Shown in pieces: positions 1 to 63,699 of a stretch of 63,699 nt of DNA. The notes below the pieces were generated by a model. That model saw only the letters and a list, made by a program, of their open reading frames with translations. It made no database searches and was not told the origin of the DNA. The position numbers and the translations under genes were made by a program. Positions within the stretch are counted from its first letter, which is position 1. The number at the start of each line of letters is the position of its first letter. The stretch spans positions 1 through 63,699 of the forward strand of contig JAHLWR010000022.1 in the NCBI GenBank assembly GCA_019057815.1. Reading direction: 5' to 3'. Source of the DNA: Candidatus Heimdallarchaeota archaeon (lineage in GTDB: Archaea > Asgardarchaeota > Heimdallarchaeia > Heimdallarchaeales > Heimdallarchaeaceae).

Positions 1-166
1 AAACGCCAACTCCATCTGTTATAGATGCAGAAAGACCCGTGAGTGAAGTTGCAAAAGAAGCACCAACACCACCTGAACCAATATCCAAACCGGCACCAGA
101 AGTAAAAACGCCAACTCCATCTGTTATAGATGCAGAAAGACCCGTGAGTGAAGTTGCAAAGGAAGC
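1..166 (+). repeat. 105-bp-period in-frame direct repeat
   Basis: aaacgccaactccatctgttatagatgcagaaagacccgtgagtgaagttgcaaa occurs at 1 and at 106. Confidence 0.9.
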
Positions 167-368
167 TCCTGTATCTCCAATCCCTAAACCACCTACTGTC
201 GTTGATCAAGTGCAAGGTACTGACGATGTAGAAACGATTGTGCCTAAAACAGAAAAAATAGAGAGAACTGTTCCTGAAACGGAAAAACCAGCAGAATTAT
301 TTGAAGAAGCTGTCAACGGAGACAAATCTGAATTATTAAAAGCCTTAAAAAAGCTTGAAGACATATAA
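1..368 (+). CDS. 3' end of a Pro/Glu/Lys-rich low-complexity protein (5'-truncated by the window edge)
   Basis: Frame is open from the window start to TAA at 366-368; contains an internal 35-aa repeat (KTPTPSVIDAERPVSEVAKEAP). Confidence 0.7.
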   Translation, partial: TPTPSVIDAERPVSEVAKEAPTPPEPISKPAPEVKTPTPSVIDAERPVSEVAKEAPVSPIPKPPTVVDQVQGTDDVETIVPKTEKIERTVPETEKPAELFEEAVNGDKSELLKALKKLEDI

Positions 369-409
369 CTATCTCAACGTAAATTTCTTAAAGTGTTTAC
401 AAAGTTTGA

Positions 410-1438
410 GTGATGGTTAGTGCAATAGTAGTTTACATCACTACGTTTTTTGTTCCTCTTTTATTGAGCCTAGTGATTTTACCTTTTCATATACGTTTTA
501 TGAAGAAAAAGAAAATTGTGGGAACCGATATTCATAAAGAATCTCAACCAAAAGTTGCTGAAATGGGTGGAATAATAATTTTATTAGCAATGATTATCGG
601 ATCAATAATAGCAATTTTCATTGTATCTGACCCCTCAGATAAGTTGACAATTGGCATATTTTGTATCACAATCACGATTGCAGGGATAATTGGTTTAATA
701 GACGATTTCAAACCGCTTAGTGCAATTATTAAACCTATACTTTTGTTATTTGCGTCTATTCCACTTATTGTGTCAAAAAGATACATTCCAGAGCCCATGT
801 TACCATTTGTTGGGAAAATGAGATTAAATATAGTGTATTTAGCTCTACTTCCTTTTGTTGTATCTGTACCAGCAAATGCAGTAAATATGTTAGATGTCTT
901 CAATGGATCAATGGCAACAACCTCTATATTAGTTCTTATCGCGATTGCTATAGCTAGTGGGTTGATTTTTGGCTTTAATTTTACTGAATTAAATCTAACG
1001 TATGTGTTTTTGTTAATTACATTAGGAGCTTTACTAGCTTTCTGGTTCTTTAATAGATATCCAGCTAAAGTCTTTGCAGGTGACACAGGAAGTTTAACAA
1101 TAGGTGCAGCGATTGGTACAATTGCTGTTCTTGGGCAACTTGAGATAATAGTAATTATTGCAATGATACCTTTCATCATGAATGCTTTTGGGACTTTGAG
1201 TAGTGTGAAAGGATTAGTTGAAAGAAGAAAAATGCCAGCTAGACCTACTTCAATGACGAAAGATTGGAAATTACAAGCTAATCCAGATCCAAAAGCTCCA
1301 ATAACATTGGTCGGTATAGTCTTACAAAAAGGCCCTTTACGTGAAGATGATGTTGTTAAAAGTTTCAACATTCTTACAATACTTAGCTGTATATTAGCAA
1401 TAGTAACAGCAGTTTTGATTAGGGTGACGGTAAAATGA
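410..1438 (+). CDS. aglH: UDP-GlcNAc:dolichyl-phosphate GlcNAc-1-phosphotransferase (GPT/AglH; MraY-like family)
   Basis: Multi-TM protein with GxDxHK..P.VAEMGG, GLIDD, NAVNMLDVFNG and FNRYPAKVFAGDTGS motifs. Confidence 0.85.
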   Translation: MMVSAIVVYITTFFVPLLLSLVILPFHIRFMKKKKIVGTDIHKESQPKVAEMGGIIILLAMIIGSIIAIFIVSDPSDKLTIGIFCITITIAGIIGLIDDFKPLSAIIKPILLLFASIPLIVSKRYIPEPMLPFVGKMRLNIVYLALLPFVVSVPANAVNMLDVFNGSMATTSILVLIAIAIASGLIFGFNFTELNLTYVFLLITLGALLAFWFFNRYPAKVFAGDTGSLTIGAAIGTIAVLGQLEIIVIIAMIPFIMNAFGTLSSVKGLVERRKMPARPTSMTKDWKLQANPDPKAPITLVGIVLQKGPLREDDVVKSFNILTILSCILAIVTAVLIRVTVK

Positions 1439-1704
1439 AGTACTACAAAATAGCCCCTCGGTTAACTAGAATTTTAGGATTGGAGATATTTGTCTTTGTG
1501 AGTTTCCTAGCTATATGTGCTCTTATTAATTTAATAGCGGGTATTCAAATTGACACTACAACTTTCCTGAATTTTATTATCGGAGCAGGAAAAGTTGTCC
1601 TTAGTTTTGTTTTGGTAGGAACCTGGCTGAGTTTATGGTATTATTTGACTAAAAAACTTATTAAAGTTAAAAAGGAAGAGAATCTACCCATAAAAACAAA
1701 ATAA
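1435..1704 (+). CDS. small two-TM membrane protein
   Basis: ATGA overlap with upstream gene; two hydrophobic helices. Confidence 0.65.
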   Translation: MKYYKIAPRLTRILGLEIFVFVSFLAICALINLIAGIQIDTTTFLNFIIGAGKVVLSFVLVGTWLSLWYYLTKKLIKVKKEENLPIKTK

Positions 1705-1723
1705 TTGAAATATAGAAAAACTA

Positions 1724-2380
1724 CTACTGTTGAGATTGTAGCAGGTACACACGTTTCTTCAAACTATAATACTTTTTTGCAAACTCAAGACTCAAAATAT
1801 CATAATCTTCAAATTGTTGCTCTATTACAAAAAGCTGACCCTCAAGTCCTAAAATCTCATCATTTAAATGATTTTGTTTTTCTTGTTCAAGTACTTGAGT
1901 TGATGTTTTGCTTACCTTTCTAGACTTCATTTCCATTAATATGCCTCTTTTTTGCTTAAGAATTAAAGCTAACTGATCCTTTTGTTGAGATAGTGAATTG
2001 AACTGTGTTTGTGGATCAACCCAATCGTATTCTGCGCCTTTCATTCTTGGGGGAACCTTAGAGAATAGACGTCTAATTTCAACTATTACCTGGAAAAGAT
2101 GATACGAAGATCTCCATCTAGCAAGCATTCTCATATCAAGTAAACCAGTTTTATCGACATTTGGATGTGATATAGGAGTCAAAACATGTATAAGAGGAGC
2201 GCTAGCTGGAAAAGAGTCAAGTAATTGAATCTCAACATCAATAGCATACTCACCTTCGTCTATTCTAACTTGAATGAAACCTCTCCATCTGGTTAAATCT
2301 CCATCTTTGGGTTGAAAACCGTATGATCGTTCATATACAAATTGTGCTTCTTTGCTCAAGATACTATCAGGAATAGGCAT
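1724..2380 (-). CDS. UEV-domain ESCRT-I subunit (Vps23/TSG101-like)
   Basis: UBC fold (FPASAP..HPNVDKTG) lacking the catalytic Cys, W...F...PP end of UEV, coiled coil, C-terminal steadiness-box-like segment (ILSLEFAKKYYSLKKRVYLL). Confidence 0.75.
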   Translation of the reverse strand: MPIPDSILSKEAQFVYERSYGFQPKDGDLTRWRGFIQVRIDEGEYAIDVEIQLLDSFPASAPLIHVLTPISHPNVDKTGLLDMRMLARWRSSYHLFQVIVEIRRLFSKVPPRMKGAEYDWVDPQTQFNSLSQQKDQLALILKQKRGILMEMKSRKVSKTSTQVLEQEKQNHLNDEILGLEGQLFVIEQQFEDYDILSLEFAKKYYSLKKRVYLLQSQQ

Positions 2381-2501
2381 TAGTAATTTCCGCTCCTACG
2401 ATATTAATAACACAGTGTTGTATTTATATATTCTCTTTTAGTTTCTAAAAATTGGTTACTAAATCTGTAAATTTTTAAAGTTATAGAAAATTTCTCTAAT
2501 A

Positions 2502-4346
2502 ATGACGCGAATTGCAGTTATTAACAAAGAGAAGTGTCAACCTGAAAAATGTGGTCATTTGTGTTATAAAGTATGCCCTTCAGTTAGAGCTGGAAGAGAA
2601 ACAATATCTTTTGACCCACCAAATAATAAAGCCACAATTCATGAATCCTTATGTTCAGGGGTAGCTATATGCGTTAAAAAGTGCCCATTTAAGTGTATAA
2701 CCGTTATTAATCTTCCAGAAGAACTTGAAAAAGAAACTACACATCGCTATGGTATCAACTCGTTTAAGTTATACAGATTGCCTATGCCCAGAATTGGACA
2801 AGTAATGGGATTAGTGGGGCAAAATGGTTCTGGAAAATCAACTACTCTCAATATTCTAAAAGGCAAGATTCGTCCTAACCTAGGGAGATATGATGACCCT
2901 CCTGAATGGGATGATGTTATTGAACATTACAGAGGAACATTAGCTCAAACTTACTTTCAGAAATTGGTTAATGAAGAATTTCGAATAGTTTTAAAACCTC
3001 AAAGCGTTGATCAACTACCTCGCGTCATTAAAGGAAATGTTTCAGATCTCCTTACTAAAGTGGATGAAAGAGGAATAAAAGACGAACTGATTGAATCATT
3101 CTCATTAAAAGAAGTATTGAATCAAAATATCAATAAACTGAGTGGTGGAGAACTACAAAGATTAGCTATCGCAGCAACCGTTGCTCGTGATGCTAAGGTT
3201 TATCTTTTTGATGAACCCACATCTTACTTAGATGTACAAGAGAGAGTAAAAATTTCTCAATACATTAATGAAATGAAATCACCTAAACGAACAATTATAG
3301 TAGTAGAACACGATCTTGCAATGCTCGACTACCTAAGTGATCAAGTACATATGTATTATGGAGTTGCAGGAGCTTATGGGATAGTTAGTCATCCATTTTC
3401 AGTTAGAGATGGCATTAATATCTTCTTAGATGGTTATATACCTTCTGAAAACATGCGATTCAGACCAGAACCGATAATCTTCAAAAAGGCAAGTTTTGAT
3501 GATAGAGCCACTTCACATCGATTGGCTATAAAATTTGGAGATATGACAAAAGAATTTGACTCTTTTAGTTTATCTGTGAAAGGTGGAGAACTGTTTAAAG
3601 GAGAAGTTGTTGGGATTATAGGGCCAAACGGTATAGGAAAAACAACTTTTGTAAAAATGTTAGCAAATGTTTTGAAACCAACAACTATATCAGAAAAAGT
3701 TCAACTCTTGACAAATATTTCAGATGAAGGAGATGTACACGAAAAAGATACAAAAACAGATTTTAGACTACTTATAAGTTATAAACCACAATATTTGTAT
3801 ACAGAATCTGAAGAAATTGTTGAAGAATATCTGCGAGACATAAATCCTGTAATGTTATCCAGTGCTTGGCATAAAAGCGAAATTTTAACACCATTAAACA
3901 TTACAAGGCTGCTTGATTCAAAACTCAATAGTTTATCAGGAGGAGAACTTCAGAGAGTTGCTATTACAGCTTGCTTAGCAAGAAAATCTCATTTGTATTT
4001 GCTTGATGAACCATCTGCTTACATTTCGTCAGAAGATCGTGTTACAGTTGCTAAAGTTATCAAAAGAGTAACTAATCATTATGAAATGCCAGCTATAGTT
4101 GTAGAGCACGATGTAATGATGTTAAATTTCCTAAGTGATAGACTAATAGTTTTTGAAGGAAAACCAGGAATAAGTGGAAGAAGTTCAAAAATAATGTCAT
4201 TACAAGTAGGAATGAATGATTTTCTCAGAAAAATGAGTGTAACATTTCGCCAAGATCCAAAAACATTACGTCCCAGGGTAAACAAAAAAGATTCACAACG
4301 AGATAAAAAACAAAAAGCAGAAGGAAAATATTTTGTTATTGCATAA
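2502..4346 (+). CDS. rli1: ribosome recycling ATPase ABCE1/Rli1
   Basis: N-terminal Fe-S domain; two ABC domains (GQNGSGKST, GPNGIGKTT, LSGGELQR twice); C-terminal RPRVNK..S..D..QK. Confidence 0.97.
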   Translation: MTRIAVINKEKCQPEKCGHLCYKVCPSVRAGRETISFDPPNNKATIHESLCSGVAICVKKCPFKCITVINLPEELEKETTHRYGINSFKLYRLPMPRIGQVMGLVGQNGSGKSTTLNILKGKIRPNLGRYDDPPEWDDVIEHYRGTLAQTYFQKLVNEEFRIVLKPQSVDQLPRVIKGNVSDLLTKVDERGIKDELIESFSLKEVLNQNINKLSGGELQRLAIAATVARDAKVYLFDEPTSYLDVQERVKISQYINEMKSPKRTIIVVEHDLAMLDYLSDQVHMYYGVAGAYGIVSHPFSVRDGINIFLDGYIPSENMRFRPEPIIFKKASFDDRATSHRLAIKFGDMTKEFDSFSLSVKGGELFKGEVVGIIGPNGIGKTTFVKMLANVLKPTTISEKVQLLTNISDEGDVHEKDTKTDFRLLISYKPQYLYTESEEIVEEYLRDINPVMLSSAWHKSEILTPLNITRLLDSKLNSLSGGELQRVAITACLARKSHLYLLDEPSAYISSEDRVTVAKVIKRVTNHYEMPAIVVEHDVMMLNFLSDRLIVFEGKPGISGRSSKIMSLQVGMNDFLRKMSVTFRQDPKTLRPRVNKKDSQRDKKQKAEGKYFVIA

Positions 4347-4395
4347 ATTACTCCAATCTAAAGGAGGGACACTTCTGCCATGTTCTGTTGAAGCA

Positions 4396-4836
4396 TTACG
4401 ATACATTCTTTAAATGTTCAAACCATTCAGGAAGTTTGATTTTGTCAAGTGATACACTTTCTCCTGGGAGATAAGGCTTAATATCTAATACTGGTGTTCC
4501 ATCTATTGCATCAATTCGATCTATGTATAATCTATTGTTTTTAACTTTAACTAGTTCAACCTTAGTTAATCCAATTGGATTGGGTCTTGCGGGACTACGA
4601 CAAGAAAATACTCCAGTTTCAACTGATTTTTCTAGTTTTGGGGGAGTTACCAATAATAGAGTTCTATCTTGTGGATTATCTCTCAAAGAAATCCACCATA
4701 TAACAAAAATATGACTAAATTTCTCAATGTGTCTTAAACCAGAGACATATGGTTTAAATATTTCAACATAGCAAGCATCTTGCTCTATTCTTACTACACC
4801 AATTTGGTGAACGCCAAAAGAAGCCATTGTAATCAT
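4396..4836 (-). CDS. trmO: tRNA (t6A37-N6) methyltransferase TrmO/YaeB family
   Basis: GVFSCRSPARPNPIGL and DAIDGTPVLDIKPY signatures; start moved to ATG at 4836. Confidence 0.9.
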   Translation of the reverse strand: MITMASFGVHQIGVVRIEQDACYVEIFKPYVSGLRHIEKFSHIFVIWWISLRDNPQDRTLLLVTPPKLEKSVETGVFSCRSPARPNPIGLTKVELVKVKNNRLYIDRIDAIDGTPVLDIKPYLPGESVSLDKIKLPEWFEHLKNVS

Positions 4837-4981
4837 AAACTGTAGGGTGGCATAACATTTGAAGTTTTCTCTTAATACGATTTTAACAAAAAACAACTTA
4901 AATCATAAGCTTTAAAATTCAACGTTTGAATAGCCATTAACTACCTAGCGAGATGTCCAATCGGGAATCGTTGGTGATTGT

Positions 4982-5611
4982 ATGACAAAGAGTATGTACA
5001 AATATATAGGAGAATTCTGGAGAAATAATAAAAGTCCAGAATTTAAAGAGTTGATGCGTTCTCGTATCATTCAATGGCGAAGGGAAGAGACTATTGAAAG
5101 AGTTGAACGCCCAACAAGAATAGATAGAGCTCGTTCTTTAGGATATAAAGCTAAGCAAGGTTATGTTGTTATTAGATCTAGAGTTAGAAAAGGTGGTCGC
5201 AGAAAACAACGCCCAGTCAGAGGTAGAAAAAGTAGGAACATGGGTGTAAACAAAATAACCCCAAAGAAGAGCATCAAACTCATTGCTGAAGAAAGAGCAG
5301 CAAGAAAATATTCTAACCTTGAAGTACTAAATAGTTATTGGGTAGGTCAAGATGGGCGACACAAGTGGTTTGAAATAATTATGATTGACCCACAACATCC
5401 TGCTGTAGCAAGGGATCCACGAACAAGCTGGATATCAACATATGAATACCGTGGTGACAAGAAAGTTTACCTTAAGAATCCTACACATAGAGGAAGAGTT
5501 CATCGTGGATTAACAAGCTCAGGTAAAAAAATGAGAGGTCAACGAAAGAAAGGGATTGGAACTGAGAAAAATCGTCCATCACTCAGGAGACATAAACGTA
5601 GAGGAAATTAA
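4982..5611 (+). CDS. rpl15e: 50S ribosomal protein L15e
   Basis: [39 protein letters not shown] motifs. Confidence 0.97.
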
Positions 5612-5654
5612 AATCCTCAATTTTCCAACTTTTTTATCTTGGTGTTAATAACAA

Positions 5655-6110
5655 ATGAGTGTAACTATATCTAGAATTACAGTAACTTTCACTATTCACG
5701 CAACAGAGGATATGAAAAATAATTTACTTGCTCTGTACTCTTTAATCCCAGAAAAATCCTTAGAAGAGTCTGAATACATAGAAGATCAGCTTGAAGGAGG
5801 ATATGGGAATAGGATTAGTTTTATCCAATATTCTACTAGACATAAGAAAAACATCAACTTAATTATGAAAAACATTTCGAAAAAAATACCACTTGAAGAA
5901 AAAAAGAACTTGTTTTTGGATTTTAAAAATCGGTTTGAACCAGAGAAGAAAAACTTTTACATTCGCTTTGATAAGGAAAAAGCTTTCCAAAAGCGATTTG
6001 TTATAACTAATTCCTCAAATGCAATAAAAGTAACAATAAAACTTAATAGTTATTCAAAGGATTCAGACTTTAAAACCTTTTTAGCAGACCAAGGCATCAT
6101 TGTTGATTGA
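5655..6110 (+). CDS. putative RNA-binding protein (COG1325-type, exosome/RNase P superoperon-associated)
   Basis: HATED, GGYGNRI and FYIRFDKEKA motifs; adjacent to rpl15e. Confidence 0.75.
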   Translation: MSVTISRITVTFTIHATEDMKNNLLALYSLIPEKSLEESEYIEDQLEGGYGNRISFIQYSTRHKKNINLIMKNISKKIPLEEKKNLFLDFKNRFEPEKKNFYIRFDKEKAFQKRFVITNSSNAIKVTIKLNSYSKDSDFKTFLADQGIIVD

Positions 6111-6268
6111 AATTAAGCATAAAAAAGAAAAATTTAAAACACGTACCTCATAAAACATCCAGAGGTTAAAAGGATGGGTCGTGAAATTTGTTAATTGTGG
6201 AAAACCTTTTCTAAAACGATCCATTGATTGCAATAATTATCTTTGTAGGATTTTTTCCGGAGATGAGA

Positions 6269-9200
6269 ATGATGGATGAAAACAAAGTTTTCAAACCAGT
6301 AAAAAACATGCCAAATTTCGCTAAAGAAGAAGAGAAGATATTAGATTTCTGGGAGAAAAAAGATATCTTTGGTAAAGCTCAAGAAATAAATAAAGGTAAA
6401 AAACTCTTCCGCTGGTTGGAGGGGCCTCCAACAGCTAATGGTCTCCCTCACATGGGTCATGTTCTTACTCGAGCTATTAAAGATGTCTTCCTCCGTTATA
6501 AATTGATGACTGGTCATAATATCGTCCCATGGATAGCAGGTTTTGATACGCACGGGTTACCCATTGAAAGAGAAGTTGAGAAAGATTTAGGAATTAAGAA
6601 TAAGCAAGAAATCGAAAATTATGGAATAAAGGAATTCAACCTAAAATGCAAAGAATCGGTTTTCAAGTATTTAACTGCATGGGAAAAAATGTCAAAAAGA
6701 GTGGGTTTCTGGGTTGATTTGGATCGCCCCTATATTACTATGGATGAGACTTATATCGAATCTGTTTGGTGGTCTCTTAAGCAAATCTGGGATAAAGGGT
6801 TAATATATTTAGGACACAAAGTTGTTCCTTATTGTACACGTTGTGGAACCCCTCTTTCTACACATGAAGCAGGTCAGGGTATGAGAGAAACTACTGATCC
6901 TTCTATTTACATTAAATTTAAATCCCTAGATTTTGAAGATACATATTTTCTTGTTTGGACTACCACCCCATGGACATTAATCAGCAATATTTGTCTTTCT
7001 GTTCATCCTGATATTGATTATATTACAGTCGAATATGGAGGAGAAAAACTGATTTTAGCTGAAATCATTGCACAAAGTTTGCTTAAAGATTATAAAATCA
7101 TTAAAAAATTCAAAGGGAAAGATCTTGAAAATAAGCGTTATGAACAACTCTTCCAATTTATTAAGCCTAAAGATGACGCCTTTTATGTTACACTAGCTGA
7201 TTACGTAACTACAATAGATGGAAGCGGAATTGTACATTCCGCTCCAGCTTTTGGTGAAGATGATGCTGAAACGGGAAGAAAATATGGATTACCAACTATC
7301 AATCCTGTCTTGGAAGATGGTTCTTTTGATGAAAGAATAGTGGATTTTGCTGGATTACACGTTAAGAAAGCGGATCCCAAAATAATACAGAATCTGAAAA
7401 ATAGGGGTTTATTGTTTAAACAAGCAAAATATAAACATACATACCCATTTTGTCCCCGATGTGATAGCCCTCTTCTTTACTATTCAACGCCTACTTGGTA
7501 CATCAAAATGACCGAAATGCGCGAAAAGTTATTAGCAAATAATGAACAAATCAAGTGGAAACCTGAACATCTTAAACATGGACGCTTTGGTAATTTTATC
7601 GATGGTGTTCGTGATTGGGCTCTTTCGCGTAATCGTTACTGGGGAACACCTTTACCTATTTGGGAATGCTCTAACGGTCATATAACATTTGTGGGAAGTC
7701 AAAACGAATTAGCAGATTTCTATGGAAAACCATTTAGTGAGGATTTTAGTCTGCACCGTCCTTGGGTTGATGAGATTACTTTCAAGTGCCCAAAATGTGA
7801 AAAAATAGCTTCTAGAGTTCCTTATGTCATTGATTGTTGGTATGATTCCGGATCTGCCCCATTTGCTCAATATCACTATCCTTTTGAAAACAAAGAATTG
7901 TTTGAAGAACATTACCCTTTTGATTTTATTACAGAAGCTATGGATCAGACAAGAGGGTGGTTCTATACTTTATTAGCTATTAGCACTGTTCTTTTTGATA
8001 AACCTGCTTACCTTAGTTGCCTTACTATGGGGCTTGTTCTTGATGAAAAAGGTTTGAAAATGAGTAAAAGCAAAGGAAACTATGTAAACCCTGATGAAAT
8101 ATTTAATATTCATGGAGCGGACGCAACACGATGGTACTTGCTCTCCAACCCTACATGGTCAAATACTCGTTTTTCTGAAAGGTTAGTCCAAGAAGCACTT
8201 AAGAAATTCATTCTTACTTTATGGAATTCTTATTACTTTTTTGTACAAAATGCAAACATAGATCAATTTAATCCTAAGTCATTTATCATTCCACTGAAAG
8301 AGAGACCTGAGCTTGACCGTTGGATAATATCAGAACTAAATTACTTGATCAAGTTAAATTATGTGTCTTTGGATGACTTTTCAGTCCATCTGTCAATTCA
8401 AGCGTTTGATAAGTTTGTTTTAGATAAGTTTTCAAACTGGTATTTACGTCAATCAAGAAGAAGATTCTGGAGAGAAGATTTAGATAACGATAAAAGATCT
8501 GCTTTTATAACAACTTACGAGGTTTTGATCACTCTAACTAAACTTCTAGCTCCATTTATCCCGTTTATTTCTGAACAGCTCTATCAGAATCTAGCTTGCC
8601 AAGTCGATATTACTCTACCGAAGAGTGTTCATTTATGTGATTATCCAAAATTCAAACAGAAGAATGTTCAAAAACAACTATCGACTGATATGAACATTAT
8701 TCTTGCATTGGTAACAGCTGGCAGGAGTTTAAGAATCAATGCTAATATAAAAATGCGCCAACCTCTGTCTGAATTAGTTATTATAACTCCAATTGGAAAA
8801 GAACAAATTTTGTACAAATATCAATCAGTCTTACGCGATGAATTGAATGTTAAAGAGGTCATCATAGAAGAAAGTTCAGAAGAACTCGTTAGTTACATTA
8901 TAAAACCGAATTTCAAAGTTCTAGCTAAGAAAGTAAGAGGAGCGATAAATAAAATCAAATCATATCTAGAGAGCCTGAATTCAGATATTTCAAGAGATTA
9001 TGTCCTAAAAATAGTTGCTGGTGAAAGCTTCAATATCGAGGTAGAAGGAAACATATACGAATTGTCACCGGAAGATATAATATATCAAATTAAAGTTTCA
9101 GAAGGATTTGAGGGTGAAGAAGTAGAAGGATATCAAATACTCCTCAACACAGAAATTTCTGAAGAGTTGAAGCAAGAGGGCTATGTCAGAGATGTTATAA

Positions 9201-9427
9201 GAAGAATTCAAACTATGCGAAAAGAGATGAAATTGGAATACACCCAACAAATTAAGGTAGAACTTAAGTGTGATGAATTCGGTAGTACTTCAATAAGCAA
9301 TTTCAAGGAATTCCTGATGGAGGAAACCTTAACAAAAGAAATTTCTTTCAATCAACCTGAAAAAGGACATATTAGAGAGTGGGATTTTGATAAATATAAA
9401 ATAGTAATAGGAATTCAAAAACGCTAA
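6269..9427 (+). CDS. ileS: isoleucyl-tRNA synthetase (archaeal/eukaryal type)
   Basis: GPPTANGLPHMGH, WTTTPWT, DWALSRNRYWG, KMSKS; start placed at an ATG after GGAG (6263/6269/6272 all possible). Confidence 0.97.
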   Translation: MMDENKVFKPVKNMPNFAKEEEKILDFWEKKDIFGKAQEINKGKKLFRWLEGPPTANGLPHMGHVLTRAIKDVFLRYKLMTGHNIVPWIAGFDTHGLPIEREVEKDLGIKNKQEIENYGIKEFNLKCKESVFKYLTAWEKMSKRVGFWVDLDRPYITMDETYIESVWWSLKQIWDKGLIYLGHKVVPYCTRCGTPLSTHEAGQGMRETTDPSIYIKFKSLDFEDTYFLVWTTTPWTLISNICLSVHPDIDYITVEYGGEKLILAEIIAQSLLKDYKIIKKFKGKDLENKRYEQLFQFIKPKDDAFYVTLADYVTTIDGSGIVHSAPAFGEDDAETGRKYGLPTINPVLEDGSFDERIVDFAGLHVKKADPKIIQNLKNRGLLFKQAKYKHTYPFCPRCDSPLLYYSTPTWYIKMTEMREKLLANNEQIKWKPEHLKHGRFGNFIDGVRDWALSRNRYWGTPLPIWECSNGHITFVGSQNELADFYGKPFSEDFSLHRPWVDEITFKCPKCEKIASRVPYVIDCWYDSGSAPFAQYHYPFENKELFEEHYPFDFITEAMDQTRGWFYTLLAISTVLFDKPAYLSCLTMGLVLDEKGLKMSKSKGNYVNPDEIFNIHGADATRWYLLSNPTWSNTRFSERLVQEALKKFILTLWNSYYFFVQNANIDQFNPKSFIIPLKERPELDRWIISELNYLIKLNYVSLDDFSVHLSIQAFDKFVLDKFSNWYLRQSRRRFWREDLDNDKRSAFITTYEVLITLTKLLAPFIPFISEQLYQNLACQVDITLPKSVHLCDYPKFKQKNVQKQLSTDMNIILALVTAGRSLRINANIKMRQPLSELVIITPIGKEQILYKYQSVLRDELNVKEVIIEESSEELVSYIIKPNFKVLAKKVRGAINKIKSYLESLNSDISRDYVLKIVAGESFNIEVEGNIYELSPEDIIYQIKVSEGFEGEEVEGYQILLNTEISEELKQEGYVRDVIRRIQTMRKEMKLEYTQQIKVELKCDEFGSTSISNFKEFLMEETLTKEISFNQPEKGHIREWDFDKYKIVIGIQKR

Positions 9428-9512
9428 TTTTACCTATTCTTTTTTTTGTTAAATTCATGAGTTTACAAACACCTACAAGAAAAGTGTTAAAAATCTCTGT
9501 CGTTAAGGAGAC

Positions 9513-9579
9513 ATGTGGCAATGATTTGACCGCTCCAGTCTGAATTTTGATGAACTCACGACGAAATGAGCCACCACAT
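9513..9579 (+). ncRNA. box C/D methylation-guide sRNA (snoRNA-like)
   Basis: Terminal stem GTGGC(9515-19)/GCCAC(9570-74), 3-nt bulge, C box ATGATTT (9521-27), D' CTGA (9540-43), C' TTGATGA (9547-53), D ATGA (9566-69); two 12-nt guides; TATA-like TTAAAAA at 9487-93. Confidence 0.85.
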
Positions 9580-9642
9580 TATTATTATTATTGGGTTTCC
9601 TCAAAACGAAATATTCATTACCTATTATGCTTCGTCTAATAT

Positions 9643-11235
9643 GTGTCAAGGAAACCTTTTGATATTATAGACATCATTTACCATAAATCAGGTCATCATA
9701 AAGCTGTAACACTGATAAGAGCATTTGAAAATTTTATTGTCACAGGTGGAAAAGATGGTCGAATCATTATTTGGGACTCTAAACTTTCAAAAGAAATCGG
9801 TTACTTATTTGCTCACAATTCTGAAGTGACAGATGTGCTCAATGACCCAAATTACAACCTAATATATTCAATTGCTAGAGAATATAATATTAAACTATGG
9901 GCGCTCCCAAGATTTCATTATAAAGGTGAAACCAAGGCGCACTCTGCAACTTTGTTAGGAATAAAAACCTGGAATGAATACTTGTTTTCAGCTAGTCGTG
10001 ACAATTATATCAAAAAATGGATTTTAGAAGATTTAACTTTAAAACAGATAGCAAAAGTTAGCGTTGAAAAACTTAGTGATTTTATAGTTTTTGACAATCA
10101 CTTGGTTACATTTAGTAGTGATGGTTTATTATCCGTATATAGCTTGCCAAGTTTGGAATTTGAAAAATACTTGAAATTCGATGTTTCATCAGTCTTAAGG
10201 GCTATCAGGAAGGCTTCAAAGAATTTTCAATCTATTAATAGAAGTGATGCTTATAATATCCTCTTAAAGAGTTCTAGAGAAAATGGTATTCCAGCATTCA
10301 AGGGAGGATTAACCACAGATAAGCTTATTTTAGCCCACAATTTCGGTTTAGTTACCATGTGGTCAAGAAATAAATTGAAATTCAAAGCAGCTTTTTATAT
10401 TCATGATGAACATATTACTGACCTCGCGGTATTTAGCAATTATTTAATAACCAGTTCTTTGAACAAAACAATTGTAAAAACAGATCTTAGTTTTAAGACT
10501 CCAAGTTCTTATAAAAAATTATCTTCAAGACCTCTTGCATTAGATGTAACACCTTCCGGAAAAATAATTGTTGGCTTAGAAAATGGTGTATTATTATGTT
10601 TGAGCAAAGAATTTGAAGTGCTTTTGGAATATAAAAATGTTTCAGCAGTCACATGTTGTTGCATAACTCCAGTCAATATCATTGTCGCCTTGGTGAATGG
10701 TAAAATTAAACTAATTAACCCTGAAACCCTATCTGAAAGTAGAACTCATAACATTCACAAAAGGAGGATTGAAGGTATTTTTTATCATAAAAATAAGATT
10801 GTCTCTATTGGAAGTGAAAAACTACTAAAAATATTTGATTTGCGATTTAATGAAATCAAAACTATTCCAGTTCCAGCCATTCCTAAAAATGTAGAGGGTG
10901 TTGGTAGATATATTGCCATTACCAAAAATCTTGCTTTTGATATAGAAAAAGAGGAATTTATAAAAGGAGAAATATCAAAACAAACAAAGAAGAATTATAA
11001 TGAGAAACTAGTTCATCATTACAACTATATTAGAGGTGATTGCATCATCAAAATAGATGCTTCAAAGCTGAATTATGTAGAAACTAAGGGTAGAGATGCT
11101 ATCTATGATGAAGGGACGCTTACACTCTTGAAAAAATTGGTAAAAACAAATACAAAAAAAAGACTATTTACTAAAATGTCCTCTCATACAATACTCAGCT
11201 CTGAATACTTAGAGACAATAGAGACGACAAAATAA
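9643..11235 (+). CDS. WD40-repeat beta-propeller protein
   Basis: Repeated H...V/I...TGGKDGRIIIWD, SASRDNYIKKW and SSLNKTI units. Confidence 0.8.
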   Translation: MSRKPFDIIDIIYHKSGHHKAVTLIRAFENFIVTGGKDGRIIIWDSKLSKEIGYLFAHNSEVTDVLNDPNYNLIYSIAREYNIKLWALPRFHYKGETKAHSATLLGIKTWNEYLFSASRDNYIKKWILEDLTLKQIAKVSVEKLSDFIVFDNHLVTFSSDGLLSVYSLPSLEFEKYLKFDVSSVLRAIRKASKNFQSINRSDAYNILLKSSRENGIPAFKGGLTTDKLILAHNFGLVTMWSRNKLKFKAAFYIHDEHITDLAVFSNYLITSSLNKTIVKTDLSFKTPSSYKKLSSRPLALDVTPSGKIIVGLENGVLLCLSKEFEVLLEYKNVSAVTCCCITPVNIIVALVNGKIKLINPETLSESRTHNIHKRRIEGIFYHKNKIVSIGSEKLLKIFDLRFNEIKTIPVPAIPKNVEGVGRYIAITKNLAFDIEKEEFIKGEISKQTKKNYNEKLVHHYNYIRGDCIIKIDASKLNYVETKGRDAIYDEGTLTLLKKLVKTNTKKRLFTKMSSHTILSSEYLETIETTK

Positions 11236-11252
11236 GAAGAAATTTTGCTGTT

Positions 11253-11741
11253 TTAAATCAAACGTTCAAATTCTTCCCCTGAATCTTGGGAAAGGTAAAC
11301 AGGTATTTTTGCTTTTTTCAAAATCTCACGACCATCGGTTCCCATTGTATCTTCAAGAATATAAATAGCTTTAATTCTGGCATTTACAAGAGACCTTGCA
11401 CACATCAAACAAGGTACGGTTGTGCAATAAAGTGTTGCATTTTCACATGAGACACCATAAAGTGCACATTGTATTATGCAATTTGTTTCTGCATGAACCT
11501 CGTTGCAAAGCTCATATCTTTCACCAGATTTGATTAGCCCTTTTGCTTTAAGTTCTTCTCTTGGGCAACCAACTTCCTTTTCATGAGGAAAACCTTTTGG
11601 AGTTCCATTATATCCAGTAGCAATTAACCTATTATCTTGTACGAAAATAGCACCAACTTTACGATGTGGTGATGTAGATCTTGAAGCAACTAGTTTAGTC
11701 ATGTCAAGAAAATATTCATGAAATGAAGCTCTTTTACTCAT
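11253..11741 (-). CDS. dCMP deaminase (ComEB-like)
   Basis: TGYNG, HAE and PCxxC zinc motifs. Confidence 0.9.
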   Translation of the reverse strand: MSKRASFHEYFLDMTKLVASRSTSPHRKVGAIFVQDNRLIATGYNGTPKGFPHEKEVGCPREELKAKGLIKSGERYELCNEVHAETNCIIQCALYGVSCENATLYCTTVPCLMCARSLVNARIKAIYILEDTMGTDGREILKKAKIPVYLSQDSGEEFERLI

Positions 11742-11772
11742 ATTATCACCTATAATTCTGATATTAATCCTT

Positions 11773-12129
11773 TTAATTCGTTTCTATTACTTTTAATAAG
11801 TATTTGTTCGCTTTCCTTATAGTTCCTGTTACATATTCAGGATAGATAAGAATCTCACTTTCATCAATCTTAGTAATTATGGTTAGAGTTACAAGCAACA
11901 TTGTTAGTGATATGTGACTGCATCTTACTAATCCAATCTTGTTTTGTTCATCAAATTTTTCAAAATATAATCCAGCCGTTGTTGTTCCATCTAGTCCGTA
12001 TAACAGTTGAAATTTATCCCACACTGCATCTTTTACCATTTTAAACGAGATATTTATTGATTTGCTTAAAATCCGGAAAATGATATACCTATCTCTATAT
12101 GTAGTTATCACAACTATTCCTCCAACCAA
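11773..12129 (-). CDS. rnp2: RNase P protein Pop5/Rpp14
   Basis: RDRYIIF, GLVRCSH, VTGTIRKA; next to Rpp30. Confidence 0.85.
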   Translation of the reverse strand: MVGGIVVITTYRDRYIIFRILSKSINISFKMVKDAVWDKFQLLYGLDGTTTAGLYFEKFDEQNKIGLVRCSHISLTMLLVTLTIITKIDESEILIYPEYVTGTIRKANKYLLKVIETN

Positions 12130-12956
12130 ATTCCTTCAATAACGAAGTTTTCGTCGAGTTTTGCTAAATTTGTCAATAGAATTGTAAGTTGTCTCTCAAA
12201 AACACAACTTTTTGTTTTGTTTAGTTTTGCGCCTAGTAAAGTAGCAATATGCCGAATCTGCTCCCCATTTCTCATCATTAAGGGTGACGAGGGATTACAA
12301 GTTAGAATAAATGGTACGTTCTTTGAGTTGAGGTGAGAAATCACTTTTTTGCCCTTTCTCATTGCAAGCACAAGCTCACCATTCGTTCTTGCTGTAAAAA
12401 GAGGTGATATATTTAATTCCAAGCATTTTTGATTTTGTTTTATAAGAGAACATAATGCTGCGTCAACAATTTCTGCTCCATTGATTATATCTATTGAAAG
12501 ATAATCTACTCTCCTATCATGTACAGCCCATTTTAAGATAGATTTATCATCTGATTGAATACAGACTATTTCATATAATCGTCTATTTTTTCCTAGCTGT
12601 TTTTTCAAAGTTTCAATTGTTCTTTCTCTCAAAGTTACTCTCGAAGCTAAGATAATAGTACCACCTTTTTCATTTAAATAAGATTTAAACGTTTTTACTA
12701 AATCGGTTAAATCGAAATTGTCCTTCCTAGCATCGTTATACCAGTCTCTAGCTGAAAGAAGTAACAAATCCTTCATTTTTAAAGAAGAGCAGATTTGGTC
12801 ACGTTCCTTTATAGTAATTGATTCAAGAAAAAGTAATGAAATGTTAAGTTTTCTTGAAATATAAAAGTACTCCATTATATCCTCTAATGTCAAATGCGGA
12901 AGATGATTTTCACAGGATAAATTCCGTCTTGTTTTAAATATTTTTGATGTACTCAT
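12114..12956 (-). CDS. rnp3: RNase P protein Rpp30
   Basis: PHP-like TIM barrel with RVDYLS, LELNISPL and SSPLMMR; coupled to Pop5. Confidence 0.8.
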   Translation of the reverse strand: MSTSKIFKTRRNLSCENHLPHLTLEDIMEYFYISRKLNISLLFLESITIKERDQICSSLKMKDLLLLSARDWYNDARKDNFDLTDLVKTFKSYLNEKGGTIILASRVTLRERTIETLKKQLGKNRRLYEIVCIQSDDKSILKWAVHDRRVDYLSIDIINGAEIVDAALCSLIKQNQKCLELNISPLFTARTNGELVLAMRKGKKVISHLNSKNVPFILTCNPSSPLMMRNGEQIRHIATLLGAKLNKTKSCVFERQLTILLTNLAKLDENFVIEGIWLEE

Positions 12957-13218
12957 TTCTCTCCTCTTTTGGTAATTTTTTTAGGGCTTCTCACTTCAAA
13001 AACTTTCTGACCTTATGTAATATCTTGGTGTAGGATAAAATTTCGATGTTATCACCATCTCTAATGAAAAGAATTAAATATAGCAAAATAGGACAGTGCT
13101 TGAAACGCACATTAAATCTAATCAACAAAAAGTGAGATAATGTTGTTGTGACAAAATGTTTAATACCATATTAAAAGTGTTTGAGTTTAGAAAAGCATAA
13201 TATGGAGTTCGAGATAAG

Positions 13219-13698
13219 ATGAGTCTTTACGAAACAATCTGGAAAAATGAGAAAAATCGTACACTCCTGATAAGTACCATAATAGCAATAGGCGCTTTAA
13301 TCCTTTCAATGATTATTGCGTCTTTAAATTATGATAGTGCACCTAATTTCATAAGAGTATGGTATTTTTCCGATCAACAGGTGCGCCACTACAGTATAGG
13401 GTTAGTTTTAATTGAAATATTATTATTATCTTTGTTCTATTTCTTCTTCTTAATAGCCATTGCTACTTTAAGTGAAATACGAGCAAATTTACCTTCATGG
13501 GGGACAATACTTCTTAGCACAATTATTGCTTTCCTAGTTACTTGGTTTGTAACATCAATCCATCCAAGCAGTGAGGCGCTACCAACTAATTTTACTACAG
13601 GAATGCAATGGACAATTTTTGGATGCTTAATTGGTGTTGTTATTTTATCAATAGTTTACTTATCATTTACAGAACCTAAAGAAAAATTAGATAGATAA
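13219..13698 (+). CDS. four-TM membrane protein of unknown function
   Basis: Four hydrophobic segments. Confidence 0.7.
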   Translation: MSLYETIWKNEKNRTLLISTIIAIGALILSMIIASLNYDSAPNFIRVWYFSDQQVRHYSIGLVLIEILLLSLFYFFFLIAIATLSEIRANLPSWGTILLSTIIAFLVTWFVTSIHPSSEALPTNFTTGMQWTIFGCLIGVVILSIVYLSFTEPKEKLDR

Positions 13699-13773
13699 AA
13701 TGATTCTAGTAAACTTTTAAATTACTTTTTTATCACAAAACTTTGAAAACAAGATAAGCATATAAAAAAAATA

Positions 13774-14172
13774 TTAAACTCCACCAGATATTAGTTCATC
13801 TAGTGTTTTTTGTCCTTTTTTAATGATTTTTAGGTTGATTTGGTAGGATGCTTCTGAGAGTGTATTTCCTCTAACAGATTTCTTCACACGCCTTCCTTTT
13901 CTTGGAACGCGGTATCCAATACCACCTCTAAGAAGTAATTTCCTTCTACCACTACCTTGAACATTAGAGCGATAGGGAAAGCCATCACGATCTGTTGCCC
14001 CCGTTATTTGAAATTCATAACCAGACAGTCCAATAATATCACCTTTTATTTGATCACCTATTTTTAATCCAATTAAAACATTAGCCTGGGACTCTCTAAC
14101 AATTTTCGAATAACATTTACCTTCTTTGCTTCCTATGTTTAATTTCATCTCAAGTTGGTCTGAATGTGACAA
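13774..14172 (-). CDS. rps6e: 30S ribosomal protein S6e
   Basis: GYEFQITGATDRDGFP, KKSVRGN, QINLKI. Confidence 0.95.
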   Translation of the reverse strand: MSHSDQLEMKLNIGSKEGKCYSKIVRESQANVLIGLKIGDQIKGDIIGLSGYEFQITGATDRDGFPYRSNVQGSGRRKLLLRGGIGYRVPRKGRRVKKSVRGNTLSEASYQINLKIIKKGQKTLDELISGGV

Positions 14173-14379
14173 TTTAAACTCTCCTTAATCTTGTTTACGA
14201 TTATTTGATTATCGAGGTCTTCCTTATTCATTCTCCATCGCCAATTCTTTTTAACAGTTTTCATGTTGAACAAAAGCTTAAATCGTTTGTAGAGTCTAGT
14301 TATGAAAGAGTGAAATACAATTCAGCCATATTTAAATAGGGGGGAGCTAAATACTACTTAAACTGTTGAAGATGTTAAT

Positions 14380-15348
14380 ATGCCACAGCAATCTTTTAAT
14401 AACAAGACAAAAGCAAGCAACACTTATTCGACTTCTGAGCAAAAAATAACGCATTGTCCAGATTGTAATTCAACAAAATTAACTTTTGATTCAATGCGAG
14501 GAGAAATATCTTGCGTTTGTTGCGGTTTAGTTGTTGAAGATTCTTATATCGATAGAACACCAGAATGGAGATCTTACAACAAAGAACAACACAATAAAAG
14601 ATCTAGAACAGGATCACCTAAGAATCTTCTAAGCTATGATCATTATGGAACAATTATAGACTACACAAATAAGGATATTTTCGGAAACAGCATCTCCCCT
14701 GAAAAAGCAAGCCAGATGTTTAGACTTCGTAATCTTCAAAGAAGAATGGTGTTGCAAAATGGTATAGAAAGGAACCTTCTTCGAGCCTTAAATGAAATAA
14801 AAAGAATCGGGAGTCAACTTAATTTAACACAAAAAGTAAGAGAAACCGCTGCAATGATTTATAGAAAAATCCTCAAAATTGGAATTGTTAGAGGAAGATC
14901 AACAGAAGCACTCGTCGCAGCATCAATCTACATTGCTTGTAGACTACATCAACAACCAGCAAGTCTTGAAGATGTTGCAGATAACACAAGGTTAAATAGA
15001 AAAAAACTAGCGAAAAATTTCCGGTTATTAATAAAACACTTAGATATAAAAATGCCCCTTGCAAATCCTGAGAGTAGCATGGCTAAATTTGCTTCTATTC
15101 TGAATTTTCCTCCAAAAGTTTTAACGGATGCTCAAAAAATTCTTGTTAGAGCTAAGGAAGCAAAAATAACAGTAGGGAAAAACCCAAATTCACTCGCAGC
15201 CGCTGTATTGTATATTGCAGCTTTACAAAATAATGTAAAATGCCCCCAGAATGATATTGCAAAATGCTGTCAAATTACAGAAGTTACATTAAGAAATAGA
15301 TACAAAGAATTTGTAAAAGTTTTAAATCTTGTAATAAATTTGAATTAA
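14380..15348 (+). CDS. tfb: transcription initiation factor IIB (TFB)
   Basis: Zn ribbon CPDC..CxxCG, PEWR B-reader, two cyclin repeats, TEVTLRNRYKE. Confidence 0.95.
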   Translation: MPQQSFNNKTKASNTYSTSEQKITHCPDCNSTKLTFDSMRGEISCVCCGLVVEDSYIDRTPEWRSYNKEQHNKRSRTGSPKNLLSYDHYGTIIDYTNKDIFGNSISPEKASQMFRLRNLQRRMVLQNGIERNLLRALNEIKRIGSQLNLTQKVRETAAMIYRKILKIGIVRGRSTEALVAASIYIACRLHQQPASLEDVADNTRLNRKKLAKNFRLLIKHLDIKMPLANPESSMAKFASILNFPPKVLTDAQKILVRAKEAKITVGKNPNSLAAAVLYIAALQNNVKCPQNDIAKCCQITEVTLRNRYKEFVKVLNLVINLN

Positions 15349-15755
15349 TGTTCGTGAACAAGTTTCACTTCTATTTCTTTTATTTCAGACATTGCACTCA
15401 TTGTGCTCTGAATTTCATTAATGTCTTCAATTAAGTCTTTTTCTTGAATGAATCCTTCCCACAAACACCGATTTTCAACTAAGCACAGTCCAGTGCTGTA
15501 AACAACCTTTGAAGCAATCGCAGATATTTTAGTCATTATTTTTGCCACAATTTCTGGTGTTAATGGAAAAATATGAATACAAATTTTATAAACTCTTGAA
15601 GATACAGGAAAGAAATACAGAGCTCTTGCATTCGAAGAATAGACGCTCAAGATTTTGTTTAAAGAAGACATATCTGCTAAATCATCAATTACTTCTTGTG
15701 GAATTGATATAATCTTTGAATCATTAAAAATAAGAGAATGAGTTAAATCGTCCAT
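15345..15755 (-). CDS. hypothetical protein, possible ACT-like domain
   Basis: Beta-alpha-beta-beta-alpha-beta pattern in the C-terminal half; GGTGG upstream. Confidence 0.55.
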   Translation of the reverse strand: MDDLTHSLIFNDSKIISIPQEVIDDLADMSSLNKILSVYSSNARALYFFPVSSRVYKICIHIFPLTPEIVAKIMTKISAIASKVVYSTGLCLVENRCLWEGFIQEKDLIEDINEIQSTMSAMSEIKEIEVKLVHEH

Positions 15756-15911
15756 ATTTTAATCAACCACCTTTGTTTTAGTAACTAAGAGAGACGTTTT
15801 ATTGGTATAATATATCTACCTATAACATTTAAATATTATAGATAAAAAACCTTTTCCTAGTTTTTAGAACTGGGAACCTATAATTTATAAAATTACGAAC
15901 CACCCCAACTT

Positions 15912-16475
15912 GTGAAAAAATTAAACTTCATCACTCACAATAAGAATAAATACTTAGAAGCAAAAATTTTAGCAAAAGAGTATAATCTTGATATTAATTG
16001 GATAAACGTTGAATATGATGAGATTCAACATGATAATCTCGATATGATAGCAAAGAGAAGTTGTGAAATAATGCAGGAAAAGAAAATTGTTGAAGGGAAA
16101 TTTATTGTTGAAGACGCAGGATTATTTATTGAAAGTCTTAATTCCTTTCCTGGCCCGTATTCAGCGTATTGTTATTTAACTATAGGAAATCAAGGCATTC
16201 TTAATCTCATAAAAAGTGAAAATAACAGGAAGGCATATTTCAAGTCAGTAATAGCCTATGCTTTTGAAGAAAGAATCACACTTTTTACTGGTATAACAGA
16301 TGGAGAAATAACTAATGAAATGCGAGGAGAAAAAGGGTTTGGATTTGACCCAATATTCCAGCCTCTAGAAAGTGACAAAACATTTGCTGAAATGTCACTA
16401 AAAGAGAAGAATTTATATTCTCATCGTCAGAAGTCACTTCGTAAGTTGTTCGCTCTGCTCAGCCTTCGTCTCTAA
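15912..16475 (+). CDS. rdgB: non-canonical purine NTP pyrophosphatase (RdgB/HAM1)
   Basis: TxNx[24 protein letters not shown]. Confidence 0.95.
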
Positions 16476-16489
16476 AAGTGGTGAATATT

Positions 16490-16942
16490 ATGGCAAGAAT
16501 GCATTCAAGAAGACGTGGAAAATCAGGTTCTACAAGACCGTATAGGAGTCAAGCTCCAGAATGGATGGAGTATGATAAAGATTTTGTTGTAAAGAAAATA
16601 GAAGAATTAAGAAGACAGGGACTCTCCACAGCTATTATTGGTACTATACTACGCGATCAATATGGCGTTCCAAGTGTTAAAGAAGTATTTGGAACAAAAA
16701 TGATTAAAATAACTGAAGAATTAAATCTTAAACCAAAATATCCAGAAGATTTAGTCAATTTAGTACGAAAAGCTGTTCATCTACGTCGTCATTTAGAAGA
16801 TAGAAAAAAGGATCTTCATAGCAAAAGGGGATTACAGCTTATTGAATCAAAAATCCGTCGATTAGTCAAATATTACAAGAGAAAAGGTATATTTGATGAA
16901 AAATGGAAATATGAACCTTCGAAAGCAGGATTATTGTTGTAA
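16490..16942 (+). CDS. rps15: 30S ribosomal protein S15 (uS15/S13e type)
   Basis: [32 protein letters not shown]. Confidence 0.97.
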
Positions 16943-17008
16943 ACCTACGAATACATCCGATATTTTTTTATTTTTGAACGTATATTTCTTTTTATCCAGT
17001 GAAATTTC

Positions 17009-18481
17009 ATGCAATCAATTGATGTTCCTTATGAGAAATATACCGAGTTAATGGAATGTGCTAAAAAAGTAGCTAAAGCCTTTGAAACTATCGAAAACAA
17101 CATAGGTATCTTTACTTTATCTAATCCAGACAACTTGAGTGCAACAGGTATAATTGTAAACATTGTTAGAAAACAGGAATTAGGAGCACATATATCCTTC
17201 TTTAAGGATGCGGAAGAACTAAAAAAGAAGCAAAAGAAACTATCTTACTCCAATTATTGTTTCCTCGGTTTTGAAATTTCAGATATCCCAAAAAATATTC
17301 TTAAAGAAAAAAGTAGCTTAGTTATAGTGATTAATCACAAGTTGAAATCTCAAGGCAATAAGAAAGAAACAAACACTCAAGAAACAGATAACTTAATTGT
17401 TTTTTCTTTGGAAGATTTAAAAATTCAACAAGAAGCATTGTCAACTACAGGTCTTGCTTACTTCATATCTGCAAACTTTTATGAAGACTACCAGAAATTC
17501 GCTAGTTTAGCTATAATAGGAGCTTTATATAATGAACAAAAAGACCACAAACAGGAATTAATTGGTTTAACAAAACTAATTTTAGATGAAGGAAAAGAGA
17601 AAAACTTCATAACATTAACAAAGGGGACAAGGATACCCGGGAGAGAAAAACAACCAATTCATTTAGCTCTAAAATATTCATTAAACCCATATTTTCCAGG
17701 TTTAACAGGTAATGAAAAAGCATGTACAGCATTTATAGCTAAACTTGGTATACCAATGCGAGATACGGAAGGAGAGTGGAGAACCATATCTTCGTTGTCA
17801 AAAGAAGAAGTCACAAAATTGAATGATAACCTAATCTCATTACTTATAGAAAAACAAAAACAAGATATCACTGAAGTTTACAAACTAATTGGACCCATTT
17901 ATCTTTCAAATACAGAACAAAATAATAGTTTAGCTCATAACATTGAGGAGTTTATGTGGTTTATCGACGGTGCTTGCTACTTAAATAAAGAAGGTTTAGC
18001 CCTTGCAGTAATTCTTGGAGACAGAAAAAATCTGCATGATCAACTAAGTAGAGAACTACAAGATTATCATGGGATAACCGCAGATTTTGTTGAACAACTA
18101 GAAAAAAAACCGGAGATGGTCGAAGACAAGGGTTATTATCGTCTGATTAAAGAAATTGATCATTTTGATAAAAAGTCAGTAGTTTTAAGGATCATCAAGT
18201 CACTCGTGGATAGTAGCATTATTCCAATAGACAAACCAATTATAGTACCAATCGCAAATGAAGATGAAATAGACCTTTTTATCTATGAATCTCCTCAACT
18301 AATCGAAAAAGGAATACAAGTATACCACATTCTTCAGGATTTGGAAAAAGAAAAACTCATTAAAAGGCTTTCAGGAGATTATAATTTCATTGAGGCTTCT
18401 GTAGACAAGGAAAATGAAACAGTAGTTATTAAACGTATAGAGAATAAATTAGAATATCATTTTCAAGGACAAAAGCAATAA
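17009..18481 (+). CDS. RecJ/GAN/Cdc45-family DHH-fold protein with degenerate active site
   Basis: rps15-[gene]-pcc1-rps3ae synteny; PYFPGLTG, LSTTGLAY and LAIIGA segments; DxD and DHH motifs replaced by NPD and NHK. Confidence 0.8.
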   Translation: MQSIDVPYEKYTELMECAKKVAKAFETIENNIGIFTLSNPDNLSATGIIVNIVRKQELGAHISFFKDAEELKKKQKKLSYSNYCFLGFEISDIPKNILKEKSSLVIVINHKLKSQGNKKETNTQETDNLIVFSLEDLKIQQEALSTTGLAYFISANFYEDYQKFASLAIIGALYNEQKDHKQELIGLTKLILDEGKEKNFITLTKGTRIPGREKQPIHLALKYSLNPYFPGLTGNEKACTAFIAKLGIPMRDTEGEWRTISSLSKEEVTKLNDNLISLLIEKQKQDITEVYKLIGPIYLSNTEQNNSLAHNIEEFMWFIDGACYLNKEGLALAVILGDRKNLHDQLSRELQDYHGITADFVEQLEKKPEMVEDKGYYRLIKEIDHFDKKSVVLRIIKSLVDSSIIPIDKPIIVPIANEDEIDLFIYESPQLIEKGIQVYHILQDLEKEKLIKRLSGDYNFIEASVDKENETVVIKRIENKLEYHFQGQKQ

Positions 18482-18500
18482 CGAAACAGGAAGGAAGAAA

Positions 18501-18779
18501 ATGGAAAATATAGAAAGTGGTAATACTCTTCAAGTTTCTCTAATAATCAATTGCTTAAATACAGAAATTGTGGACGTTATCTCGAAGAGTTTAGAGCCTG
18601 AAAATAAAATATTAACTGGTAAAACAAAAATAAAAATGGAAAAAGAGAGTAAGGCATTGCGAATTGAAATCTCTTCTGAATCAACAATATTGTCTTTAAG
18701 AACAACAATTGATGATATTTTTCATACAATTCAAATAATTAAAAAGGTCTACCAAACCATTCAAGAGCATAAAACATAG
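18501..18779 (+). CDS. pcc1: KEOPS complex subunit Pcc1
   Basis: SLEPEN and SLRTTID; position between GAN and rps3ae. Confidence 0.85.
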   Translation: MENIESGNTLQVSLIINCLNTEIVDVISKSLEPENKILTGKTKIKMEKESKALRIEISSESTILSLRTTIDDIFHTIQIIKKVYQTIQEHKT

Positions 18780-18896
18780 ATTACCATAGAAAAAACGTTA
18801 GTAAACTAAACCGCGTTCTAGAAGAATTCTTTTGAATCATAATCTTTAAAACTAAAAGAAAGTAGAAGGGGAACAACAATATAGAAGGTACTCCAA

Positions 18897-19541
18897 GTGT
18901 CATCCCAACAAGGTTCAAAATCAAGCAAATCGAAAAGAGGAAAGAGTAGAGTAGTTGACAAGTGGAAGAGCAAATCTTGGTATGAGGTTGTGGCCCCCAC
19001 TTATATAATTGAAAAGTCATTAGGAGAAACACCAGCAAGTGAACCTGAATTACTTTATGGTAGAGTAATAGAAATGGCAAAACTAGGTGTATCAAAAGAT
19101 CTATATCATGATATTAACCTTAAAATCAGATTTAAGATTACCAAAGTTGAAGGAAATGTTTGTAAAACCGAGTTTGTAGGTCATGAAATAGCAAAAGAAC
19201 AAATTCGTTCTCAAATCAGAAGAAACCGCTCAAAAGTCGAAGCTATTCTAAATGTAGTAACAAAAGATAAGGGTAGATTAAGAGTATCTTCCATAATCAT
19301 CACACCAATAAGATGTGGTACAAGCGCTAAGAAAATAGTAAGAACAAAAATAGAAAGAGTAATTAAAGAAGCTGCAAAAGAACAAGAATTCAAAGAATTT
19401 GTTCAAAATATGGTTAATGGTACCTTGTCAGCAGCAATCAAAGAAGAAGTAAAGAAAATTTACCCACTGGTCATGGTAGATGTACGAAAGAGTAAAGTCC
19501 TAACCCTACCAGAAGGGATGGAAGTTTCAGTTGAATCTTAA
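18897..19541 (+). CDS. rps3ae: 30S ribosomal protein S3Ae (eS1)
   Basis: DKWKSKSWYEVVAP, GRVIE, KIYPL..V.VRKSKVL. Confidence 0.95.
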   Translation: MSSQQGSKSSKSKRGKSRVVDKWKSKSWYEVVAPTYIIEKSLGETPASEPELLYGRVIEMAKLGVSKDLYHDINLKIRFKITKVEGNVCKTEFVGHEIAKEQIRSQIRRNRSKVEAILNVVTKDKGRLRVSSIIITPIRCGTSAKKIVRTKIERVIKEAAKEQEFKEFVQNMVNGTLSAAIKEEVKKIYPLVMVDVRKSKVLTLPEGMEVSVES

Positions 19542-19588
19542 ATAAAAGCAACATTCCTTTTTTTACATCTTTATTTCTTAATAATTTG

Positions 19589-20788
19589 TTATTTAGCAGC
19601 ACTTACTATTTTGATAATATCGTTTTTTTGCAATTCATAATCAGCACCTATTCTTCTTCCAGAAGGAGCAAGTTGTGCATGAATGAAGTTTTTTGCAAAA
19701 TCTGTATGAATTTTTCCTGCAAATTCAATAGCTGTTGTTCCTTTCGGTACAAGAAAAGCATCTGGTAAAACATTTCCATCATTATCTGTAAACTTTGCTA
19801 TATCTTCAACTGGATAAACTACTATCATTTCCATGATATCAAAGACTACATATCTCACTATTTCTTGTACTCCAGTAGAACCATACTTATCTAGAATCTC
19901 TTCTTTTATTTTTTTTAAAAGAGGTTTTTTCTTTCCCAATTTACCATCATCTAATACTTGATACGATGAATCACCTGTTGAATATGAAATAGATTTACAT
20001 TCATCCTCGGTCCTTAAGAAAACTTCAGCTAAAGCGCTAGCAGGAAACACTTTATCACCAAGCACTTCTTTCATTTTCTGATAATTATCGTGGGCTGTTA
20101 CTTGATCAATTTTGTTTGCTACAATTACGATAGGTTTGGCTTTTTGACGCATCATAGTGATTAACTGTTGCAAATTTTCATCCCATGTTTTTGGAGAATC
20201 ATCAACGATACCAAGTTCTCTTATTGATTCAATAATGGTACCTTTATTAAAATTTAAACCTGATAATTTTTCTGCTAGTAACACTGAAAGACGTAACTTC
20301 TCAGCTCCAGCCTTCTTCTTCATCCCTACATAATCTTTTTGAATAATATTAAAAATCCAAGCATCAAATTCTTCTTCTAAGAATTTTACATCTTTAAGAG
20401 GATCCCAAAGAGAGGAATCGTCAAGAGCTTGCCCTTCAGCATTGAGCTTCCCACTTGCGTCTACAACATGTATTAAGATATCAGCTTGCCTTAAATCGTC
20501 TAAAAACTTGTTTCCCAATCCTTTACCCTCTGAAGCACCAGGCACAAGTCCGGCTACATCAAGAAATTGAATAGGTAATAATCGAATACCATTATTACAA
20601 ATAGAATTTTTTGGATTATCTTCTACTCCAAGTTTCTTGCACACACAAGGGGAACGAACGTAAGCTGTACCTCTGTTTGCATCAATAGTTGTAAAGGGAT
20701 AATCTCCTGTTTTAGCTCCAACCATAGTTAGAGCATTAAGAAAAGTACTTTTTCCTGAACTAGGTTTACCAACGATTCCGATTAACAT
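19589..20788 (-). CDS. ychF: YchF/Ola1-family ATPase (Obg family, TGS domain)
   Basis: GKPSSGKST, YPFTT, DVAGLVPGA..G.GLGNKFL, NKID, C-terminal TGS domain. Confidence 0.93.
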   Translation of the reverse strand: MLIGIVGKPSSGKSTFLNALTMVGAKTGDYPFTTIDANRGTAYVRSPCVCKKLGVEDNPKNSICNNGIRLLPIQFLDVAGLVPGASEGKGLGNKFLDDLRQADILIHVVDASGKLNAEGQALDDSSLWDPLKDVKFLEEEFDAWIFNIIQKDYVGMKKKAGAEKLRLSVLLAEKLSGLNFNKGTIIESIRELGIVDDSPKTWDENLQQLITMMRQKAKPIVIVANKIDQVTAHDNYQKMKEVLGDKVFPASALAEVFLRTEDECKSISYSTGDSSYQVLDDGKLGKKKPLLKKIKEEILDKYGSTGVQEIVRYVVFDIMEMIVVYPVEDIAKFTDNDGNVLPDAFLVPKGTTAIEFAGKIHTDFAKNFIHAQLAPSGRRIGADYELQKNDIIKIVSAAK

Positions 20789-20912
20789 AAGCTACTCATA
20801 AAATGTAAAAATAAAAGTTTTTCATAGCATACACTTTTTATTTAAATGTAACAATACTAAATTTGTTCAATGACTATAACTACAAATAGTTATTCTTGCT
20901 ATTAAATATCAA

Positions 20913-21278
20913 ATGAAAATGATAGACAATAAAAAGAAAGGAGAGGAGAATCTTGGTGATTCAGACGAGGAGATTAAAGAGCACTTTCCTTCAATTTATC
21001 GAGAAATTAAAGAAAATGAAAAACTGCTAGAGGAAAAAGAGTTTCGAACGAGTTCTGGTATCAAGAAAATAAGCAAATTTAGTAACTTCACTCCAAGTAT
21101 TTTGGATTTCATTTGTCGATGTAAAACAGAAGAAGAAGCTATAGAAATTATAGATTTCATTCTTAATAGGAAGGAAATAACTAAAGAATATGCTGAATCT
21201 CTTAAGAAAAAATTAGTAAAAGAGGGTTTAGAGAGTTTCGGCGAACATAGGAAAGCTGGATATTACGAAAAAGCTTAA
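20913..21278 (+). CDS. DUF2095-like conserved archaeal protein
   Basis: FPSIYREI, PSILDFICRCKTEEEA.EIIDF, G..SFG..R..GYY. Confidence 0.75.
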   Translation: MKMIDNKKKGEENLGDSDEEIKEHFPSIYREIKENEKLLEEKEFRTSSGIKKISKFSNFTPSILDFICRCKTEEEAIEIIDFILNRKEITKEYAESLKKKLVKEGLESFGEHRKAGYYEKA

Positions 21279-21311
21279 AAAAGTGGAAAGAAAAAAGTGA
21301 AATCATTTCAT

Positions 21312-22544
21312 TCAATCTTTTTTATAAGCAATTTTACCATTTATGAAAGTCATCTCGTTTTCCGCATAAAAATCTTCAATTGGATGGGCAGACCAGATAA
21401 CAACATCCGCTTCCTTATTCTTTTCAAGACTACCTAGTCTATCTCCAACACCGATCATTTCAGCAGCATTAATAGTAACAGCTTTTAACGCTTCATTAAT
21501 AGGAAGACCTTCCTTTACAGCCATACAAGGTAGAACTTGGAAATAACGTAAACGTGTAAAGGAGTCACTTTGAATAGAAATCTTAACCCCAGCTTTCCAA
21601 AGTATATTGGGAGTCTTAAACGAAATATTACGTAATTCAACCTTTTCAAAACCAACAAGAGATGGACCTACTGAAACAGGAATACCCTTTTTAGCAATAT
21701 ACTCAGCTATTTTGTGCCCTTCGGTACCATGGATAATCATCATATCCAAATTAAATTCTTCAGCTAAACGGATTGAAGTGACAATATCATTATTCTGATG
21801 GCAATGGAAGTTCAAGGGGATTTCTCTATTAAGCACTTTTACTAAAACTTCCTTCCCTAAATCTCTATCAGGTTCTGAAGGTATTTTATCTTCTTCTCCC
21901 TTCGCTTCTGCTAACTTTTTCTTAGTTTCATATTCTTTCCATTTCTTTATGTATCCTTGAGCTTCAACGAAAGCCTTGCGAAAAACAGCTGCTGTTCCCA
22001 TTCGTGTAGATGGGAGTTTTTTCTCTGTACCGTAGACACGTTTAGGGTTCTCACCAAGAGCTGCCTTTAGACTTGATGGAGTTTTTACTATCAAATCATC
22101 AATTATCTTACTCTCACAATATGTTTTGATTATCGTATCTGTTCCTCCTATGACATTGCCACTTCCTGGACCTGTTTGAATCGTAGTAACACCACCGATT
22201 CTTGCCTCTACTAAACCAGGATCCTCAGGATTTATCGCATCAATAGCTCTAACATAAGCAGTATTAGGATCAGTCATTTCATTACCATCAAGACCAGCCC
22301 AACCAATGCTGCCATCGAACAAACCTTGATGTGTATGTGTATCTATAAAACCTGGTAATACATGCTTCTCTTCTGCATTCACTATTTCATATCCTTCAGG
22401 CACGTTTGCATCTTTCTCTAGAATTGCTTCTATCTTTCCCTCAGAAATCAATATTGTACCTTCTTCAATTATCTCTTCACTTTTATTACAAGTATAAATA
22501 GTACCATTAACAATTGCATATTTCATTATATATTCCTCGTTCAA
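21312..22544 (-). CDS. metal-dependent amidohydrolase
   Basis: PGFIDTHTH, KAALGENPKR, IHGTEG, TINAA, GSLE..K.AD. Confidence 0.9.
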   Translation of the reverse strand: MNEEYIMKYAIVNGTIYTCNKSEEIIEEGTILISEGKIEAILEKDANVPEGYEIVNAEEKHVLPGFIDTHTHQGLFDGSIGWAGLDGNEMTDPNTAYVRAIDAINPEDPGLVEARIGGVTTIQTGPGSGNVIGGTDTIIKTYCESKIIDDLIVKTPSSLKAALGENPKRVYGTEKKLPSTRMGTAAVFRKAFVEAQGYIKKWKEYETKKKLAEAKGEEDKIPSEPDRDLGKEVLVKVLNREIPLNFHCHQNNDIVTSIRLAEEFNLDMMIIHGTEGHKIAEYIAKKGIPVSVGPSLVGFEKVELRNISFKTPNILWKAGVKISIQSDSFTRLRYFQVLPCMAVKEGLPINEALKAVTINAAEMIGVGDRLGSLEKNKEADVVIWSAHPIEDFYAENEMTFINGKIAYKKD

Positions 22545-22651
22545 ATTTATTTTTAAAGTGATTCATTTAGTCATTAACATCTTTTCATAAACTAAGAATT
22601 AATCCTCAAAAGAAGTAGAGTTTAAAAAAGCTTGTTTATTCTCTATCATTA

Positions 22652-22987
22652 GTGGTTATAATGAGTTCAAGTTTAATTAACAGATTGAGAGAGTACGCTT
22701 CAAGCATGAAAGATTGGGATAAAATAAAGACAAGTGTCGAAGGAGTTTCTCTTGTTAAGATGCCCGGTGGAGAAAAACTTTCTCTTGAAATAATACCTTT
22801 AAATGAAGAAGGAAAACCTCTAAAGAGGAAAGGGTTGTTCGTAACATCAATTGAGCAATTTGAAGCATTCAAAGACATCTTCATAAACGAAAAAGCTCAT
22901 GATCTTATTCAAGGAATTGATGCTTTAATTGAAAAAAAGGTTGTTGACAAAGATTCTTCTGAAGAAGAGGATGTTTTCGAACTCTAA
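22652..22987 (+). CDS. conserved archaeal hypothetical protein
   Basis: KDW...KTSVEGVSLVKMP...LEIIP...GKP.KRKGL pattern; acidic tail. Confidence 0.7.
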   Translation: MVIMSSSLINRLREYASSMKDWDKIKTSVEGVSLVKMPGGEKLSLEIIPLNEEGKPLKRKGLFVTSIEQFEAFKDIFINEKAHDLIQGIDALIEKKVVDKDSSEEEDVFEL

Positions 22988-23106
22988 ATTCATTTTTCAG
23001 CTGTTTTTGCATTTTTCTTTTCATATTTTCATTAATTTTTTGCGATTTTACTAGCATTAATTCAACAAAAGATAAAAGTAAGCATAAGTTTACAAATACG
23101 AAACTA

Positions 23107-24408
23107 ATGAAAGCAGTCATATTTGCAGCTGGACATGGAGTAAGATTACGCCCTTTAACAAATACCATCCCTAAACCTTTGTTAAAGGTTCTTGGAGAAC
23201 CAGTTTTGTTTCGGTTAATTTCTTCATTAACTGATTTTGGTATAGAAAGTTTTGTTGTGATTACTCATTATCATGAAGACACAATTATTTCTGAAATTTC
23301 GCAAAAATTCCCATCTCTTGATATTACCTTTGTCCACCAACCTGAAACCAAAGGGACAGGTAATGCCCTTTTACAGGCTAAAGATCAAATAACAGAGGAC
23401 TTTTTTATTGCAGTTAATGGTGATTGTGTTTTTTCTCCATCTCTCATCCAACAAACAGTAGAAGCTGCAAAAAGAGGTGTAGTAACACTGGGTGGAAAAT
23501 TTGTTAGTGACACTGAAAATTTTGGGATTATAATAGTCGATAATAATAATAATCCACAAAAGATTGTAGAAAAACCTGAGAAGGGTTTAATTCTAGAAGG
23601 GTATGCGAATATTGGTATATATTCACTTAGTTCAACCATTATTGATATTTTAGAGGATATGGAGACTAAAAATAGTTTTTCTCCCAGAGGTGAGTATGAG
23701 ATTCCCGAAGCAATAAACAGATTATTAGAAAAAGGGCAGTTTGAATCAGTTTTAATAAAATTAAACAATAATGATTATTGGTTTGATATTGGTAGACCTT
23801 GGTCCCTTCTAGAAGCTAATGAAGCTGTTTTAGCTCATACTAGCGAAGTAAGAGAAGGAACAGTTCAAGATGGAGCTCATTTGAATGGTAAGGTGATAAT
23901 CATGAAAAATGCGATTGTTAGAAGTGGTTCATATATAGAAGGACCAGTTTTTATCGATGAAAATGCGGATATTGGCCCAAACTGCTATATCCGTTCAGGT
24001 ACATATATTGGTAAAGGAAGTAGAATAGGGAACGCTTGTGAGGTTAAGAATTCAATCATTGAAGAAAATACCCACATAGCACATCTTTCTTACATAGGTG
24101 ATTCAATTATTGGTCCTGATGTTAATTTCGGAGCTGGTACCATCACAGCTAATTTACGTTTAGATGATAAAACGATTCCAGTAAGTGTTAAAGCCATAAA
24201 AGAAGATAGTGGTAGAAGAAAACTTGGTCTTATCTGTGGGGCTCGAGTTAAGACAGGTATTGGGGTTCTTTTCATGCCTGGTGTTAAAATAGGAAATGAC
24301 ACATGGATTGGAGCTGGAACGAATGTACATGAAGACATACCTGCAGAATCAATTTATTATTCCCGACATGATTCTATACTAAAGAGGAAAAGAAAAGATG
24401 TTGGTTAA
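23107..24408 (+). CDS. glmU: bifunctional sugar-1-phosphate nucleotidyltransferase/acetyltransferase (archaeal GlmU-like)
   Basis: AAGHGVRLRPLT..PKPL, SPRGEYEI, hexapeptide repeats, HLSYIGDS, NFGAGT. Confidence 0.9.
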   Translation: MKAVIFAAGHGVRLRPLTNTIPKPLLKVLGEPVLFRLISSLTDFGIESFVVITHYHEDTIISEISQKFPSLDITFVHQPETKGTGNALLQAKDQITEDFFIAVNGDCVFSPSLIQQTVEAAKRGVVTLGGKFVSDTENFGIIIVDNNNNPQKIVEKPEKGLILEGYANIGIYSLSSTIIDILEDMETKNSFSPRGEYEIPEAINRLLEKGQFESVLIKLNNNDYWFDIGRPWSLLEANEAVLAHTSEVREGTVQDGAHLNGKVIIMKNAIVRSGSYIEGPVFIDENADIGPNCYIRSGTYIGKGSRIGNACEVKNSIIEENTHIAHLSYIGDSIIGPDVNFGAGTITANLRLDDKTIPVSVKAIKEDSGRRKLGLICGARVKTGIGVLFMPGVKIGNDTWIGAGTNVHEDIPAESIYYSRHDSILKRKRKDVG

Positions 24409-26017
24409 AGAACAAAACTCCATTAGAAAATCGTGGAAATCAAATAAAATTACTATTGGATTAATTTATCCTAATACATACAGGGTTGCATCTACAAGTT
24501 TAGGGGTTCAACTGCTTTATTTTCTTTTTAATAGTTGGGAGGATTTTATTTGTGAGAGAATATTCAAACCCATAAATCCCCGTATAACACCCTATTCTTT
24601 GGAAAGTCAGAAATCGCTTAGAGAATTTGATATATTAGCGATTTCCTGTCAATTTGAATTTGATTACATCCAGTCAATTGAACTCTTACTTAAAGCAGGA
24701 ATTAATCCAGATGTTAGAATGAGAACAGAAGAAGATCCTTTAGTTCTTCTAGGAGGACCAGCAAGTACAGCAAACCCGTTTTCCGTTTTATTCTTTCCAG
24801 ATTGTTTCTTTTTAGGAGATTTAGAAACAGTATCAGATGAACTAAAATCAGCTCTCGGAGAAACTTCCAAAAATAAGAAACTTGAAGCTCTTTCTCTTGT
24901 TCAAGGCATAATGGCATATAATTATCATTATACTCAGAAAGGAGAATGGATTGGAAATAGAATCTCAATTCCAAAGGTAAAGAGTTTTTCCGATACATTT
25001 TATCCATTAAAGCAAATTATACCTGATAATGTTAAAGGAACAAAAAATGAACCCATTTTAGGGAAAGCATATTATCTAGAAACATCTAGAGGATGTTCGC
25101 AGAGATGTAACTTCTGTTTTGTTGGAAATTGTCGCTTCCCAAGAACAGATAGGACTTTTAATGAACTAATAGAAATTGTCGATCAAGCTTGTGAGCTAAA
25201 TGATTTTGATAAATTTGTTATTTACGCAAGCTCCATGGGAGAAAATCAAAGGATTGGGGAACTAATCGAGTACATCATCGCTAAAGGTTATGAGGTATCT
25301 TTACCTTCATTAAGAGCAGAATTTCTTACTGAAGATTTGCTTTATTCCCTCAAAAGAGGAAAACAAAAAACTTTGACGCTCGCACCTGAAACGGGAAATG
25401 AAGAGTTAAGATTTGCTATAAATAAAAGAATAAGCAATAATCAATTCTTTACGACTATAAATAACGCGTGGAAAGTCGGTTTTAGGAAACTTAAATTGTA
25501 TATGATTTATGGATTCCCATGTGAAGGGAAGGAGACAAATAATGAAAACATTGAATTTCTACGAAAAATTAGAAAAGATTATTTTCCGAAGGGGAGAATT
25601 TCTGTTTCATTAAATCAAATGGTTACAAAATCTCAAACACCATTTCAATTTGCTCCAATGATGGATATCAAATCCTCAAAAGCAGTACAAAAATGGTATA
25701 GACCCAACATCTATAAAATGAAGAACATTGTGCTGTCCACCTCAGCTCCTGAATGGGGAGTAATTCAAAGGATTTTATCACTTAGAGATCAGAGATATTT
25801 TGATATTATTATTAAGATAGCGAAGGATCGAAATACAATTGGTAATTGGAAGAAGATTCTAAAAGAGAATAATAAATCTCTTGAATATGAAGGACAGTGG
25901 TATTATAATATAAAAGATTCATTACCTTGGGATCCATTGCACAGTGTTCTAGAGAAAAAAGCCCTTATTCAAGCTTATAAGAAATATATCAAAATTCAAA
26001 ATTGTGTAAAATACTAG
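24398..26017 (+). CDS. radical SAM protein (COG1032-like, with N-terminal cobalamin-binding-like domain)
   Basis: YPNTY..SLG, GGP..ANP, ETSRGCSQRCNFC, TLAPETG. Confidence 0.85.
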   Translation: MLVKEQNSIRKSWKSNKITIGLIYPNTYRVASTSLGVQLLYFLFNSWEDFICERIFKPINPRITPYSLESQKSLREFDILAISCQFEFDYIQSIELLLKAGINPDVRMRTEEDPLVLLGGPASTANPFSVLFFPDCFFLGDLETVSDELKSALGETSKNKKLEALSLVQGIMAYNYHYTQKGEWIGNRISIPKVKSFSDTFYPLKQIIPDNVKGTKNEPILGKAYYLETSRGCSQRCNFCFVGNCRFPRTDRTFNELIEIVDQACELNDFDKFVIYASSMGENQRIGELIEYIIAKGYEVSLPSLRAEFLTEDLLYSLKRGKQKTLTLAPETGNEELRFAINKRISNNQFFTTINNAWKVGFRKLKLYMIYGFPCEGKETNNENIEFLRKIRKDYFPKGRISVSLNQMVTKSQTPFQFAPMMDIKSSKAVQKWYRPNIYKMKNIVLSTSAPEWGVIQRILSLRDQRYFDIIIKIAKDRNTIGNWKKILKENNKSLEYEGQWYYNIKDSLPWDPLHSVLEKKALIQAYKKYIKIQNCVKY

Positions 26018-26504
26018 ATAGACTGAAAAATCGAAATTCCTATGTATATTAAAGCCAAATAGATTAGTATAATTATTATGCGTTTTGCTTGAGATATTAC
26101 TGGAGTTACATACTTACAGCAATAAACTAAACGCTAATATTTGCCATAATAATGTTTCATTTTATGTAATAGTAGGTTATTAGCGCTAATCAAAAGTTAT
26201 TAACGAATGTAGGTTTCGTAATAAGTAAGGCAACGCAGGTACAATCTTACAAATATTACAAGAAAAACATCTGGATTAATAGACGCAATTATGCCTCTTC
26301 ACGCTGTAATAGTTTATTACAAGGATTACGTGCAAGTTTTTAAACTGTGCGAATTATAAAATAGTTTTATTGTATATTTTTCTTGTGTTTAGATAACGGT
26401 ATAGCGGAAAAAAGTTAAACAAAGAGTTAGTAACTAGTTTATAAATAGATTTTAAGCACATTTAAAAACGAATGTTATAGATGTTGATTTAGTAGCTGAA
26501 GGAA

Positions 26505-26762
26505 TTGATCCTATTGGCAGCAATAGCGGTTGAACATACATCTATAAAGCAAGTTTCATTGGAGGGATTGCCACCCTCAGCTGTTAAGATTTACAAGATT
26601 GTGCGGGGAACAGGTCCCATCACGAGTAGAGAAATTGTTGATATGTGCGATTTGGCTCCGCGTACAGTCCGTCATGGGCTGAAACTACTTGTAAGATCTA
26701 GCTTAATACTGAAGTTACCTCACTTACTTGATATGCGTTCAAGTAAGTTTTACGTTGAATAA
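26505..26762 (+). CDS. small winged-HTH (MarR/TrmB-like) transcriptional regulator
   Basis: LPPSA.KIY..V...GPIT..EI.....LAPRTVRHGLK.L....D.R pattern. Confidence 0.8.
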   Translation: MILLAAIAVEHTSIKQVSLEGLPPSAVKIYKIVRGTGPITSREIVDMCDLAPRTVRHGLKLLVRSSLILKLPHLLDMRSSKFYVE

Positions 26763-26850
26763 AATTACAAAAAGAAAATAGGTAAGAATTTTCACATTTT
26801 TATTTTTCGCTATTTAAAGGGGGTTGAAAAAGGGAAAAGGAAGAGAAAAA

Positions 26851-29154
26851 CTATACTTCAATATCACTGCTAGCAAATAAAACATCACGATTTATTGCAT
26901 TTTTGAATAGTTGGAGTAAAAGTTCGTTAGTTGTACGGATACCAATTGGTACTTCATCCGCGGTTAGGAATGCAAATACTGCTTCATTATTTGAATCAAG
27001 TATTCCACAATAGACATCTTTTTTAGGATAGTTTTTCACTTTCATCCCTGTGAAACGTTCAGCTAAAGGACGTAATATTGTTTGGTGCTTTCGAATATCA
27101 TAGTTCGAAACTAGAGTTATTCTATGAGCTTTTGTGTATTGCATCATTTCTTTTAAAAGATCTTCATCTACTTCAGGAGTTACAATCAAGAGAGAAGTTT
27201 TTGCTCTCATTGCGATATCAGTAATACTGGCATTAATCGCTTCTTCTCCAACAATAATCGAAGTATTGTGTTGTCCTTCGAAATTGTATGAGGATGCTGC
27301 TTTATCGATCTGCTTAAGCTCATCTTCTCTATTATTTACAACTTGATAATAAGCCATAGCTTTTTCCAACAGAGAATCCATTTGTTTTAGCAAAACTTCA
27401 TCAACGTCTTTTACAACATTTGCAACTTGAGATACAACAGTATTAATTTGCATTTCCTCAGCTTCATTGACCTGTGCTATTAAATCTGTTTTTGAGTTTT
27501 CTTTATGCTTTTCAAGATCATTTTTCAGATTACTAACTTCATTTGAAAAAGTTTGTTGCATCTCTTCTACTACTTTACCGAATTGTCCAATATACTTCTG
27601 AATCTTGGATTTAGTGGCATTACCCATCTTCTCTGTATCTTGTCTCGATTTTTCGAGTTCGTTTATTACATTTCCTTGCAGTTTAATAATAACATCTGTA
27701 TGATTTTTTGTGAAATCTTTGATTTGCGCATTTGTGCTCTCTTCATTTTCTGTGAGTTTTTTCTCAATTGTTTCCTTCAATTTATCTGTAACTTGAGTAC
27801 AAGATTCTAAAGCAGACAATGCATATTTCTCTATTTCGTTTTGTACAGCATTTAAAACCTCATTTGGTAGAAGGTTCATTTTTTCTACACCATTATCTTC
27901 AATTTGTTTTTTCTTTGTTCTTATATTTGTATCTCCACTTATTAAGAAATGATCTAACTCAGTTTTTAGTTGATCCCGTACTTCATTTAAACCAATAACG
28001 TGTTGGTCAATTAGCTGTAAACCACCTTCATTAAGATCATTTGCAAGGTCTCTAACAGTATTTCTAGAAACAATAAGCAAATCTTCTGCTTCTTTTTTTG
28101 TTTTTCCAATATTTATACGAGAAGAAGATTCTACAGTTTTCAGAGTTTCTGCAATTTTTGTTGTAAGGAAGTTTACTTTTCTATCTATTTGTTCAACACT
28201 TCGCCTTAATTGCTGTGTCTGTTTTATCTGATTAGTAAATAGGTCATTGATATTACGGCTTAATTCTTCAACCATCGTCCTTGTTTCATTTGTCCATGAT
28301 GAATAAGCTTGATTCCAAACTTGGTTATATTGTTCAATAAAGGAATCTTGCAAATCATCTATTTGCTTTATCTGTTCTTTCAGAACACCATCTAATTCCA
28401 CGGGAACACTTTCTAAATACTCTTTGTGATTACTATTATGAGCATCAAGTCCATTTATTATAAAATGCTTCAAATTGGTTGCAGTTTCTTCAATATTTTC
28501 TAAAACTGAATCTAGGAGTTGACTCCCTTTTTGATTTGCAGAATGATGGAATTGTTTAATAAAAGCATTAAGTTCTTTGATGAAGGCATCCAACTGTGTT
28601 GAAAAAGTCAGAGGATGCTCTACAACAGCAGACAAATATTTTACTACTTCACCTTGAGTGTCTTTCAGAAACGTTGTTGCGGCAGTTTCTACATAATCAG
28701 TACTTGTAACGAATCTATCATAAAGACTATCCAAAAGTTGTTTAACTAAACCTGACACGATATGGATATCGAAAATATGAGTGTCACCTTTAATATCTAG
28801 AGAACCACCAAATTTCTCCTTTTCTTGGTGATATGATTCTTTAACTTTTTTCAAAGCTGTGACGATTCCATCAACAGAATAAAGAGTATCACGCTCAATG
28901 ATAATATACTCTTTCAGAAAAGGCAACAATGCAAAATATTGTGGAGTGTTTCCAGATATTTTTTTAAGGAAACCTAACTCCTCTAGATTCTTTGCAGATT
29001 GGATAAGAGTTAGTGGATCCAGTTTCGTAACAACTAATAGTTCACCGATAGTAACCTTACCTAAACATAAGGTCGCAGTATATACTTTAATATCAGTTTC
29101 ATTAAAACCGATGCGAGTTAAAAGTGGAGGTAAAATATCTATTGATTTAGACAT
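26851..29154 (-). CDS. TrmB-type HTH + long coiled-coil + C-terminal TrmB/PLD-like domain protein
   Basis: N-terminal GFNETDIKVY..L..LG HTH; about 500 aa of helical heptads; C-terminal IIVGEEAI..RAKTSLLIVTP..GIRT domain. Confidence 0.75.
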   Translation of the reverse strand: MSKSIDILPPLLTRIGFNETDIKVYTATLCLGKVTIGELLVVTKLDPLTLIQSAKNLEELGFLKKISGNTPQYFALLPFLKEYIIIERDTLYSVDGIVTALKKVKESYHQEKEKFGGSLDIKGDTHIFDIHIVSGLVKQLLDSLYDRFVTSTDYVETAATTFLKDTQGEVVKYLSAVVEHPLTFSTQLDAFIKELNAFIKQFHHSANQKGSQLLDSVLENIEETATNLKHFIINGLDAHNSNHKEYLESVPVELDGVLKEQIKQIDDLQDSFIEQYNQVWNQAYSSWTNETRTMVEELSRNINDLFTNQIKQTQQLRRSVEQIDRKVNFLTTKIAETLKTVESSSRINIGKTKKEAEDLLIVSRNTVRDLANDLNEGGLQLIDQHVIGLNEVRDQLKTELDHFLISGDTNIRTKKKQIEDNGVEKMNLLPNEVLNAVQNEIEKYALSALESCTQVTDKLKETIEKKLTENEESTNAQIKDFTKNHTDVIIKLQGNVINELEKSRQDTEKMGNATKSKIQKYIGQFGKVVEEMQQTFSNEVSNLKNDLEKHKENSKTDLIAQVNEAEEMQINTVVSQVANVVKDVDEVLLKQMDSLLEKAMAYYQVVNNREDELKQIDKAASSYNFEGQHNTSIIVGEEAINASITDIAMRAKTSLLIVTPEVDEDLLKEMMQYTKAHRITLVSNYDIRKHQTILRPLAERFTGMKVKNYPKKDVYCGILDSNNEAVFAFLTADEVPIGIRTTNELLLQLFKNAINRDVLFASSDIEV

Positions 29155-29310
29155 TTTTTTTCAGCCTATCAGTCCTATACAATACTTCCTTAATAATGTT
29201 GTCGCATTAGGACACTTTAAAAAACAGGTAGTTTCTTGTAGAGTAAAAATGAACAATGTATCAGAAAGTGTATTTTTCTATTCTTAGTACTTCCGCAATA
29301 AGCTTTCTAC

Positions 29311-29436
29311 CTATCCCATTATTAAAACGTCGTCCTTGCTTCTAGCATTCAAACAGATCTTGGTGACTGACCAGTCACCTTTCATAGCCTTTTTAATTAT
29401 AAGTTCGGGATCACGGACGGGTTTCATTGTAATCAT
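29311..29436 (-). CDS. putative 41-aa small protein (not in ORF track)
   Basis: MITMKPVRDPELIIKKAMKGDWSVTKICLNARSKDDVLIMG*; GGGGG upstream of the ATG; fills a 390-bp gap. Confidence 0.45.
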   Translation of the reverse strand: MITMKPVRDPELIIKKAMKGDWSVTKICLNARSKDDVLIMG

Positions 29437-29541
29437 ATGCCCCCAGTATTTTCAGATTCTTAACTGTTACCAAAGCTGGTTGGCATAACAGAAGTAATAA
29501 TTCTCTAAAAAAACTTTTAAGCGAATATCTGCATATCTGAT

Positions 29542-31974
29542 ATGGTTAAAATGAAAACAAAAGTACTTTTTACATCAATAGGTTTTACAGTCATAACCTT
29601 ACTTATATTATCGCTTTTTAATGCTATAAGCGTCCTTGGTTATGATTGGAACAGAACAGATACACAGATTCTCAATGAAGACGATAATATTGGCTACGGT
29701 CTATTCAACGGTAGTCATGGGATTGAAAGTCAATTAGTCCAAGTTGATTATGAAACAGAGATTAGGTATGTAAAGGAAGGAATAGGAGAAAAAGAAGATC
29801 TTTATGGCAATGATTCCTATAACTGGCAACGTTCTTCTGGTTATTATGATAGTTTCTACACTTTCTCATTTGAAGATAGAGAATGGGTAAACTTGCCTAC
29901 TTACATACAAGCATTCAACCATACAGGTTTTGGTCCTAATGTCAATATTACAAGTGGAATTGTTAACTTAGGAATTCTAAATTTGGATGAAAAAACAGTC
30001 TTAGAAATCGAAAAAGAAATGGTTTATGTTTATGCTGTTGATCTTAAGGCGGGTGAATTATATGATCTTAACTTTTTAGCAACAGAAAAAGATTTAACCT
30101 ACATGGTTTATTACGAAGGTATCGATATTAGCGGTGAAATACTAAAAAAAGGATTTAATCGAAATATTTCACCTCTATATGCAGTTGAAAGTGGTACTTA
30201 TCTAATTTATCTCTACTGTAATAAGGATAATAACGTAATTATGGAACCTAGGAAACTTGCAGTCAATAAAGGTTCAGTAGGGACAACATTGTCAGATACA
30301 TTTGTTAATAACGATGAACAATTTTGGAACGAAACAAGAATGGATTGGCAAGACACTAAAAGTAAGGAAAATGTTCATTCATACTTTTACGAGATTTCAG
30401 AAGGTGACTTCCGATTCAAATATGTTCCTTTTGATAATCCTGAAGATACGTATGCGATGTTCATTTCTAGTACTAAATCATATTCTGATTCCTTCACTCT
30501 GTCTTACTCAGTTTTCGGGCTAGGAGATCCAGGAGAGGAGTTTATTGATTTCCATGTTGCAGAAGATACAAACATTTTAGTTCTCATTTTTAGTGATTTG
30601 GGAACAGGTGTTGAATTTGATTATCTACTTTCCCTTAAATCAGAATCTTTCCCAATTCTAACGCCAGGGGAAGTCTATAATTATCTAGGAGATCTAGTTA
30701 CTTTTGGAATCAACATAGAAGAAACTCAACTTGTATACCTAAACTCAACAGACACACTATCAAATCCATTGATGGTGGCTAAACATGAAGAAAACAATGA
30801 AGTATACATCTTCTCTTACGGACTTGAGAATTTAGGAGTTGATTCAGAGAAAATTATATTGAAACCAGGTTACTACGTGTTCTATCTTATGGAAGAGGAC
30901 ACATATGACTTTGAAATTCAATTGAATGTTGTTTCCATCGATTCCTTTAATCATCAAACAAGTCCAGATTACCCATTTGATCTTGAACAAGCAGATGGTA
31001 GTACATCCAACTATAAAGTTTTCAATATTTCAACAAACCTTTGGGAGTTTACAAACTTCAATTTCACATTTCTCACTCAAGAGAACTATACCGTTGATTT
31101 AACGTATTTGCTTTATTTCGGAAAATCACAATATGTCTTTACAGGAGGTACAACTACACTAGGGAACCAACAAGATATAAATGGAACCTATCAAGCTTAC
31201 TTCACCAATAACATACAAAGAATAACCTTCCTTGGCCAAAAAGAAACAAATGACAGGTATATACTCCTTTATGTCAGTGAATTATATAATAATACAGGCT
31301 ATACGGTAAATGATAAAGGAGATGTTGTTGTGAACCAAACTTTAGTTAGTTTCCAAATCAAGTACGATCCTGGCTATCCTGATGAATTTGACGAAATCGA
31401 TGTTGATGAAATAACCTTTACTCTAGATAGTATTGGAAGTGGTGAGATTTATAGAGAATTTGACTATGTCACAAGTTCAACTGATTTGTATATCTTGAAA
31501 GGAAAACTACCTCTGTACACATGGTATAATTTGAAAATAACAATCACTAATGGAACAATAACTCCATCATCTTATGAAATGAACAATCCTGAACCTAATC
31601 GTAATGAGGAAGTAAACGGTGTCTTGTTACTTAATGGATACTACCAAAATTATCTGGGTTCCTCTACATTTTATTATACTTTTGTTCAACCAAACGCTTC
31701 CATTCCACTACATGTGTTCGACACACAATTTGGTGTTCTCTCGGAAAACTTCCTGTTCATGTTTTGCATAAGGCATATCGGTCTTAATGGTACAGTTAAT
31801 TTTGAGTTCATCCCACACAATTGCACATCACTATCACCGCTTGAATATGGTAAATTTGAAGGTTTGAAGAAACTTTCCACAGGCGCAATAGTGGCGATTT
31901 CGGTTACAGCAGGAGTTTTAGGAGTAGGAGCTACAGCTTTTGTAATTTTGAGAACAGTGAAAAAACCCAAATAA
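29542..31974 (+). CDS. large secreted, C-terminally anchored surface glycoprotein
   Basis: Signal peptide, beta-rich Tyr/Asp/Asn-rich body with many N-x-S/T sequons, C-terminal TM helix followed by KKPK. Confidence 0.8.
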   Translation: MVKMKTKVLFTSIGFTVITLLILSLFNAISVLGYDWNRTDTQILNEDDNIGYGLFNGSHGIESQLVQVDYETEIRYVKEGIGEKEDLYGNDSYNWQRSSGYYDSFYTFSFEDREWVNLPTYIQAFNHTGFGPNVNITSGIVNLGILNLDEKTVLEIEKEMVYVYAVDLKAGELYDLNFLATEKDLTYMVYYEGIDISGEILKKGFNRNISPLYAVESGTYLIYLYCNKDNNVIMEPRKLAVNKGSVGTTLSDTFVNNDEQFWNETRMDWQDTKSKENVHSYFYEISEGDFRFKYVPFDNPEDTYAMFISSTKSYSDSFTLSYSVFGLGDPGEEFIDFHVAEDTNILVLIFSDLGTGVEFDYLLSLKSESFPILTPGEVYNYLGDLVTFGINIEETQLVYLNSTDTLSNPLMVAKHEENNEVYIFSYGLENLGVDSEKIILKPGYYVFYLMEEDTYDFEIQLNVVSIDSFNHQTSPDYPFDLEQADGSTSNYKVFNISTNLWEFTNFNFTFLTQENYTVDLTYLLYFGKSQYVFTGGTTTLGNQQDINGTYQAYFTNNIQRITFLGQKETNDRYILLYVSELYNNTGYTVNDKGDVVVNQTLVSFQIKYDPGYPDEFDEIDVDEITFTLDSIGSGEIYREFDYVTSSTDLYILKGKLPLYTWYNLKITITNGTITPSSYEMNNPEPNRNEEVNGVLLLNGYYQNYLGSSTFYYTFVQPNASIPLHVFDTQFGVLSENFLFMFCIRHIGLNGTVNFEFIPHNCTSLSPLEYGKFEGLKKLSTGAIVAISVTAGVLGVGATAFVILRTVKKPK

Positions 31975-31993
31975 CAAAACCTCTTTTTTCTTT

Positions 31994-32653
31994 TTATTTT
32001 TTTAAATCTTTAATTACACCTATTCGAGGACAAATTGTAGACAAAAAACATTCATTACATAGAGGTTCTTGAGCTCTACATATTTTCCTTCCATGGTCTA
32101 TTAAAAGATGCGTTATTTTCCCCCATTTTCCCTCTGGAATTATTAACTTCAAATCGTCTTCAATTTTATTAGGGGTAGAGTTTTCTGTCAATCCCAATCT
32201 ATAAGAAATTCTCTTAACATGTGTATCAACGGCTATTCCTTCATGAATCCCAAACCAATCATTTAGTAGAACATTTGCAGTTTTTCTTCCAACACCAGGA
32301 AGTTTTATGAGTTCCTTTATAGTAGTTGGGACATTTGAATTATACTTTTCAGTTAAATGGGATGCCATATCTTTGAGAAATTTAGCTTTGTTTTTGTAAA
32401 GACCAACGCTTGAAATTAGAGGTTCAATTTCTTCAATTGTTGCATGTGAAAGAAGTATCGGATCAGGAAAACGTTCAAATAAGTCCGGAGTAACAGCATT
32501 TACTTGCTTGTCTGTACTTTGCGCGCTAAGAATAGCAGCTGTTAACAGTTGAAAAGGTGAGGAGATATTTGTTAAAGTCCCTTTACTATTAGGATAATTC
32601 TTCTCTAAAAGTGAAAGTATCTGTTCCACTTGCTGTGATACGGAAATATTCAT
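31994..32653 (-). CDS. nth: endonuclease III
   Basis: ILSAQSTD, LPGVGRKTAN, AVDTHV, C-terminal 4Fe-4S Cys motif; start moved to ATG at 32653. Confidence 0.95.
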   Translation of the reverse strand: MNISVSQQVEQILSLLEKNYPNSKGTLTNISSPFQLLTAAILSAQSTDKQVNAVTPDLFERFPDPILLSHATIEEIEPLISSVGLYKNKAKFLKDMASHLTEKYNSNVPTTIKELIKLPGVGRKTANVLLNDWFGIHEGIAVDTHVKRISYRLGLTENSTPNKIEDDLKLIIPEGKWGKITHLLIDHGRKICRAQEPLCNECFLSTICPRIGVIKDLKK

Positions 32654-32822
32654 TATTAAAATAGAAAATAAATCATTTATAAAACATATTCTGCTTGGTT
32701 TAACAATTACTAATATCAATACATAGGATAAAAGCTAAATAAGAAATTAACAAAAACGTTTTATAATAATGCGCACAATATTTTTTATAGTGATTTAAGT
32801 CGTAACAATTGGGCGATGAACA

Positions 32823-33392
32823 ATGGGGATAGGTCAACAAAGAAAAATATTCAAAGTAACACTTTTAGGGGACGGAGCTGTAGGCAAAACAAGTCTCAGA
32901 AAGACATATCTAGGAGAAGGTTTCGAATCGGGGTACTCTATGACCATAGGTGCAGACTTTGCTGTTAAACGTCTGAAAATTGACAATAATGATTTTGTTG
33001 CACAAATTTGGGATCTTGCAGGACAACAAAGATTTTCAGCTGTTCGTGAAGTCTATTATCGAGGAACATCTGGTTGTTTATTAGTATTTGATATCACAAG
33101 AAGGGCAAGTTTTGAGAACATTCCCTCATGGATTGCTGAACTTCTTAAAAACAACTACAATCGTGTTGTTCCTATTGTATTATTAGGTAATAAATCAGAT
33201 CTTCGTTCTTCTGCCAAAGATCCTGTATTGCGAGAACAAGCTGAAGAATACGGACGATCTCTTTCCGAATGGTCAGGCTTTTCTGTTCCATATATCGAAA
33301 CTTCAGCAAAAACAGGAGAAAACGTTGACGAATCTTTCAGAACATTGCTAAAAAATATTGTTGTATTTTATGAACGCCTTTACAACAAATAG
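32823..33392 (+). CDS. Rab-like small GTPase
   Basis: GDGAVGKTS, TIGADF, WDLAGQQRF, YYRG, GNKSD, ETSAK. Confidence 0.93.
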   Translation: MGIGQQRKIFKVTLLGDGAVGKTSLRKTYLGEGFESGYSMTIGADFAVKRLKIDNNDFVAQIWDLAGQQRFSAVREVYYRGTSGCLLVFDITRRASFENIPSWIAELLKNNYNRVVPIVLLGNKSDLRSSAKDPVLREQAEEYGRSLSEWSGFSVPYIETSAKTGENVDESFRTLLKNIVVFYERLYNK

Positions 33393-34156
33393 GCTTGTTT
33401 TTTTTCCTTATTTTGTATGGCTTTGATAATATTCATCGTATTTTCGTTAAATTCTGGATGTAGAAAAACTGTATCATCTTCGTTTATCTTTACAATTTCT
33501 ATTTCTTCCAATTCTCTTATATATTTCTTAGTTTGGGCTAATGATACCCCTAGAACAAAAGAGAGTTGAACAGGAGCTATTATCTTAGTTCTCCTTAAGA
33601 GATCAATTATGTTGTAGCGTCTATCAGTAATTATTAATTTAGCTATAATTTTTTGCTGTTCAGACCACTCTAGTTTTTCTTTGTCCATTCTTTCGATTTT
33701 CCTTGCAAATTCTTCCTTTTCCAATTCAATGTTTATTAATTGATCCGTTAACTCATAAATCAAATTTTCACGCTCTTCAATCATATCTGAAAACAGAAAT
33801 AGTTTTTTTTCTAGAGACTGTGATTCGACAATAGTATCACCAGAATCTTCATTTTTCTTTATTGCCTTAATCATATCCTTAGTACCAGTGTAAAACATCT
33901 TTAATGGAGGGTCAGATATAAAATTGAATAATTTATAAAATTCAGCTTTCATTTCATGGAGAATTTTCTGAGTAGCATTTTCAATCAATTTTGGAACATC
34001 TAAAGGGTCAAAATCTAAAGCTGTTAATTTATCTTTACTTGTTTTTCCTTCTTCTTCCTTCTTTTTACGAGATTCACGTACTTTTTTATCTATCTTTGAA
34101 ACTTCGTCTGTTAAATTTTTAATTGAAAAAGAATCATCAGAATGTTCGTTTTCCAT
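33380..34156 (-). CDS. coiled-coil protein with C-terminal winged-HTH
   Basis: Central heptad region; QLSFVLGVSLAQTKKYIRELEEIEIV HTH. Confidence 0.7.
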   Translation of the reverse strand: MENEHSDDSFSIKNLTDEVSKIDKKVRESRKKKEEEGKTSKDKLTALDFDPLDVPKLIENATQKILHEMKAEFYKLFNFISDPPLKMFYTGTKDMIKAIKKNEDSGDTIVESQSLEKKLFLFSDMIEERENLIYELTDQLINIELEKEEFARKIERMDKEKLEWSEQQKIIAKLIITDRRYNIIDLLRRTKIIAPVQLSFVLGVSLAQTKKYIRELEEIEIVKINEDDTVFLHPEFNENTMNIIKAIQNKEKKQAYLL

Positions 34157-34168
34157 TGTTATACCGTC

Positions 34169-35011
34169 CTATATTTTGGATGTTGATTCTATCTTAAATC
34201 CTTCTGCTTCAGATGGAGTTACTTCCAAAGTTTCGCTAATATATGAGATTCCCATAAGTTTGGTTATCGCAAAATTGTCTTTAAGCCTACTTCCAACCGT
34301 TCTTCTTGAGAAATAAAATATCCCTTGAGCAGCATTCATTATTATTCTTTCTGCAACAGGTTCAAGGATATCTTGTGGTAATAAAAAGAAATGAACCCCA
34401 CCAATTTTTGTGAAAGATCCGATTACTTCTTTCAAGAACACAATTAAAGCATTTGAATCTTCATCCAGTCTATCTTCCTTCATCCAAAGTAAGTCATCGA
34501 AAATGCTAAAACACTGTTTGTTTTGATCTTCTTTTACATGGATCATTCTTTCAATTATTTTTTTTACATAAGTTTTTCTTTTAACCTCAATACGACCAAA
34601 TTTAAGACTTGAAGTCATAGAGGCACTAGATAAATTATACATATCTTCAAAGAATAAACTTTTACCTTCAAGGGGGGTGACATCCCAATCGTAAGCTTGA
34701 AAAGAGCGTTTAACAAGGTTATATGGTTTCTCACTGTGAATATAAAAAACAAGATTATTTTCCACATCTTGAGCCCAATTCAAGAGGATTCTTTGAATAA
34801 AAAGTTTAGGAATTGATGTATCGCTAGGGTAACTAGCTAAAACCAAAGATCCATCTGGAATACCTCTTCTAGGTGAAAGTTCCATGCCCAATTTTTGATC
34901 TAACGTACGGATTCCAGTAAGAATAAGTTCCCCTCTAGTATCTACTGGTTGGGAACGCTTTCCAATCCGTTCGATATTACTTTTTGAATCGAACCCCAAA
35001 TAAAACACCAA
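34169..35011 (-). CDS. KaiC/RAD55-like RecA-superfamily protein with degenerate Walker A
   Basis: TGIRTLD..GIPDGSLVL N-terminus; P-loop reads SYPSDTSIP; Walker B SIFDD; ITKLMG where KxRG is expected. Confidence 0.8.
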   Translation of the reverse strand: MVFYLGFDSKSNIERIGKRSQPVDTRGELILTGIRTLDQKLGMELSPRRGIPDGSLVLASYPSDTSIPKLFIQRILLNWAQDVENNLVFYIHSEKPYNLVKRSFQAYDWDVTPLEGKSLFFEDMYNLSSASMTSSLKFGRIEVKRKTYVKKIIERMIHVKEDQNKQCFSIFDDLLWMKEDRLDEDSNALIVFLKEVIGSFTKIGGVHFFLLPQDILEPVAERIIMNAAQGIFYFSRRTVGSRLKDNFAITKLMGISYISETLEVTPSEAEGFKIESTSKI

Positions 35012-35019
35012 CTATAACG

Positions 35020-35529
35020 CTAGAATTGTTCCAATTCTCTGAGAGCTAATTCCAAGTCAGAAATGAACTCATCTTGTACTTTTTCTTCAACAGTAGGGGC
35101 AACAGGTTGAATAGGTTGTATTTCCTGCTGTGGAGGAGGTACTGGTTTAGCCTCAACATCTAAAATGTTACGAATTTTCTCTGCAGCTAATTTCATTGTT
35201 CGTCTAATTAAGCCAAGTTGAACACCAGTATCAGTTATTAAACACAATACAGTGCTACCACAACTAGCAACTAGAACTAAACCATCAGTGAATTCTGAAA
35301 TAATAATATCTAACTCTTTTAAACCAACATTCTGACCTTGCTGTTCACTTGCCAAATAAACAGCACTAGCTATTGCGCCTAAAGCTTCAGTTTCAAACTC
35401 ATCAAAGGCAAATCGAGAAGAATAAGCAAGAGTCAAACCAGTTTTATCTGCAAGGATAACATGGTTAATATTAGGGTCACTGACTATAGTCTCATGTAAA
35501 ATTGCGTTTATCTGATCTGCACCAAACAT
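35020..35529 (-). CDS. roadblock/LC7 (MglB/LAMTOR-like) domain protein
   Basis: VILADKTGL.LA, LGAIASAVY, EFTDG, LGLIR; Pro/Gln linker and acidic C-terminal helix. Confidence 0.9.
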   Translation of the reverse strand: MFGADQINAILHETIVSDPNINHVILADKTGLTLAYSSRFAFDEFETEALGAIASAVYLASEQQGQNVGLKELDIIISEFTDGLVLVASCGSTVLCLITDTGVQLGLIRRTMKLAAEKIRNILDVEAKPVPPPQQEIQPIQPVAPTVEEKVQDEFISDLELALRELEQF

Positions 35530-35704
35530 AGTTGAACACCATAAACATATCTCTTATAGTCTTATTATTGTTATTATTATTTAAAGATTTCAACAGTACC
35601 GCTTCTAGATTTTTATTTCCAATCAGATACTGATTTCTATCTTTAAGATATTTATTAATTTAGTTCTAACAATGTTTTTAAACTTCCATTTTTTTGTCCT
35701 TTAC

Positions 35705-36391
35705 ATGCTTGAAATTGAATTTCCTATTATAATCCTTAACTACAAGAATTATTCTCAAACAATTGGAGAAAAGGGTTTAAAACTCACTAAAATAGCTGAG
35801 GAGGTATCTCTTGAACTTGGTGCTAATATAGCTGTATGTCCCCAAACTGCAGATATTAGGATGATTTCAAATGCAGTTGAGATTCCTGTTCTTTCTCAGC
35901 ATGTCGATTCTAATAACCCAGGAAGCTTCACAGGTAACAACTTATTAGAAACCATTGTTGAAAGTGGTGCTATTGGCACATTAGTCAACCATTCAGAGCA
36001 CCGTTTGATATTATCAGACATTGAAAAAGTAATTAAGAAATCAAAGGAATATAATTTTTTTACTTGTATATGTTCAAATAACTTCCAAACTAGTAAAGCT
36101 TCAGCTGCTATGTCACCTGATGCTGTTGCTATGGAACCCCCTGAACTTATTGGAGGGGATGTTTCTGTTACTACTAAACCTGACCTAGTTAGTAATACCA
36201 TTTCAGCAATTCAAGACATTAATCCATTTGTACGACCACTCGTTGGAGCTGGTGTGTCCAAAGCTAATGATGTAACGGAAGCCCTTAAACTTGGTGCTCA
36301 GGGAGTTCTCTTAGCTTCTGGTTTCGTAAAAGCTAAAGATCCAAAGAAAGCTTTGGAAGAAATGGCCATAGCACTCATTAATGTAAAATAA
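35705..36391 (+). CDS. tpiA: triosephosphate isomerase (archaeal type)
   Basis: LNYKNY, NHSEHR, EPPELIGG, VGAGV, GVLLASG. Confidence 0.95.
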   Translation: MLEIEFPIIILNYKNYSQTIGEKGLKLTKIAEEVSLELGANIAVCPQTADIRMISNAVEIPVLSQHVDSNNPGSFTGNNLLETIVESGAIGTLVNHSEHRLILSDIEKVIKKSKEYNFFTCICSNNFQTSKASAAMSPDAVAMEPPELIGGDVSVTTKPDLVSNTISAIQDINPFVRPLVGAGVSKANDVTEALKLGAQGVLLASGFVKAKDPKKALEEMAIALINVK

Positions 36392-36441
36392 AATCAAAAT
36401 TGTGATCAAAAATACTAAAAAATGTATCGGAAAAAGTAGTT

Positions 36442-36936
36442 TTAATCATTCTTTTTCCACAATATTTTTCCACCTTGTTCCATTTTTGCGAGAACACCAG
36501 CTTCTTCCATTTTTTCCATAGATTTATAGAATTCTTCTTTTGAGAGAGGAGGTTTTCCTTGTTTCAACGCTGTAAATTGGCATGCTGCAAAGATAGCATC
36601 TTCAAACATAAATTTAGAAGAACCGTAAGTTTCCATTATCAAATCTTTATTGGGAATTTCTACAGTTTTTACTACTGTTCTTACTACGGTTTGTACCTTT
36701 TGATTCTCCTTTTTACCCGCATCAACTTTAGATGTTATCAAATCAACAATAAGAGTAGATAGGTTTTTCCCCCCAGCTTCAGCACTAAAACCATATAATT
36801 CCGCAACCCAATAAGAGGCGTGTAATATGAATGTGTCTACAGATTCAAATTCATTCTCATCTACAAGATTTTGCATGAAGTCCCAGAGTTTATCGGGTAG
36901 TTTTACTTCAACATTTTTCATAATAGAATACTCCAA
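36442..36936 (-). CDS. ribbon-helix-helix plus winged-helix DNA-binding protein
   Basis: N-terminal VEVKLPDKL...LV....FESVDTFI RHH pattern; C-terminal wHTH-like segment. Confidence 0.6.
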   Translation of the reverse strand: MEYSIMKNVEVKLPDKLWDFMQNLVDENEFESVDTFILHASYWVAELYGFSAEAGGKNLSTLIVDLITSKVDAGKKENQKVQTVVRTVVKTVEIPNKDLIMETYGSSKFMFEDAIFAACQFTALKQGKPPLSKEEFYKSMEKMEEAGVLAKMEQGGKILWKKND

Positions 36937-37053
36937 ATATAATATATAATTTTAGAGAAACAGACAAATATTTTAAGGTTTGTGCGCTAGCGTTAAAAAA
37001 AAATAAATTAGTTGAAACTTAATAAAAACTAAATAAATTGGTAAAAATATAAA

Positions 37054-37123
37054 GGCGTCCTGAGTAATTTCTATCATCTGTGCTGAAGACACACATCTAC
37101 GCCGTCTCAACCAGTCATTCGCC
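37054..37123 (-). ncRNA. double kink-turn, box C/D-like sRNA
   Basis: Minus strand: GGCG-AAT-GA-CTG...CAG-GA-CGCC terminal K-turn; internal TA-GA-TGTG..CACA-GAT-GA-TA K-turn; 12-nt spacer GTTGAGACGGCG. Confidence 0.65.
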
Positions 37124-37158
37124 AAATCAAAATAAGATGAAAGTCATGTTAAATTTTT

Positions 37159-37329
37159 CTATACTACTTTTCTACGACCGCGTTTATATATGGTCATTCC
37201 ACATTTGCCACAAGTCCACCGGTCATCGTGTCCTGCCATCCAAGTAAACTCAGCACATCTTTCGCATTCCTTTTTTACTCTCACTACTTTTTCCCCTTCT
37301 ATTTTGTAATGTTTGTGGGCTGCCACCAT
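37159..37329 (-). CDS. rps27ae: 30S ribosomal protein S27ae (eS31), not in ORF track
   Basis: MVAAHKHYKIEGEKVVRVKKECERCAEFTWMAGHDDRWTCGKCGMTIYKRGRRKVV; Zn finger; follows rps24e. Confidence 0.95.
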   Translation of the reverse strand: MVAAHKHYKIEGEKVVRVKKECERCAEFTWMAGHDDRWTCGKCGMTIYKRGRRKVV

Positions 37330-37348
37330 ATTTAACACCTTTTTACTA

Positions 37349-37642
37349 TTATTTTAACTCTTTTATAATTCCTGATCTTTTTAATAGATAATCTTTTTCT
37401 ACCATTTTAGTTCTTTCTGCGCTATCATAAACATGTATCCTAGCGATACTGTTGCTAACACCATATTTTGATTGTAATTTAATGAGGACAACTTGATTTC
37501 TTTCTTTGTTTAAACTTGCTGCAACCTTTGAAAGAACTTGTTCACGTGTTGGGACAGGTTCACCTTCATGTTGAATCCTAACTTCCAATTCATCACGTTC
37601 TAAAATCTTGTTTTCAGTTTTTTTAACTATTTTAAAGTCCAT
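37349..37642 (-). CDS. rps24e: 30S ribosomal protein S24e
   Basis: ENKILERDE, H.GEPVPTR, HVYDS. Confidence 0.93.
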   Translation of the reverse strand: MDFKIVKKTENKILERDELEVRIQHEGEPVPTREQVLSKVAASLNKERNQVVLIKLQSKYGVSNSIARIHVYDSAERTKMVEKDYLLKRSGIIKELK

Positions 37643-38189
37643 TTATTTTTTTCACCATTTTCTGCAATAATTTTTGAATATTATGTCTCTTTTCTAGAGT
37701 TATTGTAACCTCTACAAGACCTTCATTCGGTTGTCCATATAAGACTTTTGAACCTAGTGGGGATTCAAGGATAGCTGGGAGTACCAGTAAGTCTTCTTCA
37801 CCAGTTATTTTTATGATTATTTTTTTATCATGCATTTTCAATGAACCCTTAATTGTATTCCAAGCTGATTTGGAAATTGTTCCTGCAAGATTGATAGCTT
37901 CTTTACATTCAAAATGTGAAAAATTCACAAGCTCAACCTTTTTCCTTTTAATGTGACCATCAATTATAGCTAAATCAGGAACTATTGAATAGTTCAAAAT
38001 GACCCTAGTTGTTTCATCTCCAACAGTTATTATTTTAGAGATGCTTTTATCTATTTTTAATGTGTTAATTAATTCCTCAATTTCAGAATCAGTTTTGTAA
38101 AGTTTTCCTAGAGGTACTTTAAAATGAGGTTTTTCTTCTTCTGGTAATATATAGCTGCTAGTTTTCACTTGATTTCCCACAAGTTTCAC
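37632..38189 (-). CDS. GTP-dependent dephospho-CoA kinase (DUF359)
   Basis: TVGD, GEEDLL.LP, VLYGQPNEG; conserved position between spt4 and rps24e. Confidence 0.9.
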   Translation of the reverse strand: MKLVGNQVKTSSYILPEEEKPHFKVPLGKLYKTDSEIEELINTLKIDKSISKIITVGDETTRVILNYSIVPDLAIIDGHIKRKKVELVNFSHFECKEAINLAGTISKSAWNTIKGSLKMHDKKIIIKITGEEDLLVLPAILESPLGSKVLYGQPNEGLVEVTITLEKRHNIQKLLQKMVKKINGL

Positions 38190-38374
38190 CGAACTCTAAG
38201 TGCATAGTGTCCTTTTTTACCTATTTTGATTTTTTTAGCCACATCACTGTTTTCATCATCTATTATGAAAACTTCGCCCGTATATTCATTAGACAAATCT
38301 TGAGTGTTACATATTGGACACATGTTTGAATTTTTGTCAACTATGAGATGACAACGACGACATGCTTTTGCCAT
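38186..38374 (-). CDS. spt4: transcription elongation factor Spt4 (RpoE'')
   Basis: MAKACRRC..CPIC..S.VAK..G.YALRVR; start moved to 38374. Confidence 0.93.
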   Translation of the reverse strand: MAKACRRCHLIVDKNSNMCPICNTQDLSNEYTGEVFIIDDENSDVAKKIKIGKKGHYALRVR

Positions 38375-38376
38375 AT

Positions 38377-38958
38377 TTAGGAGGCCTCCTTTGCTGAAAC
38401 AACATCGATTTTTGTTAAACCAGTTTTCCATTCATTAACCCAGTCAAGTGTTCCAAGAGAGTTCTGCCGCATTGTTAACCCTACGCGTATTGTGGTTTTA
38501 CCGATGCTAACTGCAATAATTCTTGCTCTGACTTTTGTATTGACAACTAAATCACGTTTTGATTTATCTCCACGAAGGACAGCGTTTTTTGGTATATAAC
38601 GAAAATAATCATCAGCAATTTGTGACACATGACATAAAGCATCGATAGTACCAATGCGCACAAAAGCGCCAAAATCTACGGTTTCCACAATCTCTCCAGC
38701 GACTATTTCTCCTATTTCCGGTAAATAACAGAGCATTTCGAAATCAGTCTCGTAATATACACCGCCATCCCCAGAAATCAATTTTCCTCTATAAATATTC
38801 TCAATTCCAATAACAGCGACGATGAAACCAAAGTCAATATCAATTTTCCCTTCAAAGGATAACCTTGCAATTTCTATAAGTACATCACTCAAAGGTTCAT
38901 CAAACCTATTTGGGGGGACACGAAGTGTATCTTTAATTTTTATAAGATAATACAACAA
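38377..38958 (-). CDS. rpo7: RNA polymerase subunit Rpo7 (RpoE')
   Basis: RVPP..F, GDGGVY, FGAFV.IG..DAL.HVSQI, GLTMRQ. Confidence 0.95.
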   Translation of the reverse strand: MLYYLIKIKDTLRVPPNRFDEPLSDVLIEIARLSFEGKIDIDFGFIVAVIGIENIYRGKLISGDGGVYYETDFEMLCYLPEIGEIVAGEIVETVDFGAFVRIGTIDALCHVSQIADDYFRYIPKNAVLRGDKSKRDLVVNTKVRARIIAVSIGKTTIRVGLTMRQNSLGTLDWVNEWKTGLTKIDVVSAKEAS

Positions 38959-39143
38959 AAGTCATCTCACTGTTTTGCTTACACAGCTGTTCATTTCTAC
39001 TGTTTTTAAATATAATTATAGCAAAGATTTTTTTAGAGGTATCATTTGCCAATATCTGTTTCAAAAGACACGCTTAAATAGAAATAATTTAATGAACATT
39101 TAACAGAAACAATCAGAAATTCTTATTTAAATGAGGTAAAGGC

Positions 39144-40463
39144 ATGATTAAAGAAAACACCCCTGATGAAGAAAAAGAAAACTCAGAAACTATAACAAAG
39201 AAAAAACCTGTAGATAAAACAAAGAAAAAAGAAATTACACAGGCTCATGTCACTATTGGAACTATCGGACATGTTGACAATGGTAAATCTACACTAGTTC
39301 AAGCTCTTACTGGTAAATTCCCTGATGATCATTCTGAAGAATTGAAAAGGGGTATTTCAATTCGTTTAGGTTATGCTGATACTGATTTTAGAAAATGCAC
39401 AGTTTGTAATGAATCTTACACAGTTGAGAAGGTTTGCCCAGAATGTAAAACACCAACCAAAGTTCTCAGAAGAGTATCTTTTGTCGATTGTCCTGGGCAC
39501 GAAGTTCTAATGGCCACACTTCTCTCCGGGGCTACTTTAATGGATGGAGCCATATTGCTAATTGCAGCTAATTCTCGCTGCCCTCAACCTCAAACACGAG
39601 AACACCTTGCAGCGATGGAGATACTGGGAATATCCAATATTGTTATTGCACAAAATAAGATAGAACTTGCGTCGGAAGAAGAAGCAGAGCGAAATTACAA
39701 TGAAATTAAAGCTTTTGTGAAAGGAACAATAGCAGAAAATGCACCTATTATTCCAATAAGTGCAATGCATAAGGCGAACTTAGATCTTCTTATTAAAGCA
39801 ATTGAAAAGCATATACCAACACCAGATCTAGAAGAAAGTCAAACTTTAGAGATGTACGTAGCCAGATCTTTTGATATAAACAAACCAGGTACAGAGCCAA
39901 GTAAACTCAAGGGAGGAGTTTTAGGAGGATCTATAAAATCTGGACAAATCAAAGTTGGCGATGAAATTGAGATACTACCCGGTCTTTCTATAAAGAAAGA
40001 TAACAAAACCAGTTATTATCCAATTCAAACAAAAGTGGTTAGTGTTTCAATTGGTAAACAAGGTCTTGTACCTCAAGCTCGTTCCGGAGGATTAATTGCT
40101 ATTGGCACAGAATTGGATCCATCCTTCTTAAAATCAGATAAAATGGCAGGAAATATTATATCATCTCCAGGTATGGGACCACCAATCAGATCTTCATTAA
40201 CGCTTGAAGTTCAGCTCTTAGAATATGTAGTGGGATCTGAAGAAATTACAAAAGTACAACCATTAGCAAAAAATGAAATGTTAATGCTTAATTCAGGTAC
40301 TGCAAAAACATCCGGTGTGATAACTGAAATAAAAGGAACAATTGCACACATTAAATTATCTCGCAAGATAGTCGCTAGAATAGACAGTACTGTTGCAATC
40401 TCAAGACGTATTTCTCAACGATTTCGTTTAATTGGTGTAGGAAAGATTGTTGATGATAAATAG
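39144..40463 (+). CDS. eif2g: translation initiation factor 2 gamma subunit
   Basis: GHVDNGKS, RGISIRLGY, DCPGHE, PQPQTREH, QNKIE, RSFDINKPG. Confidence 0.97.
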   Translation: MIKENTPDEEKENSETITKKKPVDKTKKKEITQAHVTIGTIGHVDNGKSTLVQALTGKFPDDHSEELKRGISIRLGYADTDFRKCTVCNESYTVEKVCPECKTPTKVLRRVSFVDCPGHEVLMATLLSGATLMDGAILLIAANSRCPQPQTREHLAAMEILGISNIVIAQNKIELASEEEAERNYNEIKAFVKGTIAENAPIIPISAMHKANLDLLIKAIEKHIPTPDLEESQTLEMYVARSFDINKPGTEPSKLKGGVLGGSIKSGQIKVGDEIEILPGLSIKKDNKTSYYPIQTKVVSVSIGKQGLVPQARSGGLIAIGTELDPSFLKSDKMAGNIISSPGMGPPIRSSLTLEVQLLEYVVGSEEITKVQPLAKNEMLMLNSGTAKTSGVITEIKGTIAHIKLSRKIVARIDSTVAISRRISQRFRLIGVGKIVDDK

Positions 40464-40467
40464 TTGA

Positions 40468-40869
40468 ATGAGGAACTACATGCTTATTATAATTGATTCA
40501 TCTATGTTGATGTTACCTGCCGAGAAAAAAATTAACCTATCATATGAATTTGAAAGACTCTTGCCAATTTCATTTAAGGTTGTTGTCCCAGAAGCAGTTT
40601 TGGATGAATTAAAATTACTTATTAAAAAAGGAAAACCTTCAATAAGGCAAAAAGCCAACCTTGCTCTTCAACTATCAAAAAAATATCAAAACTTGGAATC
40701 AAAAACTGGAATAGAAGTCGATTTAGAAATTGAAAGATTGGCAATAGAGCATGAAGCAATTGTTGCTACTAATGATTCAGAGCTACGTTTAAGATTAAGG
40801 AGAAAAGGCATTTCGGTAATTGCTATGTATGGCAAAAATAAACTTGAATTGTTTGGGGATCTTTTTTAA
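40468..40869 (+). CDS. PIN-domain protein (Fcf1/Utp24-like)
   Basis: IIDSS, VLDEL, VATND..L; typical position after aIF2-gamma. Confidence 0.85.
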   Translation: MRNYMLIIIDSSMLMLPAEKKINLSYEFERLLPISFKVVVPEAVLDELKLLIKKGKPSIRQKANLALQLSKKYQNLESKTGIEVDLEIERLAIEHEAIVATNDSELRLRLRRKGISVIAMYGKNKLELFGDLF

Positions 40870-40984
40870 AATATACCCAAGAGTCATAAAAAGTTTGTAA
40901 ACCTATAGTTTTTTTAAGTTAACCAAGGATTATAACGTTTTAATCCATTAATGTTTTAAAGGTGGTTCTACCTAAAATTTAGAA

Positions 40985-41776
40985 ATGAAGAAAATTAGCT
41001 TTGAAATTATAGGTCACATAATGATTCTTCGTACAGAAAAACCTGAAAATCAAGTTTTAGCGTTTGCATCTAGTGAATTGAAGAAAAGAAAAAATGTCAA
41101 AACTATAATGTTACAAACTTCAAAAGTTAATGGTGTTAGAAGAACACGTGATTTGAAATACTTAATTGGAGAGAAAAATTTTGAAACAATTCACAGAGAA
41201 TATGGAAATAAATTTCTTCTTAATCCCATGAAAACTTTTTTTTCTTCTCGTTTATCCTATGAGAGACAAAGAATTGCTTGTCTAGTAAAGGATGGTGATA
41301 CAGTTCTAAATTTCTTTTCAGGTGTGGGTCCGTTTAGCATTGCAATAGCAAAGAAAAAACCAAAATGCAGAGTTCATAGCATTGAATTAAATCCAAATGC
41401 ATATGAATATCTTCTCAAAAATATTAAAATCAATAAATGTGAGGATAGGGTTTTTCCCTATTTAGGTGACGCATTTAGTATTGTTTCCACACTTTCAGAT
41501 TTAGTAATAGATAGAGTCTTATTACCATTACCACTTAAATCAAAAGAAGCCTTGTTATTAGCTTATGACAAAATCAATCATAAAGGTACTATTCATTTGC
41601 AGATTTCAGAATATATAAAAGCAAAAAGTGAGTTAACTAGCATTGTTGTAGAAAAAATAAAAGAAATTCTTAATTTCTCTTCGAAAGAGGCTCAAAAAAG
41701 CGTTAAAGAAATCAGAATAATTAGATGGTTATCACCACGTATAGGACATATCGCTGTTGATTTGTCTTTTAGTTAA
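40985..41776 (+). CDS. Trm5/Taw2 (Met-10+) family tRNA methyltransferase
   Basis: TIHREYG, FFSSRLSYER, FSGVGPFSI, ELNPNAY. Confidence 0.85.
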   Translation: MKKISFEIIGHIMILRTEKPENQVLAFASSELKKRKNVKTIMLQTSKVNGVRRTRDLKYLIGEKNFETIHREYGNKFLLNPMKTFFSSRLSYERQRIACLVKDGDTVLNFFSGVGPFSIAIAKKKPKCRVHSIELNPNAYEYLLKNIKINKCEDRVFPYLGDAFSIVSTLSDLVIDRVLLPLPLKSKEALLLAYDKINHKGTIHLQISEYIKAKSELTSIVVEKIKEILNFSSKEAQKSVKEIRIIRWLSPRIGHIAVDLSFS

Positions 41777-42185
41777 CAGAGAAAGAACTAACATAATCAG
41801 CTAAATCAGCTAGTTTCTGCAGGTAACTTAGACTCGTAACTATAATTTCATTATCATTACTAAGAATACTCAATAAACCAACTAATTCATCTATATTCAC
41901 TATTTCTTCCTCTAATAGTAAATCGATGTTTGCTATAACTAGAAAAGTATCTCTTAGACCGGTTATATTGTTTCTAAAATTGTAACCTTTTTTCAAATCA
42001 GAAAGATTTAGAATATTAATCACAAAAGAAGAAATTTTCTTTAAATGCGTAATCCAGTGATATTGTTTATCTATAAGAAAAAAATTCACTGGTAGAGAAT
42101 GACCCTTAGCTCTTATTGCTGTGCCTAAAGCTGTATAAAATGCTTCTTCCCTGTTTCCATAATAAAAATGAATAAAATGTTTCAT
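41769..42185 (-). CDS. degenerate CobA/CobO/BtuR-like protein (P-loop lost)
   Basis: IHFYYGNREEAFYTALGTAIRAKGH and LADLADYVS align with the CobO termini, but GKGKTT is absent. Confidence 0.6.
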   Translation of the reverse strand: MKHFIHFYYGNREEAFYTALGTAIRAKGHSLPVNFFLIDKQYHWITHLKKISSFVINILNLSDLKKGYNFRNNITGLRDTFLVIANIDLLLEEEIVNIDELVGLLSILSNDNEIIVTSLSYLQKLADLADYVSSFSVN

Positions 42186-42211
42186 CCATTTTAACCTTCA
42201 TCTTCAGAAGA

Positions 42212-43666
42212 TTAGCTCTTAAGTTTTGTGAGATATCTTTTATATCCATCAAGAGTATCTTCTATTCTAAGCAAATGTTTCTGGGATTTAATCATTAGAT
42301 CTTGCCATTCTTCTTCGTCTACGTTTTCAGAGTTGATAGTTTGCTCTAATTGTTGAATTCTTTCAACTGCCTTCAATCTTTTTGTTTCTAAGTGTGTTAT
42401 TACATTTTGAATATCAACAGATTGTACGGGTTGTCTTTCTTCCTCTTCAGACTGCTCTTCAATAATTTTGGTTAATTTAGATTTTTCAGATGTTTCATCC
42501 TCTTTTTTACTGGAAACGGTAGCTATAGTTTCTTTTATTGTTGATACAAAACTTGCTGCTTCTGTCTTTGATTGTGGCTTGGTTAAAATACTACTTAACC
42601 GTGATACAGATTCCCTAAAATCGTGAATATCTTGTATATCTTCTTTACTCATCCCCTCTTCTATTTCAATTTCAGGCATAGTTTCTTCAATACTAACACC
42701 TTCTTGAGTGACAGTTTCATTATTTTCTCCAAGTGAAATTAACTTCTTAGTTAAAGGAGTAATAACATTGTCATTGTTAGAATCTAGTACTGTTAGAAGA
42801 TTGGCTAATTTAGCAAGAGACTCTTTTTCAGTCGTTAAGGATTCAATTATAGGTTTATGACTGGGATCGGGTTCGTACTGAGAGGCTAATTCTATTCCTT
42901 CAATCAAATCCTGAACGTTGTTTGCTTTGCTTTTTCCTTTTTCTACTTCAAGTAAGTCTTCTTGCTGTGGTTCTCCCCTTTCGGTTTCTTCTATAATTGT
43001 AAGATCTGAATCTATGATTTCTAGAAGTTCACTATCTGGAATGTTTTCTTCCTCTCCATCTTCTTCTTGTTCAGTTAGATCTTCCTCTCCATCTTCTTCT
43101 TGTTCAATTAGATCTTCTTGTTCAATTAGATCTTCTTGTTCAGTTAGATCTTCTTGTTCAGTTAGATCTTCTTGTTCAGTTAGATCTTCCTTAATTACAA
43201 ATGTTGGGATTCCAATTTTTTCAAAAATTACTGGAAGATACGAGTTTATTTTTTTCAGTTCTGTTTGTACAGAATTCACACGCATCTCAAGTGCTTCAAG
43301 TTTACTTGAAATAAATTGAAGTGAGTCGGTTTCAACTCCACTGTATCTTTGATATTCAATTTGAAGCATGTTTGCGAAAGTAATTACGTTATAAATAGTG
43401 TTCATCATCTCTGGAAGTTCTCTAAACCATGGTCCAGCGCTATCGAACTTCTGTAAGATGTCTTTAGCATCGGAAAAATGTTTTTCATAATCTTCTAACC
43501 GGTCAGGTGGTAAAAACGATTTAGCAAAAGAAGTTAATATAGCGAGTAAGCTTATAAGATGAGCTTTAACATCTTCTTCTTCATCTGGGCTGAACTCGCC
43601 CTTAATAACACCCCAAAAGATTTTCTTAATTTCCTCAATTGCTTTTTCAAGACTCATTTTCATCAC
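42212..43666 (-). CDS. acidic coiled-coil protein with EDLTEQ repeats
   Basis: Helical N-domain, coiled coil, highly acidic repeat linker, C-terminal coiled coil. Confidence 0.75.
   Translation of the reverse strand: MMKMSLEKAIEEIKKIFWGVIKGEFSPDEEEDVKAHLISLLAILTSFAKSFLPPDRLEDYEKHFSDAKDILQKFDSAGPWFRELPEMMNTIYNVITFANMLQIEYQRYSGVETDSLQFISSKLEALEMRVNSVQTELKKINSYLPVIFEKIGIPTFVIKEDLTEQEDLTEQEDLTEQEDLIEQEDLIEQEEDGEEDLTEQEEDGEEENIPDSELLEIIDSDLTIIEETERGEPQQEDLLEVEKGKSKANNVQDLIEGIELASQYEPDPSHKPIIESLTTEKESLAKLANLLTVLDSNNDNVITPLTKKLISLGENNETVTQEGVSIEETMPEIEIEEGMSKEDIQDIHDFRESVSRLSSILTKPQSKTEAASFVSTIKETIATVSSKKEDETSEKSKLTKIIEEQSEEEERQPVQSVDIQNVITHLETKRLKAVERIQQLEQTINSENVDEEEWQDLMIKSQKHLLRIEDTLDGYKRYLTKLKS
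43047..43189 (-). repeat. in-frame 18-bp/33-bp tandem repeats (EDL[T/I]EQ x6)
   Basis: tcttcttgttca(g/a)ttaga repeated six times, two copies extended by EEDGE. Confidence 0.9.
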
Positions 43667-43674
43667 TTCTATTT

Positions 43675-44688
43675 TTAAAATCCAAGATTTAGCGCTCTTC
43701 TTTTTGTATAATCTGGAGGTAAAGAAGTCTCAATAAGAACAGATTCAGCTCTTAAATCCTCTTTCAAACGATTTGCGATGGCCAATTTTTCTGATGAACT
43801 GATATTCCAGAAATAAAGAGAATGTTGAACCCCGGAAGCAGTATATTCACTGATTGGTGATATTTCTGAAAGAAGTTGTTGATATTCTGGTGTGTCCACA
43901 GAGTTAGGTAATTCACGCCAAGGGTTGACATGAATTATTAATTTGTTAGTAATTTTAGCTAATTCAGAAAGATTCTGTCCAAACGATTCCTGAGAACCGG
44001 AAATAGAACCAGTTTCTTCATCTGCTTTAATTATTGTGGCAACATCAATGTTTTTTTGTTTTTTTACTGTGTCAGTTATCTCCCTAAGCGTTTGTGTCAC
44101 GAATGAATCGCGATACTGATCCCAATCTTCTAGAAGCTTTCTAGATTCCAGAAACTCAAAACTGAAGTCTCTTTCTATATTTTTTTTAGATGCAAAAACG
44201 CGACGACATCTATCACAAAAGCAGGCTTTTTTTGTTGGAAACATAAGAGAATCTAGCACTAACATATTAATTGGGTACCGAGAAACCTCTTGGGCAATTG
44301 TTGCTATATATTTACTAAAATTTTCTTGACTTGGACAAACATAGAGGGGAATAGCATTACCTTCACTATTAAAAACTCTAAAATCGGTGTTTTGAGATAG
44401 AAAATTATCACCATGAACATGTATAAAAGCATCAACTTTGATTCCCATGTTATCCGCTATTGTACAGAAAGAATGAAAAAACACACCACTATTCCGATCT
44501 TTTGGAGCACTATTACTTTGGTAGAAGGTAAAACCGGTTCTACTTTTTGCAACTAAAGCTATTGTATCTAATAAATGACCATAACGATCAAGGAAATCAT
44601 CAGGATCAGTCTGCATTACAGTAGGATCTACCACAAGAATAGCTCCACTATTAAGAACTTCTTGAATCACATCTGACAAGGTAATCAC
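43675..44688 (-). CDS. glycoside-hydrolase-like TIM-barrel protein
   Basis: AKSRTG..FYQS, YVCPS, LVLDSLMFP..CFCDRCR motif seen in GH42/GHL-type proteins. Confidence 0.6.
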   Translation of the reverse strand: MITLSDVIQEVLNSGAILVVDPTVMQTDPDDFLDRYGHLLDTIALVAKSRTGFTFYQSNSAPKDRNSGVFFHSFCTIADNMGIKVDAFIHVHGDNFLSQNTDFRVFNSEGNAIPLYVCPSQENFSKYIATIAQEVSRYPINMLVLDSLMFPTKKACFCDRCRRVFASKKNIERDFSFEFLESRKLLEDWDQYRDSFVTQTLREITDTVKKQKNIDVATIIKADEETGSISGSQESFGQNLSELAKITNKLIIHVNPWRELPNSVDTPEYQQLLSEISPISEYTASGVQHSLYFWNISSSEKLAIANRLKEDLRAESVLIETSLPPDYTKRRALNLGF

Positions 44689-44770
44689 ATTGCTCTATTA
44701 TTAATATGATAATCGTTTCTTTCCTTATTAAATCGTTTGTTTGAGGATGGAAAATCTTCTCTTAACCATA

Positions 44771-45211
44771 CTATCTGGTGAAGTTTAAAAGAAATAATCC
44801 AAATTCCTCATCTAAATTTCTTGTTAATAGATTTGATGTTTCTACAATTACAAATTCTCCTGTAACACTGATCATAGTATCATTCATCAGATGACCTCCG
44901 AATGATCTGCATTCTCTATCACCTAGAAGCATATGAATATGAATAACATATTCACCTGTATTTGCTTTTTTAGAGACATTACCACTACAATTTAAAATTT
45001 CAGCATTGAAATCAAATTTTCTTGATAAATATTGATTAGAAATAACATCAAAATACCCTAGATTCGCTTTTTTTACAGCGCCAATACCGAAAACAAAACC
45101 TGATTCAATTTTATTATTCTTGCAATAGAGAATTAAAGAAGGAAGAATATCTTCATCTTTAACCAATCTTATATAATGAATTTGTTTGATTGAGTCTTTT
45201 AACGATAACAT
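44771..45211 (-). CDS. PPC/DUF296 domain protein
   Basis: GIGAV, EILNCSGNVS, HIH, GGHL, TGEF. Confidence 0.9.
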   Translation of the reverse strand: MLSLKDSIKQIHYIRLVKDEDILPSLILYCKNNKIESGFVFGIGAVKKANLGYFDVISNQYLSRKFDFNAEILNCSGNVSKKANTGEYVIHIHMLLGDRECRSFGGHLMNDTMISVTGEFVIVETSNLLTRNLDEEFGLFLLNFTR

Positions 45212-45328
45212 AGGAAATGAAGTGTTTATTTGGTTATAAATTTACCGTGGTTTTTTTATTTTCAACATCAACCTTATATGTTGAAAAATCAATCCAAATT
45301 TAGCCGCAAAGTAAGAGAAATTGATAAC

Positions 45329-48142
45329 ATGGCAAAATCTAATTTAGAAGAATTCTTAACGAAAAATATTAAAAAAAGTCTAAAAGAAAATACAAAGGAT
45401 TCGGAGCAAAAAAGTAAAATCACTGTCAAAAATATCGAACAATCTACAAAATTAGAAAACCCTAAAAAGGAAATAATAGATGGAAATACTGTTGGAAACG
45501 CTAAAAATGAGGGCAAAAAGAGTTGGATTAACTCAGAAAATGGAAAATTACTAGAAAAACCCAATAATCACATTATTCTAGCACCAGAGAATCTATCTCC
45601 ATCCTATCTAATCGATGTAAAATATGATGGCAAATTAGCAAAAGCATACTTAAAATTGTATAATCCAGAAAATGGACAAGTATACCGCTATTATGATAAA
45701 ACAAATCATTTACCTTACCTTTACACAACCCAAACTAGAAATGAAGTAGAACAAAAATTGAAAAAACAAAATGGTTTTTTGGGTTGTGAAACAATTAAGA
45801 AAACAGATTTACTCAATAATAGAGAGATTACTTTAACAAAAGTTATAGCAACCAATCCTTTGGCTATTGGAGGGGGAAGGGGGGAAAGTTTCAGAGAACA
45901 AATTAAGCCTTCATTTGAAGCAAATATCAGATATCATCTGAATTATATTTATGATAATACTCTAGTACCAGGATTACTCTATAAAATAAAAGCAGGAAAG
46001 TTAGAACAGGTTAATCCTGAAATCATTGAAAATACTAGAACCGCCATCAAATCAATTTTCAAGAAACAATCCAAAGAGATTAATATCCTTTTAGAACAAT
46101 ATCTACCCATATTTTTCTCACCCATCCCAGACATAAAACGTTGTTCAATTGATATAGAAGTTCAAAGCACAAAGGGAAAATTTCCAGATCCAAACGAGGC
46201 CAAAGAACCAATTATATCAATTGGATTTGCAGACACTGAGGGTAGTGTATCTGTATATGTTCTTAATGAAAAAAAACAACCAATAAACAAAGATGTCTTT
46301 ACAATAACTATTTTAGAGTTTACTTCAGAAAAAGAACTCCTAGAAGCTACTTTTGACAAAATGGCTCTTTATCCAATGATGATAACATTCAATGGCGATA
46401 ATTTCGACTTCCCATATTTGGATAGACGTGCAAAAAGGCTTGGCATCGAGAAAAATAAAATTCCTTTTATAAGAACTAGTTCCGTAGGTAACGATACATA
46501 CCTTGAATATGGTCTCCACCTAGATCTTTACAGATTCTTTAGACAGCCTTCTATGAGAATTTATGCTTTTGGTGGAAAATATGATAGAGTAACGCTTGAT
46601 GAACTTGGTTCATCGCTATTGGGTAAACAAAAGTTGGTACATGAAAAAGAAATTTGGGAGTTAAGCTTAGAAGAATTAATCCGATACAATGTTAGAGATG
46701 CTGAAATAACTTTAGAGTTAACAACATTCAATAGAAACCAAGCTGTAGAAATTATTTTTATGCTCTCAAGGATAGTAAAGATGCCAATTGATGATTTTAC
46801 AAGAGCTAGTGTAAGTGTATGGATACAAAACTGGCTTTACTATGAACACAGAAGAAGAAATTATTTAATTCCTCGAAAACAAGATATTTTATATTTAAAA
46901 GGTGATACATCAACGGAAGCAATTATTAAGGGTAAAAAATACCAAGGAGCAATTGTTATTGAACCAAAAGTTGGTGTGTGGTGGAATGTTCACGTATTGG
47001 ATTATGCAAGTTTGTATCCTTCAATAATTAAAACAAGGAATTTGTCATATGAAACAATAAGATGTAAACACGATGCATGTAGAATAAATAACAAAATACC
47101 TGAAACAAATCATTGGGTATGTACAGAGAGGGTTGGTATAATATCCATGCTAATAGGATTTATTAGAGATGTGAGAGTGTACTGGTTTAAAGATAAAGCG
47201 AAAGATGGAAGTCTAAGTGACGATGATCGAAATATAAATGATGTAATCCAATCTGCGCTTAAAGTATTGATTAACGCCTCATATGGTGTTCTTGGCTCAG
47301 AAAATTTTGCTCTGTATTGCCCTCCGGTTGCAGAGTCTACCACCGCACTAGCAAGAGAGGCTATATCCAAAACAAAAGAACATTGTGAGGTAGATTTAGG
47401 TATTTCTGTCTTATATGGAGATACTGACAGTATATTTATTCATGAACCTAAACCAGATGATATTAAAGAATTAGAAAAATGGAGTATGGACACCTTCCAG
47501 ATTGAATTGGGAACTGAGTATATTTTTCGATATTGTGGTCTCTCTTCGAGAAAGAAGAATTATTTTGGCATAACAACAAAAGGATATCCAATAGTTAAAG
47601 GTTTAATGGGTAAGAAGAAAAACACACCAATAATAGTGAAAAAAGCTTTTGAAAGTGTTTTGAAAATACTAACTAAAGTTGGAAATCCCGAAGAGCTAGA
47701 AAATGCTAAAGGTAAAATAATCAAAATCATACAAAGTACGCTAAATTCAATAGAAAAACGCTTGTTTAAATTAGAAGATGTAGCAATAAGTGTTACTTTA
47801 TCTAAAAAACTAAAGGAATATGATAGTTGGACACAACCACTTCAAGCAGCGATCCAACTAATTATAGCAGAAAAAGGAGAAAATCCTTCTATTGGATCGT
47901 CTATAACTTTCGTAAAAACCAAACCATTCAAAATAGATGTCCCGAAAAATATTTTATCAGATAAAATTAGTAAAAGTGGGGAATGTTCTGTTAAACCTAT
48001 TGAACTAGCAGAAAAAACAGATGTAGATGGTTCAAAAATGAAAGAAATAATCAAATCAACATTTGTTCAACTTTTGGATACCATCGGTATCCCATGGAAC
48101 GAAGTTCAGGGTATAAAAGCTCTGGATAAATGGTTTAAATAA
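45329..48142 (+). CDS. polB: family B DNA polymerase (PolB1-like)
   Basis: ExoI DIEV, FNGDNFDFPYL, DYASLYPSII, KVLINASYG, YGDTDS; no intein; start moved to 45329. Confidence 0.95.
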   Translation: MAKSNLEEFLTKNIKKSLKENTKDSEQKSKITVKNIEQSTKLENPKKEIIDGNTVGNAKNEGKKSWINSENGKLLEKPNNHIILAPENLSPSYLIDVKYDGKLAKAYLKLYNPENGQVYRYYDKTNHLPYLYTTQTRNEVEQKLKKQNGFLGCETIKKTDLLNNREITLTKVIATNPLAIGGGRGESFREQIKPSFEANIRYHLNYIYDNTLVPGLLYKIKAGKLEQVNPEIIENTRTAIKSIFKKQSKEINILLEQYLPIFFSPIPDIKRCSIDIEVQSTKGKFPDPNEAKEPIISIGFADTEGSVSVYVLNEKKQPINKDVFTITILEFTSEKELLEATFDKMALYPMMITFNGDNFDFPYLDRRAKRLGIEKNKIPFIRTSSVGNDTYLEYGLHLDLYRFFRQPSMRIYAFGGKYDRVTLDELGSSLLGKQKLVHEKEIWELSLEELIRYNVRDAEITLELTTFNRNQAVEIIFMLSRIVKMPIDDFTRASVSVWIQNWLYYEHRRRNYLIPRKQDILYLKGDTSTEAIIKGKKYQGAIVIEPKVGVWWNVHVLDYASLYPSIIKTRNLSYETIRCKHDACRINNKIPETNHWVCTERVGIISMLIGFIRDVRVYWFKDKAKDGSLSDDDRNINDVIQSALKVLINASYGVLGSENFALYCPPVAESTTALAREAISKTKEHCEVDLGISVLYGDTDSIFIHEPKPDDIKELEKWSMDTFQIELGTEYIFRYCGLSSRKKNYFGITTKGYPIVKGLMGKKKNTPIIVKKAFESVLKILTKVGNPEELENAKGKIIKIIQSTLNSIEKRLFKLEDVAISVTLSKKLKEYDSWTQPLQAAIQLIIAEKGENPSIGSSITFVKTKPFKIDVPKNILSDKISKSGECSVKPIELAEKTDVDGSKMKEIIKSTFVQLLDTIGIPWNEVQGIKALDKWFK

Positions 48143-48158
48143 TAAAGAGGAGAATTTC

Positions 48159-48878
48159 ATGATTAAAACTACAATGATAAGAATATCACAGAAGTCTCTG
48201 AGTGCTAATATCTTGAGTGATTTTTACTCAGCCCTTGAAGGAGAATCAATTTCAATAAAACGGATTTTTGATCCTCGATACTCCTTATCCGGTGACGATT
48301 TAATTATTGAAGGAGAGATTGATAATGTGCTTGATAAATTATCTCAAGATTTACCGCGTATTGTCTCTCTTCGCTTCCAAATTGAATTAAATGACTATTA
48401 TGAGATATTTCTAAGAAGATCTGCAATGAATCTTGAACATAAACCAACACATCTATTCTTTGGTTCTACTCTTGTAGACTATAAACACTTTCAAAGCAGA
48501 CTACGCATAACGGACAATAAGCAAATATTGGCATTACTCTTTAAGTCACAGTTAGGTTCAAAATTATTGCCAATTATACCTGTAAAAATTAAAGGGTTAG
48601 TACTAACGAACTCCTCTAATGGAACCGTTGATTTTATTATGCCAACTCAGCGCATTGCAACCCTGAAAGAATGGCTAACAATATTAAAGGAAAAAGAAAA
48701 CATAGATTTTGATATTTTAGCTGATATTTTCAAGAAAACAGATCCTATAATGAGAAAAAACATGAGTGAAAGTATGGATTGGCTAAATTTAATGCTACCA
48801 GAAATCGTCGCAAAATCAGCCTCTGTTGAAAACATAAATATAGTGAAAGCGTACGAAAGAACATTATCACTTATTTAA
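48159..48878 (+). CDS. hypothetical protein directly downstream of polB
   Basis: 239-aa ORF with GAGGAG ribosome-binding site, 16 bp after polB. Confidence 0.7.
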   Translation: MIKTTMIRISQKSLSANILSDFYSALEGESISIKRIFDPRYSLSGDDLIIEGEIDNVLDKLSQDLPRIVSLRFQIELNDYYEIFLRRSAMNLEHKPTHLFFGSTLVDYKHFQSRLRITDNKQILALLFKSQLGSKLLPIIPVKIKGLVLTNSSNGTVDFIMPTQRIATLKEWLTILKEKENIDFDILADIFKKTDPIMRKNMSESMDWLNLMLPEIVAKSASVENINIVKAYERTLSLI

Positions 48879-49046
48879 TAAGGCTTTGCAGAATAATAAG
48901 AAATGTTAGAATATCTACAACTAATATCGAAGCGCTTTTAAAATTAAAGAGATTTTCATAGTTTGAATAACAAAAAATCTTTCGAACATAAAGAGTTAAA
49001 GTTAAAAATAGTTCAAATGTCAAGGACATAACAAGGAGAATTACAT

Positions 49047-49736
49047 ATGAAAACAGCAAAACAATTGCTCATTTTAATAGTAATTATAGCGACTTTAGTT
49101 AGTATAAGACCGCAATTTGGTTATATTCCTGAAAATACACTGTCTTTTGATCAACAAGTTTTAGCTGATATTGTAAAACTTGGTCAGACACATAGGGTAA
49201 ATATAGTAGTCAAAAATTTCATGAATATTACAATAACAGATATAAAAATTTCGCTAAATATCTCCACTAATAGCATCCTATCTTTTAATTCAAGCCTTTT
49301 AGGTAATTTAGAAAATGATGAAGTCACTTTAAATGAAACAATTCTTTCGTCATCTGAAAATGGTTTTACAGCTTATCCTATAACAGCAGGCTATATGACT
49401 AATAAATACTTTGAATTCAATATCTCTCATATTGAAAATGGCACAAAATTTCTTTTCCATTACGATATCGAATCAAATGAAGACGGGAATCAACTTATTC
49501 CAAGAGCGGATATGATTTACTATGACAACTGGAATGATAAGAAAGAGCTACGTAGTACCGCACAAATACGAGTTTCATTTGAACCAATTATAACCGAAAG
49601 AGATCCATACCTCCCAATTTGGGACGAAGGAGCGGAAATAAAAGCTGGATGGGCATGGATTATGGTTGGAATAGCTCCTATAGCAGCTGCTATTGTTACA
49701 TCACTGATTGTTAATATTCGTATTCGTAAGAAATAA
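49047..49736 (+). CDS. signal-peptide, Ig-like, single-TM protein (TRAP-beta/SSR2-like)
   Basis: Signal peptide; G....V.I.V.N.....TDI strand pattern; G....PRA.M.Y..ST; C-terminal TM and basic tail. Confidence 0.55.
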   Translation: MKTAKQLLILIVIIATLVSIRPQFGYIPENTLSFDQQVLADIVKLGQTHRVNIVVKNFMNITITDIKISLNISTNSILSFNSSLLGNLENDEVTLNETILSSSENGFTAYPITAGYMTNKYFEFNISHIENGTKFLFHYDIESNEDGNQLIPRADMIYYDNWNDKKELRSTAQIRVSFEPIITERDPYLPIWDEGAEIKAGWAWIMVGIAPIAAAIVTSLIVNIRIRKK

Positions 49737-49760
49737 GATTAGTATCAAAGTAAAAGGATT

Positions 49761-50624
49761 TTAATATTTGTAGAATCCTTCTCCTGTTTTTCTCCCTAAT
49801 TTTCCTTCTTCAACCATTTTTTTAAGAAGAGGGTGTGTTTTATATTTTTCTCCTAGCTGTGATGAGATATACTCGCCCATGTAGAAAACCACATCTAAAC
49901 CAATGTAATCGCTTAGTTCAAAAGGACCCATAGGATGATTTAATCCAAGTTTTATTGCTTGATCTATATGTTCTTTTTCAGCTATACCCTCATCAAATAT
50001 AGAGTATGCTTCATTCAAGAATTGCCATAGAACACGATTGACAATAAATCCAGGTGATTCGTTAGATGGAACAGATATTTTCCCCAATTTATCACTTAAT
50101 TTTGTGATTGTATCAACAGTTGTAGAACTAGTCTCTTTGCCTTTTACAATCTCTATTAGTTTCATCACAGTTGGTGGATTAAAGAAATGCATACCTATAA
50201 CCTTACTTGCGCGATTAGTTACAGAAGCTAGTTCTGTGATACTAATGGTTGATGTATTACTTGCAAAGATTACGCCTTCATTGCATATCTTATCCAGTTT
50301 TGAAAAGAGTAATTTTTTTGCTTTTTCATTTTCAATAATAGCCTCTATCACTAATTCCACACCCTCCATTGCTTTTTTAATATCAAGCATTGGAATAATA
50401 TGTGATATTATGCTTTCTACTTTTTCTACTGTTAGTTTTCCTTTTTCAACACTTCTCTTGAGAAGTTTATTTATTTTCTCAATTCCAGAGTCTAACAATG
50501 GCTGTTCAATATCAACCAAATGAACATAAATTCCACTTTTTGCAAATAAAAGTGCAATTCCACTACCCATGGCTCCTGCACCAATTACTGCAACTTTAGT
50601 AATTTCGGGATTCATAATAACCAC
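49761..50624 (-). CDS. hbd: 3-hydroxybutyryl/3-hydroxyacyl-CoA dehydrogenase
   Basis: GAGAMGSGIA, ASNTS, GMHFFNP, PGFIVNR, HPMGPF, GRKTGEGFY. Confidence 0.93.
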   Translation of the reverse strand: MVIMNPEITKVAVIGAGAMGSGIALLFAKSGIYVHLVDIEQPLLDSGIEKINKLLKRSVEKGKLTVEKVESIISHIIPMLDIKKAMEGVELVIEAIIENEKAKKLLFSKLDKICNEGVIFASNTSTISITELASVTNRASKVIGMHFFNPPTVMKLIEIVKGKETSSTTVDTITKLSDKLGKISVPSNESPGFIVNRVLWQFLNEAYSIFDEGIAEKEHIDQAIKLGLNHPMGPFELSDYIGLDVVFYMGEYISSQLGEKYKTHPLLKKMVEEGKLGRKTGEGFYKY

Positions 50625-50784
50625 TAGTTCGATTAGTATTCTTTAATTTAATAAATCTATAGTACAAAATTATTTTTGATTCTTACGAATACAATTTCTT
50701 AATTTACAATTTTATTTAATGTAAGTTTTTAGTAATACATCTTCTTTTATTAATTGTTAGAATTCTTTGTCTAGGTGTCTTTAT

Positions 50785-51336
50785 ATGGGATCGTCAATTG
50801 ACGTAAAATTTCGGGATTATGATGTATACAAGTTAGTTGTCTGTGGTCCTGGAGAATCAGGAAAAACTTCGATTTGTAAGCGTATAATAGAAAATAAATT
50901 CTTAAAACAGTACAATCCCACAGTAGGAGCGGAATTCCATTCTTTCGCTTTCAGAAAATCAAAAGAAAAAGCAGTAGCACTATTTTATGATATGGCTGGA
51001 CAAGACAGGTTTAAAGTTGTAAGGAATTTGTTTTACCCAGGAACGAAGGCAGTTGCAATAGTATTTGACGTTTCAAAAAGAGAATCATTTCGAGAAGTAG
51101 CCAATTGGATTAGAGAAATAAGAAAGAATCTTGCAGATTTAGATATTACTATTGTAGGAAATAAATCAGATCTTACTAGAGAAATAGGTAGAGAAGATGC
51201 TGAGAGAATTTTTGAAAAACTAGGCTGTAAGTATTTAGAGACATCTGCAAAAACAGGAGAAGGAATAGGAGATCTTTTGAAGAACATGGTAGGTTCAGCT
51301 ATTAACTTCTCTAAAATAAGAACATATGCAGAATAA
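50785..51336 (+). CDS. Rab-like small GTPase
   Basis: GPGESGKTS, PTVGAEF, DMAGQDRF, GNKSD, ETSAK. Confidence 0.92.
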   Translation: MGSSIDVKFRDYDVYKLVVCGPGESGKTSICKRIIENKFLKQYNPTVGAEFHSFAFRKSKEKAVALFYDMAGQDRFKVVRNLFYPGTKAVAIVFDVSKRESFREVANWIREIRKNLADLDITIVGNKSDLTREIGREDAERIFEKLGCKYLETSAKTGEGIGDLLKNMVGSAINFSKIRTYAE

Positions 51337-51396
51337 ACATCTATTCTTATTTGATTAAGCACAAACTTTTTTTGTATTTGAAAAAGATATAATCTA

Positions 51397-51783
51397 ATGA
51401 AGCGAAAAAGAAGAATAACAACCATAAATATCTATGTTATTCAATACCTAATTTTTGCATTAGGAGCGATGATGTTTATTATAGGTATTTATCTTTATAA
51501 TCAAGAGATATTTATAGCAGGTTTCATTTTAGGCGTCATGGGGATGGTTTTTGTTTTTCTTTCATACTTATATGCTCGAATGGGAGCTAAAGTCATTGGA
51601 ACTAATTGCCCAAACTGTTATGGAACAGGATACATTAATGTTGGAACAGGAAAAAGTGCAAGGGAAGAAACTTGCACTGTGTGTCAAGGGACAGGAAAGA
51701 TGTACGATAAAGCCAAAATGCACCTAATAAAAGAAAAAGATAAAAGAAATGAAAAATTAGAAGAAAAGAATGAATCTCTCTAA
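51397..51783 (+). CDS. two-TM protein with DnaJ-type zinc finger
   Basis: Two TM helices followed by CPNCYGTG and CTVCQGTG. Confidence 0.75.
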   Translation: MKRKRRITTINIYVIQYLIFALGAMMFIIGIYLYNQEIFIAGFILGVMGMVFVFLSYLYARMGAKVIGTNCPNCYGTGYINVGTGKSAREETCTVCQGTGKMYDKAKMHLIKEKDKRNEKLEEKNESL

Positions 51784-51920
51784 ACCCATTTTTGGCCTAA
51801 AAAGTTATGTTATCTCCTTATAATAAGTGAGAAGTTATATTATGTCTTAAGAACCTTTTGCGGTAAATAAAAGAACAAAACTTCTTTATAGTTTTCGTAT
51901 TTTAGTACATTAGATAATCT

Positions 51921-52433
51921 ATGGTTATTCTAGAAACCATTCATGGTACTGGTAGAGGAAAAACAACAAATGCAACTGGAAGAATTTTTTCTGCATTCAT
52001 GAAGCAGAAGAAAATCTTTGTTATTCAGTTTTTGAAATCTGGTAAAGAGTGTGGAGAATGTTCATTTTTCAACGAGTTTGCAGAGAATAAATGGTTTAGC
52101 ATAGGTGAAGAAGGTTTTTTCTACGACTTTAGGAAAGAGAACAAAGAACTAAAGTTGCTTATTAAAAGAGAATTAGCTAAAATAATAGAAACTCTAAGAT
52201 TAGAATCAATTGATGTTTTATTACTAGATGAGCTTGGTATTGTATTATTCTACAACCTAATAGACTGGGACATGGTTGTACCAATATTTGAATATGTGAA
52301 AGAAAGGGTTATAATCACAGGAAGGAAAATACCTATTTGGTTACTAGAAAAATCAGTCAAATCCCTTGAGATAAGAGAAATAAAACATCCATATGAGATG
52401 GGAATAAAAGCTAGGCGAGGTATTGATTTTTAG
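51921..52433 (+). CDS. cobO: cob(I)alamin adenosyltransferase (CobA/CobO/BtuR)
   Basis: GTGRGKTT, IQFLK, LLDE, ITGR, IKHPY..G..ARRGIDF. Confidence 0.9.
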   Translation: MVILETIHGTGRGKTTNATGRIFSAFMKQKKIFVIQFLKSGKECGECSFFNEFAENKWFSIGEEGFFYDFRKENKELKLLIKRELAKIIETLRLESIDVLLLDELGIVLFYNLIDWDMVVPIFEYVKERVIITGRKIPIWLLEKSVKSLEIREIKHPYEMGIKARRGIDF

Positions 52434-52477
52434 CAAAATTTCTCTAACCCCAATTTTACAAAAAGTAATAACAGCTT

Positions 52478-52557
52478 TTTTAACTTTCGAAGAGGTGTCC
52501 CTTCGAAGAAGTTAAAATGTCATTGACACATTGTTAAATTGAGTATAGCTTTAAATA
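52478..52557 (+). promoter_or_regulatory. radA upstream region with inverted repeats and TATA box
   Basis: Imperfect IR 52478-92 / 52501-17; TGTCA-T-TGACA at 52518-28; TTTAAATA at 52550-57. Confidence 0.5.
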
Positions 52558-52600
52558 GTTATATCTCTCTAAACAACTAGATTATGGTGGCGGCAGTAAG

Positions 52601-53902
52601 ATGAGTAAAAAAGCTTCTAAACAAGAAAATGATAAATCTAAAGAAATTGAGGATGAATATGAAGAACTTTTAATTGAAGAAGCTCAAAAACAAGAAAGTG
52701 AAACAATCAAAGAAGTTCCTGATCTTGAATTGGAAGATACTCCTGGTTTAGGAAAAAAAACTTTGGAAGTCCTTCAAGAAAACAACATTATGACCATAGA
52801 CCAACTTATGACAACAAGATTACTTGAATTGCAAGAGATGGGAATCCAACGAGCCATCGCAAAGAAATGCCGTGCTGAAATTACTAAAATTGTTCCCAAA
52901 TACAAATATTTTAAAGAGGAAATTGGTTTGGAAGACCTTCCAGGAGTAGGGAAAACAACCGCAGTAGCGATGAGAGAAAAAGGGTTAAATGTATATCTTA
53001 TTGAAACAACCCCAATCCGTGAGTTAGAAGAAAAATATGGTGTAACTTCTAGTTCTGCTATAAAATACAAGGAAGGTTTAAAGCAACTAAGGGGTGGGAT
53101 TGATTTTATTAATGCATTTGACATAATGGAAAAACAAAGAGATGCCCCAGCATTTACATATGGTCTTAAATCCCTTGATGCACTAACGACGATAGAAGAA
53201 TTAGGTATAGCAGGTGTTAGATTAGGAGAAACAGTTGAAATGTTTGGTGCATTCCGATCAGGAAAATCACAAATTTGTCATCAATTATGTGTTACAGTCC
53301 AATTACCACTAGAATTAGGGGGTGTTAATAAAAAAGCTGTTTTCATTGATACTGAAGGTACGTTTAGTCCAAGTAGAATAAAAGCTATGCATGGAAGACT
53401 TCAAAAGACGTTAGGTTGGACTAAAAAATTTGAAGACGTTCTTAAAGACATAACATATGCAAGAGCTTATAATTCAGATCATCAAATGAGTCTATCAGAG
53501 CGTTTATTAGAGCTGTTTTACCATAAAAGAGATGAATATGGCGTAGTTGTAGTAGATTCTGCCACAGCACATTTCAGAGCTGAATATGCAGGAAGGGGGA
53601 CATTGGCAGAGAGACAGCAAACAATTAATCACCATCTAAGCATTCTAGGAAGAATAGCAGATACTTATAATGTTGCAGTGGTTATAACAAACCAAGTTCA
53701 ATCTAATCCAGCAGCTTTCTTTGGTGACCCAACACAAGCAATTGGAGGAAATATTCTTGGTCATTGGGCAATTACCCGATTGTACCTTCGTAAATCAAAA
53801 GGAGAAAAACGTATAGTTCGTATTTATGATTCACCATATTTACCTGAGTCTGAAGCTGTATTTGCAATAACTCCTGAAGGCTGTGAAGACATCGAAACTT
53901 AA
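52601..53902 (+). CDS. radA: DNA repair and recombination protein RadA
   Basis: GAFRSGKSQ, IDTEGTF, VVDS, FRAEYAGRG.LAERQ, TNQV, DSPYLPE. Confidence 0.95.
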   Translation: MSKKASKQENDKSKEIEDEYEELLIEEAQKQESETIKEVPDLELEDTPGLGKKTLEVLQENNIMTIDQLMTTRLLELQEMGIQRAIAKKCRAEITKIVPKYKYFKEEIGLEDLPGVGKTTAVAMREKGLNVYLIETTPIRELEEKYGVTSSSAIKYKEGLKQLRGGIDFINAFDIMEKQRDAPAFTYGLKSLDALTTIEELGIAGVRLGETVEMFGAFRSGKSQICHQLCVTVQLPLELGGVNKKAVFIDTEGTFSPSRIKAMHGRLQKTLGWTKKFEDVLKDITYARAYNSDHQMSLSERLLELFYHKRDEYGVVVVDSATAHFRAEYAGRGTLAERQQTINHHLSILGRIADTYNVAVVITNQVQSNPAAFFGDPTQAIGGNILGHWAITRLYLRKSKGEKRIVRIYDSPYLPESEAVFAITPEGCEDIET

Positions 53903-53914
53903 CAGAAATCATTT

Positions 53915-54565
53915 TTATAATTGTAACTTATGTCCACATCCCCCACAGTGTCTCCAGTCAACGTCAATTATTTTACCACAGTTTTTACAAAAACTTCTTT
54001 GAGATAAAGGAATATCATCAGCATTCAACATTGGTTTGTAATTTTGGTTCTCATAACCAGATTTAGACACAGAACTAAATCCCAACATCCTCTTTGTATT
54101 AGTTTCTGTATGCTCAGAGCTATATAACGAGTCTGAGTTTGTAACATTGTTTCTGTGATCGCTACTATTAGTCTCGGGATTAATAACACTGTGAATATCA
54201 AGACTACCTTCATCTATCTCAATATTATCAATATAAGCTTTAGAGGAGTCAAGACTTTTACTAAATGGGAAGAATGTATTTTGAGTATTATTTAACAATT
54301 CTTTATTTTCCATTTGTGACACTATTTTTTTATAATCATCTATATTATTTGAAGAATCATAGAATTTACACATTTTAGATAGTTGGCAGCTATTTGTTTC
54401 ATAGTTTAGATTTGGGGAAGAATCGATGAAACTTCTACCAATAAGAAGAGAATCATTTACAACATCAAATTTGAGTCTATTTTCAATTAAAACCTTAAAA
54501 ACATCCTTGGGATCATACTTTTTCCCATTTATTTCAATAATACCCTTTATATTATTGAGATTCAT
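53915..54565 (-). CDS. hypothetical protein with C-terminal zinc ribbon
   Basis: FCKNCG....W.HCGGCG at the C-terminus. Confidence 0.7.
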   Translation of the reverse strand: MNLNNIKGIIEINGKKYDPKDVFKVLIENRLKFDVVNDSLLIGRSFIDSSPNLNYETNSCQLSKMCKFYDSSNNIDDYKKIVSQMENKELLNNTQNTFFPFSKSLDSSKAYIDNIEIDEGSLDIHSVINPETNSSDHRNNVTNSDSLYSSEHTETNTKRMLGFSSVSKSGYENQNYKPMLNADDIPLSQRSFCKNCGKIIDVDWRHCGGCGHKLQL

Positions 54566-54643
54566 AACTCTTCAAGTATACTTAGATATTATGAAAAATA
54601 AAAAATTAGTATCATATCGATATGTACGTAGGTATTACGTTTT

Positions 54644-55369
54644 CTATTCGCCACGTTCGTGCTTTGTTTCAATAGCCTTAACAACTCTTGTTAACCAGTC
54701 ATCAAGTTTGGCTACTAATTCACTATGAACTTCTGGTTGTATAACTTCAGTTTCAGGCATCTTTCTAATTCGCTGAATCCAAGAGTTGAGTTCATATAGC
54801 ATGGGTGACATACCAACGTATGCCTCAATTTCTTGTTTTAATTCTTCTAACATCCCTGCTCCTGATGCACAACTAGTCTGTGGACTTAGCATTTGAGATA
54901 TATGTTTGAATTTAGTTGATATTGCAGTAATTGCAATACCTGTATCGTCTGCAGCAATGAAGGAATCTTCTTCTTCTTCTTTTAATCCTGGAGAAACATA
55001 TGGTTGCTCTTCAACTATTGGATCTTTCACTTCATATGATGGTTCAAGCACTTCAGAGCTAGAGAGAGAAGGTTTCGTTTCAGTAACAGGTTGTGATGCC
55101 ACAGTTGTCGCACTATCAATCTTAGCATTAATGGTTGCCAACATATTCATTAAAATCGAGACATCTTTTACTGGAGTAAGACTTTTGGTAATATTTTGCT
55201 CTAGAGAAGAAAGTTTACTATCGATATTTGTCATGCCTTCTAGATTCTTTTCCAAGACACCAATTTTCTCATTTAGCATAGCCATTGATTCTTGTACACT
55301 TCGCACGAGATTTGATAGCATGTTTATTGAATTTACAAGTTGTACCAACATTTCTTCTGGATTATTCAT
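54644..55369 (-). CDS. coiled-coil hypothetical protein
   Basis: N-terminal heptads, acidic linker, helical C-domain. Confidence 0.7.
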   Translation of the reverse strand: MNNPEEMLVQLVNSINMLSNLVRSVQESMAMLNEKIGVLEKNLEGMTNIDSKLSSLEQNITKSLTPVKDVSILMNMLATINAKIDSATTVASQPVTETKPSLSSSEVLEPSYEVKDPIVEEQPYVSPGLKEEEEDSFIAADDTGIAITAISTKFKHISQMLSPQTSCASGAGMLEELKQEIEAYVGMSPMLYELNSWIQRIRKMPETEVIQPEVHSELVAKLDDWLTRVVKAIETKHERGE

Positions 55370-55516
55370 ACATTCTCACACTTAAAAAGAATAGAAAAGG
55401 GTATAAAAAGATTTTTAGACTGCTAAACACGGAAATAAATTCTTGTTCTAACAGAACCATGATGAGAGAGACGTAATCTTAATATAGTTAACACCCTTCT
55501 GGTAAGTGAGGCTATT

Positions 55517-55669
55517 ATGAGTGAAAGAGATATTGTTGAGTTGTTAGTTAGATGGAGTTCTATCGCCCGAATGCTAGAAAGAAAAGAGTTTAAGGTGTTA
55601 GCTGGTGATCAAAAGGGATTAATTGCAGCTTTAGTTCTTATCTTGCTGGAACTCCAACAAAGAAGGTAA
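55517..55669 (+). CDS. putative 50-aa small protein upstream of the E2 (not in ORF track)
   Basis: MSERDIVELLVRWSSIARMLERKEFKVLAGDQKGLIAALVLILLELQQRR*; GTGAGG ribosome-binding site. Confidence 0.65.
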   Translation: MSERDIVELLVRWSSIARMLERKEFKVLAGDQKGLIAALVLILLELQQRR

Positions 55670-55699
55670 AATTTGATAGTATAGTATGAGGGTAAAATA

Positions 55700-56167
55700 A
55701 TGTTATCTGAGGAGGAATTTTGGCCTAGAATAGCAATAGAGGCGAATGAACTAAGAAAAGAGTTGCCAACTTTCAATCCTATCAATAACAATACTTTAAA
55801 ATGGCTCGGTTTTATTTTTGGCGCCGGTCTTTATGAAGGAGGAGTTTTTGTTTTAGAAATAGAAATTCCAAGAGAATACCCATTTAAGCCTCCAAAAGTA
55901 AAAATGTTGACCAAGATTTTTCATGCAAATGTTTTCGATACACGTATCTGTGTAGGTGTATTAGGTGCAGATTGGACGCCTGCTAATAACTTAGTTGACG
56001 TAATCGAATCCATTCGTTTCATCTTAAGTAGCCCAAATCCAGATGATCCTCTAAATTCAACTGCTGCTAACTTAATGAAGAGAGATCCTAAAGCTTTTAC
56101 AATTAAAGTCCGTGAATATGTCGAAAAACACGCTAATTTTAGTCAAATAGAAAAATTTGGCCTATAA
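55700..56167 (+). CDS. ubiquitin-conjugating enzyme E2
   Basis: YEGG.F, YPFKPPKV, IFHANV...RIC (catalytic Cys), W.PA, PNPDDPLN..AA. Confidence 0.93.
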   Translation: MLSEEEFWPRIAIEANELRKELPTFNPINNNTLKWLGFIFGAGLYEGGVFVLEIEIPREYPFKPPKVKMLTKIFHANVFDTRICVGVLGADWTPANNLVDVIESIRFILSSPNPDDPLNSTAANLMKRDPKAFTIKVREYVEKHANFSQIEKFGL

Positions 56168-56287
56168 ATTCCAAAAGTTGATATTTCCATTTTAGGAGAA
56201 CGGTATAATGTAGTAGTGTTTGATGCAAATACAACAATAATCTTCACTCTTGTAAGAAATTTTATTTACTCACACCCTCTATGATAA

Positions 56288-57118
56288 TTGATGTCGGAAG
56301 AAAAGATCCTTCACAAAGGTTACATTCAAGAAATTTTCTCGTCCTTTCAAGGTGAAGGGGTAGCTTTCGAAGGAAGTTGCTATGGTTTAAGGCAAATATT
56401 TGTTAGATTCGCGGGGTGTCCTTTAGCATTAGGAAAAGAAGGAACTGCTGGTTGTTTATGGTGCGATTCTCCACAAGCTCAAAAAGAGCACCCCAAATAC
56501 TGCTCTATCGAAACAGAAGCTGGAAGTCAACAATTCACAAAAAAAGAGAATCCTATAATTCTAAAGCATGTTTTGGATAACATTCAACAATTAACAACAA
56601 AGGACCTTCATTCTATTAGTTTAACAGGGGGAGAACCATTACACCAACCAAAATTTCTTAAAGATATTATCTTAAACTTAAAACAAAAAAAGTACAAAAT
56701 ATTCCTTGAAACCGCGTATGCTGAAAATCTCCAATTTCTAGAAGAAATAGCTCGTAATATTGACTTTGCATGTGTTGATATAAAAGATAAAAGTGCAGAA
56801 GCAACAACAAAGTGGGAAGAGTTAGTGGAAAGAGAGGTTAAGATGTGCAGGATTTTAAGAGATGCAGGAACTAAAGTTTTTTCTAAAATTGTTCTATCTA
56901 AATCCTCAAAAATTAGTGATTTCGAGTTGGTCGCAAAACTGTGTGGAGAAGTAAATATACCTATGGCAATTCAATTAGTTTCACCAACAAAGAAGTCAAA
57001 CGTACAGTCACTTACTTGGGATCAACTAGTTAGTTTCACTGAAACAGCTGCAAAGTATTTGCCTCCTGAAAAAATTGGTATATCAGCTCAGGTTCATAAA
57101 CTATTAAATATTCTATAA
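56288..57118 (+). CDS. queE: 7-carboxy-7-deazaguanine synthase QueE
   Basis: EIFSSFQGEG, FVRFAGC...CLWCD, LTGGEPL, QVHK. Confidence 0.9.
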   Translation: MMSEEKILHKGYIQEIFSSFQGEGVAFEGSCYGLRQIFVRFAGCPLALGKEGTAGCLWCDSPQAQKEHPKYCSIETEAGSQQFTKKENPIILKHVLDNIQQLTTKDLHSISLTGGEPLHQPKFLKDIILNLKQKKYKIFLETAYAENLQFLEEIARNIDFACVDIKDKSAEATTKWEELVEREVKMCRILRDAGTKVFSKIVLSKSSKISDFELVAKLCGEVNIPMAIQLVSPTKKSNVQSLTWDQLVSFTETAAKYLPPEKIGISAQVHKLLNIL

Positions 57119-57139
57119 TAATAAGAGGTAGATAATCGA

Positions 57140-58111
57140 ATGTCTTTTCACAGTGAAAAAATGTCTGATATTCAAGCTGCTGATGCTAGAATTAAACTTG
57201 GCTTAAGGCGAGTTGGAGTTACTAATATACCAAAAATAATCAGAAGGAAATGGAAGGGTCAATATAACGAACTCTCTGCAAAGGTTGACGTTTTTGTAGA
57301 TTTAATTCCATCTCAAAGAGGAATACACATGTCTCGCAACATTGAAGTGATAAATGAAGTGATAAATGAAGTGACATCATCTTTGATGGGAGAATTAATC
57401 AGCAACACTGAAGAATTATGCGCAAAAATAGCTAAAAAAGTATTGCTTGCACAACCAGGTGCAAAACATGCAGAAGTAAGGTTAAAAGCTGATTACGAGG
57501 CAGAAACCTTTTCAGAAGCACTTTGGAAGAAAAAATTAAGTGTTCATACTCTTAGAGCTGGAGCAAATGCTGAGCGTACAGAAGAGGGTATAAACATAAT
57601 TAAGATTATAGGAGCTGAAGTAGAAGGGACAACAGTATGTCCTTGCTCACAAGAATTGTCAAAGGATTATGCTAAAGAACAACTCAAGAAAAAAGAATTT
57701 AATGATGAACAAATTAAAACAATTGTTGATATTATCCCCCTGGCTTCCCATAATCAAAGGTCAAAAGCTATTTTACTTTTAGAATTGCCCACGAGTGCTA
57801 AGAGAGTTGAGCTAGATGACATCATAAAAATATTAGAGATAAGCATGAGTGCGCCACTTCATGAATTATTAAAACGAAAGGATGAACAAGCAGTTGTTCT
57901 TTACGCACATAGTCGTCCTAGTTTTGTAGAAGATGTAGTACGTACAATACTCTACAATGTAGCTTTCAAATTTGGTTATTTGCCTCCTGAAACGGGTATT
58001 TATGTTAAACAGACAAATTTTGAGAGCATTCATCGTCATAATGCTGTAGCTGAGATTAGAACAACATTAGAAATATTAAAAAAGCAATTAGAGGGGAAAA
58101 AAGGAAAATGA
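57140..58111 (+). CDS. mptA: GTP cyclohydrolase MptA/FolE2 family
   Basis: RVGV, RGIHMSR, TVCPCS, HNQR, LLKR.DE, FVEDVVR, ESIH.HNA. Confidence 0.92.
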   Translation: MSFHSEKMSDIQAADARIKLGLRRVGVTNIPKIIRRKWKGQYNELSAKVDVFVDLIPSQRGIHMSRNIEVINEVINEVTSSLMGELISNTEELCAKIAKKVLLAQPGAKHAEVRLKADYEAETFSEALWKKKLSVHTLRAGANAERTEEGINIIKIIGAEVEGTTVCPCSQELSKDYAKEQLKKKEFNDEQIKTIVDIIPLASHNQRSKAILLLELPTSAKRVELDDIIKILEISMSAPLHELLKRKDEQAVVLYAHSRPSFVEDVVRTILYNVAFKFGYLPPETGIYVKQTNFESIHRHNAVAEIRTTLEILKKQLEGKKGK

Positions 58112-58725
58112 AAAAAGAAGAACTATCACCATATACTATAGTAATTGAAAATTTTCAACAAAAAATTAAGTATGATGGATCCCAAATACTAGCTCATTAC
58201 ACCGCAGAAAAACATGATGTTCTAGGAAACAGTATTTTGCTTTTCAGAGGAAATATGGAATTATCACCAAAAGAGATGGTTGACATTAAAGACGTTCTAC
58301 GTGAGTCTCACTTGGCAAAGGTGCTAATCAGCTCAGATGATGCTTTACATATAATCATAGAGGAATTTGATATTCAACCTCCCAACTTAGAAATCGTATA
58401 TTATCGTTTACGTGTATTAGCGCAACTGATTATCGAACAGCTTCAATTGAAGGGAGTTAAAGTAGCTAGAAAAGGCACTGATTTATTTATAAACGAGAAA
58501 AAACTAAACGTCGGTATTGCAACGATTAGCCAAACAAGTTGTAAAATTCATTTTGGTTTAAATTATTCAGATACAGGAATCCCTTTGCATGTAAATGCAA
58601 TTGGGCTCAAAGAACTAGGTTTTATGGAAGAAGATTTAGAAGAATGGTTACTAACAATAGCTAAAAATTATATAAACGAAATTAGTAAAATAAAAAACGA
58701 TATAGTTAAAACAAAGCCCATCTAG
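58108..58725 (+). CDS. DUF366 family protein (lipoate/biotin-ligase-like fold)
   Basis: YDGSQ, SI..FRG, MVD.KDV, LHII.E.FD, R.GTDL...KKL.V.IAT, IHFG.N. Confidence 0.85.
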   Translation: MKKEELSPYTIVIENFQQKIKYDGSQILAHYTAEKHDVLGNSILLFRGNMELSPKEMVDIKDVLRESHLAKVLISSDDALHIIIEEFDIQPPNLEIVYYRLRVLAQLIIEQLQLKGVKVARKGTDLFINEKKLNVGIATISQTSCKIHFGLNYSDTGIPLHVNAIGLKELGFMEEDLEEWLLTIAKNYINEISKIKNDIVKTKPI

Positions 58726-58733
58726 GTGAAATT

Positions 58734-59192
58734 ATGAAACTAAGAGTATCTGGTGATAAACTAACTATTGCATCTGCACACATGCTCGCAAAACATGATA
58801 AATGTGCTCGTATGCACGGACACAACTATTTTATAGAAGTTGAAATTGAGGGAGAACTTAATGAAAAAAGTATGGTCATTGATTTTAGCGAATTCAAATC
58901 ACGAGTTAGTAAGATAATAAAAAAATATGATCATAAAGTGCTGATACCCTTTAACAGCAAAAATTTCAATATTGATATAAATGATGAACAAGTTACAGTT
59001 TCATCATGTGAAGGTAAAGTATACCGTTTACCAAGAGATGATGTTGAATTTTTACCTTTAGAATCAACAACCGTTGAGTTATTGTCAAAGTTTATTCATG
59101 GCTTAATCAAAAAAGACTATCCACAATTTAAAATAACAGTAATAATGTCAGAAACACCAACAAATGTAGCAATATATACAGAAGATAAATAA
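58734..59192 (+). CDS. queD: 6-carboxytetrahydropterin synthase QueD
   Basis: SAH, C.R.HGHNY, IDF, DHK, TTVE, SETP. Confidence 0.93.
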   Translation: MKLRVSGDKLTIASAHMLAKHDKCARMHGHNYFIEVEIEGELNEKSMVIDFSEFKSRVSKIIKKYDHKVLIPFNSKNFNIDINDEQVTVSSCEGKVYRLPRDDVEFLPLESTTVELLSKFIHGLIKKDYPQFKITVIMSETPTNVAIYTEDK

Positions 59193-59237
59193 ATAAAATG
59201 GATTTTAATAAAAATATAAGCATTTAAGAGGGATAAA

Positions 59238-59957
59238 ATGAGTCGAGCAATTGTTCTCTTTTCAGGAGGTTTAGACTCTACAGCTTGTTTATATTGGGCT
59301 TTAAAGAATTATAATGATGTTATCTTGCTAAGTTTTCTTTATGGGAGTAAAGAAGATAAAGCAATTAAAATATGTAATAGCACATTTTCATCTCTTTTTT
59401 CCCTTAAAAATCAAATTATTGATTTACCCTTCCTCTCCAAATTTCTAGCTAAATCAAAATCTAGTTTATCAGTAAAGGGCAGCAAACCCCCTGAGTTCTC
59501 ATCTTTCAAAGATTTAAAAAATGAAGAAATCATTGCACAAACAGCGAAACAAGTTTGGGTTCCTGGAAGAAATCTCCTTTTCCTCTCTATAGCAGCTTCA
59601 TTGGCTGATAGTTTCTCAAATCCAACAGACATAATTTTTGGAGGGAATAAAGAAGAAGCAGCCACTTTTCCAGATAATACAATTGACTTTGTTGAGAAAA
59701 TGAATGATAGCCTAAGATTTGGTTGTATAAATAAAGTTGTGATAAAAGCCCCTTTTATTAGAAAAACTAAAGACGATATTGTTACTTACTTAGCTAAGAC
59801 TAATGCGCAAGTTCAATTTTCTTCATCGTGTTACAATGTTACTGATTGGGAAGAGAGCAATATAGCAGTTCACTGTGGTGTTTGTGAATCATGTTCAAGA
59901 CGTAAAAGAGCTTTCAAGAATGCTAAGATTAAAGATGTGACAGAATATAAAAATTGA
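59238..59957 (+). CDS. queC: 7-cyano-7-deazaguanine synthase QueC
   Basis: SGGLDS, VWVPGRN, FPDN, SCY, HCG.CESC..R. Confidence 0.95.
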   Translation: MSRAIVLFSGGLDSTACLYWALKNYNDVILLSFLYGSKEDKAIKICNSTFSSLFSLKNQIIDLPFLSKFLAKSKSSLSVKGSKPPEFSSFKDLKNEEIIAQTAKQVWVPGRNLLFLSIAASLADSFSNPTDIIFGGNKEEAATFPDNTIDFVEKMNDSLRFGCINKVVIKAPFIRKTKDDIVTYLAKTNAQVQFSSSCYNVTDWEESNIAVHCGVCESCSRRKRAFKNAKIKDVTEYKN

Positions 59958-60005
59958 ATATAGTATAAGAAGAACTTTTATTATACAAATACAGTATGTA
60001 AACTA

Positions 60006-60656
60006 ATGGTGCTTAGAGTATTTAAAGTCAGAAAAGATGGAACATATAGTGAAATAGAAGCAACAAGGGAAGCGCTTCAGAAAGAGCATGGTTCTTTTTT
60101 GATGGTAGATAGAGGAGATAAGAAAATCTATGTTTATAAGAAATTAGGAATCTCAAAATCATTAGCTTATGCAGCTGCTAGAGCAGCTACTAATCTAAAT
60201 ACTAGAAGAGGATCAAAATATAAAGTTGTGAATATCGAACAAGAAGAGCAATTCAAGTTTCTTAGCAATATCTTTGGTGAGACTGAGGAAACTGTCAAAC
60301 CAATTGAAGAGATATCTCCTCTTGAAACTGTTGAAGCTGTAAAGTCATCTTTAATCTATGGTGAAAAAACTTCAACAAAACGAGCAGTTACCAAGCAAAA
60401 AACACCCCAAATATCTGAAAAAACCCTAAAACCACAAGAACAAATCATTATTGCAAAAAAAAGAACTGTTCCAAGTATAAAAATAGCTATAAATGAGGAA
60501 GCTTATGATAGCGAAGAGATTGTTAAAACATTAGCAAGTAGAATGCTATATAATATTAATATTGATACAGCAAAAAATATGATCAAACCGCCAAAAGGTC
60601 AACTTAGATCTATGCTACTAAAACAAATTGATGCCTTACTCGATGAAATATACTAA
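60006..60656 (+). CDS. single gelsolin-like domain protein with C-terminal extension
   Basis: FLMVD....IYVY..G.S....YAAARAA..L......KVVNIEQEE...F pattern of the gelsolin fold. Confidence 0.65.
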   Translation: MVLRVFKVRKDGTYSEIEATREALQKEHGSFLMVDRGDKKIYVYKKLGISKSLAYAAARAATNLNTRRGSKYKVVNIEQEEQFKFLSNIFGETEETVKPIEEISPLETVEAVKSSLIYGEKTSTKRAVTKQKTPQISEKTLKPQEQIIIAKKRTVPSIKIAINEEAYDSEEIVKTLASRMLYNINIDTAKNMIKPPKGQLRSMLLKQIDALLDEIY

Positions 60657-60680
60657 TTACTATCTCAAACTACTGTAATT

Positions 60681-62009
60681 TTATTCATTTCTCTGGAGCT
60701 TAGCTATAAAAAAACCTTCACTGTTATGTAGATGGGGGTACATTTCTTGTGCCTTATTTTCTAGCAGACTAGATTTGAAACCTATAAAGGGAATAGTATT
60801 TCTCAGAGAGAAGTTTTGGTGAGAAGCAAGAAAAGACCTAATTACATGATGATTTTCAGCATGAAACAACGAACATGTAGAATAAACTACAATTCCTTGG
60901 TTTTTAACCATCTTTGCGGCTGCTTCTAATAATTCAGTTTGAAGTTTAGTATACAATCTTAAATCTCTTCTCCTTAAACGCCATTTAATCTCAGGTCTAG
61001 AATTGAAGGTACCTGATGAGGAACAAGGAGGATCTATCAAAATTTTATCAAAAAAACTCATGAATTTTTCGGGAAGATTTCTTGAATCAGATTGTATAGA
61101 CTCTACATTCTTAACACCAAGTAATTCCATACGCTCCAATAAAATACGCATCCTATCTTTATCTATATCTATGGCAACCAAACCTTTTTCATCACCCATC
61201 ATGGAAGCAATTTGCGAGGTTTTACTACCTGGTGAAGCACATAAATCTAAAACATTTTCCCCAGGAGTTGGATCTAAAACAATTGGCACCAAAACTGAAG
61301 CTTTTTGCTGTATCACAATCTTGCCATTCTTAAACTCTTGAAGCTGGGGAATTGGTTTTGCGTTAGAATCACCAATTTTTAGTAGACCTACAATGTCTTT
61401 ATCTTCCTCATACACAATATTATTCTCGTCGAGAGAAGCCTTCACTTCTTCAAGTGTGGTTTTAAGAGTATTAACTCTTATGTAGGTTGGTAAACTAAAC
61501 AGGAGAGAAGATAGCAAATCTTTTGTGAAACTCTCTCCCCACTGTTCAATAAATGTTCTCACAATCCACGTTGGTGTAAAATATTGAAGTGAAATCTTTG
61601 AAGATTCATCTAAACGGTTTACATATAGATCTTCTTCAGTTACATTACTAATTGCTGAAAGAATGTTTAGAAGTTTTACATTCATATATGTAAAATAATG
61701 TGGGGATAAAAGATCATAAACTTGGTCCAAATTTTTTTTCTCAAACTTTAGATAATAGGTAGCAAGACGCAATATTGCTCTCATCTGAAAAGGTATTTTT
61801 TTAGTTGAGAATGCGGATGAACTTAGTTTAATATAGAGATCTACGACATTCAAACGTTTAATTAATTCAAGAACTGTATAATATAACTGAGACTCATCTG
61901 CTTTGGATGCTTGATATTCTTCAATTACTGAACGCAGTGCAACTCGAGCAGATCTACCTGCGTCAATTTCACTCAAACAGTTTATTATGTTAGAAATAAC
62001 TTGTTCCAA
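60681..62009 (-). CDS. RsmB/NOP2-family RNA m5C methyltransferase
   Basis: RVNTLK, LDLCASPGSKT, DPPCSSSG, VYSTCSL, EGFFIAKL. Confidence 0.93.
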   Translation of the reverse strand: MEQVISNIINCLSEIDAGRSARVALRSVIEEYQASKADESQLYYTVLELIKRLNVVDLYIKLSSSAFSTKKIPFQMRAILRLATYYLKFEKKNLDQVYDLLSPHYFTYMNVKLLNILSAISNVTEEDLYVNRLDESSKISLQYFTPTWIVRTFIEQWGESFTKDLLSSLLFSLPTYIRVNTLKTTLEEVKASLDENNIVYEEDKDIVGLLKIGDSNAKPIPQLQEFKNGKIVIQQKASVLVPIVLDPTPGENVLDLCASPGSKTSQIASMMGDEKGLVAIDIDKDRMRILLERMELLGVKNVESIQSDSRNLPEKFMSFFDKILIDPPCSSSGTFNSRPEIKWRLRRRDLRLYTKLQTELLEAAAKMVKNQGIVVYSTCSLFHAENHHVIRSFLASHQNFSLRNTIPFIGFKSSLLENKAQEMYPHLHNSEGFFIAKLQRNE

Positions 62010-62076
62010 GATTTTCCCTCAGCTATTCCCATATCTATAATCACTGCAAAAACTGAATTTAAAAAATATTTGATTC

Positions 62077-62892
62077 CTAGAATGTTTTGTCTTGAATATT
62101 CTTTGTATTTAATAGATGCTCTGATTCCTGTGAATAAAAATATACAGATTCACCGATTTCCAGTTGTAACACTTGTGAAAATTTCCTTAAAGATATATTA
62201 AGGAAGTCAATAAATGGTAGAATTAAGTGGTTTAGTTTATATTGTTTTAGAAAACGCGCTTTTTCTGAATTAAAAGCAAAACTCAATACATTTTCAACTC
62301 CCTCTTTCTTTAATGATTGTAAATCAATCAAAGACAAATCATTCTCTGAAAATATAAAAGTAAACTCACTGTTTTTTGTGCTATTTTGCAAAGCAAGCCA
62401 ATTATTTGTCAAATGACTAAGAGAAGAGAGAAATTCTTCAAAATTTACTTCTGGAATTGTAATTGCTGTAAAAGACCGGGACGAAGGAAGCGTAATTTCT
62501 AATTTTTCTATTCTTTTAAAACCTAGTGTTTGAAGAAAATAGCTAATACCATCATTTGTAGAGTATACCCAGTTTTTTGAAAGGGTCACTGTTCGTATGT
62601 CGTTAAAAACAAGAGATCGTAACAATTCAAAATTCTTTTCTGAAAGCGGTAATTGACTCTTAAAGAGTGGTAAAGATAAAACAGAGACTGCTATATTCAC
62701 CTTCTTTTCCGACATGAAATGTAAAGCACGTAAGGTCACATAAGGAGTAACAACAACTCCTTTTACGTTGATTTTATCAAGTTTATTATCTGAAAACGAT
62801 CCAAATTCAGCCCCATATTCGCTAGAATTAGTGATTTGGCGATCACATAGGTGACTGAGTGTTGTAAGAAATTTACTAAGTTTTAAAGACAT
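62077..62892 (-). CDS. degenerate NIF3/YbgI-like protein
   Basis: YG.EFG...VKGVVVT..VT..AL....K.NIAVS..PL aligns with the NIF3 N-terminus, but the HHP metal ligands are missing. Confidence 0.5.
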   Translation of the reverse strand: MSLKLSKFLTTLSHLCDRQITNSSEYGAEFGSFSDNKLDKINVKGVVVTPYVTLRALHFMSEKKVNIAVSVLSLPLFKSQLPLSEKNFELLRSLVFNDIRTVTLSKNWVYSTNDGISYFLQTLGFKRIEKLEITLPSSRSFTAITIPEVNFEEFLSSLSHLTNNWLALQNSTKNSEFTFIFSENDLSLIDLQSLKKEGVENVLSFAFNSEKARFLKQYKLNHLILPFIDFLNISLRKFSQVLQLEIGESVYFYSQESEHLLNTKNIQDKTF

Positions 62893-63139
62893 TCTAAGAG
62901 AAAAGCTGTAAGCACTAATTAAAGGATTTGGGAGGGATAATTGAAACTGAATGATAATATTGAAATTGAGTTAAAAACCTAAAAAATGTAATAATTATAA
63001 GTGAATATAAGGAATTTCACAGATATGCAAATCTACCTTTTTTGTTTTCACCATTAATATCAATGGCAATATCTAGATATTTGAATGAAAACACAAAAAA
63101 ACTATAGCAAAAATAAAAAGTAAAAAAGAGTTAATACTC

Positions 63140-63538
63140 TTACATACGACGCCCACGGCGCCCACCCTTTCTCCTACATCCATCGTGGGGTAAGGGAGTT
63201 ACATCTTCTAATCTTAGTATTCTCATTTTTGATCTTTTCAAAGCTCTTAGTGCTGCTTGTGTTCCTGGTCCAGGAGTCCTATTCTTATGCCCTCCTGGGG
63301 CTCTATATCTTACATATAGTGCGTATATTCCTTTACTTTGGGCTTCATCTGATGCTGCATTTGCTGCTTTCATTGCTGCATAAGGACTTGATTCGTTTCT
63401 ATCAGCTTTTACGAACATTCCACCGCTTTTTCTGCTAAAAGTTTCAGCACCTGAAATGTCCGTTATATGAATAATAGTATCATTATAACTTGAGAATATG
63501 TGAGCTATACCATATTTGTAATCTTTCCTTCTACTCAT
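63140..63538 (-). CDS. rps11: 30S ribosomal protein S11
   Basis: [40 protein letters not shown]. Confidence 0.97.
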
Positions 63539-63699
63539 TTTTTATCACCATCTTCTGTTTTGGTATCGGTTTTAGATTTAGATTCAACTTTGGGCTCAGG
63601 TTTAGATTCAACTTTAGGCTCAGGTTTGGATTCAACTTTGGGCTTAGGTTTGGATTCAACTTTGGGCTTAGGTTTGGATTCAACTTTAGGCTCAGGTTT
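63535..63699 (-). CDS. 3' end of the gene upstream of rps11 (probably uS4) with a KP(E/K)PKVES repeat tail
   Basis: Open frame (KPxPKVES)x5[14 protein letters not shown]; stop overlaps the rps11 start (ATGA); identity inferred only from the conserved rps13-rps4-rps11 order. Confidence 0.6.
63580..63699 (-). repeat. 24-bp in-frame tandem repeat, at least 5 copies (runs off the window)
   Basis: Unit aaacct(g/a)agcc(t/c)aaagttgaatc(c/t) on the minus strand. Confidence 0.92.

Follow-up and report, generated by a model that had tools for sequence, protein, structure and literature searches.

Among the described systems closest to the RNA gene reported here, sR44 of Methanopyrus kandleri (PMC4644070 supplement 1) carries, by our own parsing, the box pair AUGACUG/AGGA beside a complementary terminal stem; the M. 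kandleri set to which it belongs was derived from RNA-seq (Dennis et al. 2015, PMC4644070). K-turns with a Watson-Crick pair at the 3b.3n position, C-G included, are unfolded in Mg2+ alone and fold on L7Ae binding, and ribosomal Kt-15, which has C-G at 3b.3n, is bound by L7Ae (McPhee et al. 2014, PMC4382518). With respect to the target, the D' guide of Ignicoccus hospitalis sR147 and the D guide of Pyrobaculum calidifontis sR03 (both PMC4644070 supplement 1) pair by our own derivation with the 5' strand of 16S rRNA helix 34, the shared target strand being E. coli ~1058-1068, and M. kandleri sR124 points to U1065 (Dennis et al. supplement). Helix 34 is already a known region of predicted archaeal methylation; it is the exact nucleotide and the guide gene that are new in the present case. 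Asgard lineages go unmentioned in a 2021 review of how archaeal C/D guides are conserved.

The window (the whole stretch of Candidatus Heimdallarchaeota DNA that was analysed, 63,699 nt) contains at positions 37123 to 37054 of the minus strand an unannotated guide RNA gene of 70 nt, counted from the first G of the terminal stem to its last C. We consider it highly probable that this gene specifies a separately transcribed box C/D sRNA of ~70 nt that would guide 2'-O-methylation of G1002 in the organism's own 16S rRNA. The parts of the gene are, in the order in which they would be transcribed:

37054-37123, minus strand: whole box C/D sRNA gene, matched by covariance model R1 at 74.9 bits
37120-37123, minus strand: 5' strand of the terminal (C) stem, GGCG, pairing with 37054-37057
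37112-37118, minus strand: box C variant AUGACUG, in which GA forms the sheared pairs and C and U pair with G and A of box D
37116-37115 opposite 37059-37058, minus strand: the two GA steps of the C/D K-turn, with an AAU bulge before and CUG/CAG after
37100-37111, minus strand: D' guide, 12 nt, with the invariant core UGAGACGGC at 37101-37109
37096-37099, minus strand: box D' variant UAGA, which is UUGA in two relatives
37079-37095, minus strand: internal hairpin UGUG (37095-37092)/CACA (37082-37079) with its loop, closing the C'/D' K-turn
37071-37077, minus strand: box C' variant AUGAUAG, with GAUA invariant and the 3-nt bulge before GA variable
37062-37070, minus strand: D guide or spacer, 9 nt, apparently orphan, varying in sequence and length among relatives
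37058-37061, minus strand: box D variant AGGA, assigned from sequence and alignment
37054-37057, minus strand: 3' strand of the terminal stem, CGCC, assigned from sequence and pairing
37040-37053, minus strand: T-rich 3' flank, a possible archaeal termination signal to judge by its letters

All of the structural elements that the initial annotation had placed on this strand (stem, bulge, opposed GA steps, two K-turns, spacers of 12 and 9 nt, and a TTTAAC element upstream) are present where it had put them. The terminal C/D K-turn has a Watson-Crick stem, a 3-nt bulge, and tandem G.A/A.G pairs. The second K-turn is formed by UAGA with GAUGAUA (GAU bulge, GA at 37075-37074, then UA) and is closed by a hairpin of 4 bp, which in genus g4 is replaced by a short K-loop. 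In this genome the spacer from C to D' is 12 nt and that from C' to D is 9 nt, so the guide spacer agrees with the ~10-12 nt of the class, the D spacer being short; among relatives the D' spacer measures 12-15 nt and the D spacer 9-12 nt. For archaeal sRNPs a spacer of ~12 nt is reported to be optimal, and the 9-nt D spacer of this sRNA is shorter. Runs of T occur within ~25 nt 3' of the sRNA in many relatives, though strict conservation is absent. The minimum free energy of the single sequence is no better than that of shuffled versions (z = -0.19), which is uninformative because box C/D RNAs normally fold in this unremarkable way.

At both gathering and permissive thresholds, Rfam returned no relevant family at the sRNA, and no C/D model among them, which supports the suggestion that such RNAs would be missed by standard annotation. 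A match to a fungal snoRNA model at 17.7 bits falls upstream of the sRNA and was regarded as chance.

Box C, AUGACUG, agrees with the consensus RUGAUGA at four of seven positions, and box D, AGGA, agrees with CUGA at two of four; like the lack of an Rfam match and the 9-nt D spacer, this weighs against membership in the class. These deviations are mutually compensatory: position 5 of box C forms C-G rather than U.U with position 2 of box D, and position 6 of box C forms U-A rather than G-C with position 1. Reading of the sequence confirms that both K-turns have a Watson-Crick pair (C-G in the first, U-A in the second) instead of the usual U.U. Ordinary box C/D K-turns share the behavior of those with C-G at 3b.3n, in that they do not fold in Mg2+ alone and do fold with L7Ae. 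The C-G at 3b.3n of Kt-15-type K-turns (PMC4382518) matches the terminal K-turn of this sRNA, although Kt-15 is a structural rRNA element while the Heimdallarchaeota RNA is a guide RNA. In M. kandleri sR44, C-G and U-A replace U.U and G-C exactly as they do here. That RNA differs in its guides, in its canonical C' (GUGAUGA) and D' (CUGA) boxes, and in its unrelated lineage, and the likeness of the boxes is probably convergent.

The initial annotation had proposed a lineage-specific family of guides conserving K-turn structure rather than box sequence. The box pair parsed as identical in M. kandleri speaks against this idea. The box sequences are, moreover, nearly invariant within the family, and a simple motif scan of the same genome found canonical or near-canonical box C/D candidates with terminal stems:

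Contig C39, 10355-10405, plus strand: box C/D candidate with fully canonical boxes
Contig C5, 47340-47387, plus strand: box C/D candidate
Contig C43, 34879-34935, plus strand: box C/D candidate

Because the same genome carries candidates with canonical boxes, the variant is a trait of this gene and not of the lineage. Compensated Watson-Crick substitutions in the boxes would cause guides to be missed by scanners that rely on box sequence.

Among 40 relatives searched at the DNA level, almost every genome of the same family proved to carry the sRNA segment. Orthologous copies from 24 loci were collected by nhmmer and manual extraction, and R1 was built from 21 of them. Within one Heimdallarchaeota family, R1 detects exactly one copy per genome in 29 of 30 genomes; in 16 genomes of three sister families it finds no homologue. 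The sole genome of the family without the RNA, G005 (89% complete), also has no detectable S24e gene; this locus is probably unassembled and thus provides no evidence of sRNA loss. Unfiltered R1 searches of the syntenic loci in one genome of family f4 and one of family f3 gave nothing credible, and a pattern for guides compensated to the 16S of the sister families gave chance-level matches only. When a guide-plus-D' pattern was applied across the class, matches outside the family were as frequent as with the reversed-pattern control, and a C box was absent from all of them.

A pattern scan of ~185,000 species genomes yielded 81 stretches that were then scored with R1. Strong scores were obtained for 28 of the 81, all from Candidatus Heimdallarchaeota-type MAGs or MAGs under a nearby label. 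Among these are AB_125 and the closed genomes of Ca. Heimdallarchaeum endolithica and Ca. H. aukensis. Approximately fifty bacterial pattern matches fail R1. One Shapirobacteria stretch reached 31.6 bits and was treated as a chance match, given that it reads like coding sequence and had been preselected by the pattern.

The RNA is 63-70 nt long among relatives and its indels are not multiples of three, which rules out an overlapping 50-aa ORF as the feature. The RNA core is invariant, whereas the neighboring S27ae protein is only 54-72% identical. The proposed structure is paired in 97.5% of alignment cells, versus 15-67% in slid controls, and is accompanied by three compensatory changes: the innermost (fourth) pair of the terminal stem is G-C changed to A-U in 3 genomes, the pair that follows the sheared G.A of the C/D K-turn is C-G changed to A-U in genus g4, and the first pair of the internal hairpin is U-A changed to C-G. 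These three changes stem from the two most distant genera (g2 and g4) and so represent few independent events. The most conserved segment is the single-stranded guide and not the K-turns. Judged from its sequence and that of its relatives, this is a genuine box C/D sRNA, and the double-K-turn guide RNA originally proposed is borne out by conservation, covariation, and complementarity to 16S rRNA.

The 9-nt core of the D' guide lies one nt upstream of box D' and is identical in 21 of 21 aligned sequences. Apart from the opposite strand of the gene itself, the 3.7-Mb genome contains its complement at a single site, which lies in helix 34 of the 16S rRNA (SSU 999-1007). The duplex between the D' guide and 16S rRNA comprises 10 contiguous Watson-Crick pairs (SSU 999-1008) with the N+5 position inside it. 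Against the organism's own 16S plus 23S, equal or better runs covering position 5 were obtained for 18 of 3000 shuffled and 28 of 3000 random 12-mers (~0.6-0.9%). Counted from UAGA, the N+5 rule predicts methylation at the organism's own SSU G1002 (contig C23, position 18893, minus strand). We take this nucleotide to be the counterpart of E. coli G1061 on the 5' strand of helix 34, going by the coordinates of the 1055-1070 and 1100 primer sites. To our knowledge, no organism has a directly mapped 2'-O-methyl group at the equivalent of E. coli G1061. The numbering also draws on the alignment printed by Dennis et al. 2015, which has an E. coli line and a ruler. All five genera of the family share the same 16S target segment, which differs in the three other families of the order.

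The guides of I. hospitalis sR147 and P. calidifontis sR03 pair with the same strand, but by our own count their N+5 nucleotide is the equivalent of U1062, one position 3' of G1061. They also differ in target sequence, which is GUCGUC or GUCGCC for these two RNAs and GUCUCA in the Heimdallarchaeota family. Both have canonical boxes (AUGAUGA, CUGA), come from hyperthermophilic Crenarchaeota, and show no detectable sequence homology to the Heimdallarchaeota sRNA.

Among relatives, the distance from box C to the core varies (12-15 nt) and that from the core to box D' is fixed at one nt, as expected if box D' serves as the ruler. This difference bears on what the pairing is for. It is conceivable, though in our estimation improbable, that the C/D-type RNP acts mainly as a chaperone which pairs transiently with the 5' strand of helix 34, either keeping the strand open or guiding the folding of the 16S 3' major domain, with methylation absent or incidental. 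Such an RNP would show the same complementarity and the same conservation, its catalytic efficiency could be reduced by the non-canonical boxes and the shortness of the D spacer, and chaperone roles for archaeal C/D sRNAs are proposed by Dennis et al. 2015 (PMC4644070). However, a core held at a fixed distance from D' while its distance from C drifts would be the signature of selection for a methylation ruler and not for pairing alone. The most likely function of the sRNA, on this comparison of sequences, is to direct 2'-O-methylation of 16S G1002 in helix 34 in one Heimdallarchaeota family.

The gene lies immediately downstream of a ribosomal protein gene on the same strand, and a predicted promoter is located upstream of it:

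37148-37160, minus strand: predicted archaeal promoter with purine-rich, BRE-like AGAAAAA and then TATA-like TTTAAC, assigned from its geometry and overlapping the rps27ae stop codon
37159-37329, minus strand: gene for ribosomal protein S27ae, 56 aa, the upstream neighbor (Pfam PF01599, E 5e-17)

The sRNA begins 35 nt past the rps27ae stop codon. Further upstream of S27ae, Pfam identifies S24e and DUF359, and two more upstream ORFs are presumably Spt4 and RpoE. The locus runs in the order S24e, S27ae, RNA, and an ORF of 164 aa in the 29 genomes that carry the RNA, and the synteny with S27ae is kept in 24 of 24 loci. The TTTAAC element occupies 37153-37148, its first T preceding the first G of the sRNA by 30 nt. 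Among relatives, the upstream motif A(T/C)AGAAAAATTTA(A/T) has the first T of its TATA element at -28 to -31 in 20 of 24 loci, and the motif is slightly altered in the other 4. This geometry fits a BRE/TATA promoter with a predicted transcription start at or just before the terminal stem.

The initial annotation had allowed that the element might exist only inside the 3' UTR of rps27ae and be a regulatory K-turn of the mRNA; there it would bind L7Ae and regulate the ribosomal-protein operon. The shared strand, the distance of 35 nt, and the conserved synteny would all suit such an element, and L7Ae-binding regulatory K-turns of mRNAs are known (PMC5539422, PMC6298567). We nevertheless judge this reading to be very unlikely. 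The interval that separates the stop codon from the RNA holds a conserved predicted BRE/TATA, spaced suitably for transcription to begin at the terminal stem. Conservation is highest in the guide rather than in the K-turns, the guide finds its one 10-bp match in 16S rRNA, and the known regulatory K-turns sit in 5' leaders. An mRNA regulatory element would be expected to lack a promoter of its own and to have the protein-binding K-turn as its conserved part, which is not the picture here. As to the 23S target that the initial annotation had placed near positions 1988-1999 (own LSU ~2088-2099, near E. coli 1990), this site, although the best in 23S, is extremely improbable, since its 9 Watson-Crick pairs and 1 G.U over 12 positions are interrupted by two mismatches that leave a longest contiguous run of only 7 pairs including a G.U, versus 10 Watson-Crick pairs at the 16S site, and since the 5' guide nucleotides it requires are not conserved in genera g2 and g4 while at the 16S site the invariant core pairs without a mismatch.

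Genes for the proteins of a box C/D RNP are present in the genome. Fibrillarin (PF01269, 303 bits) and Nop5 (PF01798, 220 bits) are encoded by adjacent genes on contig C4, and L7Ae (PF01248, 91.5 bits) is encoded on contig C38. In the assembly that we propose, L7Ae would bind both K-turns, the terminal (C/D) and the internal (C'/D'), and Nop5 and fibrillarin would then join the L7Ae-bound sRNA. The D' guide would pair with the 5' strand of 16S helix 34 (own SSU 999-1008), and fibrillarin would 2'-O-methylate the nucleotide opposite the fifth guide position upstream of D', which is SSU G1002. The bound RNP may also aid the folding of helix 34.

If this is correct, the guide predicts a helix 34 methylation limited to one Heimdallarchaeota family, and each verified guide helps to show where rRNA was modified around the archaeal-eukaryotic transition. 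It would otherwise be a routine housekeeping RNA and an ordinary addition to a known class, its odd boxes having published precedent.

Helix 34 is normally near-universal in sequence and lies beside the decoding and tetracycline/spectinomycin sites. In the family studied here, its 5' strand reads GUCUCAAGC (contig C23 ~18885-18900, SSU 995-1010; L069, L071, and L072). It differs again in each of the three sister families, which is unusual variability for a functional helix. In E. coli and seven diverse archaea, the strand is GUCGUCAGC or a close variant (Dennis et al. alignment). We tentatively raise the idea, to which we assign a low probability, that the guide arose with or in response to the family-specific rewriting of helix 34 (GUCUCAAGC as against GUCGUCAGC or close variants in other archaea), and that the sRNP would fold or stabilize the variant helix. 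In that event, a core functional rRNA helix would have undergone a lineage-specific change and a guide RNA would have co-evolved with it.

The second guide of the RNA presents a different picture. No rRNA match reaching 8 was found for the D guide in this genome, and the 17 distinct D guides compared with their own rRNAs gave few 9-bp runs, approximately the number expected by chance, with no shared site. The D guide appears, from its variable sequence and length, to be non-functional or free to drift, which would make this effectively a single-guide sRNA. In one subclade, represented by four loci (L004, L005, L014, and L015, in genomes G014, G024, G016, and G017), a D spacer of 12 nt includes AAAAGCGGG. 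These D guides form 9 contiguous pairs with SSU ~1332-1340 (own numbering), which may be a lineage-specific second target or a chance match.

The window contains another box C/D sRNA, at positions 9513-9579 of the plus strand, with boxes AUGAUUU, CUGA, UGAUGAA, and AUGA. Like the helix-34 guide, it is a box C/D sRNA of this genome with a box C that departs in part from the canonical sequence, and the two begin alike at the 5' end, but no homology between them is detectable. The initial annotation had treated them as relatives on the basis of a common GGC(G)AAUGA start. That start is real, although it consists only of the terminal stem and the beginning of box C, and R1 finds no second copy in the genome; the 9513-9579 RNA is thus an unrelated box C/D sRNA and not a paralogue.

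Two further observations concern the neighborhood of the gene. The 164-aa ORF directly downstream of the sRNA (window 36442-36936, minus strand) belongs to no Pfam family. It is syntenic in 23 of 24 loci of the family, L004 giving no match, and is 43-60% identical outside the genus. In the sister family f4, at locus L026 of genome G027, a tRNA-like sequence takes the place of the sRNA downstream of S27ae; this sequence seems to be interrupted, possibly by an intron.

Follow-up and report, generated by a model that had tools for sequence, protein, structure and literature searches.

The synthesis of preQ0 from GTP is held to be fully solved with four enzymes, which in the canonical pathway of Escherichia coli, Bacillus subtilis and Haloferax volcanii are FolE or MptA, QueD, QueE and QueC. 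CPH4 is the product of QueD and the substrate of QueE, and CDG is the product of QueE and the substrate of QueC. The pathway feeds queuosine and archaeosine in tRNA, 7-deazaguanines in the DNA of phages and bacteria, and a number of antibiotics. Accessory proteins are also known in archaea: in Crenarchaeota without ArcS, preQ0 that is already part of tRNA is the substrate of GAT-QueC and of the QueF-like archaeosine synthases (PMC5485725).

The locus analysed here lies in a 63,699-nucleotide stretch of DNA, which we refer to as the window, from a Heimdallarchaeaceae MAG. Five open reading frames on the plus strand occupy positions 56288-59957 and encode, in this order, a QueE-like radical SAM protein, MptA, DUF366, QueD and QueC. 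Direct reading of the sequence bore out the tight packing described in the original prediction: the mptA and DUF366 genes overlap in an ATGA (ATG at 58108-58110, TGA at 58109-58111), and only 8 bp separate DUF366 from queD. The remaining gaps measure 21 bp and 45 bp and each holds a Shine-Dalgarno-like purine run. An AT-rich, TATA-like stretch is found about 25 bp upstream of the queE-like gene, and no Rfam family matched between 54 and 61 kb. The arrangement is not due to chance: judged from coordinates, each of the 21 further genomes sampled from the family has the same gene order, and six of these were checked gene by gene.

All four enzyme types of the canonical pathway are encoded here too, that of QueE by a candidate gene, and QueD and QueC show their defining signatures. 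The locus departs from the canonical pathway in its GTP cyclohydrolase, which is of the MptA type and encoded inside the operon; in its QueE subfamily, which attains the cut-off of no curated NCBI model for QueE; and in the additional conserved gene DUF366. The mptA gene (57140-58111, plus strand) encodes an archaeal type IB GTP cyclohydrolase, which scored 279.6 bits with TIGR00294 (cut-off 220) and 220.9 bits with PF02649. No other PF02649 match and no PF01227 (FolE) match turned up in the host genome, and mptA is on this evidence its sole GTP cyclohydrolase I gene. Judging from these profile scores, the GTP cyclohydrolase I step appears to be supplied within the operon by this MptA equivalog. 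The product of queD (58734-59192, plus strand), a 6-carboxytetrahydropterin synthase of the PTPS-I type, reached 85 bits with PF01242 and 77 bits with TIGR03367, the latter under its cut-off of 89; the alignment places its CxxxHGH motif at C24, H28 and H30 and reveals an archaeal insertion of about 25 residues. The queC gene (59238-59957, plus strand) for 7-cyano-7-deazaguanine synthase matched PF06508 with 175.6 bits and TIGR00364 with 155.7 bits (cut-off 150.3).

The queE-like gene (56288-57118, plus strand) encodes a radical SAM protein, putatively of the 7-carboxy-7-deazaguanine synthase type, with N-terminal motifs typical of QueE and matches to PF04055 and Fer4_12. As its start, the ATG (56291) is more plausible than the TTG (56288). 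The top NCBIfam matches of this protein are QueE models, albeit all far under their cut-offs, since the curated QueE models gave at most 50 bits against cut-offs of 200-300. None of 45 sequences, namely the window QueE and 44 que-linked homologues, reached the curated QueE equivalog cut-off. The alignment of these homologues nevertheless retains the QGEG, Cys-cluster and TGGEPL motifs of the window QueE throughout, and a QueE of this type was always que-linked in the loci examined.

As in Euryarchaeota, where TgtA, ArcS and RaSEA use preQ0, the same three proteins are encoded in this genome. TgtA (TIGR00432, 463 bits) and RaSEA (TIGR01210, 320 bits) scored above their cut-offs and ArcS (NF040592, 404 bits) just below its cut-off of 440; the genes for ArcS and RaSEA adjoin each other. 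The tRNA-guanine transglycosylase-family and ArcS matches are on contigs other than that of the window, and QueF was not found anywhere in the host genome, in keeping with the earlier observation that the window holds no queF, tgtA or arcS. Like GAT-QueC and the QueF-like enzymes, DUF366 is a protein tied to archaeal 7-deazaguanine genes; unlike them, it has another fold and distribution, and it occurs here in a host that possesses ArcS and RaSEA. It had been suggested that DUF366 opens another way to the formamidine of archaeosine by ligating an amine, lysine or a carrier to CDG or preQ0. A fold of the ligase type and a conserved lysine would suit such chemistry, as would a window with neither arcS nor tgtA. 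However, the genome already encodes TgtA, ArcS and the adjacent RaSEA, and DUF366 is common in bacteria, where three cultured Bacillota that bear it have Tgt and QueA, enzymes of the queuosine route. We therefore regard this route as extremely improbable.

The DUF366 gene (58108-58725, plus strand) encodes 205 residues that matched PF04017 with 182 bits (cut-off 29.9) over profile positions 6-184 of 184. Its closest structural relative is PH0223 from Pyrococcus horikoshii (PDB 2DDZ), a protein of the same family and length class with the same invariant residues (E 5.5e-32, 36% identity). The AF2 model of the window DUF366 (pLDDT 95.6) superimposed on 2DDZ with a Z-score of 27.6, a TM-score of 0.86 and an rmsd of 1.4 Å over 187 residues. 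We know of no function assigned to PH0223. A literature search found no paper on DUF366, and no biochemical or genetic data on any DUF366 protein, so the earlier statement that the family has no assigned function stands. We considered the Thermococcus kodakarensis thermosensitive mutant tk2145 as a DUF366 gene; it also appears in papers on tetraether-lipid enzymes, nothing was found to tie it to DUF366, and it was set aside. A feature search of the ESM Atlas that left out DUF366 clusters returned nothing usable.

Beyond its own family, the DUF366 model matched biotin protein ligases (BPLs) and LipB with Z-scores of 12.6-13.0 over 154-174 residues at a TM-score of about 0.6, and Foldseek placed it with the BPL_LplA_LipB superfamily (E 5e-7); more distant neighbours belong to a class II synthetase-like fold group. 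These matches, together with 2DDZ, uphold the biotin/lipoate-ligase-like fold that had been proposed. DUF366 shares the catalytic-domain fold with Group I BPLs (Aquifex aeolicus 2EAY/3EFS, P. horikoshii 1WNL, Methanocaldococcus jannaschii 2EJ9), LplA and LipB. An alignment of 39 DUF366 sequences revealed eight invariant residues, Y22, G24, G48, D59, K132, H148, N152 and K201. A profile match to Aquifex BPL (E 9e-5), spanning the C-terminal half only, puts K132 on the lysine of the BPL KxAGxLVE motif and N152 on the asparagine of GxGxN, and the Asp-hydrophobic-Tyr stretch preceding the lysine aligns as well. That lysine is critical for adenylation in BPL (PMC2384007). In contrast to BPLs, the 39-sequence alignment lacks the GRGRxGRxW biotin/ATP lid motif, with only F-x-G48 conserved there, and the full 205 residues align to BPL residues 1-176 only, without the C-terminal cap domain; His148, Asp59, Tyr22 and Lys201 are invariant features of DUF366's own. 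DUF366 thus amounts to the catalytic domain of the biotin/lipoate-ligase superfamily standing alone. Its use of ATP is uncertain because the Gly/Arg adenylate lid has no visible counterpart, and it does not belong to the BPL, LplA or LipB enzyme families because no biotin- or lipoyl-acceptor protein is encoded nearby.

To our knowledge, every characterised member of the matched fold family is a ligase or transferase that modifies proteins, and BirA doubles as a ligand sensor. DUF366 could accordingly be a regulator that senses a pathway metabolite, or a modifier that attaches a group to a lysine of a pathway enzyme. Fusions of Clp_N to DUF366, which suggest a protein-interaction module, point in the same direction, as does the self-association of PH0223 (PMC1414084). 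However, DUF366 is devoid of the biotin-ligase cap domain, and no gene for a carrier or acceptor domain was conserved near DUF366 among the Asgard and bacterial loci compared. Either role seems distinctly unlikely to us.

The gene neighbourhood of DUF366 in other genomes, on which the original prediction hinged, proved to be rich in que genes. DUF366 was directly upstream of queD in all 15 Asgard loci (the window and 14 others, from five families), the same pair was present in another Asgard-like contig, and Methanobacteriaceae had the row DUF366-queD-queE. Among 65 bacterial DUF366 loci, 52 had a que gene no more than two genes away; the next gene downstream was queE in 47, the next gene upstream was queC in 35, and queD occupied position -2 in 28. 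In split operons, the bacterial DUF366 remained with queE (14 loci) and the archaeal one with queD or queE, queC being located elsewhere in three of the archaeal families. Furthermore, QueC-DUF366 fusions were found in three distinct protein clusters. A pattern search built from a six-sequence bacterial alignment matched DUF366 in 391 stretches of a species-representative genome collection; the single match in a phage database was left aside, as the region of that record looks bacterial. The linkage of DUF366 to que genes is firm and extends over Asgard archaea, Methanobacteriaceae and no fewer than eight phylum-level groups of bacteria.

DUF366 probably aids the pathway because it travels with preQ0 genes in both archaea and bacteria. 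It is not required, however: in 15 of the Asgard genomes sampled, a QueE of this type occurs without DUF366, and one of them (G002) has a matching queE-mptA-queD operon that lacks it. Of the 201 Asgard genomes sampled, 31 carry DUF366, and each of these has the window-type QueE as well. The set of MptA, QueD, QueE and QueC occurs without DUF366 in many Asgard genomes, and the control archaeon H. volcanii has MptA and QueC without it. This dispensability in related lineages would be expected if DUF366 had a function unrelated to preQ0 and were merely carried along in operons. Some archaeal copies also lie away from que genes: DUF366 does not adjoin them in a Thermococcales-like contig and in one other archaeal contig, so that the Thermococcales-like homologue differs from the window copy inside its preQ0 operon. 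Yet the linkage is repeated in different gene orders in each of the groups named above and is accompanied by fusions, and a passenger is very unlikely because such a recurrent pattern is hard to explain without a shared function. The conserved linkage and the QueC fusions support the view, already put forward in the original prediction, of DUF366 as a candidate unrecognised component of 7-deazaguanine synthesis, and we consider it likely that DUF366 works in preQ0 synthesis.

Gene order gives DUF366 a partner that varies with lineage among QueD, QueE and QueC. A proposed role was to convert or adapt the MptA product, dihydroneopterin 2',3'-cyclic phosphate, for QueD. The 4-bp overlap of mptA with DUF366 and the mptA-DUF366-queD order held across the family would fit such an adaptor, and M. 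jannaschii and Methanosarcina acetivorans, the two control archaea with DUF366, both have MptA. The phyletic data argue strongly against it, however. FolE (PF01227) is encoded in the same operon as DUF366 in 14 bacterial loci, and the three cultured Bacillota mentioned above have FolE and no gene of the MptA/FolE2 family (PF02649). Conversely, MptA scored above its cut-off in 99 of the 201 Asgard genomes against 31 with DUF366, and the G002 operon contains mptA without DUF366. Moreover, no phosphodiesterase-family fold was among the structural matches of DUF366. There is hardly any likelihood left for this adaptor. DUF366 was also considered as a replacement of QueF, which the three cultured Bacillota lack, but this idea was discarded as a general rule because QueF is present in 20 of 40 diverse DUF366-bearing bacteria.

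DUF366 might instead be a true fifth enzyme, a minimal, ATP-dependent ligase of the biotin-ligase type that activates the carboxylate of CDG or CPH4; it would adenylate (or amidate) CDG and share or take over the first half-reaction of QueC. The fusions to QueC in three clusters and the bacterial loci with queC directly upstream speak for such a role, as do the invariant counterparts of the biotin-ligase adenylation lysine and GxN asparagine and the class II synthetase-like group among the more distant structural neighbours. In the AF2 model of one natural fusion (P0182), the QueC and DUF366 domains are well folded, but the pTM is 0.67 and the linker at residues 243-252 is disordered, so that the model speaks neither for nor against packing of the domains. 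Nevertheless, no pathway step is visibly missing because the associated QueC proteins are full length and reach the QueC equivalog cut-off. Several archaeal lineages keep DUF366 with queD or queE while queC is elsewhere, and DUF366 shows no Gly/Arg lid motif like that of adenylating ligases. A fifth enzyme of this kind is in our judgement unlikely.

We favour an accessory role in preQ0 synthesis. The five genes form a single operon, whose products would convert GTP to preQ0 as a free base through the successive action of MptA, QueD, QueE and QueC. TgtA, ArcS and RaSEA, whose genes lie in other parts of the genome, would then turn preQ0 into tRNA archaeosine. DUF366, conserved yet dispensable, would be the fifth component of this preQ0 module. 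The ligands of the BPL family are carboxylic acids, as are CPH4 and CDG, and the conserved DUF366 pocket, with K132, H148, N152, D59, Y22 and K201, most likely binds one of these two carboxylated intermediates. DUF366 may then either pass the intermediate between QueD, QueE and QueC or activate its carboxylate. We infer its ligand, its step of action and any use of ATP from fold and gene context. A complex prediction for QueE, QueD and DUF366 with alignment inputs gave an ipSAE of 0.00 in two runs without controls and was counted neither way. The specific hand-off of a carboxylate is a tentative reading that we hold to be rather doubtful, whereas the explanation as a whole, with the role of DUF366 in preQ0 synthesis and the hand-off taken together, seems to us nearly balanced, leaning slightly to the doubtful side.

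The presence of DUF366 in preQ0 operons across two domains of life suggests that the textbook pathway is incomplete, the candidate gap being a substrate hand-off, a means of shielding a labile intermediate, or one more activation step. For 2DDZ, an orphan of structural genomics for 20 years, this provides a testable role. The Asgard loci contribute the finding that the constant archaeal neighbour of DUF366 is QueD and not QueC, and the sister lineages with the same operon but no DUF366 offer natural controls. If DUF366 did turn out to be a fifth enzyme, the way in which many archaea, anaerobic bacteria and phages make preQ0 would be mechanistically distinct from the textbook route of E. coli and B. 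subtilis.

The window is one contig (C11) of an Asgard genome of 3.7 Mb with a completeness of 95%. Its interval 56288-59957 is filled by five plus-strand ORFs, and their family matches confirmed the five-gene preQ0 operon with an embedded DUF366 gene that the original prediction had described. The first ORF is a radical SAM gene with QueE models as its top NCBIfam matches, followed by mptA (TIGR00294, 279.6 bits, cut-off 220), DUF366 (PF04017, 182 bits), queD (PF01242) and queC (TIGR00364, 155.7 bits, cut-off 150.3). The encoded QueD carries the CxxxHGH signature of QueD-type (PTPS-I) enzymes (motif as defined in PMC5041015). mptA and DUF366 overlap by ATGA, and 8 bp separate DUF366 from queD, exactly as claimed; purine-rich, Shine-Dalgarno-like runs lie upstream of the internal genes. 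The nearest relatives of this DUF366 are named Heimdallarchaeaceae or Heimdallarchaeota. Directly upstream of the operon lies a ubiquitin-conjugating E2 gene (55700-56167, plus strand; PF00179, E 3.7e-33), which also adjoins que genes in six further loci from the window's family and in G002, another Asgard genome, whose locus lacks DUF366. A 216-aa ORF without a Pfam match follows queC (60006-60656, plus strand), and six loci of the family conserve it at this position. The proteins nearest to it in the Atlas are all hypothetical and from Asgards, and there is a faint gelsolin-like lead. Just downstream, an RsmB/NSUN-type RNA cytosine-C5 methyltransferase is encoded on the opposite strand (60681-62009; PF01189, E 1.2e-55).

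Absence of linkage to que genes in other genomes had been named among the grounds for abandoning the prediction, and strong linkage is what we found in Asgard archaea, Methanobacteriaceae and bacteria. DUF366 occurs in 31 of the 201 sampled Asgard genomes: none of the 21 from the window's family is without it, and the remainder belong to four further families. Moreover, queD is immediately downstream in every one of the 14 fetched Asgard loci. The window's family has the row E2, queE-mptA-DUF366-queD-queC; in families f11 and f22 the row is queE-DUF366-queD, queC being located elsewhere, and families f6 and f3 have only the DUF366-queD pair. In the Asgard genome G196, queC and queE lie together on a contig other than that of DUF366-queD, and one Methanobacteriaceae contig has DUF366-queD-queE. 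Where the archaeal operon is split, DUF366 remains beside queD, with or without queE. Among DUF366-less Asgard genomes, G107 has a DUF6884 gene followed by queC-queD-queE (L124, 4439-6992), and G038, where queC is present twice, has a nucleoside 2-deoxyribosyltransferase-like gene as a queC neighbour (L122, 5015-6124).

A pattern search of species-representative genomes returned 391 stretches encoding a relative of the query. We kept 80 bacterial loci, from Syntrophomonadaceae, Pelotomaculum, Desulfotomaculaceae, WOR-3, Stahlbacteria, Armatimonadota, Planctomycetota, Margulisiibacteriota, Nitrospirota and others; the DUF366 gene was callable in 65, to which the neighbourhood counts refer. A que gene stands at most two genes from DUF366 in 52 of these, the most frequent rows being queD-queC-DUF366-queE(-folE) (25 loci) and DUF366-queE alone (14 loci). 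In bacteria with a split operon, DUF366 remains beside queE. Adjoining queC and DUF366 are fused in some cases, giving QueC-DUF366 proteins in three separate clusters. Clp_N-DUF366 fusions form four clusters, one with queE next; in locus L114 (5001-7800) such a fusion is followed by a queE-like radical SAM gene, with stop and start codons touching, and also by an HGD-D gene (2-hydroxyglutaryl-CoA dehydratase component-like). The sole 'phage' record with a DUF366 match (MW495066.1, 109408-123965) has glyS, mtgA, fabI, engB and fliM around it and looks like bacterial rather than phage DNA.

The first role originally proposed, adapting the MptA product for QueD, was not supported. In the window's genome, searched for both types of GTP cyclohydrolase I, the operon mptA was the only such gene found. 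Canonical FolE (PF01227) is the operon cyclohydrolase in 14 bacterial DUF366 loci, and Thermosyntropha lipolytica, Pelotomaculum propionicicum and Desulforamulus putei have FolE and lack any MptA/FolE2 family member. MptA scores above cut-off in 99 of the 201 Asgard genomes as opposed to 31 with DUF366. G002 has queE-mptA-queD with queC beside it, and its locus, including the neighbouring E2 gene, appears to be that of the window without DUF366. The control genome of Haloferax volcanii likewise has MptA and QueC and lacks DUF366.

The second proposal, an alternative amidination route, found no support in the rest of the pathway either. The genome encodes TgtA (TIGR00432, 463 bits) and ArcS (NF040592, 404 bits, slightly under the cut-off) elsewhere, with RaSEA directly downstream of ArcS (TIGR01210, 320 bits); no QueF was found in it. 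It is thus equipped with the usual pathway of the euryarchaeal type for converting preQ0 to archaeosine, without any missing step for DUF366 to fill. The bacterial DUF366 hosts checked encode the queuosine enzymes Tgt and QueA. We also considered DUF366 as a stand-in for QueF. The three Bacillota named above (G201-G203) encode Tgt and QueA along with the preQ0 operon, but no QueF was found in them, and this applies also to 20 of 40 diverse DUF366-bearing bacteria; the other 20 have QueF, and such a replacement is not general. The QueF-less bacteria may have an as yet undescribed preQ0-to-preQ1 step.

The AF2 model of DUF366 (pLDDT 95.6) superposes on PH0223 of Pyrococcus horikoshii (2DDZ) with a Z score of 27.6. 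Biotin protein ligases and LipB come next (Z 12.6-13.0), followed more distantly by class II synthetase-like cores (Z about 6-7). Over its entire length, DUF366 is equivalent to the catalytic domain of the ligases alone, lacking the cap domain of biotin protein ligases. A 39-sequence DUF366 profile matched the Aquifex biotin ligase at E 9e-5, aligning 'DDLY...KLSVSIAT...H-G-N' with 'NDVY...KKVSGVL...GIGIN', the region of the KWPND, KxAGxLVE and GxGxN ligase motifs. No equivalent of the fourth ligase motif, the GRGRxGRxW lid, is present. Two residues of the aligned region, K132 and N152, are invariant in DUF366; the lysine of the ligase motif is critical for adenylation (PMC2384007). Tyr22, Gly24, Gly48, Asp59, His148 and Lys201 are invariant residues peculiar to DUF366. 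The PH0223 crystal contains six chains, and the protein has been scored as self-interacting (PMC1414084).

The QueE linked to DUF366, archaeal and bacterial alike, forms a subfamily scoring below the cut-off of every curated NCBI QueE model, and in the Asgard sample DUF366 was found only together with this subfamily. The co-occurrence could reflect a functional tie to QueE or mere shared inheritance of the operon. Each of the six genomes sampled from one Asgard genus (G038, C1:2125089-2125979; G047; G064; G070; G088; G028, locus L023) has a queE-like gene whose N-terminal part is interrupted by in-frame stops, most of them TAG, or by changes of frame, which could mean a pseudogene, recoding or an insertion.

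Our literature searches, which did not cover subscription journals, found no paper on DUF366, COG2029 or PF04017, and nothing on the family under QueC or preQ0 with 'domain of unknown function'. DUF366 is dispensable, because fifteen of the sampled Asgard genomes encode the DUF366-linked QueE type but no DUF366. Members of the biotin/lipoate-ligase fold family bind carboxylic acids and, in most cases, adenylate them; CPH4 and CDG, the preQ0 intermediates between QueD and QueC, are carboxylic acids. Together with the retention of queD or queE in split operons and the queC fusions, this suggests that DUF366 is most likely an accessory of preQ0 synthesis, which would bind one of the carboxylic-acid intermediates handled by QueD, QueE and QueC and either hand it on or activate it.
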